64,000 nucleotides of DNA, from NCBI GenBank assembly GCA_045837725.1, contig JBEWZL010000022.1, forward strand, positions 1 to 64,000. Direction: 5' to 3'. Positions 1 to 64,000 of the stretch are shown here, piece after piece (position 1 is the first letter of the stretch; each line of letters starts with the position of its first letter). The notes beneath the pieces are model-generated. The model was not told the origin of the DNA. It made no database searches and was given only the letters and a program-made list of their open reading frames with translations. The translations under genes were made by a program, and so were the position numbers. Origin of the DNA: Vermamoeba vermiformis. Taxonomy: Eukaryota.

Positions 1-25
1 CGGGGTAGAAGTCTGCAATCGGAGG

Positions 26-382
26 TCAGTTATATTGCCACCAATTACTTTCCAAATGCTTACTTGAACGACCAACAGCGAATGACGTGGGTTGATTTCT
101 GTCATCAACGTCACTGAATCGGTTGTTGGGACCCACTGCCAACTGAGCGACGTAGGACTCGGCATTATTGTAGCCCAAGTGAACGATTAGACCATTGCCT
201 GTTTGTTCGATGCACTCGAGGATCGGGGTGACATTCGGAACAGGTGCTTGACACGTGCAATTGACAGTTTGAGGAAATGAGAAGATTGGATCTGTTGAGG
301 CAACTCCGTCGAGTCTGACTCGAATATATGCAAAGACTTCAATTCTGTCAAAAGTGTGGCTCGATCCTTGATGCAGTTCCAT
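26..382 (-). pseudogene. Partial paralogous copy of an exon of the secreted surface protein at 7378-10011 (gene fragment, or a gene continuing off the window edge)
   Basis: Translation DGVASTDPIFS.P.TVNCTCQAPVPN..PILECIEQT.NGL.VHLGYNNAESYVAQ.AVGPNNRFSDVDDRNQPTSFAVGRS is nearly identical to ORF 8078..8674; similarity stops near 330. Confidence 0.55.
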
Positions 383-492
383 TTGTCGGCGTCAATAGCA
401 CTCTAATAATCTTATGTGGGTTAATTAATTCATTTAAATTCAATTCTGCTGTATTTTTGCGCAGAAATCTTGTTGAATCGGTGGAATTCCTT

Positions 493-1090
493 TTAATCTC
501 GAGATCCGTCAGGTTGCAAATTTTTTAAGGTGCATTGAAGAGCCTTGCCTTCATCATGTTTGTTATCAAATCCGTATATAGCTAAAGTTTGTATATTGAT
601 CAACACTTCGTATTTAATTGGTGCTCGGCTGCTGATCTGCTGATCTGTCAGCGCCGTTAAGTTTGACAGGCCATTGAATACAGAACCCCGTTTTGTGATG
701 TATTTGCATTCTTCAAGTGATATCGATGTGATATTTGATATTTTTGTAAGTTTTCGAGTTAGTTTGGACAATGAAAGTTCCGCGGATGTGATAGATTCTG
801 GAACCGGATTGCGATTAATTCTTTAATTTAGGTAAGAATTTTGCTAAATTCGTCTAGCTGACTATCTTTAATTCGTCTTACTCGTACTGGTAAATTGCTT
901 CGGAGAAAATTTAGCGAATAAAAATAAATATTAATTCGTCTGAAATTGGCTCGATCTGCTCCACATAGAAATGCTGTAATTGCATAAATTATTTCATTTG
1001 GCAATTTTTCCTATGAGTATTTAGTTAATAAGAGTATTGAAGATTTAAATCCGCAGCTCGATCAACGTCTCCCGATCTTTTGCTTACCAT
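493..1090 (-). pseudogene. Truncated F-box/LRR pseudogene, tandem paralog of 1183-2902
   Basis: M|EKLPNEIIYAITAFLCGADRANFRRIN...VRRIKDSQLDEFSKILT* parallels the neighbour's N-terminus but has a premature stop; ORF 493..771 (NITSISLEECKY...FNGLSNL) continues the similarity and then ends. Confidence 0.65.
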
Positions 1091-1182
1091 GACTTGTTTG
1101 GAGCATTTCAAGTCTTGCAACTTATTGAACGTGCACGAAGCTTTAAAGTAAATGAAACTTTAGTAAAAATATTACATTAAAG

Positions 1183-2902
1183 TTAAAGCGCGTCCGACCA
1201 AGGTTCCAGCATTGAATTTCCTCTTAACTCCATACTGCTATAATTAATTTTTGCAACGCAGAATGGCAACTTATCGAGCACATAGTTGGTTAGCGCGATG
1301 GATTTGTTTCTGAACTGATCTTCGGGCAAATAGGCTTCGAATACTTGCAAACTCGTTAAACACGTCAAAGCAAAGCCAGGTGCCACCAATTCTACGCAGA
1401 ATAATTTCGTCAAGTTCCTTAGCGTTGATAAAGTGTGGATCTGGTCGTCGGATTTGATGCGATGAACGTACAGCTCTTCAAGATCCGTAAGTTGCGCCAA
1501 TTTGTTATATTGCCAGTTTTCCGTTGGTTCGTTCAATAACATGAACTTCGTTAATCTGTTCAACTTTGTAAGCTCTTCAGTGCCGTATGAAGGCAAGCTA
1601 ATCGCAAGATTTTCCAATTTTGTAAGTTTGACCAAATCTGCAAAGTTCTGTAGATTCACGAACACGTGGCATGTTTCCAAATTAGGCAATTGCGTGAGCG
1701 GTAAGCTGACCGCGCTGGATCCTTGAGCGTACAATGCTGTCAAAGTGCTTGGGAAGTTGTAATTGTTGTGCGATGGATACAATTCCAATGAACCGAGTCT
1801 CGTGAACCGTTTGTAATCAGAAACAGCGTTTTTCTTGTAAATTCTGCTCGTAATTCCTATCGCCGTGGCACCATCCGGAAGAAGATCCACGTAATCCTCA
1901 TAAGGGACCGTAATATCGACAACTTCGAAGTTCTGAAAATCAGACTTTGCAAAAATTTGATCTGGTACATCTTTTTGATTTGGTTTCTCCTTAATTAGGC
2001 ATTTTAATCTTCGCAATCTGGGGTTGCTGTCGACCAATCTTTTTAACGTCGTCAAAGAATCTGTTTCGAATTCCAACGATTCCAAAGTAGTCACTGAGAC
2101 TTCCATATTAGGTAATTTGGCTTGATAATAGGGAAATATTTGCAAAGTCTTCAGCGCGGTTAATTTACTCTGTTGATGTGTCATAGAATCCCATTGGTCA
2201 ACATTGACGGATAATCTAGTTATTAAATAGGGCCTGTCCAAGCTATTCAAGTCTATTTTGATCGAACTATGACGAAAAGTAACATTGTTTTCACGAACAA
2301 CTTCGAGATCTTCCAGATTCGGCAAAGAAATAAAGCTGTTGGTATTGTTGACTTCATTTTCCACGTCATATCCACGTATTGATAATTTTTTTATACTCGT
2401 GAGCGCTTCCAATTGTTGAATGGCAGGATATCTGCTGTTAATCTGGAGATTCGTTACCGAGATGAGGTTTGACAAGCCATTCCACGCTGCAACTCCATTG
2501 ACGTGATAATTACACTCTTTAAAAGACAAGGAGACTATATTGGTAAGTCTTGTAAGCTTGCTAATGAGTTGAGCGAACGGAAGTTGCGGATGGACCAAAT
2601 TATTGAATTGCACGTTAAGCTCTCCTCCAATAAGTTGTACAATTTTGCAAAAATCATCCAATTGATTACTCTTCAATCGTCTTACTACCAGTCTCGACCG
2701 TGCGCGCAGTGAGTAGAAAAAAGTATTTAACTGCCGAACACTGCGTCGATCTGTTCCTTTCAAAAACGATACAATATCGTATAATATTTCGATGGGCAAA
2801 TTTTCCTAAATATTAGGCAGGTTAACAAGGCTAATAATAAAAAAGGAATCCGCGTAGAATTCTTGTTTGCTCACGTACCATTTGGAGTAAATCCTCATCC
2901 AT
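1183..2902 (-). CDS. F-box/leucine-rich repeat protein (2 exons)
   Basis: Short first exon MDEDLLQM followed by a GTACGT donor; second exon starts with F-box-like LPIEILYDIVSFL and has many LxxLxxL repeats. Confidence 0.8.
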
Positions 2903-3257
2903 ATGAAGAAAGAAATTTTGTTCAACGATTTCACTGAAGTCTCGTTTGTGGTCGCTAACTGGAAAACAAACGAAAATTTTCCTCAATCCACGCGAACGAA
3001 GGGTTGTAATTGTGTAATACTCACATTTCATCGAAACTGTGGCTTAAATATAATAATAACAATTAATAAATTCGTTGCGCAACCTCTGGTTTTCCGGAGA
3101 TAAATCAAATCTGAAGATATCGCGGATCACCAACGATTTTATTTGATCAAGCTTCTTGAATATTAAATACAATTACCATCCTGATACTCGTTAAAAACCG
3201 GTTATTTACATTAAGTAACCAAGATCTCGATCCTTTACAAGCTCGATCCAAATCTAT

Positions 3258-4705
3258 CTACATCTGGTTCTTGCCATAGAAAACTCGTTGCAACTTGTCG
3301 TAACAGGCCAAAGTACCAGCACCAGCTACAGCGCGCAAGACATTAGCTCCAGCTCCTTTAAACAACGACTTGATTCCTTCTCGTTTTACTATTTCAGTGA
3401 ACGCGTGGATCGAGCTCTTGTATTTTTTGCTTTCCGCAGATATTATCATCCGTCTCCGTATAGTATCAATAGGATGAGAGGCTATACCAGCGATTATAGT
3501 AACAGGCCAAGCTAGGAAAAATGAACCAATGAACGAGTCTTTTGGCTTGAATGTGTCGAATAGACCGAAATACATGCCGCGGTACACTGCAATGCCAGCA
3601 CAACTGATGCCAAATCGGGAATAAAGCTTTAAGCCTATAATAAGATGAAGATAGCATTAGCATACCATTGTTTAATTTGGTATAAATCATACGATGAAAA
3701 CTTTTGTAGCGAGAAAGAAAATAAAATCTCGCTAAATACTAGGCGATATGTCCTTTTCGCCCGCGACAATTTTGATCAGCGTTGCAAAAATTCATTGATC
3801 TAAGGAGCACAGGTGTGACACTTCGATACTTTTTGAATACAATACAATTTTTCGCTTACCTTCTTTCTTGAAAACGTCGAGCAAATTGGTGTATGTTGGA
3901 GGTGTTTTTCCTCGTTCAGCAACGGCTAGCAGCGTACGCGCGTAGTCAATTGGGTACATGATCGATATCGTTGAAACGCCTGCGGTAGCGCCAGCAGCGA
4001 TGTTTCCTATTAAAATTCTTTAATAAGATCAAGTAGTTAAAGTTTAAGGCAAAAATTGCAAAATTATTGTACGTGTCACCAATTTATCACAGATATTTTT
4101 TCTGCGTGTCAAATTTTTTCACGGATCCAAAAATAAATCAACAAATTTTGCAGCAGTTCTGTTGATTGACAATATATTCCGTACCGGTAAACCATTTCAA
4201 GCATCCATCCTTGTCTTTAGCGTAGTTGAGAGTGTTTCGTTTGAACAGATCTTTGACCCCAAAGCACAGCGCTTGCGATGGAGCATAACGCGCTACAATC
4301 GATAAATTCCCTCTCCATACTGATGCTACGCCTTCTTCTTTGATCGTCGTTATGAACCAGTCAGTTAAACCTTTGTACGGCCCTATCGATTATAAAAATT
4401 GTTTAGAATAAAATGTGTAAAATCAAATTATTATTGAAATAATAATAAGCAATATTGCATCAAGAATTAATTGGCGTGTATATCCCGGGATTAAAATTAG
4501 AGCTGATCCACGAAAAAAATAAGAATTATCCATTCGTCGCATTTGAGCATTCAAATGGACCCTTACTATCCGCAATAGTAATTCTTAATTTAAAAACTTC
4601 TACAGGTGTTGCAGCAGATTTGGAGACCGCAGCCGAAACGCCACCCAAAAAGCAGTCGATCAGGAAAGCTGAAACGCCTTCTTTTTGATTCTTCTTATCG
4701 GTCAT
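3258..4705 (-). CDS. Divergent mitochondrial ADP/ATP carrier (SLC25 family), multi-exon
   Basis: Exons translate to [73 protein letters not shown] and [18 protein letters not shown], all AAC-like; three PxD/ExxK/R carrier signatures. Confidence 0.88.
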
Positions 4706-4832
4706 TGTTGTTTTAAATATGAAATAGTAAATAATGAGACCGCATCGCGTTGCCCTTTACTTGTGGAGTTATGAACTCACCTGTGAACCTTAATGTTTAA
4801 CAATTGCACAAAAAATCTTGGGAAATGGCAAC

Positions 4833-4890
4833 GCCATTTTAGTGTTTGTATTAAGCACAATCACGCCATTAATACAAACACTAAAATGGC
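4833..4890. repeat. Perfect 22-bp inverted repeat with 14-nt spacer
   Basis: GCCATTTTAGTGTTTGTATTAA (4833-4854) and TTAATACAAACACTAAAATGGC (4869-4890). Confidence 0.9.
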
Positions 4891-4955
4891 AACATATTAG
4901 AGAATAACCTATTTGATCGTCTTTTTTTTGCGATCCAAAATGGTGAAACCGCGTT

Positions 4956-7322
4956 TGTCCGCGGGAAAATTTACCGGGAAATTTCATTACGATCAAAAAA
5001 TTGGCCACGAACTACAATTAAACAAATCAATAGTGTCTTTATTATTACTATGACGTACCATAGTATACATAAAAACAATTGGACCTTGTATCGCCACTCC
5101 TGTAATAAAATAAAATTAAAAATTTATCCGTTAAAAATTGCCGAGACAATATTTTGCATTTGAGAATGTCTCTAACAAGAAAGTACACTCACGTACATAC
5201 GGACCATATTCGATTGGTCCTCAAGACAAAGGCTGGTGCTCAAGTGAAGTGGCCTGATGAAGTTAAAGGGCCAGAAAATGAAGGGCATCGGCGGCAGATT
5301 AGAAACGCTGCTAAAAATCACCTAATTAGAGATGGGAAACTACTACATAAAATAACTTTCACTAAGACAATCACTGCACGAAGCATTGATGGTAAAATCG
5401 AAAATTTGTACCAGATCGAGACTAAAAATAACTACTTACCAGATGAAGGGTGGAGGGAAGTTCCTCATGAGTCCAAGCGGCAGGCTATCCTCGAAAAGGT
5501 CCATAATAACGGTGGTGGGTGTCATCTAGGTAAGTTCAAAGTTAGTAGGTAATAACGGCTAATTTTGTTAAAAAAGCGCGGGATCCAATGATTTACGAAC
5601 TACAAGCCAAATACTATTGGGTTGGACTTACTAATGATGTCAATGCATTCATTGACAAGTGCGAACATTGTGCCACGATGAAGATACGTACTGGAATTCC
5701 AAAGCCACCAACTAAGCCAATAACTGCTGATCGGATCTTGGAACGGATTCAAATCGACTTCACTAGCTTCGAATATGCAGACCCCATCACAGGCGACCGC
5801 CATATGCTCACTATCATTGATTGTTTCTCGAAATTTGCCTGGGCCAAGTGCTTTCCGACTCAAGAGGTGGAGCCGATCGCGCGTTACATCTTCGAACTCT
5901 TCTTGAATGAGCTTCAGTTCCCTGAAATACTACAGTCAGATAATGGCAAATCATTTTTGGCTAAAATAATGAAGGACTTACTTGCACTGTTTGGAACGAA
6001 GCAAAAAAATTCAAGACCGCGCCATCCAAAGACGAATGGCCAAATTGAGCGATTCAATGGGACCCTGAAGCGAAAAATTAGAGAACACCTCAAAAAAGAA
6101 CCAAAGGCACCTTGGGCTCATCTGGTGCCAATTGTGATTGCTGAATATAACAACACTTACCACAGCACCATTGGTCGCAAGCCTGTTGAAGTCTTTCGCC
6201 CGTGCAACATCAATAGCAATGTTGAAGGTATTGTATTCGAACCTATGTCACCATCAATTAGCTCCACAGAAATTTTACTGACCAGATCGTACCTTAGCGG
6301 ATCTCGAAGCACAGAAAGCCTTCGCTGAGAAGCTGTTTGCCCAAACTCGAGAGAGAAATAAGAAAAAGGCCAACGCAACGATTAGACGCCACGAGGCCAA
6401 GTACAAGCTACGTGTGTATGTACCTGGTGAGATCGTGTTAGTGGATGTGGGTAAAAAGACAAAAGTGAAGCAGAAGAGAGACATGGTCAAGGCAATCGTT
6501 GTCGAAGCACTTACCAATAACTACTACACAATCGAGTTTGCTGCTGGGCCAAAGATAGGCGAACAGGAGGACATTAACGGAGATCTGGTCGAACCTCTGC
6601 AGAAAAAAACCCAAGTGATGAGCGACCAAGTGCCAGAGAGAAAAGAGCAGAAGAAGAAGGGTCGAAACGGGAAAAAAATCAACAAGGAGGTCGTTGTTGT
6701 GTCGCCAAAGCCGAAATCTGTGCCTGATCAGCAGCATCCTGAAAAAAAACGGTCAGAGTCGCACTGGTTCAAACAAACTGAAAAAATACTTACCATGGAG
6801 CGAGGCAATCGTGGGGCGCGAGCTAAAATATACACTAAACATCAGGGTTAATGAAGGCGGCAATTGACTAAATTGAATATTCAAATCTGAATTTAAAATA
6901 ATATTTCAGGAATTTAATATCGTGCATTTGCCACACGTATGTACTTACATAGCAAATAAATACTAATAAATAATATTCAAATTTTTCTACGGAAGATCTT
7001 GGTTTGTGTCCTAAATCCATGCTTCGCTCAACAGTACGGCAAGGAGATAACAAAATAACATTGCCTTATTTTGTATTAGGCAATGCAATGGCCGTGATGT
7101 GGTCGTCATCGTTAAATAAAGCTATTGAATAAACCGTAATTTTTTAGCGGATGTGTTTATCAACTTTATTTCTTACCCTGGTAGATTTGGTTACGATCAA
7201 CCTTGCGCAACGAACAACCCTTTAGTATACTCATTATCAACCAAAGAACAAGCTTAGCAGAGGTAGTTCAGGTACAAATTTTTTATATTTTTTAAATGTC
7301 CCGGTAATTTTTAGCGCGGACA
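4956..7322 (+). mobile_element. Ginger/TDD-like DNA transposon with retroviral-type integrase
   Basis: TGT...ACA termini; 29-bp imperfect TIRs (TGTCCGCGGGAAAATTTACCGGGAAATTT vs reverse complement TGTCCGCGCTAAAAATTACCGGGACATTT, 4 mismatches); CGCGTT directly flanks both ends (4950-4955, 7323-7328); encodes an integrase only. Confidence 0.88.
5166..6851 (+). CDS. Integrase/transposase (H2C2 zinc finger + rve DDE core + basic tail); exons ~5166-5529, 5577-6227, 6286-6851
   Basis: HNNGGGCHLA|RDPM...YYW...CEHC zinc finger; IQIDF, LTIIDCFSKFAW, LQSDNGKSF, HPKTNGQIERFNGTLK, YNNTYHSTIGRKP; two GT-AG introns restore one frame through YVPGEIVLV. Confidence 0.88.
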
Positions 7323-7377
7323 CGCGTTTACTTCAATTGTAAATTTTCTTGGGAGATTTCGTTGGGATATTTGTTCA

Positions 7378-10011
7378 TTACATTGCTGATAAGAGCAACA
7401 AAACAATTTGCAATGCAAATACGACGTTAGGAAGACAAACGATACTTGATGAAGTGACAGCAGATTGAGGCGTACTAGATCTGGTAGGAGTGGCGCTACT
7501 GGAAGGCGTTGACTGCGGTACCGTTGACTGGCCTTGTTGCTCAGTGCCACTCGGCACAGTGCTCACTGATTGCACTGTTCGGTCATTGTTGTTATTACCA
7601 GCGTTGACGAGCTGGTTCAATGTTTGCGGTGATTGATCAAGGAGGCCTACAATCGTTCGGACTGATTCAGCGGCACTAAGTTCATTAGAATTTTCACTGA
7701 AAGTGATCAAAAATGTAATCTGAACCAGACTTGGTGCTCTCTTCTTGGTGACAGGTGTCAAAGTGACATTTACGACATTGACTCTGTTTGACGTGATGTT
7801 CAACAGGTCAACAAAGTTCAAGCGAATAGTCTCGATATCATCTGACGTGACATTGGTGCTGGACGTAAAGCTGAGCACGAATGACACGTTCTGAGGGCAC
7901 ATCAAGCTCGTGTCCGAAGTGTCAAAGTTGAGTGCGTACGTGCTCAAAAACCACGTTGCATTTCCTTCGTAAGCGAAAGAAAAGGCTGAAGCTGGATAGA
8001 AGCCTATAAACTCGTTGTTAGAAGATTAATTAATGACGGAATTTCGAGGAAATGAATTTTGATTTGCAGATCTGGATCTACGTACTCGATCTTCCAACGG
8101 CGAATGAAGTCGGTTGATTTCGGTCATCAACATCGCTGAATCTGTTATTAGGACCCACTGCAATCTGCGCTACGTATGATTCAGCGTTATTGTATCCCAA
8201 GTGAACCACGAGACCGTTGCTCGTTTGTTCGATGCATTCGAGGATCGGAACAATGTTTGGAACGGGAGCTTGGCAGGTGCAATTGACTGTTTTGGGCATT
8301 GAGAAGATCGGATCAGTTGACGCGACTCCATCGTATCTCAAACGGACTCTATAACAGTCATCAGATATAATTATCTCAGTATTAATTTTAACTGAAACTT
8401 GCCTCATTGACGTGCCATCACAGACCGCGGTCAATTTTACGTTTTGAGCGCCTTCACTAGGTGTCAATTGAACGTGATCATCTTCAAAGAGACCAGTTCT
8501 CGGGTTTTGAACTTGCACGGTGTACTTCGAAGTCCAGCTGTACGAGGTGAATTGAACTGAGGCTTGGCAATTGCTTGAAATAGAAACGGTAGGCGCATCT
8601 AAAAATAGCGTATTAGACACATCCAAAATTGGCTGTGAAAAATTATCGTTGACACGTGTCACTAATTTTTTCACGTGTCATTCGAAACTTCGGGCTATAA
8701 ATAATTGCAAAGCTTGTATAAGGAGAATATTATTATAATTCTATCACGGTGATTTGCGGTTGACACGTCAAATTTGTCAAGCGGATCTTTCCCATTAACG
8801 CTACAAACGTGGTCGAATAAGTTGCACTGGTGAAGTTCTGAACATTAACAAGAGGTGGAGTATATGTGTACAATCTTTGAAGGCTGCCTACGATGTACAT
8901 TTGACCCCAAGGCGCCGTCCAGTAATCGTAGATCTACGTGTATTAGCATTAATAAAGAAACAATAAATAAGAATTTACGCGAGATAACATACTGTTTGCT
9001 GGTTCGGATAAATAAAATAGATAATATCCTCTAAATAAGCCCCGTTTTGTCGAGTAATAGAGTAAGGCTCGACTTGGAAGCAAATGATCTGGCCACCAAT
9101 GCAAGTCTTGATCTTTCTCGCCGGAGTGACGGCATAGTCGAATTGAATGACGGTAGTTGCAGGCAGAACGACGTTATCATTTTCTATAATAAAGGAAGCC
9201 TTGTTAAAAACCAGATGCGACAACAAAAAAAATATAAAAACAACTGTTAGCCTCTTTATAGTATTACTACGACTATACCAATACTTACGATCCATATTAT
9301 ATACTTCTACGGTCACGTTGAGAGGTCTGGAGACTACAAGCGAAGATCCGTAGAAACCTAAAGAGAAGTAAGCGTAGGATGTCTGTTGCAACGCTAGTGC
9401 GGTCGTTCCGAGACGTAGATTGTATTTATAAATGCTTCCTAAATATATAAACATTAGATTTTTAACTGCAACGCGTTGCGGATCTTGATCTTACCGTTTT
9501 GAACGAAGAAAATGTGCTTTCCTGAAGGACTAGCCACAGCACTACGAATTCCGAAGGTGCCGACATTAATTTGACCACATTCATCTGAATAAAACGCAAG
9601 TATAAGTTAAAATTATCTTTAAAAATTAAGTTTTACATGTTTCCGGATCGAAATAATTCAATTTAGTTCCGAAACTCGACCAAATTTTGCCGTCGCCACC
9701 GAGAGTAGCATCAAGTGAAGTTGTATTGTATACTATTAATAATGCATTAGTTAGTTAACAATCAGCTCATCATTATCTTGCAGATCGGATCTTACTGCCT
9801 GGACAAGAGGGGTTTATCGATTGAACAAACGCTCCCAAATGATCGTATTGGTGAATAATGTTCCTATTTATACCAATGAAACTAACAGAATCTATTAACT
9901 AACGGTTAGAAATCCGATGCAATTTTTTTTTAGTTTTTTTTTACCTGGCGCTTGGCCACAGACCAAAAAAACTTGAAGGGCAATTAGAACGACTAATAGC
10001 GATACTTTCAT
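7378..10011 (-). CDS. Large secreted/cell-surface protein, multi-exon, with Ser/Thr/Pro stalk and hydrophobic C-terminus (GPI/TM anchor)
   Basis: Signal-peptide-like MKVSLLVVLIALQVFLVCGQAP at 10011; ORFs 8975..9454, 8078..8674 and 7378..7947 joined by GT-AG introns; C-terminus IVCLPNVVFALQIVLLLLSAM. Confidence 0.75.
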
Positions 10012-10229
10012 CGTCGTTGCGTTGTGTTAATATCGTTGGCTGAAAACAATGATAAAATCGCAACGTAAAAAATTTCTTTCCACTGTCGGTGACATTATGA
10101 CACTTGACATGTGACGGCAACTTTTTTAACTTTTATGGACATTAAAGAACCAAAAATCTTATAAACGATGCTACCACGATGCTCTAAAAGCATTAGCATA
10201 ATGCCATTATAAAATGGATTTGATATTCT

Positions 10230-10900
10230 TAAGTCGCCAGATCCAATTCTTCAGCGCTAAAAACCGGTTTGTCAAGCACGCGGTTATACGGAAAATGGTG
10301 AGGCAGCAAGCTCACCTGGATGGTCATCACTAGATATCGAACAAGTAGCACGGAATGTATTCAGGCACTAACGGCCTATTGAAAGCCTTTAAGTCAAGGC
10401 AATTTCGTCGAATATTTTCATCTGTTGTGTCGAGGACTAACAAATGTTTTCGAGAGACGCAACGAGCAAAGTCGCGCGGTCTAGGTCTAGTTGAAACTGG
10501 ACAATCTACAAAATTAATTTGACAGCTTTGGATTGCAAGAGATGAAATGAGGAATTTCGCGGTGTTATGGTTCGATAGCGAACTCAAGTAACTTTGCAAA
10601 TCTAACGAAATCGCGTTTGTCTTCGAGAACTTTCAATGTCTTCGGCGAAGAGCTCTCTTCAGGTGGTGGGAATGAAGGAATGGCTGATCGTTCGATCAAA
10701 CTCTTCGTGCGCATCAACTTCAATTTGCGCTGTTCAATCACTTATCCGAGGTAAAATAGGCACTGATTTTTTTCGAGCTTGGGGTAAATATCTGAGATCG
10801 TCGTTGATCTTTCGGTTGGCGGCGATCATTACAAGGCCTGGTAACAATGCGAGTCGAAAAGAATTAAATGATTTCCTTGCGTTTCGCACAAAATCTTGAC
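10230..10900 (-). pseudogene. Possible heavily degraded pogo/DDE_1-type transposase relic
   Basis: Stop- and frameshift-interrupted translation with LLPGLVMIA, ARKKSVPI...D*TAQI, KHLLVLD and EYIP..ATCS in the order expected for pogo-family motifs; weak resemblance only. Confidence 0.3.
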
Positions 10901-11859
10901 CGCTACACTAAGGTTATTAATATTAGTTATTTGAATCTACAGGTGTTCTTCTATTTAATTACAATACGTTTCAATCTCTTCATTTAAGAGCAAATTTGTT
11001 CGCACGAAGAACATTCAGACGGAGCAATAATGAAATAGCATTAGAACATGCATTGCGCCATGTTCATATTCAACAATCGAAAACGAACATGAGCGGACTG
11101 CTGGTTTTACGACTGGACTTCAAAGTCCACTTTGAACTCAACCGTACGTAATCCGGTTAACACGTCCAAATGCAATCCATTGCTGATAAAGCGATTATAT
11201 TGAATCGTAATCAGAGAATTTAGAATCGTGCAAAGAGAACCTAAAACGGCCGTCTAGAAAAGTAGCACGAGCTCAATGAGTTCATTCTCATTTAAATTGC
11301 TTGGTTTTGCTTAACTAATTAAGTCTTAGTCTTATAATTAGCGATTACTAAACAGTATCAGTAGGTCAAACAGCGATCTGGATCGAAGTTGACACGTGTC
11401 ATATTTCAACGGACTCAAAAGAGCACTAAAAAGGTTTGCTGAGGGCGTGTTCCAATATAATGTAGGAAATATGATAAGAAATGTCGAATTTGTGGGCAAA
11501 CAACTGTTGGTGCAAAGCACGTCAAGAAAATGACAGGCTGTTTCACAAAAAATGTGTCATTCTGCCTTTATTCCGATCACAAGGTCGAAAACGGATAAGA
11601 ATGATTAATATCTAAGGTACAAGCCCTTGTATTATAGTAAAGATTTAACCTAACGGATCCGTTGTTGGATGCAGATCGAGCACTGCAAAATTAATTTGTT
11701 TAAATTTCTAACCGACGTAAAAATTTCTGCGTACTCAAAAGTTGCGAAATACGTACGAACGGGGAGTATTAAAAATTGACTGCTGACTCTGAGATTTTTT
11801 CATTTAACAAGGGATGAAAACTATCAACAACAAGCAACGAATAATATCTTCAATTAAGC

Positions 11860-13170
11860 ATGCAATCCATCCACGTGCGCAACTTATTCACGATCTACTT
11901 CGAATCTACGTATGGCGAGGTGGATCTGCAACTCGAATCCAATGAAAATTTCTTCGGTTTGAAGTTTGGAGATCAACAAATAGAAATGAAGCTCTATTAT
12001 CGCGAAGACGATCTAGCAAGTGAATGGAAGTGCGTACCTGGTATTAAAGCATTCAAGTGGCCCAAAAAAGGTCAAGAAACAAGCGTGCCAACAGATCCGT
12101 CAATGCACCGATTCAATCTTCGGATTGTTGAAGGGATCTTGCACTTCAGGAAGCCAAAATACTTCATTGGATGCGTAGGATTTGCCTCTAATAATCCCGC
12201 CGATCCTGAGCGATTTTCACCGAGTTTTGTTTTGTTGCCTAAGAATAGAAACTCAGGTTCAAACTCGGATTCAGGTAGGATCCATCCGTAAAATAATTAC
12301 TTTAACGGCGTCATAATTATATTATATATAGATGATGCCAAACCTACCTCTCGTGGTGGCTCTTTGCCTTGTCTGGTCGTGAGAGTGGCAGATCAAACGC
12401 TATCAAATCTGACCGAAATAGCGCCCGAGCCGGCAAACTACGACTTGGCAGATGTAAATATGATGCCTATGGAGCTTAATAATTATCAAGTATTAGCTCA
12501 AGGCGATGCTGAGGTCCTTGGAAACTTTCGGGCGCTCAATTTTTATCGCACATCCGACATGCGGATCAAGTTTGACTCTCAGAAATTGACTGATGGTAAG
12601 GGTTAGCAAATTATAAAGCATATTAATATACTAATATATCTACTTACAGTAAATAACGCTGAAAAAGTCGTTTCTGAACTCACTGGGATCCGCTATAAAA
12701 TGTTCGGCTTGAAAAATAAGAAGTTTGTTGGTTATTCCGCCCAGCAAGTCCAACGCATCGTTCCTGAAGCTGTATGCGAACTAAATGGTAAGTATATAAT
12801 AGTATTATATTATATTAATAGAAAATATCGGCAAAAGGGGTAGATGTGATCCAAAAAATACTTTGTGTATCGACCATAAATATAGATTAACGAAATTTCT
12901 ATAGGCCTGTTGCACGTAGATTATACGGCAATTATTCCATACGTCTCGGATGCCGTAAACTTGCATACAAAGGCTCTGAAAAATCAAGCTGAAGATCTCA
13001 AGCAGATTTGCGAGCGTGTAAATAGAATTGAAGCAGGAATATGTGCTTTAAACGATCGTATTGCAAAATTAGAACAAATTAATCAAAAAGGACAAGTTCG
13101 TCAGACGCTAGTCAACTTGCCAATTTGGATCTTTTGTTTTTTGGTTTTGCTTACGATCTCGAAATTGTAA
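11860..13170 (+). CDS. MYRF/MrfA-like protein with peptidase S74 (intramolecular chaperone) domain, coiled coil and C-terminal TM segment; 4 exons
   Basis: ALNFYRTSDMRIK (S-D-x-R-x-K cleavage motif), VGYSAQQVQRIVPEAV, LHVDYTAIIPYVSDAV, heptad coiled coil and hydrophobic tail LPIWIFCFLVLLTISKL; exons ~11860-12274, 12332-12595, 12650-12787, 12905-13170. Confidence 0.8.
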
Positions 13171-14010
13171 TTAGATTGTAAATGTCATTAAGGTGATATT
13201 ATATATTTCACTGAATTCCAAATTCTTAAGGATAAATAAACCAAATCCGACTGATCAAAAATTAATTTAAAAATCACGACGCTCGCTAAAATTTCATTCA
13301 AGCTCAAAAGTCAGCTACGCAAATACCTTACCAACTCAACGTAATTTCAAAAATGCTTAAATGAAAGAAGTAAAATAAATAATTTTGGATGTTAGTTTTA
13401 CCTCGTTTGCACAGGTCCAAGTGTCCGTTATTATCGTGTATACTTGTCATTAAAGCGTTATTTGTACGCCATTGTAGATGTTGATCACTTGTGTATCTGA
13501 AAATAATCGTTACAAATAAAGAAAATGACAAATTATGTCGGGAACAAACCTGGATCGAGGATCTTTACTCAAACAACATAACGAAACAATAATATGAAGG
13601 CACGATATCTTATTTACATAGGTAACGGGACCAATGTTTCCTATTCTCAGATTTTTCTACTAATCGTTGAAAAGCTCATAATTCACGCGTCGAAGCGACC
13701 TACCAACCCAAATTTGCATCTTAATAATATTACCGTAGTACGTATAATCTACTGTATAAAGCACTTCTGCTTTATTTACTGGGGTCTGAAGTTCGTGGGT
13801 AAAATGTGATTCAGAATTGTTTGAGAACAGAAGCAAATTGACACGTGTCATGTCCTGTCGTAAACACATTGTTTTTTTGGACACAGAAGGCAAGTTATAC
13901 TCGGACAGACAAGTCCATTATGAAAGATATGTAAGGCGTCGATGGATATAGTATCTTTTATCAGTTCAAAACATCGAACGAAACTACAACACTAGCTTAA
14001 TAACATCACC

Positions 14011-14290
14011 ATGGCACTTGCATTGAAAAGAGCTCTCGCTGAATGTGAAATCGGCAAAGGTATCACCGGCTTGAACGAAGCTTTGGCCAAGATCAGCCCG
14101 AACTTGAAGGCCACGCTAGACGTTGAGTCAAATTTTTGCTTATATATTTGTGTAGGGCAAAATCAACTGGACCAGCAATAATCAGTGCTTAAGTGTAAAC
14201 CCTTTGATCGAGCAAACTTTAACTCCAACATTCAAAGCGTCATACGGAGTTAATTCTGAAATTACTCACCTCACCTGAGCACGGTAAGAT
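14011..14290 (+). pseudogene. Degenerate paralog of the gene at 52145-52734
   Basis: MALALKRALAECEIGKGITGLNEALAKISPNLKATLDVES aligns with MSLVMRKAIAECEAGNGLKSLNDALKKISATLTASLDIES, followed by a GKINWTS fragment and disrupted sequence. Confidence 0.65.
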
Positions 14291-14581
14291 TACCTAAAAA
14301 AATTGCCTAAAATGGAAAGAAAGAAACGATCAGAGACTTGCAAAAAGCTGTTAATATTGAAGAAACTCCAGTTGACGTAGCGAAAAATAACGGCAACGAA
14401 GTCATAAGTCGTAATTTGTTAAAATACCAAGAAAAACGCCCTCCATTGCGGAGATACACCCGAATAATAATTGATAACAGGCTATTTACATGTTTCAGCG
14501 TTGCAAAATTGAGTATTATACAAAACGTCATTAAATTAATACGTACTATATTTTCGTCTCGTTATTTAAGCGTTATCCTTA

Positions 14582-16312
14582 TTATTCTTTAACTAGGGGT
14601 GAGTTTTCATCTTGCTGATCTTGGTCGTACAAATCGTCAATAAAATCAATTTGCATCTTAGTCTCGTGCTTTGTAGTATAAAAGATGTATACTTCGACCA
14701 TAGATGGTACGATCTAATAAGAAAATTAGCTAAACAAACCTTCAAAATAAAGGATCCGGATTCGCATCCCAAAACTTTTAAAATTTTGCTTTAACATCTC
14801 TTAGCCATATTTAATTATTAATATTAATGTACTTACTTCACAGACGTAATATCCAAGGATCATAAACGTGTGGTCGTCGAAATATCTGCCTGTCAAAGGG
14901 CGGTACGCGAACATGAACACGCGTAACAAGAAAGCTGAGGCAAATACTACTGTCGCGAGTAACATCTATATATATATAGATATTAATTAGCTATTTTCGA
15001 AATATAAAGCAGTAATATTTAGACAAGATCTAGATTTAGAACGGATCCGTAACGCTGGCGATGAATTTTTTTCATTTAAAATTCAAAATATGTTAGATTA
15101 TAATATATATATTATATTATGAGGAAATAGAAGTGGTTTCTTACCCTTAGCAGCTCTTTTCTGAGATCCGGATTCAAGGTGTCAGATCCAGCTCGCATGC
15201 AAATCAATCTAACGCCGTAAAATACGAATCCAAGTGCTATTAAGGCACTCAATCCAACATCTATCCATTGATTGAGGTCGTATAATAAATCCGTTTTGAT
15301 TCTAAGCTCATATAAAATTACGAAGACTATTTGCAAGCTCCATACTATCACGTTTGTAATGAAAAATACGTAGCCTAATAAAAAATATTAAAATTAATAT
15401 TTTTAAAGTAATTTTCATCGTTTTGAATTGACGTACCAAGCTTGGGCATAAAAGTCGTGCTTTCGTAATAATTTTTGTGCGTGATTTCAGCCCTATAATA
15501 TTATGATTATGTCAATAGAGTATATTTAACGATTGCTTTGATTTTAATATACGATTTAAAGTAATTTTTAAACGGGATCCGGATGCACGTACCAATAAAA
15601 CATGATTAACGTAAAAGCTGAATAGAAAAATGCGAAGGCCAATCGATTGAATACAAATGATACTGGTCCAGCCATTTCAAGCGTTTGTAATACTAGCCAT
15701 ATAATACGACCTTAAAAAAAAGTGGATTAGATTTGAATCTGCATCCGATCTGTCCGTTGAACTTACTTGCAAGAAATACCAATAAGAATACTTTAAATAG
15801 ACGCTCTATAATTATAATTTGTGCTACTGGCGTGTCGTCTGTTTCAGTGTCTCGCATGGACGCGTAAGGCGATCGAGTTCTAGCTTGCATCTGTTTCAAA
15901 GTCATTAATTAAAATTTTATTATGATCGCTATTAACTATCTGGTAATATTATAAGGCTTATGTCAAAAAAATATCCTATGATTTTGGATTTGATTTTCAG
16001 GCGCGATATTTTTCTTATGACTTTTACCATTGCTTTTCTGGCCCGCCTTCGTTTCACGGCTTTCCATCCCATTGTAAATATAGCCAATAAACCTATAATA
16101 GAATATTTTAAATAATTATTTCGGATTTCAAATTCAGATCGGATGTGGTAAACAATTAGTAACGCTCGAATAATACCTATCGTGCCATATAGTGTTGCGC
16201 CTATAATATTTGTCAATGGATCAGAATGTGCACGCTCCATGGACGCCATTGGCACGTAAGTTTGGTTGGAAGCTTCGAACTGATCGAAAGAAATTGTTTG
16301 CCTGGCTTCCAT
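14582..16312 (-). CDS. Multi-pass membrane protein, THH1/TOM1/TOM3-like (GPCR-like), multi-exon
   Basis: About seven hydrophobic segments across exons; FVFNRLAFAFFYSAFTLIMFYW and FLLRVFMFAY resemble TOM1-family motifs; last exon ends DENSPLVKE* at 14582. Confidence 0.65.
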
Positions 16313-16812
16313 TATAATAATATTACAACAATTATATGTATTTACAAAAGCTAGATTATCAAATTTTAGAGCGCATCTGTTGCCACATCCGCGCTGTTTC
16401 TAAACTTTTGCAAACAAAGATTTGTTTCATTTTTCATTGAACGAAAACTCAAAGCACGAGTAGTCAATATTTTGTAATTACTGTTATGTGCATAATATAA
16501 GCTATTTATTGACGTATAAAGAGAGTGCTTCTGAAGCTTGTGCGCCTGTCTGTCCGTCCCATCTGGTTGCTGTTTGGCCAGACCATTAGTTTTCTAGCCA
16601 ATAATAATATTTCACCTTATTAATATTAATCCATACAACGCATTACAAGTATAAACGGCAACAAAGGTAAAGCTAAAAAGATCTATATTTACGCTTCATT
16701 TTCTTCGGTCCAGATCTGATTGTTATTAGCATTAAACTTAATAATAAAAATGAGCACAATATTTATGTTCTAATTACAGAAATGTAACTCAGATCTAACA
16801 ACATTTTTCCAG

Positions 16813-18561
16813 ATGAGGCCTGCTTCTCCGTTCCAAATTGATCCCTATTCTCCCTACGATGATTTTTCAATATCAAAAGAGCGTACAGTATTTATTGCAA
16901 AGTATTGGACGGTATCACAGCTGCAAGCACACGTCGACAAGATGCGATCAATCGAAGAATTAACAATTAATGCTATTCGCGGCGACGATACGTTATATTC
17001 AAAGACCAAATTTATATTAAATCACTCAACTTTGAGAACGCTCGAGATCTCGTTTTCCGACGGGATCGAAGGAAGATCAATTGAACCTGAACAAATGCAG
17101 ACGTTGGCAACGTGTCTAAGCAGCCATAAGTCATTGAAAAAATTCATATTATATAACGAGAAGATTTCAAACTTTAAGGATAAGCAAACAGCCGAAATCT
17201 TGGCGAAAGGAATCAACGCATCGAATCTACAATTTGTGGGGTTTGTTAACCTACCTGAATTCGCCTTCGACGCATTATTCGATATATTATCAACAAATAG
17301 AACATTACGACAGCTTTATTTGGGCGGTGTAAATGGATTTGGATCTCGCCTTGACAGATTCGTTTTAGAGAGTAATATTACCAAGCTACAAATACGAACA
17401 CCAGTAAGAAAAGATGAAATAGCATCACTATTCAATATTTTACGCAATACAACAAGATTAGAATTATTTGAGCTGAAGATTAAAGAATGGCCCGAAAATT
17501 TTGCCGAGATCTGCAGCGCTATAGCCGAGAATAAGTCATTAAAAACGCTAATATTCGAATCAATGTGCCTAAATAAGGATAGTAATGAGCGATTGCTATT
17601 AATATTATCAGCAGTTAAAAATCATTCCACGATACAGTCATTCAAGATCGGAGAAATTAATAGCGAAGGATTGACTATAATTGCAAAGCATTTATTAGAA
17701 AATAACACTAGTAACAAATTAAGGTCATTGGCTATTAATAGACCAGAATATGACGTTTACCCGAACGCACAAGTTTTAGATGTCGAACACTGGAAATTCT
17801 TTTCAGAAAAATTAGCAACAAATACAACATTGAAACATTTATTTCTCGGAAAATTTTCGCTAACAAAAAGCGGTCACGCATATCATCCAGCATTCATCCA
17901 GGCACTAATTCAAAATACGACACTTTTGACACTTGACACTTTTCCAAATAGCACGATCGATCATCACGGAATAATGAACTTATTATGCAATAATAAGACA
18001 TTGAAAACATTGGCATTGAAACAAACGTACGTGGCAACAGATTTGACGAGCCTTTACGAAGCAATTATGCAAAATCAAAGTTTGACGAGTTTAGATATTT
18101 CAGAAATGCTTTATCACTTTAAAGAAGAACCAAAATTAGGAGAATTTTTCGGAAAATTAATTATGAATAATACAAGATTGAAAGAACTAAAATGCACCGG
18201 GATCTTTGACCGACCACGAGGCGCACCACAATATTACAAACAAATCGTGCAACGCCTTAAATATAATCAATCATTGCTTAGATTAGATTTACTACGGAAA
18301 TCAAAAACGCGACAGGAATCAGAAGAAAAAATTATAGCGGATGTGTTTAGCGAAAACAAAACACTTGTCAAATTCAATGATGAAGCTATTCAATATAGAA
18401 ACGATTGGTATTTAAAACGAAATAGAGAGTATATATTAGACGCAGTAGTATTGTTGCATAATATATTTCGAGATGAACGTCGCCTTTTGCCGAAGGAGAT
18501 CTGGCTTCAAATTTTACAGCAAATCGGAATAATGTCTCTAGCAATAGAAAAAATCACATAG
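16813..18561 (+). CDS. Ribonuclease-inhibitor-type LRR protein with C-terminal F-box-like motif
   Basis: 582-aa ORF with repeated N.TL..L.L units; ends LLPKEIWLQILQQI. Confidence 0.8.
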   Translation: MRPASPFQIDPYSPYDDFSISKERTVFIAKYWTVSQLQAHVDKMRSIEELTINAIRGDDTLYSKTKFILNHSTLRTLEISFSDGIEGRSIEPEQMQTLATCLSSHKSLKKFILYNEKISNFKDKQTAEILAKGINASNLQFVGFVNLPEFAFDALFDILSTNRTLRQLYLGGVNGFGSRLDRFVLESNITKLQIRTPVRKDEIASLFNILRNTTRLELFELKIKEWPENFAEICSAIAENKSLKTLIFESMCLNKDSNERLLLILSAVKNHSTIQSFKIGEINSEGLTIIAKHLLENNTSNKLRSLAINRPEYDVYPNAQVLDVEHWKFFSEKLATNTTLKHLFLGKFSLTKSGHAYHPAFIQALIQNTTLLTLDTFPNSTIDHHGIMNLLCNNKTLKTLALKQTYVATDLTSLYEAIMQNQSLTSLDISEMLYHFKEEPKLGEFFGKLIMNNTRLKELKCTGIFDRPRGAPQYYKQIVQRLKYNQSLLRLDLLRKSKTRQESEEKIIADVFSENKTLVKFNDEAIQYRNDWYLKRNREYILDAVVLLHNIFRDERRLLPKEIWLQILQQIGIMSLAIEKIT

Positions 18562-18664
18562 TAACATTTAATAATAAATTTTATTTAAAAAAGCCCTTTG
18601 CACATCAATACAAATAATCCTACCCTGGATCTTACCAGTTTAATTCTTTTTAGTAAAGGGTAAT

Positions 18665-20296
18665 TTATTTATATTTTTTAAATATATTCCGTGCCAGTTT
18701 TTCAAACGATTTTATGCCAGGATAACGCAAGTGCTTAAACACGTTGATCCAGATCTCGATCGGCAACTTCGCATTCAAACTGAACGGATCACGTGCTATA
18801 TTATGAATGATTATAGCAGTATTTGCTCGCATCTCGCTTTGATATTTGATATTTCGGTCACAATATTTTGATGCTGAAACATCCCACATTGATAACGAAC
18901 GTAACGCATAATTAACGTCAAATAACGCCTTAATCTCTTCATCAGCGTCTAACATTACGCAATTATTATCATTAAGGTCAACTCCGAAACCAGTTAATGT
19001 GTCGTTGTGTTCCAGCCACTTCAACATGCCGGATCCAATATATTCGGACTCATATTGTCCGATAACAAAAAGCATTTCCAAATTTGTATTTTTCTTGATG
19101 AATTCTTTGAGCCATCCAAATATGGAAATTTTGGTGTCCGTGTCTTTGAGAAAAAGTGTCGTCAAACTTGGATGCGTTTCCAGAACCGAGCTCAAATAAC
19201 TAAATGTGTCTTTATCCACGTTGCGTTGCGTTAAATATAGTCTGTCTATTGTATTGTTGATTTTCAATCCGTCCGCGAGAGATCTACATCCGGCATTGGT
19301 GCAGATCGGAATATAAAGTCTGCTCAGGTTCTTATTTGATCGTAGCATATCGTGTAAAAATATTGGATTTAAATGTGTCAAGTCAATGTCGCTTAAATTA
19401 AGCTCCGTTAATGACGTCATTTTGAAAATTGGTTCTGGAACGGATGTGAAATTATTTCTCGACAGATCCAATTCAGTTATCGTTCGATTTGATTTCAATG
19501 CATCAGCAATTTGTATAATATCATAATCGCCCATGTGTATATTAAGATTTAGACTAGTAATCGAAGAATTGGATCCGATACAGTCTGCCAAGATCTTAAC
19601 AACGGATGTGTCTAACGGAGGCCTTTCAATATGTAATGTTTGTAATGTAGTATTGACTTTCAATCCGTTGAATATACTGCGAATAATATCATCGTGTAAT
19701 GTGCCTAATGGAGCTCTATAGGAGATCAGCTGCAAAGTTTTGATCGATTTGTTTTCTTCAAAAACACCGTTCAATAGTCTCCATGACTCTAAATGATCGT
19801 GTATATGTAGGTTACATATCGATCTGCTCGATTTTAAGGCTGCATTTACGTGTTGAAGTTCATCCGCATCCACATCCAAAACTAATTCTCGAATTTCTAG
19901 AGTTTGCAAATTTGTGAGTGCATTAATAGCTTCTCCGAACATCTTTGCAGTTTCTTTCGTTATTTGCAGCCTTGAAAATGCTAATTCCGTCAAATTACTG
20001 CCAAATTTCAATCCGCCCAGAAAACGGTTGATAAATTGTGGTTCCGTTGAACATTGCCAAATGATATGTAGTTTCGTTAATATTGTATGTCTCTTTATAA
20101 ATTCTTCGAGCCAAATTAGAGTCTCTTCTTCAAGCACGAGCGTATACAAAAAGTTTAACGTGGGACTTGTAATTAATTTTTCTTGCAGCATTTTGAATTG
20201 ATCTTGGTTCGACTCTAAAATATAAAATTCGTCGAATATTAATTTCACTGGCATAGCCTGGAGATCCATATTTGCCAGTTGATACGTGTTAGTCAC
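18665..20296 (-). CDS. Ribonuclease-inhibitor-type LRR protein with C-terminal F-box-like motif (5' exon(s) probably further upstream)
   Basis: 543-aa ORF with IADALKSNRTITELDLSRN-type repeats; ends KLPIEIWINVFKHL. Confidence 0.8.
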   Translation of the reverse strand: MTNTYQLANMDLQAMPVKLIFDEFYILESNQDQFKMLQEKLITSPTLNFLYTLVLEEETLIWLEEFIKRHTILTKLHIIWQCSTEPQFINRFLGGLKFGSNLTELAFSRLQITKETAKMFGEAINALTNLQTLEIRELVLDVDADELQHVNAALKSSRSICNLHIHDHLESWRLLNGVFEENKSIKTLQLISYRAPLGTLHDDIIRSIFNGLKVNTTLQTLHIERPPLDTSVVKILADCIGSNSSITSLNLNIHMGDYDIIQIADALKSNRTITELDLSRNNFTSVPEPIFKMTSLTELNLSDIDLTHLNPIFLHDMLRSNKNLSRLYIPICTNAGCRSLADGLKINNTIDRLYLTQRNVDKDTFSYLSSVLETHPSLTTLFLKDTDTKISIFGWLKEFIKKNTNLEMLFVIGQYESEYIGSGMLKWLEHNDTLTGFGVDLNDNNCVMLDADEEIKALFDVNYALRSLSMWDVSASKYCDRNIKYQSEMRANTAIIIHNIARDPFSLNAKLPIEIWINVFKHLRYPGIKSFEKLARNIFKKYK

Positions 20297-20800
20297 CAGA
20301 TGCTAAATCCAAAAAAAAATTTAGAAAGCTATAATCTATGAGAGTAAATTAATTACATTGCATAGTACTAACCTCTTTGCATGCTCGGCAATAATAATAC
20401 TCGCCTTCTTTGGGCACAAAAGACTTGCAATCCGGACACTCGATCAGATCTTGGGCTTAAAAGTGGCAAATTAATTGATATAATATGCATATTAAATAAG
20501 AAAAATATTGATGTTTATTAAAAATTGAAATAATAATAATAATTGTTTTTTTAAGTGATAATTATCGAAGAATAGAAGTCTTTGATCGTATTACCTTCAC
20601 TCATTTTGTGTTCAATAATAATCGTATCAGATCTCGAATTGAATTCCTTTTGTTGTGCTGAACGTTGATCGTTGTTACAGAGATTTCTTTTTCTTTCTGA
20701 ATTTGGTCTTGGTTCTTCCTCCGAAAAGTTTCTTTTGAGATCAAAGGCGAACCGGTACATTATTCTAAACTTAACGAGAATAATCAATAGTACTACACAA

Positions 20801-21121
20801 ATGCAACACACTATTTTTGCCGTTATTGCGCTGGTTCTGGTCTGCATTGGCTCCTCGATCTCGCAAACGCTTCCAACCAAAACTTGTGTTGACTGTGAGC
20901 TTACTGCAAGTGGATTAGAAACAAGTTTGGACTTAAATCCTAAAATTACATACTTCCAAGCGGCTGAATTTGCGTCAGAAACCTGCGTTCTTGAATGCGA
21001 ATCTTGCCACGTGAGATGCGACGCAGTTTTGGATAAAGTTGGACCACAATTATTCGACATTATACGAAACGGTACCAAAAACCCGCATGCCGCGTGTAAA
21101 CTTGTCGGTTTATGTCAATAA
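20801..21121 (+). CDS. Secreted saposin-like (SAPLIP/amoebapore-type) protein
   Basis: Signal peptide MQHTIFAVIALVLVCIGSSIS, then CxxC...C...C...P..ACKLVGLC saposin B cysteine pattern. Confidence 0.8.
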   Translation: MQHTIFAVIALVLVCIGSSISQTLPTKTCVDCELTASGLETSLDLNPKITYFQAAEFASETCVLECESCHVRCDAVLDKVGPQLFDIIRNGTKNPHAACKLVGLCQ

Positions 21122-21401
21122 AAAATATTTTCTAATTATTAAAATTAATTAATTAACTCCTGATGATTTCTGCGATGTCTAAAAGTGTAAAAATAATTCT
21201 ATAAATAGCGTACTATGATACGATGATTATTGGAGGAGTTCAGTGTTCATAGTTGAGTGCGAAAGTCGGAAAATAAAGAAAGTGCACGAATTTTAAATTG
21301 TTGTTTCCCGTTCAGTCTTACAGTCTTACCCACACGTCGTATTATTGTTATTATTCATGAAGTAAGCTCGAGGCGTAAGACTATTGAAATAACGTCGGAG
21401 A

Positions 21402-23310
21402 ATGGATCGTCAATCTGTGGACGACGCTAGCAATTCTGAGTCAAATCAGCACGCGCAAGGGCCTTCAAAAAATTCAATAAATAAAAGAACAAATATAGCC
21501 AAAGCGCCAGCGTGTGATTTTTGCAACAAAAGGAAGATCAAGTGCGATGGGCAGCTTCCTTGCTTTCAATGCAAAAAAAGAAATTTGCAATGCCAATATG
21601 AACGACAACCAGTTAGTAAAGAAGAGAAAATGAAGAGAAGATTGGATAATCCCGAATATTTAAAGCAAAAAATGGAAGCTTTGAAGATCGAGCTAGAAAA
21701 TCAAAAGAACATTTCAGCTTATTGGAAACAAAAATATCAAGAAGCCACGAACGGAGATTTAGTTAGTCAGCTTTTAACACGAAAGCCCCGATTTAAAGAA
21801 GAGACTTTGACATTTTGTTCGCAAACTGAATCCGCGATCACCTCCGTCTTTAGCGCGGTGTATGCAATAGTAGAACCATTTTTGCCGAGTTACCCACGTG
21901 AATATTCACTCGAATATGCCACAACATTATGGATCAAATGCATGGATAAAATTCCTGAGGATTTTGTTCCTTCCATCCGCTCTTCAGATGCAGAAACAAT
22001 CGTTAAAATGTCAGAATACTGCTCTCTATTTGCTATGGGTACGAAAAATATTCGAATGAACCTTATATAGTTATTGACACTCGTAAAATAGGCTCGCGTG
22101 CCTTAGGTATTTTGGATTTGTCAGAACATTTCCAAAGTATCTCGCAATCGCTTCTATTAATAGCAATACTCGAGCTAAATGCACAAGAGAACGCAGCTAT
22201 ATGCAACCACTTAGCAATGGCGCTCATCCATCTTCTTATTTACTTCGTTATTAGCGGCCGGTACGTCGCGATCCGAACGTTGATTTCAGCGACTCTCGGG
22301 TTCTTAGACAATATAGAACAATACGTTCACGAAGCTCCTCTCGACCTGTAAGTATCATTATAATATGAGGTCTATATAACTTACTCATTCTTCAGACTTT
22401 ACTCTGTTTTATGCATCACCGCAATGGATCCGCTGCAACGAGTACTTTGGGCCAAAAAGCTGAATTTGAATGCCTCCGTAACAGTACGTTATATGTTAAT
22501 ACTATTATAATTCAATATCTTGAACTAACCCTTGCTTTTTTGATTTTTTAGGATCCTCGTACAATCATCATCAGCGGGTTCGTTACCTGCATTGGTGCCA
22601 TGCTATTGCCTGAATTCAATTTTACTGAAGTAGATCTAACGTAAGTACTAGCACACGTATATAGTATTAAGAGTGCTGGATCAGCTTCAAACAGATTTGA
22701 TACTTCGATCCAGGTTTGGACCCGTCTGTGTTGCAGACGATTCATTATTTATTAAAGTACGCTTTCTTTAGATACTTACTATTATTTTTGTAGGCCTATT
22801 CGACTAAAAATAGTCGAAATTGAACCTCTCGTGGATGCAGTCGAGGATTTGGACCTCAAAACAAATTTCGAGTTATTTTTGAATTTGATGAAAGCAGCGT
22901 GCTCATTACAAGATCCAGAACAACTATTATTGCATATTAATAACGTTGTTGAAAGCTTTCAAAAACTTAAGCGAGTCGAATCCAGGCTTTGGATCACGAG
23001 CGTAATCGACTACGTTTTATATCTGCTATCACGATATCAAAATCAAGATAGATTGAATTTCTTTTGGACGATTAGAAACGAATTACAACGAGTTCTGGGA
23101 ATTTCAGAAAACAAATCTGCTACCAACGCTGCTCCTAATAATAACGGTAATGACAATAATAGCAATAGCAATGATAGTCCTCAACCATATCAATCACCGG
23201 AAGATATTGCTCCTGCATTCTCGGGCTTCAATTTCAACGAATTTTTGACGAACGAAACTGGTCCTAGTTTGCCTGACGATTTAACGACTGATTTCAACGA
23301 TTTAATGTAA
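21402..23310 (+). CDS. Zn(II)2Cys6 binuclear cluster transcription factor, multi-exon
   Basis: ACDFCNKRKIKCDGQLPCFQCKKRNLQCQY matches CxxCx6Cx5CxxCx6C, followed by a coiled coil; Asn-rich/acidic C-terminus. Confidence 0.88.
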
Positions 23311-24186
23311 GAACGAATGCGCGCATATCAACTATAGTGGCCTATACTCCTGTAAATACTAATGTAAATATACGAACATTACAACGAAATCAAACCGTTC
23401 AAAACAACTGCAACATCGGTTAGATCCGCCTGTCCAAAAAGGTACGGCAAATCACAAAAATGGTATTAAATTTGCCTATTAAAGTAGTATAGGGCCTATT
23501 AGTTTTCTAACCTTTTTAGTTTGTAGGTGGATTAAAAACCATTCTTCGCTTTCAAATAATTTGGAAATCTGAACAAGCTAAGTATGCCCTTAATAATATA
23601 TTATTATTACAACGGAATTTAAAAATTGCCAAAGTGGCTTCGCGGCATTACAAGCAAAACGAAAAATTAGATTTTTCTTTTTCAGCCGCAGCGACGAATT
23701 TAAAATTTAGTTAATACAGGCTTACTTGAAAGTATATCAATTGTTAAACTATTTATATCATTTTGTTTTTGTTCTCGTCGCGCTAATTATTATCAAAAAA
23801 ATACGGATACTTCTTTAAATTGAGCTTTACGATCGCTCTCTATCTTAAGTAGCGTAACAAGTCAAGAGGATATATATTGGTCCAAGCATCAGTATATTGG
23901 GCACACGCGTTGGCCCGTAAAAAACCCACGCAAAAACAAACTTGCCAAATTTAGAAATTGCACTTATTTTTTGATCCAAAAAAACATGAGTACTGAAAGC
24001 TCTTTCTCAATCAAACATGATCGATCACTAGTGCATGACTGATAAATGTACAAGTATAATAGAGTTTCCTCTTATTTTCGCCTGTTGATTTTAGGCGACT
24101 TTGTAACGAGAATTTGAGTTCTGCTTTATTTTCTTCGTAGCTATTTATAATTACGCTCAGTCCGCAACACCTCGCCTTAGTAGAAT

Positions 24187-25169
24187 ATGAAGATCCTGAT
24201 AGGCATTGTTATCACTATTCTCTGCTTGATCGGCTACACAAGATCCGCAACTCGTCTTTCCGTTTACACGAGCAGCGACTGCTCAAATTCGAGTCTCATT
24301 GGATTTATTAACGCCCCGGCCTTATATCCAGCGGTAATTATGCCACTAAAAATAAGCCTTATAATTATCAAAGATCTTAGTTGTCGGTTTAATGAAAATC
24401 CGACAATTTTTAATTAGAGATAGTACTGTCAGAAAAGAATACTGATTTTTAAACAGGGTAACTATCGCTCGATCGGATGCACACCTTCATCTGACGGACA
24501 ATACTACGATATTAAAAAAGGCCTTGATGAGTTCGATCTTCGATTCTCACCGGTGGATTGGTCTTTCAACTACTTACTAGTAGCATCCATCTCTATTGTG
24601 GGAAGTAGTTGTTCTACTATGGATGAAACTATTGCAGTCACCTACGCAGGTCAGTGTTGTCGTTGATCGGATTTTTGGTTTCCGTTCGGACACAAATCTG
24701 ACTCAAAAATTTAATCATAGTCAAGCCTGATGTTTGCATGAACACCGGACCGTTTTCCGTGGCCGAACTAGACAACGCTACCTCGTCAATTAAGTTTCCT
24801 TCATGTGTAGCAAACGCTTCCGATATCGTCCTCGCGGATATTTTCGGATGTGCCGTACAATCATTCAGCATGCAGAACGCCACGTGTGCGCCAGACACAA
24901 ATAATAATCTTTACCTTGGATTCTTTTGTTCCCCGCCTCCCACCGCTCCCGTAACTACAACAGTCCCAAGCACCGAACCCGCCGTCGATCCCAACACTCC
25001 CGGAACAGCTCCGACCATGACTCCAACCACAACTCCCATTAGTGGCCCTATTAGTATCCCTACCAATGTTCCTGCTGCCGTGACAACGCCGGCTAAGGTA
25101 TCATCAGCCTCGTTGACTTCATTATCTGTTGTTAGTGCTTCTGTCGTCGTTTTTAGTTTATTCTTGTAA
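24187..25169 (+). CDS. Secreted, probably GPI-anchored Cys-containing surface protein, copy 1 of 3
   Basis: Signal peptide, RSATRLSVYTSSDCS, intron, Cys-containing domain, Pro/Thr stalk, hydrophobic tail. Confidence 0.8.
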
Positions 25170-25595
25170 AAGAGGTAATGGAGTGGATGAACTCCCTAAC
25201 CAGCTGATATTATAAAGTGGTTTTAATTTGTTTATTTTTTTGCTCCAGATTTAACAAACCAAGATCCAGCGTAATTGGCCCATTTAAGGAAAACATGTCT
25301 CCGACCCAATTTTGCAAAAGGAAAATAAGAAAACGGAACTTAACGTTCAATTAGCACCAAAGTTGAACAAGCTCGCAACCAAAATAATAATTGCCTAATT
25401 AAGAATCGATGAAGCAATTCTTTCTGTCATTTTAAGCGATATTTCTATTTTAAATCATGACGCATGACGTATAATAGTATTTGCATTGAACGGGTGCGAT
25501 ACCAATGTTGATCCCGATAAATTTCGGAGTTTGCCGTTTGTTTTTTTTTTCGACTCGCATTCTAACCACAACACCTTACATACTATAATTATACT

Positions 25596-26521
25596 ATGAA
25601 AGTTACTATTGTTATTGCTATTCTCTGCTTTATCGGCTACGCAAGATCCGCAACTCGTCTTTCCGTTTACACGAGCAGCGACTGCTCAGATGCGAGTCGC
25701 ATTGGATTTATTAACGTTCCAGCCAGCGTTCCAGGATTGTATTCAGAGGTACGTTGCCAATAATTAATCAACCTTTTTAATAACAATTTTTAAACAGAGA
25801 TAGTACTGTCAGAAAAGAAAACTAAATTATAACGACAGCAAATAATACTCATTTTTTAAACAGAATGACTATCGCTCCATCGGATGCACACCTTCATCTG
25901 ACGGACAATACTATGATATTAAAAAAGGCCTTGATGAGTTCGTTTTGGAATTCTCACTAGATTGGGCTTACGTACTACAAGGATATTTCTCCGCTGTGGG
26001 AAGTGATTGCGTTAATATGGATGAAACTAATGCACTAACCTACGCAGGTAAGTTTTATGTTTCATCGAATTTTTTTCAATCGGATCTGTTTTGTGGCGGA
26101 TACAAATCTAACTCAAAAATTTATCATAGTCAAGCCTGATGTTTGCATGAACTTCGGACCTTTAGCCGTGTCAGAAGCAGACAACAGCACCACTTCATTT
26201 ATGGTTACTTCATGCATAGACGGCGTTGCCCAAATCTTCATCGGGTCAGGTTACGGATGTAGCGTATATTTAAGCATTATGAAGGACGGCACATGTGGAT
26301 CAGACATAGATGATGAGTTTTACGTCTCATTCTTCTGTCCCCAGGCTCCCGCCGCTCCCGGAGCAATAGCTCCGATGATATCGGCTCCTACCGCCAAACC
26401 CATTAGAGCCCCAATTAGTGTTCCTGCTGCCGTGACAACGCCTGCTAGGGCATCTTCAGCTTCATTGACTTCATGCTCGATTGTTGGTGCTGCTGTTGCT
26501 GTTTTCGGTTTGCTCTTGTAA
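25596..26521 (+). CDS. Secreted, probably GPI-anchored surface protein, copy 2 of 3
   Basis: MKVTIVIAILCFIGYARSATRLSVYTSSDCS; same exon layout and C-terminus (PAAVTTPA..SSASLTS) as copies 1 and 3. Confidence 0.8.
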
Positions 26522-26877
26522 GTGCGGATGTGCTCCTAAAAAACAACCCGGATGACAAAACAGCTGTAACAACTTGTTTTCACATAATTTGACGAAAATC
26601 CGCGATCCGGAGTGCAATATTACCAATGCTTGTAACAAACGAACCAAAATAATAATTGCCTAATTAAGAAAAGAATCGATGAAACAATTCTTTCGGTCAT
26701 TTTAAGAAATATTTCTATTTTAATTCATGACGTATGACGTATAATAGTATTTGCATAGAGCGGATGCGATTTTCTAAACCGATGTTGATCCCGATAATTT
26801 TTTGGGTTTTGCCTTTTCGTTTTTTTTCTACTACTAGCATTCTAACCACAACACCTGACGCAGTAAAATTATTTAAT

Positions 26878-27796
26878 ATGAAGATTACGATTTTTATATC
26901 GATTCTCTGCTTTATCGGCTACGCAAGATCCGCAACTCGTCTTTCCGTTTACACGAGCAGCGACTGCTCAAATACGAGTCGCATTGGATTTATTAACGTT
27001 CCAGAAGGCGTTCCAGTATTTTATCCAGAGGTACGTTTGCCAATAATGCCGTTTTAATATAATCAAAGATCAGTTGTCGGTTTGTAAGCCGATAAATTCA
27101 TAACGACAAGTAAATAATACTGATTTTAAAACAGAGTGACTATCGCTCGATCGGATGCACCCCTTCCTCTGACGGGCAATACTACGATATTCAAAAAGGC
27201 CTTGATGAGTTCGTTTTGAAACCCTCACCGGATTGGGCTTACGTACTAACAGGAACTTTCTACGCTGTGGGCAGTGATTGCGTTGACATAGATGAAACTA
27301 ATGCACTCACCTACGCAGGTAAGTTTAATCGTTAATCGAATTTTTTTGGATTCCTTTTTTGGCGGTTACAAATCTGACTCAAAAATTTATCATAGTCAAG
27401 CCTGGTGTTTGCATGAACTACGGACCCTTTGCAGTGTCCCAAGCTGACAACAGTGCATATTCATTTAAGGTTAGTTCTTGCGGTACCGGCGACGTCTTCT
27501 TCGCATCCGGTTACGGATGTAGCGTGCAAGCCATCACTATGCAGGACAACGAGTGTATACCAGACTCTGTGAATAGTATTTACCTCGGATTCTTTTGTCC
27601 CCTGGCTCCCGCTGCACCCGGAGCACCACCAACTCCTCTCACGACCGCTCCTACCGAACCCAATAGTGCCCCTATTAGTGGCCCTTCCAAGGCTCCTGCT
27701 GCCGTGACAACACCCGCTAAGGCATCATCCGCCTCGTTGACTTCATGCTCGATTGTTGGTGCTGCTGCTGTAGCTGTTTTGAATTTGTTCTTGTAA
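26878..27796 (+). CDS. Secreted, probably GPI-anchored surface protein, copy 3 of 3
   Basis: MKITIFISILCFIGYARSATRLSVYTSSDCS; paralogous exon layout and hydrophobic tail. Confidence 0.8.
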
Positions 27797-28167
27797 CAGC
27801 TGTGGATGTCCTTTGCCTTTTCTTACTATTAGATGTAACGCAATAAGCATCGCAGCTCATTTATAGGCTGTTCACGCATATACATAATAAATAAATATTT
27901 TTAACGTTCCCAGAGCATCTGAATCTCAAATCGATAAATCTATTTTGGTGACTCAACTCGCATCGCGCTAAAGATTATTTTCCAAAAATCTGCGAATATA
28001 TCTAGATAAATTATAATGATTCTCTGTATTAAATAGTGTAACCAGTCACTTCTGCGTTTAAAAACAATTACCGTCGCTAATCGGCGTTACTACTACTTTA
28101 ATAATTTAATTATATGGCATAGTAGTTGTGCTTCAGGCGAAGCTATCGCACTACAAAACACTGCCAG

Positions 28168-28324
28168 CATCAAGGCATTGACTGTAAGTATTATGAATAA
28201 CAAATATAACTGTCACGTGATTACTTCGGTCAAACAAAGTCAAAGTTGCGTTGCACGAGGACGTTTCACTGACGCGATTCTCAACCAGGGCAAGATCAAC
28301 TGGACCAGCAAAGAAGAACTCGAT
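28168..28324 (+). pseudogene. Internal fragment (with intron) of the gene at 52145-52734
   Basis: CATCAAGGCATTGACTGTAAGTATTA...CAAGATCAACTGGACCAGCAAAGAAGAACTCGAT is near-identical to ~52264-52425. Confidence 0.85.
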
Positions 28325-28360
28325 CTCGGACTTGTTATTTACAGTTTAATTTTACGAGTT

Positions 28361-28809
28361 TTACAAGACCGTTTGTACAAAGAATTTTTTTTGAAGACAC
28401 GGGATCGAAAGAGCGAATTGAACTGGATGGACAAGCGTATTGAAGACTAAAATCCACAGGTATTCTGAAATAATAGAATTCCTGGCATAAACACCATACA
28501 AAGCAAATGAAGTTAGGGCAAGTAAACCAGCAGCCGCAATTCCCGTTCCTATTTAATCGGTGTCATTCGTTAGGGTTTGGATCGGATCCAAAAAAATATA
28601 CTTGACTTACCTACAGTACTGACTATTAATATTGTGCGGTTGTTGTGTAGTACACCGATATGTGCTAGTATTGACGAAGTGACTAACCAAACTGCAGGAC
28701 CAATAAGGGGAACATAACCAATAAAGAGCAACAAGATCGAGAAGAAGAGACATCCGATAGAGACACCGAATAGTGCTCGATGCAAATGATTTGTTGGAAA
28801 GAGCGACAT
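28361..28809 (-). CDS. Small four-TM membrane protein (2 exons), paralog of 45751-46208
   Basis: MSLFPTNHLHRALFGVSIGCL...HNNRTILIVSTV, intron, GTGIAAAGLLAL...KKFFVQTVL*. Confidence 0.7.
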
Positions 28810-29098
28810 TGACGACTAAGACTGCTTAATTACGAGCAAGATCCTTTTGTTTTTATTGGGGCCCAATAGAAGGTCCCGTCCGACCGAATTTCATGTTTTT
28901 TTACTTTGCGGACAATTTTGGAATTTCGATTTTATTATAACGGATTTCATTCAGTTACCAATCTTAAGCAGCTCTTGCCTTCATAATGGTTTAGGGACAG
29001 TCGAAAAAGCGAATTATATTTTGCCGATTTGACGAGTGCAGTATATTATTAAATAAAAGAGTATAATATAATAATAGCGTAGATTTCGTCGACCTGAT

Positions 29099-30453
29099 TT
29101 ACAAGTCCATGTTGTCCCCCAAATCGCAGACCAAGCGTCCGCCTTGAATTTCGGGCCATGGGTGAGGTGTTACCAAATAAATGACAGTATCTCGATCATC
29201 ACCTTTAGGCAGTGGCAATTTGCCTCCAAATCGTTGAAAGCGTTCGTACACACATCGCTCTTTTGGTGGCATTCGAGCGAGTTTTTCTTTCTCGTGCCTC
29301 TCTTTTGTTGCTGCTTCGCTCTCTTCTATTTGTTGTTCAAGTTGAGCATCGGTCGGTTTCGTAGCGAGTTTTTCTGCGGGAACGGATCCTTCTTTTTTTG
29401 ATTTTTCTTCTTGGAAATTTTTCTGAACTTTTTCTTCGCGCGGCTCTTCTTCGTTTCTCTTTTCGCTACCGTCCTCGTCTTCATCCTCCTCCTCATTATT
29501 TTCGTCTTCCTCCTCTTCTTCCTCTTCTTCGCAAGATCGAGATACTTCGCCAAAAAAAATAGTTTCGTCGCCCTTCAACCAAGCCTTGCTGCGTACAATA
29601 AGATGACCTTCTCCAAATAAATCGTTGGTAAATTTGTAATCTCCCCTTTTACCGCATCCTGGGTAGACAGTACGATCAGATCGGGATCGAGTAAAACTTA
29701 AAATATTGCTTACCCTCTACATGGGCGTACCAAAACGCATCGCCAAAGAAATCGATGCAAAAGTCAATGCAGCCACCTTCCCAATACGGGCACCACCTCC
29801 CACTATCATTGAAGAGGTAATCCTTGCCTTTGAACGCCAAGATCCGCTGGAGATACGTAGCAGGCGCGATGTGCGTAGTGTCGTTAAAGGCTATTGGCGT
29901 AGTGTCTTGTTCAAACTCTGTTTGGTAGTTCTTAAAGTTCGTTGAGTACCCAACATTATCCTCACTATAATAGAAGTTGTCCGATCCAAAAATTCTGCGA
30001 AACTGAACGAGAATTAAATTCGGGCCGTAAAGGACAGCATCAGTAGCTGCGATTTGAGAAATATATATAGCTTACAATTTTAGGTCTTCGATGTAGGGTA
30101 TTGCGAGGAACAAAGGATGATCAGTATTCACAGGGCAGTACGAAGCTGAATTTTTTTCTGGGAAGAGTAATGACGGAAAGACCTCCAATATTGATGTCTT
30201 TAAGGGATATATATATTCAGCATCCGAGTCCATTGAATCGTGAGAGTTTGAAGCCGAATCAGATTGATCAGTACCGCGTTTCATTTCGCTCGTTTTTATC
30301 TTCTTTGGTGGTGAAGAGGATAGATCTTCAGTATCCTATAATACAAAGGTTATATATTAAAATGGTTAGAATTACCGACAAATAAATAGAGGCGGCGCTA
30401 ACCTCACACTTTCTTTTCATTCCAGCAGATGTGGTCTCTCGTTCACTAGACAT
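29099..30453 (-). CDS. Hypothetical protein with NLS-like KRK motif and poly-Glu tract, multi-exon; paralog of 43797-45295
   Basis: ATG at 30453 (MSSERETTSAGMKRKCE), GT-AG introns, ORFs 30072..30284 and 29099..29578. Confidence 0.7.
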
Positions 30454-31778
30454 TTCGGTCGGTCGGGTAATTGACTTATGTACTTGTTTGTGCTTGTAAT
30501 CGTTAAAAAACGCAGGCCGTAACAGTTCGAGACACGTGATTGTTCAACGAAAATACCCCCGTGCGCACGCCCTGTCTTCTGTCAAATACGGCAAATGTAC
30601 ATTACAGTCACATTAATGTAAAGTAATTATATATATTAATCCAGCAGGTAATTAGCAATCGGCGCACTGCCGTCGGATTGTGTTTGGATGAGAAATATTG
30701 CGCAGTTATTTTGCGCGTAATTATGACAACGATAGTTTATTACCCTGGAATATTATGAATAATATAAGTGGTATATATATTTTACCAGCCGGAACAAATT
30801 AATTTGGGATAATCTTTTGTTAGATTTGAATCTACCACCGCGAATGCCGGACTTGTAGCAACTGTGTAAATCTAATATCGTAAAATAAATAAATAAGATC
30901 ACGCACTTGGATAAATGTGTTGTAGTGCACGATTATGGTCGCAATCACAATTAAAAAAAAAGCGCCAAAATCTTCTTTTTCAACATTACGACCTTCTGTA
31001 GGCAACAAGCAGAGATAGACAGTGACTACATAGAAAATTCGATTAAAATTGAGACTGGAAGCACGTTCAATATTTGTGTTTAAATTTAAATTCACTGGCG
31101 AGAAAATACGTAAGTGTTATACTTATTCACTTATTATAATAATTAACAAGGCCTATTGATTTTGCTCATATCGTCTGTTGCAGATCTGGATCTAATTTTC
31201 ATTTTTGTTTTCATCATGAAGCATTAGTTGTCTCAAGTGAAAAGTTGCAACTTTTCACTGTTACAACCTTTTCAAGCTTGCTTTCATGTGAATATTAAGC
31301 ATTACGATTTTAAAAATTCAAGTAAGGACCTAGTTTGCCCGAAATGATTTTAGTTTGATAAAAAATCTGCGCTATTAGTCGAATTAATTACGGATGTGAC
31401 GATCTGATCAAAAAATGCCGCAACTTTGCCTGACCTATTGAGCGGAGTGCTTCCGACAATCGACAAGATACTTAAACCAATAAAACAGCCTAATGACGGT
31501 TGTTTCAGGGTCCTTGTACCATTATTGCCGCAATAATTTCCCGATAAATTTTATCTTCTCAAAAATAATTTTTGTAGCTGCGTTGCAAATTGTTCCGGTT
31601 AGAATCAAGATCAAGCACATATGTCGCGAGTTTCAACTAGATCTACATTTGTATGTCCAAAAATTTTAAGTAGATGTGACACGACGATGTCACAAAACGT
31701 CAAAAAATGCGAAAAAATCATTTTTAAATCGCCAGACGAGAAGATAACAACACAAGCTTCTATTATATATTTAAGAAG

Positions 31779-32853
31779 ATGTGTAGTGATGTTTCATCGG
31801 TCCGCAGAGCTATTGTGGCCCTTTCTGCAATCTTGATCTTCTTCGATCTGACGACTTTGCTTCTTTATAGCAAAGTTAAGCCGCTTAGTGCAGCGGTATT
31901 TGTATTATTTATGTTTTCTAATGTTTCTTCAATTATTGGAGCCGTTAATGCGTCCATTTTGGCAACTGCAATTGGATACCTCGGTTATTTCGGATGGATC
32001 TTCTACCAAATATTTTTTACAGCTACAGCATTCACCAACTTATTATTTTCAAACACGACAGGCCAATCACTTAACTTGGCAGTCATTATTGTCATTGTCA
32101 CGATTGCTCTTGCAGAAATACTTGTATTAATCATTCTATGCGTTCTCAATATGAAATTATTGCGAGAATTAATCCAAAAAAACAAAAAAGAATCGACATT
32201 GGCCTTCAGACTCAGATGGCGCACCTTGGAAGTTAGTGGATTAAGCATGGCCATTGCATTTGTGCTTATCAACGTGTTTGTTTTCAATAATGCTCAAGAA
32301 TATGCATACATCTATATTTTCCAAGCAGGTATGTCTAAGTTAGCGTCGAATAGTTCCTAATGTTTGAAGAACTTTCCGATCGGCTCACAAGTGTCAATTT
32401 ACAACATAGCTAATTCTATTTTTATTTGTTTGGAACCTAATGTCACTGTCTTATACGCATTTATCGGAAATCAATCATGCCTAAGCGAATTTATTTTGAT
32501 TTTTTGGTTCTTGCTGATCGCTTTCTATTTTAGCGATTTCAATTCTGGCCGGCGCTAGCGCAGCTCGTCGCAATGCAGGGTGTTTGATGCTTTCAGGATT
32601 GTTATTAATCGCAACGCTCATTCCAACGATTTTTGGATTCATTTTCTCATCTTCCTCGATCACCTGGGAGGTCTACTGGCACGCGCTTCTCACCTTGATA
32701 TTGCTTATAGTCAGCTTAGTATTGCAAGTAGTCCTTATTGTGCTCAGTTTCTTGCAATTCGCGGCCATTGGCTTCCATCCGTTACCTTCGCAAACTCTTT
32801 CTTACATGGAACTTGATGCCCAGCAAATCCTTTGGGAAAAGAACGACTTGTAA
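31779..32853 (+). CDS. Multi-pass membrane protein of unknown function (2 exons; looks like two four-TM halves)
   Basis: ORFs 31779..32360 and 32584..32853 consist largely of hydrophobic helices; GTATGT donor near 32329. Confidence 0.65.
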
Positions 32854-33022
32854 CATTTCAATGTAATAAACCTAGTTAGCGATTTTTAAGAGTCTTTGGC
32901 GTTAGTACAAGATTAGATGCGTTTTTTGAGCGGATCGGATGCGCTCGAAGAGGGGATTAAGTTTATTTCGCAATGTGAGATGCTTTGTAATATTAAATAA
33001 TATTTAATATTTAATTGCGTTC

Positions 33023-34561
33023 CTACAAATCATCGCTGTCGAGAATCAGGACATGACTATCGGGCGGAAACAATTTTTTCTTAATTTCGCGTTTGGTCAG
33101 ATCCATGTCAATTGTTTCGAAGAAAAAGCTATTTAAATTCTTGAGCTTCGTTATAAGATCTCTAAACTCTTCAATTGGCGTATGATTATAATTGGCATAA
33201 ATTCTTAACGACTGCAAGTCTGTCATCACCGTTAATTCTTCGAAATTGCTGTAATAATCTAATTCGAGCTCATTCAACGTTGTTAATTGCGCTATTCTTT
33301 TGAACATTCGCTGCTGCAATAGTGACGCGTCATTTGGGCTCATAATGTTCAATCGATTCGAGAAACTGAGCAACAAACACCTTAGTTTTGAGCACGCTGT
33401 TAATTTATCGAACTTGCTGTCCATTTCGAACCCAGTCAACACCGCTTTTTCCAAATTTGGAAGGTGTCTTAGCTGATCCAAAACATCGTCATCTTTCACA
33501 CCCGCAGTACTGACAGAAATTGTCTTTAATCGTTGAAATCTCGCCAAGTAATTGATATTTTGATCGGTAATTGTGGTGTCTAAAAATGTCAATCCTGTCA
33601 AGTTGTCAAACTGCAGTGGCAAACTTGTCGATGATTTCAATACTTCCAAATGCGGTAATTTTGAAATCATAGCCAAACTAGTCACACTCGATGACATTCT
33701 ATTCACTGAAACAAGCAAATTAAGTGCGGTCAGCTGTGACATTTGGCTGACAGGTGTCATCAAAGTCGGTAGATCTTTCCCGTTCTTCACTGCCAAAGAT
33801 TTAACGTTCGTCAAAGTGGTCAAAAAGTTCCACGGGTCGTTTGCATTAAATTTATCTTGATCAAATATCTTTAATTTGATAAGATTGCTTAAGCTGGTCA
33901 GTTTCGCTGTGAATTCGTTTGGTGCTGCTGTCACGCTTAATCGCGTCAACTTGCTCAGTGTTAGTACTTCGTTTAATGTATGAAGGTGATCACAATCCCC
34001 TTTAATTGTTAAACTTCTTAGCGCTGAAAGTTTGCTTGGGCTGATCTGATCTACACAAAAAGCAGGTTAGGTACCAAAAATGAATATACATCGTTGAGAA
34101 TAAGCAAACCTTCTTCGCATAACCAAAGACTTCCTATTTTTAGTTTTGTTAGACGAGTAGCCGTGTTGCATATCGTTGCAGGCTCATTTCCCGTTGGTAA
34201 CAACCACGATGAAGAAAGCTCAAGAAGGCCATCGCTGAACTTCTCAATAAGCTGTACTAAACGGATTTCTTCGTTGTGTTCGTTAGTGTATAGTCTAGTC
34301 ACCGAACGACGAGCTAGCTGTTTAAACTTTTTGCAGATCCTCTCTAATCTGGTAACGAAGTCAATATAAAATGAATTGCAAGAAGATTTATCTTATATAT
34401 TGCCGAATGTACAATTTCGAGCCAAGGATTCATTTTTTTGAATTTTTTGAGTCCATATTTTTTTTCGATCGGATTTACCTGACAATTTCTTTCCATTTGA
34501 GCCGTTTAAATATAACCTCCAATAGTTCTATTGGAAAGTCGAGTATATTTTTTACATCCAT
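33023..34561 (-). CDS. F-box/LRR protein, multi-exon
   Basis: MDVKNILDFPIELLEVIFKRLKWKEIVR F-box start; LRR-rich ORFs 34051..34302 and 33023..33949. Confidence 0.8.
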
Positions 34562-34642
34562 TCGCGAGACTTGTAATAAATATGAATCTGGTTGGTTGTT
34601 TGAACGGCAAGATATTTTCACCATTAATTTTTTATTCGCTCG

Positions 34643-35757
34643 ATGGAACCACAAAAGATTCTCATTGTTCAAGCGCATCCTGACGATGAAACTATCATGG
34701 CAGGTGCGATATTTAAATTTACGCAGTATTTAAACGGCATAGTCGATCTACTTTTGGTATGCAGGAATTAAAATCAGATAAAGGCTCTAATTAGTTGTAT
34801 TAAGGTGACAAACGGAGAAGGAGGATATAGACATACTCAATTTGCAGAAAAATTATATGGAATCAACTTATCAAATGAAGAAATTGGTTGGTACCTCGAT
34901 CGCACAAATTTTTTCTCCGATTAATGAGTCTCAGGTAGGAAAGAGCTTCCAAAAATACGAAAACAAGAGTTAGAAGCTGGAGGGAAAATATTAGGAATAC
35001 GAAAATACGTCTATGTAAACGAAATAGACGATTTTTATTCCATTGATCTAGTTAATCCGATGAAAAAATGGAAAATTGACTTAATTAAAGGTAAAATAGG
35101 ATTTAATATACGATAATAAATCATTATTGATCGGCTAATCGCAATTCAGATAAGATTAGAGAAACTCTCAACGAAACACGCTATGATTTTGTCTTTGTAT
35201 GGCTTCCAATCGCCGAAACTCACGCGCATCATCAAGCAACGTCAATATTATTGCTACAAGTCGTTGATTCATTACCGCCCAATCAGAGGTAAAGCAGATC
35301 TAGGAACACTAAAAATAGCTCTGACTTTAATTTTCTCCAATACAGACCTATAGTCTTAGGATGCACTGAACGAAGAGAAATATATCAAAGTAATTCGTCT
35401 TATGCCAAAGAAACTCGATTATTACCAAATGGTACGCGAAGGGTTCGTCGATCACTTTGTAGATCTAATAAGCCTTCTTTCAGCTCCTTTATTTATGTTC
35501 GATAAGAACCAATTATTAGTAAATATAAATCCGAGAATGGATTTCAATGTCGTAGTTTGCTGGATAAAGGCTAGCCATCCTTCCCAAGGTACGGATTCGC
35601 TTTGAACCTAACAATTATCTAATTTTCCGCAGCTTTGCTATTTACTCCTCAAGAAATGCTTGGAACTACCGAATATTATTACTATTTTGATATTAACGGT
35701 CAAGAGGGAATTGAAAAGACTCGAATGTTGTTCGATCGGTTAAATAAAGAAGGATAA
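34643..35757 (+). CDS. PIG-L/LmbE family N-acetylglucosaminyl deacetylase, multi-exon (mostly missed by the ORF track)
   Basis: MEPQKILIVQAHPDDETIMAG, VTNGEGGY, RKQELEAGGKILGI and THAHHQAT carry the AHPDDE and HxxH metal-binding motifs. Confidence 0.85.
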
Positions 35758-35870
35758 GACCTGTTTAATTGAATGGTCTTGTTTTTTTATTAACATAATG
35801 CAATAATTGTTCAAAATTGAGTTTAAAGCGCATTTTTCTATCGAGATCTGGCCAGATCCTTCGTCCTGAA

Positions 35871-38174
35871 TTATTTATGGCCAGCCTTAACGTTAGTCTG
35901 ATTCTGATTAGCACCAGACTTGGGTCCCTTAAGCGCCTTAGTGCTAACTTCGAATACTTGCATAATAGCTTTCTTAAAGCAAGCGAAATTGTAATCGATC
36001 AAACCTACAAAAAGATCCGATCAGCGACTAGATCTTCATAAGAAAGGTTATATTATTTAATCTTACCGTGTTTGTCGAATTTATCTTCTCTAAGTAAGCA
36101 TACTAACGACAAATTGTTATTCACTTCGCGCAAATAAAGCACCATTCCGTTGTTCAACTTGATGACCGACTGTGTCTCGGGATCTGACGCCAAATTCTCT
36201 CCCTCTTCGCGCATTCTGCATGTACGACGGCATTTAGAAATTTATATAATATTGCTAATTATTTTCGTAGAATTTCAAAGAGTAATTTAAATTTGAGTGC
36301 AGTTTCGTTACAAAAATGCTTACCCATAAATGCAGGAGACGTCAATGACCACATCAATCATATCCGAACATAATTCATATCGCTGCATATCAACAGGACT
36401 ACAAGAGAACGCATTAGCACGAGCTCAAAGCCGAATTTCCAAATTAGGAAATGCCAGTACGCGGGGATTGAAAAATGAGTTTGTAATTACCTGCTATCAG
36501 TAGCGATATAAATCTTCGATACTACGTCAATCAAGAATGCTTTTTCCATTTGAGAGTTCTAAAAACAAATTTTAGTAAGCTAGATCTGGATACTAATAAA
36601 GGCGAACGTACCGAGATCAGAATATCGAGCAGGTTTTCAAGGGTTGGCAATTGAGGAATTAATTTTTGAACGACTTTGCTGAATGCTTCGTAGATTGAAT
36701 GGTCGTAAATTGAAGTCAAACTGAACGACAAGTGAATCGCTATGTAAAAATAATGTTAATTTATCCTTAAAAGCAATATGCGTGAATAATATAACTACCT
36801 TCAATACGAGATTCCATTAATTCATCAGTAGCTCGTTGTTGAATATCGCGTTGTGTTTCTACGCAGAAAAAATTTAGTTTCCATATTTGGCAATAGAACG
36901 AACATTAAAGGGCCTTATAATACGTACCAATTTTAGCGTCGTCAGAAAGACCATCGACTTTGTGAATAAAAACTTCGAATTTGATTTTTGGATTGATGTG
37001 GTACGCTTTGTGTACAATTGTCAGCAGCTGACTTACGGCCTCACTGTACTCGTCCTATAATATCAATCATAAGTATATATTATACCCTTCTAATGTAGCC
37101 GAGACCTATAACGTACCTGTGCATCAATCACAAAAATGAGAGCACCACATTGTTTGAAAATTGCTTCGCTACCCAGTGACGCGTCTTCAAAATCAATGTC
37201 GCCCGGGAAGTCCCAAATTTGGAAATTAACAAAAGGACTGTTGGATATATCTACAAATGCAATATTATTAGTATATTATAGTAATATAGTAAAGAAAATA
37301 GATATGTTAAGGTCGAATTGTCCGCTGAAGTTTCAATTTTCCCTTTCAATTTCGCGTTTTGTAATTTTCGTGGGATAAAGTATTCGTAATTATACTATGC
37401 AGACATCGTTCGCTAATTATAGGGCTATATTCGAAATTACTCTGGTAGGACACGGATCCGATCGAACTTACCGTTTTTGACAATTTTCATAGTAGGCTCC
37501 AAGTAATAGGTTTCATTAGGCGACATTTTGTGAAACACGACCTTTTGAATGCTCGACTTGCCAGTTCTATATTAAATAATTGAGAAATTTTAGTACCGCA
37601 TCCAGATCTCCGTGGAGGAACGTTGTTTATCAATATGAAGGCTATAATTATTCGTACTATGCTATTTATGACGTGGAATAATATTATTTAATTGTTTCTT
37701 ACCTGCGCATGCCCAGCAATAAAATTCGAGGTCTCAATTCATCATTCAACGTCGTGATTCCCTCTCCATGGAACTCTTCGCCATATCTATATTTAATATA
37801 AATAATTTCAGTATTATTCTTGCTGAGGGTATCATTTCTGGCAATTTAATAATTTTGATCGAGCCAGATCTTTTTGTAATAGCAAAAGTGATGCATTTGC
37901 TCGTGTAAATTTGTCCAATATTTCGTTGAATTATTTTCTAATAATATTTGGCTTAATAGTGAATGTAACGGATAAAAAATCAATTGATCTGATCCACCCA
38001 CCCCAAGTCATTAGGGAATGATCCAAAAGCTAAATTATCGTCTTCAGTTGATCCTCCTAAATCGTCATAGCTGGCTTTAAATGACTCCTAATTATTAGTT
38101 AAGGAGAAACAAATAACTATTGAATTATAATGAATCTGCGACTGAAATAATATTGAAAAGGATACGAGTGCCAT
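35871..38174 (-). CDS. ragC: Rag GTPase RagC/RagD (Gtr2) of the TORC1 pathway, about 12 exons
   Basis: [106 protein letters not shown]. Confidence 0.95.
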
Positions 38175-38374
38175 GATTAATATATAAATATGGTGGTTAT
38201 TAGTGCACGGTGAATAACAAAATTTTCGAGCCAGATCTTGTTTCAATAATGTTTGCCGGCCAAAACACTTTGCCTGTCAAATTTTCGTGAGACGCAACGA
38301 AAGTTTCGTCCGAAAGACTATTTAAAGAATGACGTAATATAGTGTAATATATATTAATATTTATTTTTGTAAAA

Positions 38375-41151
38375 ATGCAAACAGAAGGTACTACGATCGA
38401 TCGAAAAATAGATTTGCTGTTGCTAATGCAGATGTGGTTTAATAGGTCTGTCTATAAGTCACACGAATGATTTTAAGAAAATCAGGACTATAAAGAGAAC
38501 TAAACAGAAGCAGAGATTCGAGAAGATCTTGATCAAGTTCCAACGCGTAAGAAATTAATTTCAAATAAAATTGCAAATTTATTTATTAATAAAAATAAGA
38601 AAATAATTATTCATGCATATAATTAATTTATTTACCGTAGTTTTCGCATTTATCTGCAACGCAAAAACCTGCACCTAAATCCAGTTTTTGGCGACGAAGT
38701 TCAAGTTCCCCATCGTTATTAGGCGATGAAGACGCTGAAGATATTAATAAAGCTAAATCATGCTCTATTTGCAAGTAAGTCCGGCCAATTCCGCTCATAA
38801 TCAGATCAGATCTCGAAATTGAAATATTTATTAAAATTTTTATTATAGAGCCATCTTCGAATTAACGCGCCTTAAAAAGCATTTATGTCCCATATGCCAA
38901 ACAGTAGTCTGCAATAACGATTTTGGAAGAAAACTCCCTTTAGAATCGCCTGCTACAGGTAGATCAATTTTTTATTCTTTACCAAATTCTTTTATTTAAA
39001 ATTTTATCAATTTTATTATTATAGGCGAAGTCGAGGTTTGCAGAAAATGCTTTTTGATCGTCAAAACCAAAGAAAATCGCGAAGAATTTTTGAAGCACGT
39101 TGACAAGGCCAAACACGACGAATTGAGTTTGATGTACAATACATTAATCTCGCTAAAATCATCTATTATTATGAGTATACCAACACTAAGGTACGTGCAA
39201 ATATCAATATCGCCATTATTCGAATATTCCATTTCACTTCATTGAAAATAATCCGAGATCCGATCACAAAAAATCGAACCACAGATCCGTTTTTTAATTT
39301 GCAGACAATATATCGTTATTTCGCATATATGATACTATTATATAGCGGTATTAGTACTAACATTGTGTTTGTTTTCCACAGAGGTTTGGTGTATTCAATG
39401 ATCGAAGTGAAAAAAATGGTCGAACAAACAAGAAGTTCTAAAAATAGCGCGGGAATGGTCGATGTTGCAGCGCTGTTTGATTTGATCGAACAAGCCACTC
39501 AATTGCGCGATAAAATGCGAAGAGATTTTGCGGGCTTGGACTCGCGGATCAAGAAAATTGATTCGTTGCAGTACTTGGCCTCAGACGACGGCATCAAATT
39601 GAAGAAAAATTTGCATTATATGCTCGTTCAATTTTTGCAAACGAATCTCCCTGAATTCAGATTTTTAGATCGAGTAAGTACATCCAGATCAAAAAAAGAC
39701 AAACAAATTATTTTATCTTTGCAATAATTTACTTATTAATGATTATTTCCTTATTTAGCAATTGGACACCATTGTAAATAACCAACCGTTGATGAAATAC
39801 CTGAAAGAATTAGAAGCGGAACAAAAGACCAAAAAAGCACAAACAGCTGCAAATAACAAACAACTGACAACGTCATCAGAACCAAAGAAAAGACCTGCAA
39901 ATATAAATAATAGCAATAATAACCGACAGTCAGCTGAGCCGCAAATTAAAATTGCCAAGAATTACGTTAGCGACAAAGAACCAATTATTACAAATGTCAT
40001 TCCGTGCATTTGTCCTTTGCAGGTACGATTTGATAATATAATATAAATATAAATATATATCGATATAATAGTTAAATGCGACCATTTATCATTCGACAAG
40101 TTGCTTGGATCAAGATCCGTTAACTTTGTTAGGGTTGCAAATAGGAATAATTAATATAATTGATTTTTCGAGGAAATAAATCTAATTAACTTCATTATTA
40201 GGGAGGCAATTTGCTGACAGTCAAAGGCCAAGACTTTGATCGCGGGTCACAAGTCCTCATCAACGGCGTGCTCGTAGAACAACGGGCCGTGAAGTCAATC
40301 GAACTCGATCGCGATGTCTGTCAGATCAAATTTGTTTGTCCGAAACAACGCGTTGAAGGTACGTATAAATATTTCCATATTAGGAAAAAAAACTTTCGCA
40401 AAGGCTGCCGCTTTAATTTGGCGCGCCTAATAAGAGGGCAGAAATGAAAAGAATTTATTGAGGACGTACCAGCATACTATAAAATTTCCATATTAGGAAA
40501 AATTAGAACCGAACTCATTCTTTTTTTGGATCAGGCCCTGCTGTACTTGAGATTCGCAACTCAAATGGATTCAAATGCAGCTTACAAGATGTTCTTATAT
40601 TCACGGATGACCCTGCGTTGACTGAAGCTTTCAAAGCGCAAGAGTCGGAAGAACTCAATGAAATTTCAAATAACACGGAGTTCAGTGAAACGTACGATTT
40701 CGAAAGTCACTCGCCAAAATTAGATTTCGAAGAAGATTGGTTCAAAGACAAGCCTATGAATAGCAATGCTAATAGTAATTCTACGAATATGTTGCGAGAA
40801 AGCCAAGAAAAAAATCCGCTGAGCAGATCCGGATCTCAGTCGATGAAGATCGAAAGAAAAGCAACCAATTCAAATCAATTTAGTACTATCCCCGGGCCAA
40901 GGGCACCTTCATATAGTCCAACGGATAGTAGTCCTACAAAAATATCTCCACGGTCCGTGCCGGTGAGTCCAATGATCACTAATAGATCCGCCGAAGTCCA
41001 CTTTGACAAACCGGATCTGGACTTGCTCGTAGAACAAGTCAGCTTAGAGACTCAAAGTAGTCATAGGCGCACTAATAGTACTGGTGCTGCTGTCAGTGAA
41101 TTGCCTGTAAGTCGAAAATGGGGTCGGAAATAAAAAACGTCCAAAATAATT
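38375..41151 (+). CDS. FYVE-like zinc finger + helical region + IPT/TIG domain protein, multi-exon
   Basis: CSICK..F....KKHLCPICQTVVC...VCRKC; later PIITNVIPCICPLQGGNLLTVKGQDFDRGSQVLING (IPT/TIG-like); Ser/Pro-rich tail. Confidence 0.7.
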
Positions 41152-41180
41152 TTTGCAAATATTTATATAGCCGTTATAAA

Positions 41181-42926
41181 CTAATTAAAGGGCATATTTT
41201 CGATAAATCTGTGCACCATATCAAGTGCAACTTCAGGTGTATCAGCGGTGACAAAATGACCGCTGTTGGGCACAACGTATTGCGTCAACTTATCGTAACT
41301 TCGTACCAAGGCCACGGTGTTGTAGCCTCTAACAACAGATGTGCGTTGAGCTCGTTGAAATTGCGGCATTAACGGCCAATCAATCTTTGACAGCCAGTAG
41401 TCTGCACCGACTGCCGTGACGACCGTGTCTCGTGCACCTTGAAAGATCAACACTCTGTAGTCTTTCAATATATCAGGGAACACATACGCCATGCTCTATA
41501 CATCATAATTAGAAAAATAATTGGAAAGTGACGTGCTGGATCTGACCTGCGAAAAATCATTGAACAAAGCAATCGTCACTGAGGGGGCTGACCACAAATA
41601 ACTAGCGTTAGTAGGTACGCCTAGCTCTTGTTTAGCCTCGCTTGAGTTCAAAAGTGTGGCATAAGCGCCCCAAATGTAATTTTTTTGAATGCAGTCAATG
41701 TCGCACGTGTAGTCATAAAACACATATCCACCTGTATGATAATGAGTTATTATTGTGTATAGATAGCATGAATGTATAGTGCCCGGGTACCTAATGACGA
41801 TGCATTCATAATGATCTGCCAATACATTATAGACGCGTCCATAAAGTCGCCGTTATTGAACAGGTCAGTGAACATTTGCTGCTGTTGTTGAGCCATAGCT
41901 CTGCAAAAATTATCAGTAAAACCGGTATTATATAGTATTATTATTACTTTTGCTCCAAGGTGTATACTCCAATATTGTAAAAGAAGTCAGCGTAGGTTTG
42001 AACTTGGTTGATCGGATCTGTCAGACCATTGCCAATACCAATTCCTTTCAAATTAATGTAAATATAATCTCGTTGCTTTTTACGGTCCATTCTAGCGTGC
42101 AAATGCTGATTTGATGATGAAATTGCAGCGTTTTGTTGCTGGATGTAGTCCGCGATCGCAGGGACATACTTTCCACCTATCCAACTTCGTTAGAAAATGC
42201 GTAATTTTGTACAAACCAATAAATTGTAAAATATTTACCGTAAGATTCGCCAAAAGCATAGAAATCATTCGTTTTGTATTGCGGATGTTGATAAAAAAAG
42301 TCTTGCAAAGCGTTGTATAATTGTCGAGCCATATCTTTTTCATTAGTAACTTCTTGACCTGCATTCACTGTGCTAAATCCAACGCCACACGGATTATCAA
42401 CGAAGAGCAAGCTGTAGCGTTTGTTCCATGTAAATTCGTTCATCGAAATTTCTAATGTGTTGCTGTCGATACGATAAGGACCCATGCCATGAAAGATCTT
42501 AAGCATAATATTAATATACGTAACTATAATTGAGGCAATAGCACATTGCCATTCTAAGATCTAATTTTTTGCTTGTTTTTTAAAGCTTCGCACTTACTTG
42601 GAACATTCCACTAATTCCAGGCCCACCTTCAAGCCATAATATAATAGGAGCACTACTATTTGCAGCCTCAAAGAACCAATAGAACATTTGAGCATTGGAT
42701 GACACATCCGCTGTCAAAAAACCAGAGAGCTGTCGACCTGCCGTTGGTGGGAATAATTTGGCATTAACTGAATAAAATAATCATTAATTTTTGAAAATTA
42801 AAGTAAAGAAGCGCTCGGAATTACATGTAAAATTAGTTTAACTAACGAAAAAAATAGTATCTAATTACCGTTTGGCATTAAACATAGCACCAGTACAAGT
42901 GCACATAGTAGACGTATGATATTCAT
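41181..42926 (-). CDS. Secreted serine carboxypeptidase (peptidase S10), multi-exon
   Basis: MFYWFFEA, IWLEGGPG, LLFVDNPCGVGFS, FYAFGESY (nucleophile motif), GIGIGNGLTDP, VPNSGHFV. Confidence 0.92.
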
Positions 42927-43796
42927 TTGGTCTATTGCGTCGTGAAGGGCTGAGATAAGAAGACTGACGTTTTACCGGGTTTTGAACTTGCAGGCCGATT
43001 TGTAGGCCATCGATTAAGGCTGAACTTTCGGCACACTATTCAGCATTTTTAGTAGCATTTAATCACAATTGTGCCTTGGGGGCCATACCGGGTAATTAAG
43101 ATGGTTGGAACTTCCTTCCGATTTTTCGATGTAATAATCTTTGTTGGAAATTCTACTCTTCCAATAACAGTAAATTAGTATCTATAGCGGCTAGTATTAT
43201 GAGCTCATACTAATTGCTTTGTTGTCGACAGAACGGATGAATGTTGAAAAAGAATCTTTGGCGCTTTTTTTTTTTTTAATTATCACGCAATCATAGTCGT
43301 GCACTACAACACATTTATCTAAGTGCGTGATCTTATTTATTTATTTTCAAGATTAGATCTAAACAGTTGCTCACAACTCCGGCGTTCGCGGTGGTAGATC
43401 CAACTCTAACAGAAGATTATCCAAATTAATTTTTCCCGGCTGGTAAAATATATACCACTTATATTATTCATAATATTCCAGGGAAAATAAACTCTCGTTG
43501 TAATAATTACGCGCAAAATAACTGCGCAATATTTCTTATTCCAAACACAATCCGGACTGTGCGCCGATTGCAAATTACCTGCTGGATTAATGTATATATT
43601 TATATATAATTACTTTACATTAATGTGACCGTAATGTACATGAGCTGTAGTTGACTGAAGACAGGGCGTGCGCACGGGGTTATTTTCGTTGAACAATCAC
43701 GTGTCTCAAACAGTTAGGCCTGTGCAGATTTTGCCAACATTTTAACGATTACAAGCACACAAACAAGTACATTAATCAATTAACCGACCGAACGAA

Positions 43797-45295
43797 ATGT
43801 CTAGTGAACCAGAGACCACATCCGCTGAAATGAAAAGAAAGCGTGAGGTTAGCGCCGCCTCTATTTATTTGTCGGTAATTCTAACCATTTTAATCTATAA
43901 CCTTTGTATTATAGGAGACTGAAGACCTATCGTCTCCACCACCAAAGAAGATCAAAACGAGCGAAACGAACGGAGATCTCGGTGCTCAATCTGATCCGGC
44001 TTCAAACGCTCGCAACGATGCAATGGTTATCGATTCTAATACTCCTGAATATCCCTCAAAGTCGGCAACAAGCTGGGACGCGAAGTTATTGAAGGTCTTT
44101 CCGTCATTACTCTTCCCAGAAAAAAATTCAGCTTCGTACTGCCCTGTGAATACTGATCATCCTTTGTTCCTCGCAATACCCTACATCGAAGACCTAAAAT
44201 TGTACGCTAAATATTTCTCAAATCGCAGCTACTGATGCTTTCTAACTTAGTTTAATTTTAACGGTTGGCTCCGTGAGCAAACAAACTCGTCAACTGGTAT
44301 TTCTTCCGGGACCTGCTTGGACGAAGAGTGTACGCACCTATTAATACGTCATAATAATTTACTGGAAAAGCCTCGCTAAATTCTCGTTCAGTTTCGCAGA
44401 ATTTTTGGATCGGACAACTTCAATGACGACAATATTGAGTTCTCAACGGAGTTTAAGAACTACCAAACAGAGTTTGAGCAAGACACTACGCCAATAGCCT
44501 TTTATGACACTACGCACATCGCGCCTGCTACGTATCTCGAGCGGATCTTGGTGTTCAAAGGCAAGAATTACCATTTCGATGAGTTTGATGGGTGCCCGCT
44601 GTGGGAAGCCGATGGCTGGGTTGACTTTTGCATCGATTTCTTTGGCGATGCATTTTGGTACGCCCATGCCGAGGGTAAGCATTATTTTAAGTTTTACTCG
44701 ATCCCGATCTGATCGTACTTTCTGCCCAGGATGCGGTAGAGCGGGCGAGTACAACGCTAACAACGATTTATTTGGAGAAGGTCGTCTTATTGTACGCAGT
44801 AAGGCTTGGTTGAAGGGCGAAGAAACTATTTTTTTTGACGAAGTATCTCGATCTTGCGAAGAAGAAGAAGAAGAGGAGGAAGATGAAAATATTGAGGAGG
44901 ATGAACATGAGGACGGCAGTGAAAAGAGAAATGAAGAAGAGCTGCGCGAAGAAAAAGTTCAGAAAAATTTCCAAGAAGAAAAATCAAAAAAAGAAGGATC
45001 CGATCCAGTTCCCGCAGAAAAACTCGCCGCGAAACCGACCGATAAGCTTGCTCAACTACAACAACAAATAGACGAGAGTGAAACAGCAACAAAAGAGAGG
45101 CACGAGAAAGAAAAACTCGCTCGAATGCCACCAAAGGAGCGATGCGTGTACGAACACTTTCAACGATTTGGAGGCAAATTGCCACTGCCTAAAGGTGATG
45201 ATCGAGATACTGGCATTTATTTGGTAGCACCTTACTCGCGCGAAATTCAAGGCGGACGCTTGATCTTCGATTTGTCCAGCAACATGGAATGGTGA
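43797..45295 (+). CDS. Hypothetical protein with NLS-like motif and poly-Glu tract, multi-exon; paralog of 29099-30453
   Basis: MSSEPETTSAEMKRKRE|ETEDLSSPPPKKIK...; last exon GCGRAGEY...RSKAWLKGEETIFF...FGGKLPLPKGDDRD. Confidence 0.7.
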
Positions 45296-45750
45296 ATCCG
45301 ACGACAAAATCTACGCTATTATTATATTATACTCTTATACTATTCTTTAATTAAATCATACGCTTGCCTCGTCAAATTTGACGATCGGCAAAATATAAGT
45401 CGCTTTTTCGGCTGTTGCAGGAAATTACGAAATACGCAAGAGCAATTGTGATCAATAAAAGGACACAAAACTAAACGAAGCTTGTTATTAATATGATCTT
45501 TTGGGTGAAATGTATACTATTAAAGTCATTCAGACTGGTCATGATAAGATTTGACAACATCGGCGCTCAAATCTTTATTTATTGAATTGCGCAATTCATT
45601 TATTTGATTGAAAATGAAATCGAAAATCGAAATATTCGATCTCGCAAAGCAAAAAAAGATGGAAAACGTGAAAGATTTGGTCTGACAGCGGCTAATTGTC
45701 GCGACAATAAAAAAGATCGATGAGGAACAATTCAATTATCTTACTCATCA

Positions 45751-46208
45751 ATGTCGCGCATACCAACAGACAACCTTCATCGAGCTCTATTCGGTGTCAC
45801 TATCGGAGCTCTCTGCTTATCGACAATATTGCTCTTGATTGGACTGATTTTCCTCAATGTGACCGTAATTGTTCCTGCAGTTTGGTTAGTCACATCATCA
45901 ATTCTAGCACTCGTCGGTGTGCTCAAGAATCACCGCACAATATTAATAGTCAGTACTGTCGGTAAGTAATGTATATTATTATTTTTGGATCTGATCTGAC
46001 GAATGACGCCGATTGAATAGGATCTGGAATTGCAGCTGCAGGTTTACTTGCCCTAACAATCCTTTCTGTGTTTTGGGTTTATGCATGGAATTCCAGCGTT
46101 TCAGTCGAGCTCGCGATTTTAATCTGCAATACGATTATCTATCCAGTGCAATTCGCTCTATTGATCTCCTGTCTTCGAAAAAAATTCTTTGTAGAGACGT
46201 TCTTGTAA
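45751..46208 (+). CDS. Small four-TM membrane protein (2 exons), paralog of 28361-28809
   Basis: MSRIPTDNLHRALFGVTIGAL...NHRTILIVSTV, GTAAGT donor, GSGIAAAGLLAL...FFVETFL*. Confidence 0.7.
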
Positions 46209-46247
46209 ACTCCAACATAGTTTCTTGTAAATACGAATAAATCAGGT

Positions 46248-46435
46248 ACGGCTCCGCAGCCCAATTTGGAATTTGCAATGCAAAAGCGTTGGCGAACAAA
46301 TTAAGGGGGGCGAAGGGGCGAACCGCTTTTCGGCGCGGTGGTGGGTCAGAACAGATCGCGAGATCTGCCACTGTGTCGTGCACAGCGGAGGCCTTGGCCC
46401 TGCCAATGGGGGTTTTCACCCCACACCGTAGCCGT
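46248..46435 (-). ncRNA. GC-rich multibranch structured RNA forming the retroelement 3' UTR (family unrecognised)
   Basis: Terminal ACGGCT/AGCCGT helix enclosing GGGGT-GAAA-ACCCC, CCGCTGTG/CACAGTGG, CAGATC/GATCTG, ACCGC/GCGGT, TTGGC/GCCAA and TTTGC/GCAAA helices. Confidence 0.55.
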
Positions 46436-46442
46436 GTCTCAA

Positions 46443-49400
46443 TTATTTTATTTTATATATTGTTGGATCAGTTTTTAACGCGCGATCTGGATGGCGCTCG
46501 AGAAAGGTAATTCTATCGCTTAGTATAACAAAGTATTTTCCAAAATTATTGTCGCCTAAATTGTGACGTGCTCTCATATTCCATTTGAAGTGTAGAGTCG
46601 TAATCGTAATAATTATATTTATTAATCTGTTTTCGGGTAGTTGTAAAAGATCGCGGAAGAGAGCCCAACGGCTCCGATAATTTATGAAGTATTTGTTTAC
46701 GTGTGCAAGCAGACTGTTGTCAATCCAGTCTATGCAGTCGAAGAGTGCGTGTTCAATTGTCTCTGGGACTTCGTGGCAGTGCTCGCACGTTGAATGCGGG
46801 ATTTGATGGGTTTTTTGAAGGAACACACGAGTAGGTAAGCAGTCGTAAATTAAGTACGTTAGGAATTCTTTCGTTTGGTTGTTTATATTAATTTTGTGGC
46901 TATTTTCAATTAATTTTTTAATTTTGTTTAGATCGAGTCTGTCACGAATTATTTTCGGAAGCTTGAATTTGCGCACGAGCTGTTTGGCGGCGGTATGTAA
47001 TAGTTGATTAATATTTTGGTTCATTACGAATTTTAGTTTTAAATCGGATTCGCTTTCAAAGGCACAGTATTGCGTGACGATATTGATTGGCTTTTGGTTA
47101 CTTTTTATTAGATTTATTTCTGATAGTTGTTTTGATGTAGGGATCAGTTCCTGTTTGATGACTTTGCCTGACGCTATAGTTACTTTTATTGGAATTGCGT
47201 CTGTCTTGTGCACTCTGTAGTTGACGATCATGTTCCCTTTGATGAACTTGTCTTCTGGGCATTTGAAGGTAATATAGTTGTTCTCGTCTTTGTTTATAGC
47301 GATACCTATTTTATTAATGCGGTTATTTTTTAGTGCTGCGATCCACTCGTTCTCGCAGATTGTGAAGCGTCTGTGCATTATGCGTCTCCATGCATTGGTT
47401 ATGTTGTCGAATACTCTGTCAGTCACTGCTTTACTGTCCGTTTTTGCAAGCAAGTGCAATTGGTGGTGGTCTTTCTTTTCCTCAAGGTAATTTTCTAGCA
47501 TTAGCATCCATGGGGTTGGTTTAGTTTTGTTTTCTTTAATTGCTAAGTATTTGACGATCCATTTCGATGTGAGTGCCGTTGACTTAGCTCGTATGTCGGT
47601 GAAGTTTTGACCACCTTTATCAAATGGAGCGTTTAGTTTTCGAATTTGAATTGGGTTTTTCTTGCGTGTCCCTTTGTAGAATTTAGATATGCTTTGTTCT
47701 ATACTCCTAAGGTGTGAGTGGTGTATGAAATATACACTGCCCAGGTACCATAGTTTCGATAGCGCTAAGGATTCGACTACAATCTTTTTGCCAAACAAGG
47801 ACAGTGGGGCGTATTTCCACCGTCTAAGTACTGAGTTGATCTTGTTGACTTGAGCTTTCCAAATGTTTTGATCTATGGGGTATGACACCTTGGCTCCAAG
47901 GTATTTAAGTCCCTGCTCGGCATTTGTGAATTGATAGCTACCTGGGATGTCCTCCCATTTGCCAATTGTGAGCATTTTTGATTTGCTTTCATTGACCTTC
48001 GCTCCTGTTATTGCACAATACGTGTCAATGCACTGCTTGAGGGGTATGAGCTCTTTTTTGTTGTTAATGAGTGCCATAGTGTCGTCTGCATAGCCTTGTG
48101 TCTTTTGTTTGACGATTGGATTGGGACTTATGTCTGAGTTATCCCGAACTAAGGTGTGGAGTACTTCAATTATAAGGATAAATAGAAGGGGAGATAGGGG
48201 GCAGCCCTGTTTGACCCCTGATTGTACTTTAAAGTGGTTCGAAAGTTTGTTGTTGATTCTGACCTGGGCCCAGCTATTCCTGTAGATAGCTATTACAATT
48301 GACAGGAGTTTAGGAGGGAAATTTAATTCCCTGAGTATAGCTATCAATGACCTGTGGTCAATTCTGTCAAATGCTTTTTCCCAGTCTAGTAGCAGTAGGG
48401 CTATTCTTTTGTTGTGTATTTTGTAGTGTTCAATTAATGCCTGGATTGTGATAATATTCTCTCTAATATCCCTGCCTTGTATGAATCCTGTTTGGTGTGG
48501 GCCAACATAGTCTCCCACAATAGGGGCTAGTCTGTCTGCGACACATTTAGTGAGGATTTTGTACGCTGAGTTGGTTAGTGTTATGGGTCGCCAGTCTTTG
48601 GGTTCTGAGTTCTCCTTGGGTGTGTTTGGTTTTGGGACTAGTGTTATAATTGAATTCTCGAAGTTCTTGGGGATTTTCTCTCTGCTTGTAATCTCGTTGA
48701 ATAGGTTAGCTAGCACTGGGGCCCACTCTTTTTTCAGTGTTTTGAATAAGGCCATAGTTAATCCATCAGGACCTGGGGCTTTGTCTATGGTGATGTTGTC
48801 TATTGCGTGACAGATTTCGTTAACTGTGAACTCTTCACAGCAGATGTTGTTGGTGAATTTGAAAGATTTTGTTACTGACGACATCACCTCCTGTAATTTA
48901 TTCATTTGCACTTGTTTGGGGCTATATAGTGTCTTGTAGAAGTTCCTGGTTACGTTCAGCATTTCGTTGGTAGTTTTAAGCGTTTTACCGCCAGACTGCA
49001 TTGAGCTTATTATAATTCGCTTGTCTTCTTTGTTTCTGTTGAAGAATGACTTAGTGGGCTTCTCTCCGTTCTCATACCAGTATCGAGCTTCTTCATAGCA
49101 TTTGTTATTGAGTTTTTCTATTTCTATTTGGTTTATTTGTTCCTTAATACGTTCATACTCTATGCATTCTGTGTTGTCATCCCTTTCAAATTCTGCCATT
49201 CTTGCCTCTAGGTCTACCAGTCGCTTGTCCCTTTGCTGGTCTAACTCCTTTTGTTTTGTTTTGAGGAATTCCTTTATTTTTGTCATTAGGTTGTCAAAGT
49301 GTGTGGCCCACGTGATGTTGTTTGGTTTCATTATTCTGAGCCACGTACTAATTTGCTTCTGTATTTCTTTGTTCTCCATGGTGACAGTTCGTAACCTCCA

Positions 49401-50171
49401 ATGGGGTTTTCCAATGTCTACTGTGGTGAGATTTAGTCCAACTGCAATAGGGTTGTGATCGGACACTGTCAATGAACTAATAAAATGGAAGGAGAAAAAG
49501 TTCCTGCCGAATGCGTTAGTGAGGACTCTGTCTATGCTTGACTTGGTGCCTGTTTGTTTGTGTGTGTGTGTGAATTTGATGGTTGAAATGTTAGTGTCGG
49601 TTCTACACGTGTCTAGAAGCAAGTGGTCAAGGCACTCATTATAGTGGTTTCTAATGTTATTTTTGTAGCCAGTGGTACTTTGTTCCTTTTCAAAGTTAAA
49701 ATCTCCTCCTATCAGCAGAATGTGGTTTGGGTGGTCTTTAACGAGTTGTGCTAGTGAGTCAAGGGTTCTTTTGCCAATAGTTAAGTTGTGTGGGATGTAT
49801 ACAGAGACTATAAGTATTCTGTGCTTGTCTATGTGGCCGTCGACTGCTATGAGACAGCCGTAGTTGTCCTTAGTGATATTGTCTATTTCAAATTGCATGT
49901 TGCTTCGAATAAGTATAGCGACACCCCAGTTGTGTTCGATGTCGACGGAATAGAAACGCTTGAAACTGGAGAATTCTCCTTTATTTAAATACTTGTTATT
50001 GTGTATTTCTTGTAGTAAAATAAAGTTTGCATTAATAGTTTTAATATATTGGGAGAGTAGACGTCTTTTTTCAGGGTCGTACAGTCCGTTAACATTGTTA
50101 CATAGGGTTATAATATTGTTGGCGTAGGTAGGGGATGATTTGATTATTTCTCTTAGTTTATGAAAGGACAT
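46443..50171 (-). CDS. ORF2: APE endonuclease + reverse transcriptase + C-terminal CCHC zinc knuckle (1242 aa)
   Basis: NVNGL, LQEIH, GGDFN, IDRVL, SDH (APE); KAPGPDG, WRPITL, QTGFI, DWEKAFDR, GVKQGCPLSPLLF, YADD, KYLG (RT); CEHC...ETIEHALFDC. Confidence 0.97.
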   Translation of the reverse strand: MSFHKLREIIKSSPTYANNIITLCNNVNGLYDPEKRRLLSQYIKTINANFILLQEIHNNKYLNKGEFSSFKRFYSVDIEHNWGVAILIRSNMQFEIDNITKDNYGCLIAVDGHIDKHRILIVSVYIPHNLTIGKRTLDSLAQLVKDHPNHILLIGGDFNFEKEQSTTGYKNNIRNHYNECLDHLLLDTCRTDTNISTIKFTHTHKQTGTKSSIDRVLTNAFGRNFFSFHFISSLTVSDHNPIAVGLNLTTVDIGKPHWRLRTVTMENKEIQKQISTWLRIMKPNNITWATHFDNLMTKIKEFLKTKQKELDQQRDKRLVDLEARMAEFERDDNTECIEYERIKEQINQIEIEKLNNKCYEEARYWYENGEKPTKSFFNRNKEDKRIIISSMQSGGKTLKTTNEMLNVTRNFYKTLYSPKQVQMNKLQEVMSSVTKSFKFTNNICCEEFTVNEICHAIDNITIDKAPGPDGLTMALFKTLKKEWAPVLANLFNEITSREKIPKNFENSIITLVPKPNTPKENSEPKDWRPITLTNSAYKILTKCVADRLAPIVGDYVGPHQTGFIQGRDIRENIITIQALIEHYKIHNKRIALLLLDWEKAFDRIDHRSLIAILRELNFPPKLLSIVIAIYRNSWAQVRINNKLSNHFKVQSGVKQGCPLSPLLFILIIEVLHTLVRDNSDISPNPIVKQKTQGYADDTMALINNKKELIPLKQCIDTYCAITGAKVNESKSKMLTIGKWEDIPGSYQFTNAEQGLKYLGAKVSYPIDQNIWKAQVNKINSVLRRWKYAPLSLFGKKIVVESLALSKLWYLGSVYFIHHSHLRSIEQSISKFYKGTRKKNPIQIRKLNAPFDKGGQNFTDIRAKSTALTSKWIVKYLAIKENKTKPTPWMLMLENYLEEKKDHHQLHLLAKTDSKAVTDRVFDNITNAWRRIMHRRFTICENEWIAALKNNRINKIGIAINKDENNYITFKCPEDKFIKGNMIVNYRVHKTDAIPIKVTIASGKVIKQELIPTSKQLSEINLIKSNQKPINIVTQYCAFESESDLKLKFVMNQNINQLLHTAAKQLVRKFKLPKIIRDRLDLNKIKKLIENSHKININNQTKEFLTYLIYDCLPTRVFLQKTHQIPHSTCEHCHEVPETIEHALFDCIDWIDNSLLAHVNKYFINYRSRWALFRDLLQLPENRLINIIITITTLHFKWNMRARHNLGDNNFGKYFVILSDRITFLERHPDRALKTDPTIYKIK

Positions 50172-51478
50172 TATTTCTTCTTATTCCCCTCCACGTTTTT
50201 TGATTTCCCTGTTCTACGCTTGTAACGTTGGAATTTGATCTTTAGCTGTCCGATTACGTAATGCTTTGTAAGAATGTTGTTGAAATCTTCCGAGCTTTGC
50301 ATGCGCAGTACTGCAAATTGCATGGGGTTGCCCTTTTTGTCTTTGGGAACGAAGATTTGCTGCACTGGAATGCCGATCTTGTCAGTGACTGCTTTGACGT
50401 GTTTGGTGGTGAGTTTGATTCCTCGGAAGCCTGTCATCTTCACTAGCTTCGCTGTGCTTGGCATGTGGCCGTCGACACTGACATATACTAGCTTCGGTTG
50501 TTCAGTTGGATGGCTCTTGTCCTTGTTTTCTTTTGGTGGTATCTCAATAGGGAGCACTCGTCTCTGTGCAATCTTACAAACTAGGTCGTCGGTAAGGCCT
50601 GACACAATAGTAGTGCCCGTTCCTTTGCCATAGTTGATTGCAACATTCTCAGTTTTGGCTACAACTCCGAACTTTTTGAGCTCCGTAACGATATGTTCCT
50701 TTGAAAAGTCTGCTGTGAACAGGACAATGCCTGGAGTTTTGCCGTAGTTGGTATCATACTTCTGTATGGTGCAGTTTGCTGCTTTGAATTCTTGGATGCA
50801 GGCTTCGATATCTGCTTCGTTATGTAGCACTACAAAGACACGATTGCCGTTTTCGCTTAGTCTAAGGTACTCATAGTCAACCGGTTTAGTTATGTGTTTG
50901 TTGATGAGGGCAATGGCTTCTGCCTGGCTGTTCATTGTTCCTTTTGTAATGTTAATGATAACTGTTCGCTGATCCAGCTCTTTGTCTAATTCGTCAAAGT
51001 TGACGTCGAGTTCAATTTCCTCTTCACCGGAGCTTTCGTCATGGTCAGTGGTGTCACCTAAATTGCTATAAACTGGAGCAATGGGACTTGTCTTTTGTTT
51101 TTTCGCAGATCGACCGTTGGTGGGATCTGGCGAGTCTTCTCTTGAGCGCTTTGAGTTTCTAGAGCCGCTAGTAATTTTAAGCGTAATTAGAAGTATGTTT
51201 TTGTAAGTAACGATTATTAGGGCGAAGTTCGAGTAGTCACGCGACGTCGCGCGATTTAATTTTTTAAATTTAGTATTTAAAATATTATTGCTAGTGAAAA
51301 ATTCGTCTCGTGAGAGTAGTCTCGTGCCCAGTGCATAATAAACACCCCACGCAGTTGCACTGGGACTTCTCTCGATTTCTCGAGAGCGCGTTGGGATGGC
51401 GTTTTTCACGCACGTAAAAGATATAATATATAGAGTATATAATACGTACGTGACGAATGAATTTAGCGTTGCTTGCAT
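50171..51478 (-). CDS. ORF1: RRM-like nucleic-acid-binding protein; probable start at 51478 with predicted intron 51449-51168
   Basis: Acidic/basic N-terminal region, then RRM-like segments (RVFVVLHNEADI; QQIFVPKDKKGNPMQFAVLRMQS); its stop overlaps the ORF2 ATG. Confidence 0.8.
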   Translation of the reverse strand: MQATLNSFVTYVLYTLYIISFTCVKNAIPTRSREIERSPSATAWGVYYALGTRLLSRDEFFTSNNILNTKFKKLNRATSRDYSNFALIIVTYKNILLITLKITSGSRNSKRSREDSPDPTNGRSAKKQKTSPIAPVYSNLGDTTDHDESSGEEEIELDVNFDELDKELDQRTVIINITKGTMNSQAEAIALINKHITKPVDYEYLRLSENGNRVFVVLHNEADIEACIQEFKAANCTIQKYDTNYGKTPGIVLFTADFSKEHIVTELKKFGVVAKTENVAINYGKGTGTTIVSGLTDDLVCKIAQRRVLPIEIPPKENKDKSHPTEQPKLVYVSVDGHMPSTAKLVKMTGFRGIKLTTKHVKAVTDKIGIPVQQIFVPKDKKGNPMQFAVLRMQSSEDFNNILTKHYVIGQLKIKFQRYKRRTGKSKNVEGNKKK

Positions 51479-51776
51479 TTTAGATTGTTTTCTTTCCAGT
51501 TGTGGTGTTTTGTTTCCGTCTAAAGTTCCGAACAAATTAAGTATTAACATTGAGCGATGAAAAATGGATGGAATGTGCGCGAAAGAATCACAGCGGAATA
51601 ACTCATTATATTTACGCATTTGACAAATTGCAAGGCTGAAACATCGTTCATGAAAACAGGAAGAGTAACACTGCCGAGGACAAAATCAGGACAGCACTCT
51701 CGTGTCCTGTCTCCTCCTATGGAACTCTCGCGATTGTTCAGCAATTAACCGTAGTAAAAATATCATTACAACTCTT

Positions 51777-51798
51777 CTATAAATGACGTATTTATAGC
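51777..51798. promoter_or_regulatory. Palindromic double TATA box around a TGACGT core
   Basis: CTATAAAT-GACGT-ATTTATAG lies between the divergently oriented retroelement and the gene at 52145. Confidence 0.45.
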
Positions 51799-52144
51799 GT
51801 TAGTCCGAATCTAACCTAGGACGCAACTCCGTATAATCTTACAGGCTTCATTAACTTGCAACCATTCATCGTTCTCATTGGTGCTTGATCGGTTGGTTTC
51901 TTGACCGCTAGTCATAAAATGATTGCGTTGTCAATGAAAATGTGAGCGGAAAAAACTGCGATTTGATTCACATGTAACCAGCGCGAACAACATTACAATA
52001 AGTGCGAACAAAGTGATAATGGACGTGCAAGTCCTCAAGCAAGATATTTAAGCACTTGCACGACACTTGTTTTGATTCATTCAGTTCAATCGAACAATCA
52101 ACAACACCACTCACCACTCATTCTTTTGCACCAATCACACGCAA

Positions 52145-52734
52145 ATGTCTCTCGTTATGCGCAAAGCCATCGCTGAATGCGAAGCAGGAAACGGATTGAA
52201 ATCACTCAACGATGCCTTGAAGAAGATCAGTGCCACTTTGACTGCTTCACTCGACATTGAGTCCATCAAGGCATTGACTGTAAGTATTAATTAATAACAA
52301 ATATAACTGTCAGGTTGATATTACTTTGGTCAAACAAAGTCAAAGCTTGCGTTGCACGAGTACGTTTCACTGAAGCGATTCTCAACCAGGGCAAGATCAA
52401 CTGGACCAGCAAAGAAGAACTCGATGCCCCAGTGGCCGTGCTCAAGTACTTCACGCGATTCAACGTGCTTCAAACCATCGCCAAAGCATTCGAGAAGGTC
52501 GGCAAAGACGCCATTGGCAAAGAAGCCATTCAATCTGAGATCCACAAGCTCGTCGTGCACGTGGTTCAAGATGGTGCTCAGACTGGAAATTTCGCAGTCT
52601 CGTGGCAAGTCGAGAAGAAAGACAAAGAGTTGCACGTGACTGTTGGTCGTGACTGGCCCTCGCATGCCAAAGACAGCAACAACGGCTATCCTGCTGAAGA
52701 TGCTTTGGCCAAGTTGATCGAAGGCTGCTTGTAG
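52145..52734 (+). CDS. Hypothetical ~175-aa soluble protein (2 exons), strongly biased codon usage
   Basis: ATG at 52145, GTAAGT intron from ~52280, second exon runs into ORF 52315..52734; C-ending codons predominate; two degenerate copies elsewhere in the window. Confidence 0.8.
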
Positions 52735-53010
52735 ATGATCGATATTGTACCGCTTCTATTTTGATCGACTACTGATCTACGTTATTAATAAATAACTCAC
52801 GGATTCGTTCTAGTTCGTTACAATTATTATATTTCTAAGAATTGGCTACGGAGCAACGGGTGGCTCACCCATTTCTAAAAACAGCATCAGTACACATCGC
52901 ATCGAATAATTTTAGCTTTTAAAATTACGCAATAACGTATAATTAACTTATAATAGCGTTGGTATTGTTATTAAACGAACATATTTTATCTCGTACTGTA
53001 TTTTGTCGAT

Positions 53011-54528
53011 TTATGAAAATCCAGTATCCATCAATGCATTTGCTAGAACAACATTCTTCCAGCAATCATAAACTGCTTGAAAGACTATGCTGTCCTCGCT
53101 ATAAGGATACAACGTCAAACAATGTCCGATAATGGTGTCCGTTAATTGCCTCGTGAAGTATTGAATGTAATTGTTGGCCGGGATATCCAAATTTTCGTTT
53201 GCAATTCTTTCTTTCAGTTTCGCTTCGCCGATAAAAAACACGCCTAGTGCTGGATGATACGAAGGCTGGTGAAAATCTCCTAACTTGCCAAGCCCACTTT
53301 TGCGAGCTGTTGCACGTTTGAACTGCTTTTTTGTGATTGGTCCGTGCGGTCTGGTCGACACATCGCGTACGAATGATTTGCACATATCTAAGTACGTTAT
53401 CTTCGTACCATCAGGTTCAATCAATTCCGAGTCAAATTCAGCCATATTGACCTGTCAAAAAAAAAATGTGAAAAAATTGAAACGAAATTTCGCCGGATTG
53501 ATTAAGGTCCAATAATTACCACTAAGAACGAAACAGGGTCGCAATCGTATTGAAAATTTGCTCGAAGATGATCGATATTAATAGCTACTAGCTTCCAAAC
53601 TCTGTAAGATGCGATCAGATCAGCAGTAAAAAAAAAACAAAAATTTAGATGAAGACGTACTCGGATCCGAATCTCTTTTCATCAATTCGATATGTCCGTT
53701 CATGATAAAAAGTCCATTTTTCAGTGAAAATCAACTTTTTGTAGTCAGCCACAGTGGTCAGCGCATCGCTAGCCGACTTTTCTAGCCCGTTATTGAGACA
53801 AAAATTCCGCCATATCGATACGTCATTGAACACTAATAATAAAATTACCTAATATTTATAAATATATATTTGCTACGCACTCAACGTACCTTGGTTCAAT
53901 TTTTTGTTAACGCGGATCAAGTTAAGACAATCTCGAGGTTGTAGTTGAGAAGCTATCATGTATAATACTTCTAGAGGTAGTGCACGTGATATATCAACGC
54001 CGTCATTATTATTTGTAACTAACAAAGCAAAAATTAGGGTTTGATTTCCTCGGATGCAGATCTGCTTTTTAATACCCGTTGACCGATTAGGCGTTAAATT
54101 ATAGTAACTGCGTTGACTTGCGGAGTACTCAATAAAACGTATTGTGGTGTAATCCAAGTCTGTCGGGGGGGTCTGCAAGACGGATTCGCTCAACTTTTTG
54201 AAGAACCAACTGAGATCAGTACCAGGGACACCTGTCATTTAATTATTCGTGAATAAATACCGATTGTATCGCTAAATGCGAGGAATATAATTGCTGCTTT
54301 CAATTATGAAATTTAAAAATTAAAAAAGATTTTTAGTAATTTACCTGCGACGTATGATAGTAACTCGTGCTTCTCAAGGTGTTCACCTGAATAATATACA
54401 ATTATATTAATTTTAAAATTAATTCTTAAAGCAGTCTTTGCCCAAACGATTATTTGCCTACCTTTGTTCTTCTTTTGTTTTTTCTGAGCTTTATTTTTGT
54501 TTTTTTTGTCCTTCTTGTTCTTTTCCAT
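53011..54528 (-). CDS. F-box protein with Lys-rich N-terminus, multi-exon, tandem copy A
   Basis: MEKNKKDKKNK...; DISRALPLEVLYMIASQLQPRDCLNLIRVNKKLNQ...WRNFC; last exon ELIEPDGTKITYLDMCK. Confidence 0.75.
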
Positions 54529-54792
54529 GTAGATGACTTAATGATTTTAAAATCAAGAAACAGTTGAAGTTGTCGTTGGGCGTGTGTAAAATAACAGAAT
54601 TCCTATTTTTTTTGGGTTTTCTGATTCGCATGCAACGTTTCTGTGGGCGTGTGTAAAATAATCAAAATTCCGATTTGATTCGTAACCGATTTTTCTGTCG
54701 TCGACCAAAATCTGGTCCGCTCTCCCGAAGTGATACAATTGAGATAGAAAGAACAATGCAACTGCTATATAAATGTTTATCTACTAATTTTA

Positions 54793-56244
54793 TTATTTGA
54801 TTCCGGTGTGACTCGACCAGGGTGTCTGTTCGCAGATGCTTGTAAAGTTTGGATCTCCCCAACAAACATAAGGCCATGCCACAGTTGGACGAATTGTTGA
54901 TACTAACAGTTGTCTGAAATGTTCTACGTAACGGTCATCTTCATGAATGACAACGGGGAAATTCGGATCTTGCAGGACTTTTTCTTTGAATTGAGCTTGA
55001 CCAACGAGACATACCACAATGTACTTGAAATGATACGGCTGATAAAAATCTTGCGTAATCAAAGAAGAACGTCGACCTAACGCTTTCTTACGATAGGTTA
55101 ACTTCAATTGTGACTTTGTGATTGGGCCGTAAGGTCTTGTTGCGATCTGTTCCAAGACTTGTCTGCATTTATCCATGTAGTTAATCTTCGTGCCGTCTGG
55201 CTCCGTTAACTCCACATCGTACTTTGACACGTCAACCTGTCAAAAGAAGTGTCATTGGTTAGAATCGCGTCAACCGTGAAAATTATTTGATGACACGTGT
55301 CAAAGATATTTTGAGCGTTTACGTACGACAAAGACTACCATATCGGCTAGGTAATAATGACAATTTTTCAGATAAATATCAAACGGTGTCGCTCGTAGCC
55401 TCCAGACGCTTTTGCAAAAAATGACGTCAACTTTGTATCTGATACGATTATATAGATACAAGTATTATTATACATAACTTACTCATGGCAGAGCTTCTTT
55501 TTGCAGACATAATCTACTTCTTGTGTTAATGTCCAGTGTCCATCGAACAGCAGCTTTTTGCATTCGGTAGTTGTAAACGACGAACAATTTTCAACGCCTT
55601 TATCGGCACAATATCTCCTCCATATAGGTGCTACATTTAGTACTATAATTCGTCATATCAGTGCTATTCGTTAATGTCCAACAAACGTACTTTGATTTAG
55701 AAGCTTGTTGACTAAAATTAAATTGAGACAATCTCTCGGGTGTAGGTACGAAGCGAATGAATATAGCATTTCTGATGGTAATGCGCGTGATATATCAACT
55801 CCACAGCCATAACGCTCACAGTAGGCTGGATCTGTTGAATTTGTTAGTAGGGGACGTTAAAGTCCCTTGTGATTTACCTAATGACACAGGTGCGTATGGC
55901 TCATAAAACCCATTAAAATTCTCAATTATATTTAGCACTGTTTTATCGTATTCGCTCAAGCTTCGCGAGAGCGAGTGGCTGATCGATCTGAAAGCTGACA
56001 AAAGAAGATGTGATCCAGGAATCGCTGTCAGAAAAATTAACGAAAAATAAAAAAAAAGTAATCTATGCAAATTCTTACCAAAGAAAGATATCGGCAGCTT
56101 TTCTAAAATTTTCTTCGTTTTATCTTAGAAAATTATTCTCAGCACTACACCCCGCTTATATATTTCTCCTACGCACGTACCTTTCTTGACCGATTTACTA
56201 CTCTTTTTATCTGCTTTCTCTTTTCTGCGCTCTTTTTTTTCCAT
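54793..56244 (-). CDS. F-box protein with Lys-rich N-terminus, multi-exon, tandem copy B
   Basis: MEKKERRKEK...; DISRALPSEMLYSFASYLHPRDCLNLILVNKLLNQ; last exon ELTEPDGTKINYMDKCR. Confidence 0.75.
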
Positions 56245-56466
56245 CTTCCTTGCGATCTGACCTTTTCACCACTTAGTAGTATAAGTACAACTGCGTTTTG
56301 ACACGAGGTGCTCAAATAAACGAAAGCAATAAACATGTTTTTCGAAACGAAAGAAAGCCCTGTGAGCCACAAATCCTCGATAGCTGTCAACTAATTCAGG
56401 ATTGAAATTCAACAAACGTACAAAGAATAACTTTTTAAAAACGATTATTACAATCATATTTAATGC

Positions 56467-59400
56467 TTAAAATACCAATAAACCGAGCGCAGCACCGACT
56501 CCACAAACAATACTACCCGAGATTTTTTCACCTGCACTAACGGATGGCGAAGAAGAGGACGGAGAGTTGTTATTATTGCCATTTGAAGGTGCATTAGGGT
56601 CAATATAGAGAGGAGTATTAGGCGCTAAGCCTTGTGTCAATTGCAAGACTTCGTTCCACGCTTGGTACTTTGGCGCAGTTTCAATAGCTTGATCTTGGTA
56701 CTCGAGAACTCCCCAGCTATAGAATAGAATATACATTAATATATACTATATAGTTATTAAGTTTGTTGTTATAAACTTACAAGCCGTATTCGGAAGGAGC
56801 AGCGTAGTTAGTGTACGTCACGTGGGTCGAAGCTCCAACGGCCATCCATTGATAAAAAAACATTTTGTAAATATTTTTCATGCGAGGGTGTCTATTAACA
56901 GCCTATAATTGACATTAGAACTGTCAAACAAGTCTAAAATTTATCCGTGTGAAACTTACGGTGTAGATCGGGATACTTTGCATGCGATAAGGACCATGTT
57001 CGGGCACTAGACCAGCACCACTTTCATATGCAAAGAGCTGCACGCCGTGTTTTTGAGCGACTTTGTAACAACTTGTGAAGGGTTCAATGACATCCCACCA
57101 AAGTGCGTCACGTGTCATATCGAGGACTTGATCCACAGTCGGCGTGATATTTTTAGCGAACATTGCGTGCACGTCATCATTGATAGAGTAGCCAAAGTAA
57201 GGTGCACCACAAATACCGTCAAATTGAATGCCGTTAGGGTTCAAAGTGGTGTTGGATGTGAGTGTCAAAAGCGTGTCCATCAGATATGACGACAGTTGTG
57301 AAGGAATTAACTTGACAATTCTTCTATTGAATTCTGAATCTCCAAAGACCGACTTGAATATCGTTAAAATTTCACAGATTCTTTTAACGGTCTGTCTGGA
57401 TCTCGCATCCGAAGTCGGGTTTGGCGAAAGGCCATTTGCGTAGCCTAATCTAGTGACCACATCGGACTGCGAGAAGTCAATGTTCCAAATTTCATTCGAA
57501 TATTCAATGTAGATCTTAAGATTCTTGTCCACATTGTCACGCAAAAGAGTTGCAAATTTGGTGACGTAATCATCAGTCGCTAGAGCAGGAATATTGAACC
57601 ACGCATCAGCTTTGACGATGTTGCAGTACTCAATAGCGTCTTCATAGGGGTTACCAGAGTTGACACTGTACGTCACTTGACCACCTGTCGACGGCACGAA
57701 TCCGGTCAAAGTTGAGTCCGCTGCAATAGTTGCATCACTAAATATCATATTAGCGATTGTTAATATTTTAAAACACACAGTGGTAATAATTAATATTAAA
57801 TAGGAAAATGGTCTATTTTTCGCTTTGAAATGAAATTTCGAACTCACTCGTAAGCAATGTAAAACGATGTAGCATCAATAGGATCGACCATTCCCGACAC
57901 AGATGACATGTTTAGGAAGTACGTTGAACCAGTCGAGAGTTTGAACGTGGCAGTGGCTTGAGGACTAGTTTGAACGGTAACTGATTGGCCACGGACCAAG
58001 TTGTGCGGTTGTGATACAGTGACTTTAGCCAGCCATTGTGTGTTCAATAATAAACTGGTGCCAGTGGTACTCGCATCGATGAACTTGGTGAGAGGTAATG
58101 CATAAACCTTGCCTTTTCTCTGAATAGCGAAAGACGGGAGATTTCGATCTTCCCAATGCGCAATGTTGTTGCCGTTAGTATCGCCCTAATAAAGACAATT
58201 AATATGGACTCGTATGATAAGTTTGAGGGTCTTACCCAGTCCATGAATCGAGCGACTTTAGTGCCGTTGAATCGTTGCAAATAAAGCGGGTGGAATTTTT
58301 GCGTTTGATACGTGTCTTCAAATCCCTTATGAATAACTTTGATATTTCGAACGGGATTGGCTGGATTGCTTTCTTGAATGGTGACTCCGATAGTATTGAT
58401 ACCATCGTCGCACGTGATCGGTTTGACAGTTGTTCCGTTGACGTTGAACGTGTAAGTGCAGCCCAACATAATTCTTATGTTGCCTTCGCCTTCACTAATA
58501 AAAGTGAAATTTCCGTGTGGAAAGTTGGTTTGCAACAGCAGCAAAGAACTGGGCATCATAGAACCCCTGACTATGCCTGTGACTGGCCACCAATTTTCAT
58601 CGTATCCGATGCCAACGCAATCTGCGTTAGAGCAACTCCAAGCATTACCAGCTGATTAAACGTTAATTAAATTTCCTAGAAAATAGTGAGAATAAAAATG
58701 AAACTTACATTTGAACGCGTCTGTGTAGACCCAAGAAGTGCTGTAATACTTGTACGAATTGATGTTTATGCCGAGAGGGAAGTAGCCCCAGTTCATGTCA
58801 GGCTGCACGGTGATGACCAAGTTCAAGCACTTAACAACCACGTTGTCATTGAGCGTCACTCTGAATTGAATGTAGCCGGCAGGCCAAGCACAAACTGAGT
58901 TGTTGTAGTCGATTCTGTTGCCATTCGGGACCATACACCAGCTCAAACCTCCATTAGTCGAAATTTCCAAAGTGACACCAACGTCAGGGTCAGTAGTACT
59001 GCTGCCGATAGGCGAAATTGTCCATGTCGGAGAAACTTCCCAGAAATCAATTATCGAGCTATCAACAACGCCGAGATCAGTAGTGTTCAACGGACGAGAC
59101 GTAAAGCTGCCGCCGTAATAAGGAATCTGTTGAGTTGTGGCTGCGGCAAGTGCGGCGACTTCGCTGTCAGAGAGGGGTCTGTTCCAAATCATAAGCTCAT
59201 CGAGCACGCCCGAGAACCCGCTGCTGATCGTGCCTAAAGGATTAGGAGGCCGAGCACCAACTGCCATCGTGGCACTGCGGCTTTGAAGCACGTCTGTTGG
59301 CGTGCCACTCCACGCTGAACACGTGCTGTCAACGCAAACAGAAAGACCTTTGACTGGATCGTATCTGCAGGCTACATAACTCCAAGTGCCTACAGTAAGG

Positions 59401-60086
59401 CTAGTTGCTGGAAAAGATGACTTGAGCTGGCCGTTAGTTGAATTGTGGACGCTGCAACTGATGCTGGATCCGTAGATCGACAGCGCAGGCTGCGTGTACT
59501 GTTGCTCGAAGATGGTGCCCGAGATAGCCGCAGGATTTACCCAAATACCATAGGTAAAGCCATACTGAAGGGCTAAGCTGGCAACAATAGGACTTCCTGT
59601 CAAAAGTGTTATATGTCAGATCGAATCTGCTTCGGCCAACAAAAACTACGAACCGTGTAGAAGGAACATATAGCCCGCGGTGGCTACAGAAAGGCCGTTC
59701 TTGAACTTGCCAGTAACTACGGTAGCATTAACGACTTTGCCGGGAACGTTGCCAGCACGAGATGCATCCGGAGAAAACCCGGTGCCATCCACGGAGTCCA
59801 TTGGCCAATAGCTAACTACTCCTTTAAGATGTGAGGGGATGCTATTCGGATCGACTCTATATAAAGAAGCGGTTAGAACTGAATCAAAATAGTTTTTAGA
59901 TCGAATCTCGTACGTGGATTGAAATCCATCCTTGGCAGAAGAAAGAACGATATTATCGACCACATCGAACATATCGTTAGAAGCAGGGTCACTAGTAAAG
60001 CATGTCGAGAAGGTATGCGTGCCTCGTTGCATTGAAAGTTGAATCAGCAACACGCTGCAGACCACGAACAGCAACAACTTCGGCAT
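56467..60086 (-). CDS. Secreted, GPI/TM-anchored protein: LamG/ConA-like lectin domain + putative glycoside-hydrolase-like domain, multi-exon
   Basis: Signal MPKLLLFVVCSVLLIQLSMQ; SYWPMD, WSYVACRYD, FSGVLDELMIWNRPLS (LamG); FHPLYL...RFMDW, WFNIPALATDDYV, IYIEYSNEIWN, APYFG, AYESG; hydrophobic tail. Confidence 0.8.
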
Positions 60087-60955
60087 TAGTTCTCTAGTGG
60101 TGTTAGTGGCTATTGAAAGTAAATAAATAAATGTATTTTTCCCGTATTTAAGCTTGTTTGACACTTATCAACAGGTGGATCTCCTTCGGGTGTTTATCTA
60201 TTGCACTTACGATTCGATAACGGACGGAGACTAGACTCGCTGTATTAGTCGTCGTAATTGCACTAATGCAGTGAATGATTCGAATATAGGACCTAAACGA
60301 GAACTCTGCTCAGTTTTCCATAAAAACCAATTACAAACGTACATCCGAGTCTGACTCGTTGAAGTTGACGCCAGAAACCCATAAAATACAACTTATGGTA
60401 GTCTTAAACGCACTATTTGTACTGTCCGATGATAGTTAAATACAATAGTAACGGCCTGCTCAAAAAAAATTGTCGTTAGCTAAAATCGTCTGAAACTTTA
60501 AATTATAGTTTAAATTACCGTTAGTAATGCTTATACGTGCAATTGAGTGCCGACAGTTGATGAATCACAAATCTTCGTTTGGTCCAGTACTAAATGGAAC
60601 TTAGGTCTCATTTTTTTGTGCACTGGACCGATTCGCTGGACGGGAGGTAATTACTGGCCAAAATAGTTCATTGATGCCAGTACTTAGTCTTGTCACCTGA
60701 TTGGTCACTTGAGCACCGAGGTAGTCTTGTTTTGTAACCGCCGATCTGAACGAGTTCATACTACGACTAGGGATCTAATATGAAAAATTAATCATCTAGT
60801 ATAAGATCCGAATCTTTACTTACCTGTAAGAGTATGCCATAGTAATATTCGGAATGTTCTTATTATGTTAGCTGGGGATTGAAATGATTTGGATCCGAGT
60901 TTAAATTAAAAGAAAATTTTTAGTTGTTAAATTGGATTTTGAATTAAATAAACGC

Positions 60956-63822
<2,867 letters not shown>

Positions 63823-64000
63823 GCATATAAGGCGTCTAGTGTTGATCTAGAACGAAATAAATGGAAATTAGGATTCACAACGAAAAATCTGGTGAAAACT
63901 GCCAAGGAAACTGAACAATGTCAGAAGGGACCTAAATATTGTCTACTGATATGACCAACTTCATAAAATAAGGTTAATCCGATTAACGAACGTCGATCGA

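Follow-up and report, generated by a model that had tools for sequence, protein, structure and literature searches.

Results

A full-length LINE on the minus strand of the window

The window, a stretch of 64,000 nucleotides from Vermamoeba vermiformis (GCA_045837725.1, JBEWZL010000022.1:1-64000), carries on its minus strand two long open frames in succession (50171-51685 and 46443-50180). They belong to a full-length non-LTR retrotransposon of 5224 bp that is probably a member of the L1 superfamily (Table 1). The stop codon of ORF1 (TAA, 50173-50171) overlaps the start codon of ORF2 in the arrangement UAAUG. The window is eukaryotic in character, with short GT..AG introns visible in it.

ORF2 matches the Pfam families Exo_endo_phos at 29-242 (E 3.7e-13) and RVT_1 at 521-764 (E 3.1e-36). 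At its C-terminus, a weak match to zf-RVT (E 5.3e-05, 24.2 bits) stays under the 27.5-bit cut-off, and the pattern C-x2-C ... H-x4-C can be read in the translation. The best solved relative is human L1 ORF2p (8sxt, E 6.6e-68), which is colinear with ORF2 over residues 21-900, whereas R2 proteins match the reverse transcriptase (RT) core only (E 1e-19 to 4e-29). The distant matches that bear names are vertebrate RT-domain proteins, and many other distant matches are L1-like proteins. For ORF1, we found no Pfam family at E<=0.01 and no match to Transposase_22, the L1-type ORF1 family. The ranking of PDB structures and the named distant matches, which are the only basis for classification, suggest that the element belongs to the L1 superfamily (L1/Tx1 group).

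A preliminary description of this locus had placed a GC-rich, multibranched RNA of about 190 nt (46248-46435) immediately after the ORF2 stop. The position directly behind the stop codon (TAA, 46445-46443, minus strand) of an intact ORF2 is correct; the limits and the overall shape of the RNA had to be revised, as set out below.

The 3' end of the element lies at 46305

The element is bounded by an exact 12-bp target-site duplication (TSD), CGAACAAATTAA in plus-strand reading, which has exactly two matches in the window; none of 100 shuffles gave two. The base next to it, a G, is also common to both sides, so that the duplication measures 12-13 bp. The corresponding empty site is found in X5, a water metagenome run, in which one contig record covers the flank from 46170 to 46305 and then continues as the sequence from 51542. 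Past 46305, the first 16 bases of this record have a single match in the window, 51542-51557, which follows immediately on the second TSD copy. In the window copy, the inferred nick of the endonuclease falls in an A/T-rich site, TTAA/G.

Public contigs aligned to 46000-47400 were inspected for copy junctions. Three records of X1, a run with the same organism label as the window and perhaps derived from its source sample, match the untranslated region (UTR) down to 46307, 46309 and 46310, beyond which their sequence is unrelated, and X5 contributes one further junction at 46307; these records are other copies of the element with other flanks. In another observation from X1, the loose ends that flank 46310-46345 in one record both contain a single shared 11-mer, and the simplest reading is that this record represents a 5'-truncated copy of ~50 nt with its own TSD. 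In L001, a related element introduced below, all similarity ceases at the same point as the 3' end of the window element. Because the TSD, the diverging flanks of the other copies, the empty-site contig and the limit of similarity to L001 coincide, the 3' end of the element is 46305, not 46248. The last 57 nt of the interval proposed earlier (46248-46304), which neither L001 nor the other copies contain, are host flank.

Several features of the original fold fall away because they depend on this host DNA. The 3' arm of the supposed terminal closing helix, ACGGCU (46435-46430) with AGCCGU (46253-46248), is flank DNA, the sixth of the six helices is a hairpin in the flank, and the multibranched shape gives way to a row of five hairpins. 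The stretch from 46442 to 46305 is almost certainly the 3' UTR of the LINE itself, bounded as described here. The 12-bp TSD, the empty site and the 5'-truncated X1 copy together make up a footprint of target-primed reverse transcription (TPRT), and the insertion appears to be recent, with an element that is apparently intact and was recently mobile. Blastn of 46100-52200 against the window revealed no second copy of the element. The only match of that search was a paralogue of a host exon (46115-46209 against 28454-28360).

Table 1. Features of the retrotransposon, its 3' UTR and its flanks. Pairs are counted in the comparison with L001; UTR positions are numbered from the base after the ORF2 stop codon.
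Feature	Position	Strand	Evidence and remarks
Non-LTR retrotransposon: 5' UTR, ORF1, ORF2, 3' UTR	46305..51528	-	TSD on both sides, empty site, ORFs, Pfam APE and RT
TSD copy, 5' side	51529..51540	.	Exact duplication
ORF1	50171..51477	-	From the first in-frame ATG inside the element (about 51477); start codon provisional
ORF2, 1242 aa: AP-endonuclease, reverse transcriptase, C-terminal Cys/His motif	46443..50171	-	ATG 50171-50169 to TAA 46445-46443
3' UTR, 138 nt, 64.5% GC: five hairpins, conserved single-stranded block, terminal repeat	46305..46442	-	Without poly(A), without AAUAAA
P1 (tentative): GGGG/CCCC stem around conserved UGAAA, UTR 21-24 with 32-35	46408..46422	-	4 pairs: 1 compensatory, 0 one-sided
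P2 (tentative): UUGGC-AGG-GCCAA, UTR 37-41 with 45-49	46394..46406	-	5 pairs: 2 compensatory, 1 one-sided
P3: 8-bp helix CCGCUGUG/CACAGUGG, invariant loop CACGA	46368..46388	-	Arms 46388-46381 and 46375-46368, including a G-U pair; 8/8 pairs kept in both sequences, none broken: 5 compensatory, 1 one-sided
P4 (likely): CAGAUC-UCGC-GAUCUG	46352..46367	-	Predicted independently in the window and L001 UTRs; 6 pairs: 0 compensatory, 0 one-sided, 70% of cells paired
Conserved block, predicted unpaired: UCUGACC-YR-CCAC	46338..46351	-	TCTGACC..CCAC in L001 and the window only
P5 (likely): hairpin around conserved CCG..AAAA	46322..46339	-	Register common with L001, UTR 106-108 with 117-119; 4 pairs: 2 compensatory, 1 one-sided, 1 broken
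Terminal tandem repeat, (UUCGCCCC)2 + CC, 3' end of the element	46305..46322	-	16/16 bases as in L001
TSD copy, 3' side, CGAACAAATTAA	46293..46304	.	Two matches in the window; 0/100 shuffles
Host flank: 3' arm of the supposed closing helix, one hairpin, TSD	46248..46304	.	Adjoins the empty site in X5

The 3' UTR lacks poly(A) and is shared with a related element

With the corrected limits, the UTR remains far richer in GC than its surroundings, as had been noted at first: 64.5% between 46305 and 46442, against 39.5% in ORF2 and 38.5% in the flank and in the window. Hairpins P1-P5 stand in a row, and the UTR then ends with 2-3 copies of an 8-nt repeat, UUCGCCCC. The RNA was said to sit where a poly(A) tail would be, and a search of the 138 nt for poly(A) and for AAUAAA found neither. 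The poly(A) or A-rich 3' end that is typical of L1 proper is not present, and the element ends ...UUCGCCCCUUCGCCCCCC beside the TSD; the same holds for L001. A 105-codon open frame at 46135-46452, which crosses the end of the element, was rejected as coding sequence.

A protein search returned four close relatives of ORF2 that are 53-60% identical over the whole protein (P0003-P0006 are known as proteins). The only close relative with DNA, among the best 80 of 187 tblastn-positive metagenome stretches, is L001, with 5125 bases and 55% ORF2 identity. Its ORF2 stop (4368-4370) is followed by a UTR of 140 nt, compared with 138 nt in the window, in which the blocks come in the same order: GGGUGAAA, a small hairpin, an 8-bp helix around GUGCACGA-AC, a hairpin with a 4-nt loop, UCUGACC-YR-CCAC, a hairpin around CCG..AAAA and, at the end, UUCGCCCCUUCGCCCC. 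The two UTRs agree at 79/133 aligned bases (59%), with 59% for ORF2 overall and 38% for third codon positions; identical stretches include the terminal 16 nt and several blocks of 7-10 nt. Because UTR identity is far above that of third codon positions, the UTR is under constraint.

A protein scan of genome contigs gave one distant match with 28% identity (L098), and one of viral contigs gave no relatives. The 16-nt tail was found at 17 loci of viral contigs, none of which has the P3 loop motif, and we read these loci as chance matches. The P3 loop motif was present in L001 only, with 96/97 loci lacking it.

No match to known RNA families

Four roles had been considered for the RNA at the outset: an RT recognition or template module, a 3'-processing ribozyme, a stability element and a captured noncoding RNA. 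It had also been said to match no known RNA, and the searches bear this out. Across the whole window, Rfam gave no match at the gathering score; at E<=10, the interval 46150-46520 gave, on both strands, only a chance match to a truncated miRNA, in the flank, and ARAGORN found no tRNA gene. For tRNA, snRNA, 5S, SRP, RNase P/MRP, HDV-like, hammerhead, twister and R2 element RNAs, there was thus no match by Rfam or ARAGORN.

These results bear on two readings of the tail. It could be a host noncoding RNA captured by the element, or a host fragment acquired by 3' transduction, without function for the element; its GC content, unlike that of the remainder of the element, fits such an origin. However, neither tRNA, snRNA, 5S, SRP nor any other Rfam family was matched, no other copy exists in the window, and the same module adjoins the ORF2 stop of L001, where ORF2 identity is only 55%. 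Because the module keeps its position in L001 despite this divergence, it has been inherited with the element over a long time, and we consider a captured or transduced origin most improbable.

Alternatively, the tail could cleave itself, or act as another kind of processing RNA, and so trim read-through transcripts at the element's 3' end. RNAs that lack a poly(A) signal need some source of a 3' end, and the conserved core is compact, with invariant loops. Against this, no Rfam ribozyme was matched either at the gathering score or at E<=10 (46150-46520, both strands), and the hairpins are simple and separate, with no sign of a catalytic core. Cleavage would also not be required if the RT starts internally, as the RTs of stringent LINEs do, after the example of R2. 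We judge this reading very improbable.

A covariance model of the UTR (R1), run against 360,838 bases (the window and 81 loci of related and distant LINEs), recovered only its two training sequences. The stand-alone, SINE-like copies for which a search had been suggested did not appear: there was no additional match to a partner SINE with a shared tail in the window and the 81 loci. Judged by titles among the matches listed, no relevant occurrence of the tail motif was found in the literature. The RNA run X8, which carries the same species label, placed two reads, each less than 90% alike, within the 1401 bases of 46000-47400. None falls on the UTR and none on the neighbouring host exon either, and hence the run permits no inference on expression either way.

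Compensatory changes support hairpins on the sense strand

Folded by itself, the 138-nt UTR forms a row of hairpins of unexceptional energy (MFE z = -1.59; 15/200 shuffles at least as good). The 188 nt from 46248 to 46435 on the minus strand yield z = -1.78, with 9/200 shuffles at least as good, and the L001 UTR alone yields z = +0.43; for the opposite strand, z = -1.78 for 138 nt and -2.74 for 188 nt. Single-sequence folding energy is not significant, and support for the structure comes from comparison and not from energy. Of the two signs of structure that the preliminary description had proposed to look for, an energy lower than that of shuffled controls is therefore not seen, but compensatory changes are present, in 10/27 pairs.

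For the alignment of the two UTRs, RNAalifold gave -33.35 kcal/mol, with nine pairs changed on both sides. In the control, columns were shuffled only inside their conservation class (n=500), which does not keep dinucleotide content; the mean was -15.6 (sd 3.5), so that z = -5.1 on the sense strand, with 0/500 shuffles as low; the reverse-complemented alignment gave an antisense z of -2.0, with 13/500 as low. In the five-hairpin model of 27 pairs (MAFFT alignment A3), 92.3% of 52 cells are in standard pairs and ten pairs are compensatory, that is, changed on both sides and still paired, compared with 40-51% paired and 1-2 compensatory pairs in slid controls, in which the 3' partners were shifted by 1-3 columns; the counts for the model are inflated because its helices were chosen on the same two full sequences that are compared.

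The helices differ in how well they are supported (Table 1). P3, the helix containing a G-U pair to which attention had been drawn at first, is established, and its pair probability is 0.96 in the window and 0.95 in L001. Two diverged X5 copies (about 86% identical) show 46370 A>G and 46372 T>C among the differences listed; these convert a G-U pair to G-C and a U-A pair to U-G, and both positions stay paired. P4 and P5 are likely, with pair probabilities of 0.99 and 0.73 in the window and 0.96 and 0.38 in L001. The low share of paired cells in P4 arises because a gap in the MAFFT alignment splits the L001 hairpin. L001 has CUAC-UUAC-GUAG at this position, predicted from L001 alone, and when the two sequences are aligned at the loop, three pairs would, in our reading, differ on both sides. 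P5 extends in the window copy to ACCGC/GCGGU.

P1 and P2 are tentative, with pair probabilities of 0.51 and 0.14 in the window and 0.07 and 0.01 in L001. In the window copy, P1 could also form as GGGGU-GAAA-ACCCC, the hairpin with a GAAA loop of the preliminary description, which does exist in the sequence; P2 has a possible alternative register, GGGC/GCCU (UTR 43-46 with 51-54).

Across the two sequences, four G-U pairs would become C-A mismatches on the other strand. Because of these pairs and of the alignment z-scores of -5.1 against -2.0, the comparison supports an RNA structure that is conserved on the sense strand, which is the strand favoured at first. A different reading would be that the tail is conserved at the level of DNA or of sequence only, for example as an antisense promoter or as a site in the cDNA for second-strand synthesis, the helices being by-products of a low-complexity, GC-rich sequence. 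It draws on the comparison of two sequences, on weak single-sequence z-scores and on the better folding of the 188-nt plus strand (z = -2.74 vs -1.78). It does not account for ten double changes that keep pairing, for a helix such as P3, in which five of eight pairs change and all eight are kept, or for G-U pairs and an alignment signal that is much stronger on the sense strand. We regard this reading as quite unlikely.

A terminal repeat of variable copy number, complementary to P1

The number of UUCGCCCC units varies: the window element has two followed by CC, and L001 and the truncated X1 copy each have three, one of those in the X1 copy bearing C>U. All six observed 3' junctions, namely that of the window, three in X1, one in X5 and the presumed end of L001, fall within the repeat or at its end. 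As we read them, five of the six flanks are T/A-rich at the junction (TTAA, TTTAA, TCTA, TTA and TTAAA, primer strand), and a primer ending in ..TTAA would be unable to pair with the C-rich end of the RNA, except perhaps through one G. The unpaired CCCCUUCGCCCCCC tract of the preliminary description is present and is thus the terminus of the element, at which first-strand synthesis would start.

That tract had been suggested to form a pseudoknot with a UGGGG run. The complementarity behind this suggestion is real and conserved: the 5' strand of P1, GGGGUGAA, is complementary to UUCGCCCC over 7-8 nt (-12.6 kcal/mol), and a 7-nt version is kept in L001. This long-range interaction has a pairing probability of 0.25 for the window UTR and 0.48 for L001. 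However, it competes with P1 and excludes it, so that no pseudoknot results, and covariation is uninformative because both sides are invariant.

The complementarity admits a more elaborate proposal, in which an L1-superfamily RT would achieve strict template recognition through an R2-like, multi-hairpin 3' UTR, and GGGGUGAA/UUCGCCCC would act as a switch that closes the UTR into a ring. Such a switch would present or hide the 3' end and set the register of initiation, with the repeat number arising by slippage. If this were true, the element would encode an L1-type enzyme with built-in template specificity; we hold the proposal to be doubtful.

The repeat also bears on the idea that the tail is an mRNA 3'-end, stability or translation element, protecting the 3' end or recruiting translation factors, with RT recognition secondary or absent. 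Models for such a role are the histone stem-loop and viral 3' elements. A 138-nt UTR with neither poly(A) nor AAUAAA might well need one, and a structure conserved on the sense strand would be expected of it, and such a role can coexist with recognition by the RT. It leaves unexplained why the repeat is exactly conserved and variable in copy number and why copies end inside it, and no known RNA family was matched. We think it unlikely that stability or translation is the main role of the tail.

Discussion

We propose that the tail is a cis-acting 3' RNA module of the kind found in stringent-type LINEs, a handle for the element's own RT, and we assign this reading a probability of roughly 0.65. 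Of the four roles first envisaged, RT recognition or templating appears the best supported and is favoured because the tail is a LINE 3' UTR without poly(A), because its sequence and pairing are conserved in L001, and because it ends in a repeat of variable copy number.

On this proposal, the transcript would end, or be read as ending, in P1-P5, the unpaired block and 2-3 copies of UUCGCCCC. The ORF2 protein (ORF2p) would bind the hairpins and conserved loops, above all the CACGA loop of P3 and the UCUGACC..CCAC block, and its endonuclease would nick a T/A-rich target (TTAA/G here). The RT would then initiate cDNA inside the terminal repeat, where neither poly(A) nor pairing with the primer would be necessary. 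If the protein positions the RNA internally, a defined RNA 3' end would also be unnecessary. Slippage on the repeat would make copy number vary among copies, and the complementarity of the P1 5' strand to the repeat unit may serve to retain the 3' end or set it free.

In stringent-type LINEs, ORF2 binds a cognate 3' stem-loop, of which both loop and stem are required for retrotransposition (PMC4176376). Eel UnaL2 and zebrafish ZfL2-1 and ZfL2-2 resemble the present element: they lack poly(A), and a conserved 3' stem-loop, its loop carrying invariant bases, precedes a short tandem repeat at the terminus. Those elements, however, belong to the L2 clade and have one hairpin, whereas the ORF2 studied here is L1-like, its five hairpins extend over about 120 nt, its repeat is an 8-nt, GC-rich unit, and both binding of the tail and a requirement for it are putative.

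Stringent tails also occur within the L1 clade itself. PMC3472496 describes a conserved 3' hairpin with compensatory changes in monocot L1-clade LINEs (LINE1-1_ZM group) and non-poly(A) repeat tails in 8/15 green-algal L1 families, L1-1_CR being among the green-algal examples; the algal tails consist of (CATA)n, (CA)n, (CAA)n or (TAA)n. These LINEs are interpreted there as evidence of ancestral stringent recognition in the L1 clade (PMC3472496). The present element resembles them, by description, in combining a probable L1-clade ORF2 with a conserved 3' hairpin or a non-poly(A) repeat. It differs in that their tails, as described there, hold a single hairpin in about 45-50 nt and are in some cases shared with partner SINEs, whereas no partner SINE was found here in the window and 81 loci. 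Stringent tails in L1-clade LINEs are thus already described, and what sets this element apart is how many hairpins it has, its 8-nt GC-rich repeat and the complementarity of P1 to the tail.

R2 elements have a single ORF with a restriction-like endonuclease and target 28S rDNA. Their protein recognises a multi-helix 3' UTR of 100-250 nt, and TPRT takes place at the RNA 3' end without primer pairing (in part after PMC11194090). The multi-helix 3' UTR described here is likewise a candidate recognition module, but similarity of ORF2 to R2 proteins is confined to the RT core, and Rfam shows no R2 match in the window. With vertebrate L1, which supplies the closest solved protein relative (human L1 ORF2p), the element shares two ORFs, an APE-type A/T-rich nick, a TSD and 5' truncation. 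The vertebrate L1s surveyed in PMC5381506 all end in AATAAA and poly(A); because the element has neither, it departs from L1 proper, and its ORF1 also differs in lacking Transposase_22.

The corrected anatomy, in which the element ends 57 nt earlier than first drawn and the closed multibranch fold arose only through the inclusion of host flank, leaves a cleanly delimited L1-like LINE that lacks a poly(A) tail and instead carries conserved hairpins in a row and an 8-nt repeat tail. L1-type enzymes are usually regarded as "relaxed" users of poly(A). Examples of strict tail recognition bear on the idea that stringency is ancestral in the L1 clade, as put forward in PMC3472496, and to the specialist this element is a useful example and no surprise. 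Because its ORF2 is intact, its ends are exact and an empty site is known, the family would offer a workable test system, and such elements are candidates for template-specific tools for RNA-to-DNA insertion, as R2 is now used.

ORF1 and its junction with ORF2

The stop-to-stop frame of ORF1 extends beyond the 5' end of the element (51528) into the host flank, so that its first ~50 codons lie outside the element. No Pfam family, and hence no L1-type Transposase_22 domain, was matched in ORF1 at E ≤ 0.01. The ORF1 stop codon and the ORF2 start codon overlap as UAAUG, and in L001, a metagenome contig carrying a close relative, the ORF2 ATG lies 7 nt upstream of the ORF1 stop (junction at 639-648). 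These two junction layouts suggest that translation of ORF1 and ORF2 is coupled by termination-reinitiation.

Features of the window outside the hairpins of the 3' UTR
Feature	Positions	Strand	Basis
ORF1 stop-to-stop frame	50171-51685	minus	open frame
ORF1 stop/ORF2 start overlap (UAAUG)	50169-50173	minus	TAA 50173-50171, ATG 50171-50169
Apparent host gene	exons ~45720-45963 and 46022-46207	plus	stop TAA 46205-46207, AATAAA 46237-46242
Open frame matching rve, rve_3 and Integrase_H2C2 (integrase core and zinc-binding domains)	5549-6325	plus	domain matches
Host-like open frames	18668-20302, 33026-34066, 58659-59615	minus	domain matches

Insertion site and genomic surroundings

The LINE lies antisense to an apparent host gene, ~98 nt downstream of its stop codon and near the probable poly(A) site of that gene. 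The insertion is absent from a relative in a water metagenome (run X5). An inverted paralog of the last exon of this gene lies ~18 kb away (46115-46209 versus 28360-28454, 85% identity over 95 nt), and a second, diverged version of 46000-46209, with 39 differences, is present in X1, a run labeled as the same organism.

The domains of the integrase frame show that a second, LTR-retrotransposon-like transposable element is present in the window. Leucine-rich-repeat matches among the host-like frames are weak and mostly under Pfam's cut-offs; one frame has a Laminin_G_3/concanavalin-like domain.

Possible other copies of the element

One X1 contig joins 46383 directly to 46471. The 87 nt missing between them comprise the final ORF2 codons, the stop, hairpins P1 and P2 of the 3' UTR and part of hairpin P3, and this contig could stem from a copy of the element that carries a deletion, or from a variant copy. 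In a soil metagenome (run X4), two contigs of 151 nt (46989-47139 and 47172-47322) are 99-100% identical to ORF2, indicating that the same element, or its host, is present in that data set.

Follow-up and report, generated by a model that had tools for sequence, protein, structure and literature searches.

An element that is propagated through an RNA copy should hold on to a spliceosomal intron only if unspliced RNA is what is copied, and the locus described here raises the question of how a LINE might keep such an intron inside a coding frame. The window (the whole stretch that was analysed, 64,000 nt at the start of contig JBEWZL010000022.1 of the Vermamoeba vermiformis assembly GCA_045837725.1) carries the element on its minus strand. 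The first-pass annotation had placed an in-frame intron within ORF1, and its coordinates proved exact on that strand: the ATG at 51478 opens a 29-nt exon 1, GTACGT follows at 51449, and a 282-nt segment ends in TACTAG at 51168. The predicted splicing joins the frame as MQATLNSFVT-GSRNSKRSRED, giving an ORF1 product of 341 aa as against 435 aa from the unspliced RNA.

The ends of the element were defined by a 13-bp target-site duplication, the longest word common to both flanks (51541–51529 and 46305–46293), which bounds a 5,223-bp minus-strand insertion, 51528–46306 (Table 1). These bounds make 51478 the first ATG and the segment internal; since the duplication lies upstream of the ATG, the segment was rejected as flanking host sequence and as an exon captured from the host. 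In Pfam, ORF2 matched Exo_endo_phos (E 3.7e-13) and RVT_1 (E 3.1e-36), with zf-RVT falling under the cut-off, and its best solved relative is the LINE-1 ORF2 protein (E 6.6e-68). The RRM_1 match was under the cut-off in this ORF1 (E 0.061) and over it in the homologue P0158 (E 8.5e-05); Atlas matches to ORF1 were all < 0.9. In a quick tree of 19 ORF2 proteins, which contains no named Tx1 or DRE references and gives no clade name, this ORF2 was placed with P0003, P0004, P0006, P0134 and the other families of the genome (SH-aLRT 100), apart from the vertebrate rows. By its domains and closest relatives, the element belongs to the L1 group (APE-type). A Penelope-like identity was rejected, given the AP endonuclease, the two ORFs, the lack of a GIY-YIG match and the lack of a terminal repeat in self-comparison. 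The genome contains two further copies, both 5′-truncated and flanked by duplications recognised by eye, which indicate that the element was mobile in the past.

Table 1. Features of the retrotransposon and of its ORF1 segment, in window coordinates.
Feature	Position	Strand	Basis or remark
5′ copy of 13-bp target-site duplication	51529..51541	-	longest word common to flanks
Full-length L1-group non-LTR retrotransposon, 5,223 bp, both ORFs intact	46306..51528	-	ends, domains
5′ UTR, 50 nt, A-rich, without ATG	51479..51528	-	
Exon 1 of ORF1, phase 2	51450..51478	-	29 nt including ATG; L022 has the same ATG-to-GTACGT spacing
Predicted GT-AG intron, 282 nt, in frame, stop-free	51168..51449	-	homologous 80 codons missing from P0157
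Predicted 5′ splice site GTACGT	51444..51449	-	identical in L022 at 222; P0157 deletion begins at homologous R/YV
Predicted hairpin 1: 7-bp stem, GAAA loop (TTCG in L022)	51369..51386	-	7/7 pairs kept, 4 double changes
Predicted hairpin 2: 11 pairs, long variable loop	51324..51366	-	11/11 pairs kept, 1 double and 1 single change
Candidate alternative in-frame acceptor, 159-nt intron	51291..51293	-	ranks 3rd of 95 AGs, heuristic score
Branch-like CTAAT and predicted 3′ splice site TAG	51168..51190	-	best-scoring AG of 95, under host lower quartile
ORF1 exon 2: acidic/basic N-terminal stretch, conserved body, RRM-like C-terminal part	50171..51167	-	30% identity to P0157, E 6e-40
ORF1 stop/ORF2 start overlap TAATG	50169..50173	-	
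ORF2, 1,242 aa from ATG: AP endonuclease, reverse transcriptase, C-terminal Cys/His region	46443..50171	-	Pfam
Predicted structured 3′ UTR, ends in TTCGCCCC repeats, without poly(A)	46306..46442	-	common to two 5′-truncated genome copies and L022
3′ copy of target-site duplication	46293..46305	-	

The TTCGCCCC repeats take the place of poly(A) at the ends of this element, of L020 and L021, and of the metagenomic relative L022 described below. The 3′ UTR has a predicted structure that is conserved with L022 (4371–4512), with 32 predicted pairs and nine double changes between the two; the truncated copy L020 (3124–3255, minus strand) lacks 26 nt of it. The target-site duplications of the four insertions (51529–51541 and the flanks of L020, L021 and L022) start alike by eye, with TTAA- or TAGA-like letters, hinting at a target preference of the endonuclease. 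Further LINE insertions with open RT frames lie on C196, C287 and C11 (L017–L019) and represent two related families with 45–46% RT identity; L018, on C287, is broken off within ORF1. In the host sequence, inverted paralogous blocks of 77–87% identity and a 93% identical direct copy of 162 nt (43219–46209 and 52264–52425 versus 28168–31008) were seen, together with three tandem paralogues of 70–80% identity at 24184–27799. Rfam covariance models gave no match up to E 1 over 44000–54000, no tRNA gene was found within the 64-kb window, and inspection of the two structured regions for hammerhead or HDV-like core motifs found none.

We then compared the predicted splice signals with those of the host. 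GTACGT occurs 48 times on the two strands, where 26.5 are expected from base composition. Host introns were inferred from sequence by a heuristic applied to 102 kb, and GTACGT opens seven of the 288 candidates, a 3.8-fold enrichment over background, behind GTAAGT with 16. The earlier statement that many host introns share this donor is thus partly right. Within the whole element, GTACGT at 51449 is one of two donor-like hexamers of the tested set. The acceptor at 51168, which is preceded by an AG-free gap of 123 nt and by CTAAT at 51190–51186 (minus strand), ranks top of the 95 AGs from the donor to the end of ORF1. The branch point and acceptor proposed by the annotation fare less well by host standards: the acceptor score of 4.7 lies below the lower quartile of the host set (6.9), and CTRAY is found 8–35 nt ahead of the AG in 15 of 62 host candidates versus nine of 62 control windows. 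Inferred host introns have a median length of 64.5 nt in a set limited to ≤130 nt, and in a separate count two of 58 exceed 203 nt. The predicted signals are therefore host-like yet weak, and 282 nt is long for an intron of this host.

As the annotation had claimed, the segment 51168–51449 contains no stop, and this is true of the ATG frame only. A frame as open as this arose in 0.0012 of 20,000 dinucleotide shuffles when the ATG frame was scored and in 0.0034 when any frame was allowed. The stop-free frame also continues for 69 codons upstream of the ATG at 51478, mostly through host flank, which shows that chance can also yield long open stretches.

A metagenome scan yielded one close locus, L022, among the 80 kept; viral contigs held no relatives and prokaryotic genome contigs one distant fragment. 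L022 (131–4512) is full-length, with a duplication read by eye, and its ORF2 is 55% identical to that of the window element. Only ∼500 nt lie ahead of ORF2, where the ORF1 body is absent and the intron-like segment is kept; retention of the segment after loss of the ORF1 body argues that it is needed in cis. GTACGT is found at 222, 29 nt after the first ATG as in the window element, and a 151-codon open frame, which was equalled in none of 20,000 shuffles, has its stop just past the ORF2 ATG. Indels between the two elements within the segment preserve the frame. A second donor-like hexamer, GTAAGT, lies between the hairpins of L022 (283–288) and is absent from the window element.

Could the donor be conserved merely because it encodes part of a protein? 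A G/TAC context is found at four of 39 Tyr codons in the window ORF2 and at three of 45 in that of L022; since it is rare, protein constraint alone does not predict a conserved donor. The two differences between the elements beside the donor are synonymous, an outcome that protein constraint would also give. At the other end of the segment, three of the four in-frame AGs of L022 would create an immediate stop on joining and the fourth sits between the hairpins. In-frame splicing is thus, as far as can be predicted, not conserved in L022, and splicing there would give no useful ORF1.

These observations bear on an alternative that we consider unlikely, in which the segment is ordinary ORF1 coding sequence that coincides with a promoter or RNA element, any splicing is accidental or a host brake comparable to that of the human L1 SpIREs, and the spliced ORF1 protein has no role. 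The weak acceptor and the lack of in-frame splicing in L022 speak for it, the conserved nucleotides beside the donor might be part of a promoter or of a stem, and human L1 does have functional splice sites with dead-end products (PMC5860796). It sits poorly with a distance from ATG to donor that is the same in elements just 55% alike in ORF2, with a spliced-like protein relative, P0157, that is in frame with the whole conserved ORF1 body, unlike the non-functional 5′UTR/ORF1 variants among the SpIREs, and with the lengths of the window segment (282 nt) and of its counterpart in the relative (240 nt), both multiples of three.

Protein relatives were found with a profile of the two N-termini, those of the window element and L022; a word-based search with the full ORF1 had returned none among 4,994 candidates, and the profile later gave P0156. 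Matches were to a group of 98-aa proteins (P0149 and P0151–P0153), to P0150, P0154 and P0155, and to P0156, a full ORF1 of 402 aa that is 29% identical to the window ORF1 and forms a cluster of three with P0157 and P0158. The 98-aa proteins and one ORF2 cluster are on contigs of the same sizes (19,386 and 4,352 bp), which suggests a second family with a short ORF1; L022 and the P0149 group, which looks similar, may be ORF1-less LINE families. P0150, P0154 and P0155 resemble the P0149 group up to the end of the hairpin region and differ beyond it, which would fit a 5′ end of the element that was joined to other sequence or frameshifted. An open frame across the segment is conserved among relatives, at the DNA level in L022 and at the protein level in the P0149 and P0156/P0158 groups, as the annotation had proposed to check.

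The most informative pair is P0157 and P0158. P0157 (329 aa) corresponds to P0158 (407 aa) with exactly 80 codons removed, and the two show one mismatch across the first 300 residues. The missing stretch begins at a position homologous to the window donor, and its length of 240 nt, like the 282 nt of the window segment, is a multiple of three. It has two equal best placements, both with Arg at each end, which fits a phase-2 intron of the form AG/GT...AG/N, the AG and GT letters at the junction being inferred from Arg. In the homologues the residue ahead of YV is T, W or R, each of which can end in G. P0157 is a single record from a 1,192-bp contig, known as protein; it could stem from a cDNA or a retrocopy, a microhomology deletion being the less likely origin. 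The pair is the strongest evidence for splicing of the segment in the lineage, which we regard as very probable; that this particular copy is spliced at the predicted coordinates is also probable, at a somewhat lower confidence. The interpretation of the 282-nt segment as an intron is thus supported. Forms with and without it, which had been anticipated among genomic copies, were found in a related family as P0158 and P0157, which differ at the homologous donor position, and no intron-less form was found in this genome.

How strongly is the peptide itself constrained? Between P0156 and P0158, seven of 79 residues differ in the segment versus four of 307 in exon 2 (Fisher p 0.0019), a rate ∼7 times faster. 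The segment is richer in T and poorer in first-position G than exon 2, and its alignment between the window element and P0158 reaches z 2.2. P0158 and P0151 are identical at 43 of 76 segment residues, the hairpin half contributing 29 of 47 and the rest 14 of 29. The peptide thus seems weakly constrained, with the similarity between families concentrated in the hairpin half. The outcome that would have spoken for a protein rather than an intron, namely a conserved peptide with lost splice sites, is not what was seen, since L022 conserves the donor at the DNA level and the remainder of ORF1 evolves more slowly than this peptide.

We regard as very improbable the view that a functional N-terminal peptide is encoded here without ever being spliced out, and that P0157 arose by microhomology deletion or through faulty assembly. 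In its favour, all homologues have an open frame, indels relative to L022 preserve it, P0158 and P0151 share the identity given above, and a short microhomology at the P0157 junction is possible. A functional peptide would not be expected to change ∼7 times faster than exon 2, or to have its identity mostly in the hairpin half, where the residue changes seem to fit pairing; nor would the P0157 deletion be expected to begin at a donor that was independently identified from two DNA sequences.

The segment contains two predicted hairpins. Between the window element and L022, all 18 pairs are kept through five double and two single changes, and slid controls leave 28–53% paired. The values were equalled in 15 of 500 shuffles, for a structure derived from these same two DNA sequences, and the folding z was −5.51 for the window region and −1.36 for the L022 region alone. 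A hairpin covariance model searched over 97 sources matched only its two training sequences; in this genome, the hairpin pattern occurred at six sites, one of them in the element, versus three in the control. In the proteins, the residue changes appear to fit base pairing, with Gly, Arg or Ser at the loop-end codon and Gly or Ser at a G-U/A-U pair. A comparable arrangement exists in the R2 element, whose translated 5′ region is poorly conserved as a whole yet contains a conserved RNA structure; R2 has a restriction-like endonuclease and is not known to contain a spliceosomal intron.

Direct evidence was sought in the assembly and in RNA. DNA and protein searches of the 43-Mb assembly found no intron-less copy, the 5′ region and ORF1 each being matched once. 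The three next RT matches (45–46% identity) had no ORF1 5′ end in the stretches examined, being 5′-incomplete or at a contig end. Three RNA runs, all three carrying the same label, placed 60, 57 and 30 reads on 45500–55500, nearly all as partial fits and without joints; these reads left most of the interval uncovered, host flanks included, and are uninformative on splicing.

The explanation that we favour, and think fairly likely, is that the 282-nt segment is a weakly spliced spliceosomal intron that carries a cis signal and whose frame is held open for read-through to ORF2. Part of the RNA would be spliced to give the shorter ORF1 protein, the rest remaining unspliced and giving the longer one, and the intron would be inherited only through the unspliced RNA. 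The ORF2 proteins of LINEs show a preference for acting in cis. LINE proteins in general act mainly in cis (PMC3894237), and the unspliced RNA would accordingly have to yield ORF2 protein itself, with ribosomes reaching the ORF1 stop at TAATG. If ORF2 protein needs read-through of the unspliced RNA, stops and frameshifts in the intron would be selected against, whatever the peptide. In both the window element and L022, ORF1 terminates at the ORF2 start or shortly beyond it, and in the more distant family L018 the ORF1 stop overlaps that start. Spliced RNAs that were copied would lose the hairpin region, presumed to be an internal promoter or RNA signal, and would be dead ends, leaving intron-bearing copies to carry the lineage. 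Because the 5′ UTR is only 50 nt long, promoter or RNA signals plausibly lie within the intron and its hairpin region.

In a further alternative the RNA would be divided into two pools, in the manner of retroviruses and Ty1/Copia elements, with the spliced RNA making the proteins and the unspliced RNA serving solely as a template that is mobilised in trans. Plant Ty1/Copia elements provide a precedent (PMC5580714), and in L022 use of an AG at 584, after TACTAAC, would turn the 151-codon ORF into a nine-codon upstream ORF, which could favour reinitiation at ORF2. An untranslated template would be free to gain stops, and the open unspliced frame in every homologue examined is then left unexplained; we consider two pools quite improbable. 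A weakly spliced intron with a frame coupled to ORF2 remains our preferred reading.

Several known systems share parts of this arrangement. Survival of an intron in an element copied through RNA is known mainly from Penelope-like elements. Those elements (Penelope of Drosophila virilis and Chlamys-3_cRei) have retained a spliceosomal intron close to their 5′ ends, over an internal promoter (PMC8557442, PMC4209133), and are alike in this respect; the introns described for them lie in the 5′ UTR and they combine a telomerase-like RT with GIY-YIG, whereas the element described here has an AP endonuclease and an L1-type RT, with the predicted intron in frame and translatable within ORF1. Human LINE-1 is of the same group, and splicing near its 5′ end removes cis-acting sequence, the spliced copies (SpIREs) being dead ends (PMC5860796). 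Its donors are in the 5′ UTR, and 5′UTR/ORF1 splicing leads to a non-functional ORF1p, whereas the donor here is 29 nt into ORF1, is conserved between families and is predicted to give an in-frame ORF1p with a conserved body. The plant Ty1/Copia element EVD shows conserved partial splicing, with full-length RNA kept as template (PMC5580714), but is an LTR element in which splicing is coupled to early termination and produces a short GAG mRNA. In SART1 a UAAUG overlap links the ORF1 stop and ORF2 start (PMC3894237), an overlap that it has in common with our element, and that review makes no mention of splicing. Drosophila TART is a non-LTR element with spliced transcripts (PMC1636488), but its introns are in antisense RNA and are not lost on copying, which sets them apart from the intron predicted here. 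In the accessible parts of the literature on introns of non-LTR elements and on Chlamydomonas LINEs, we found no description of a LINE whose ORF1 contains a conserved in-frame intron, and LINE introns are not mentioned in the corresponding parts of PMC5718144, PMC8226300 and PMC10294476; an earlier annotation is possible.

An L1-type element thus appears to hold an intron across divergent families, and the reason offered here is the combination of a cis element and a frame coupled to ORF2. We also raise, tentatively and with more doubt than belief, the possibility that the LINE intron works as a built-in switch, with unspliced RNA giving ORF2 protein and being the sole means of propagation, spliced RNA giving an excess of the short RRM-type ORF1 protein, and the intron being so indispensable that derived families, having lost the RNA-binding protein, kept it as their whole 'ORF1'. 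If this were so, L1-type elements would have a spliced/unspliced economy like that of retroviruses, and the question of how the intron is kept would have a testable answer. The intact 5.2-kb copy lends itself to such tests, because donor, hairpins and frame can be mutated separately. More generally, some LINE ORF1 proteins may have been annotated with a translated intron as their N-terminus.
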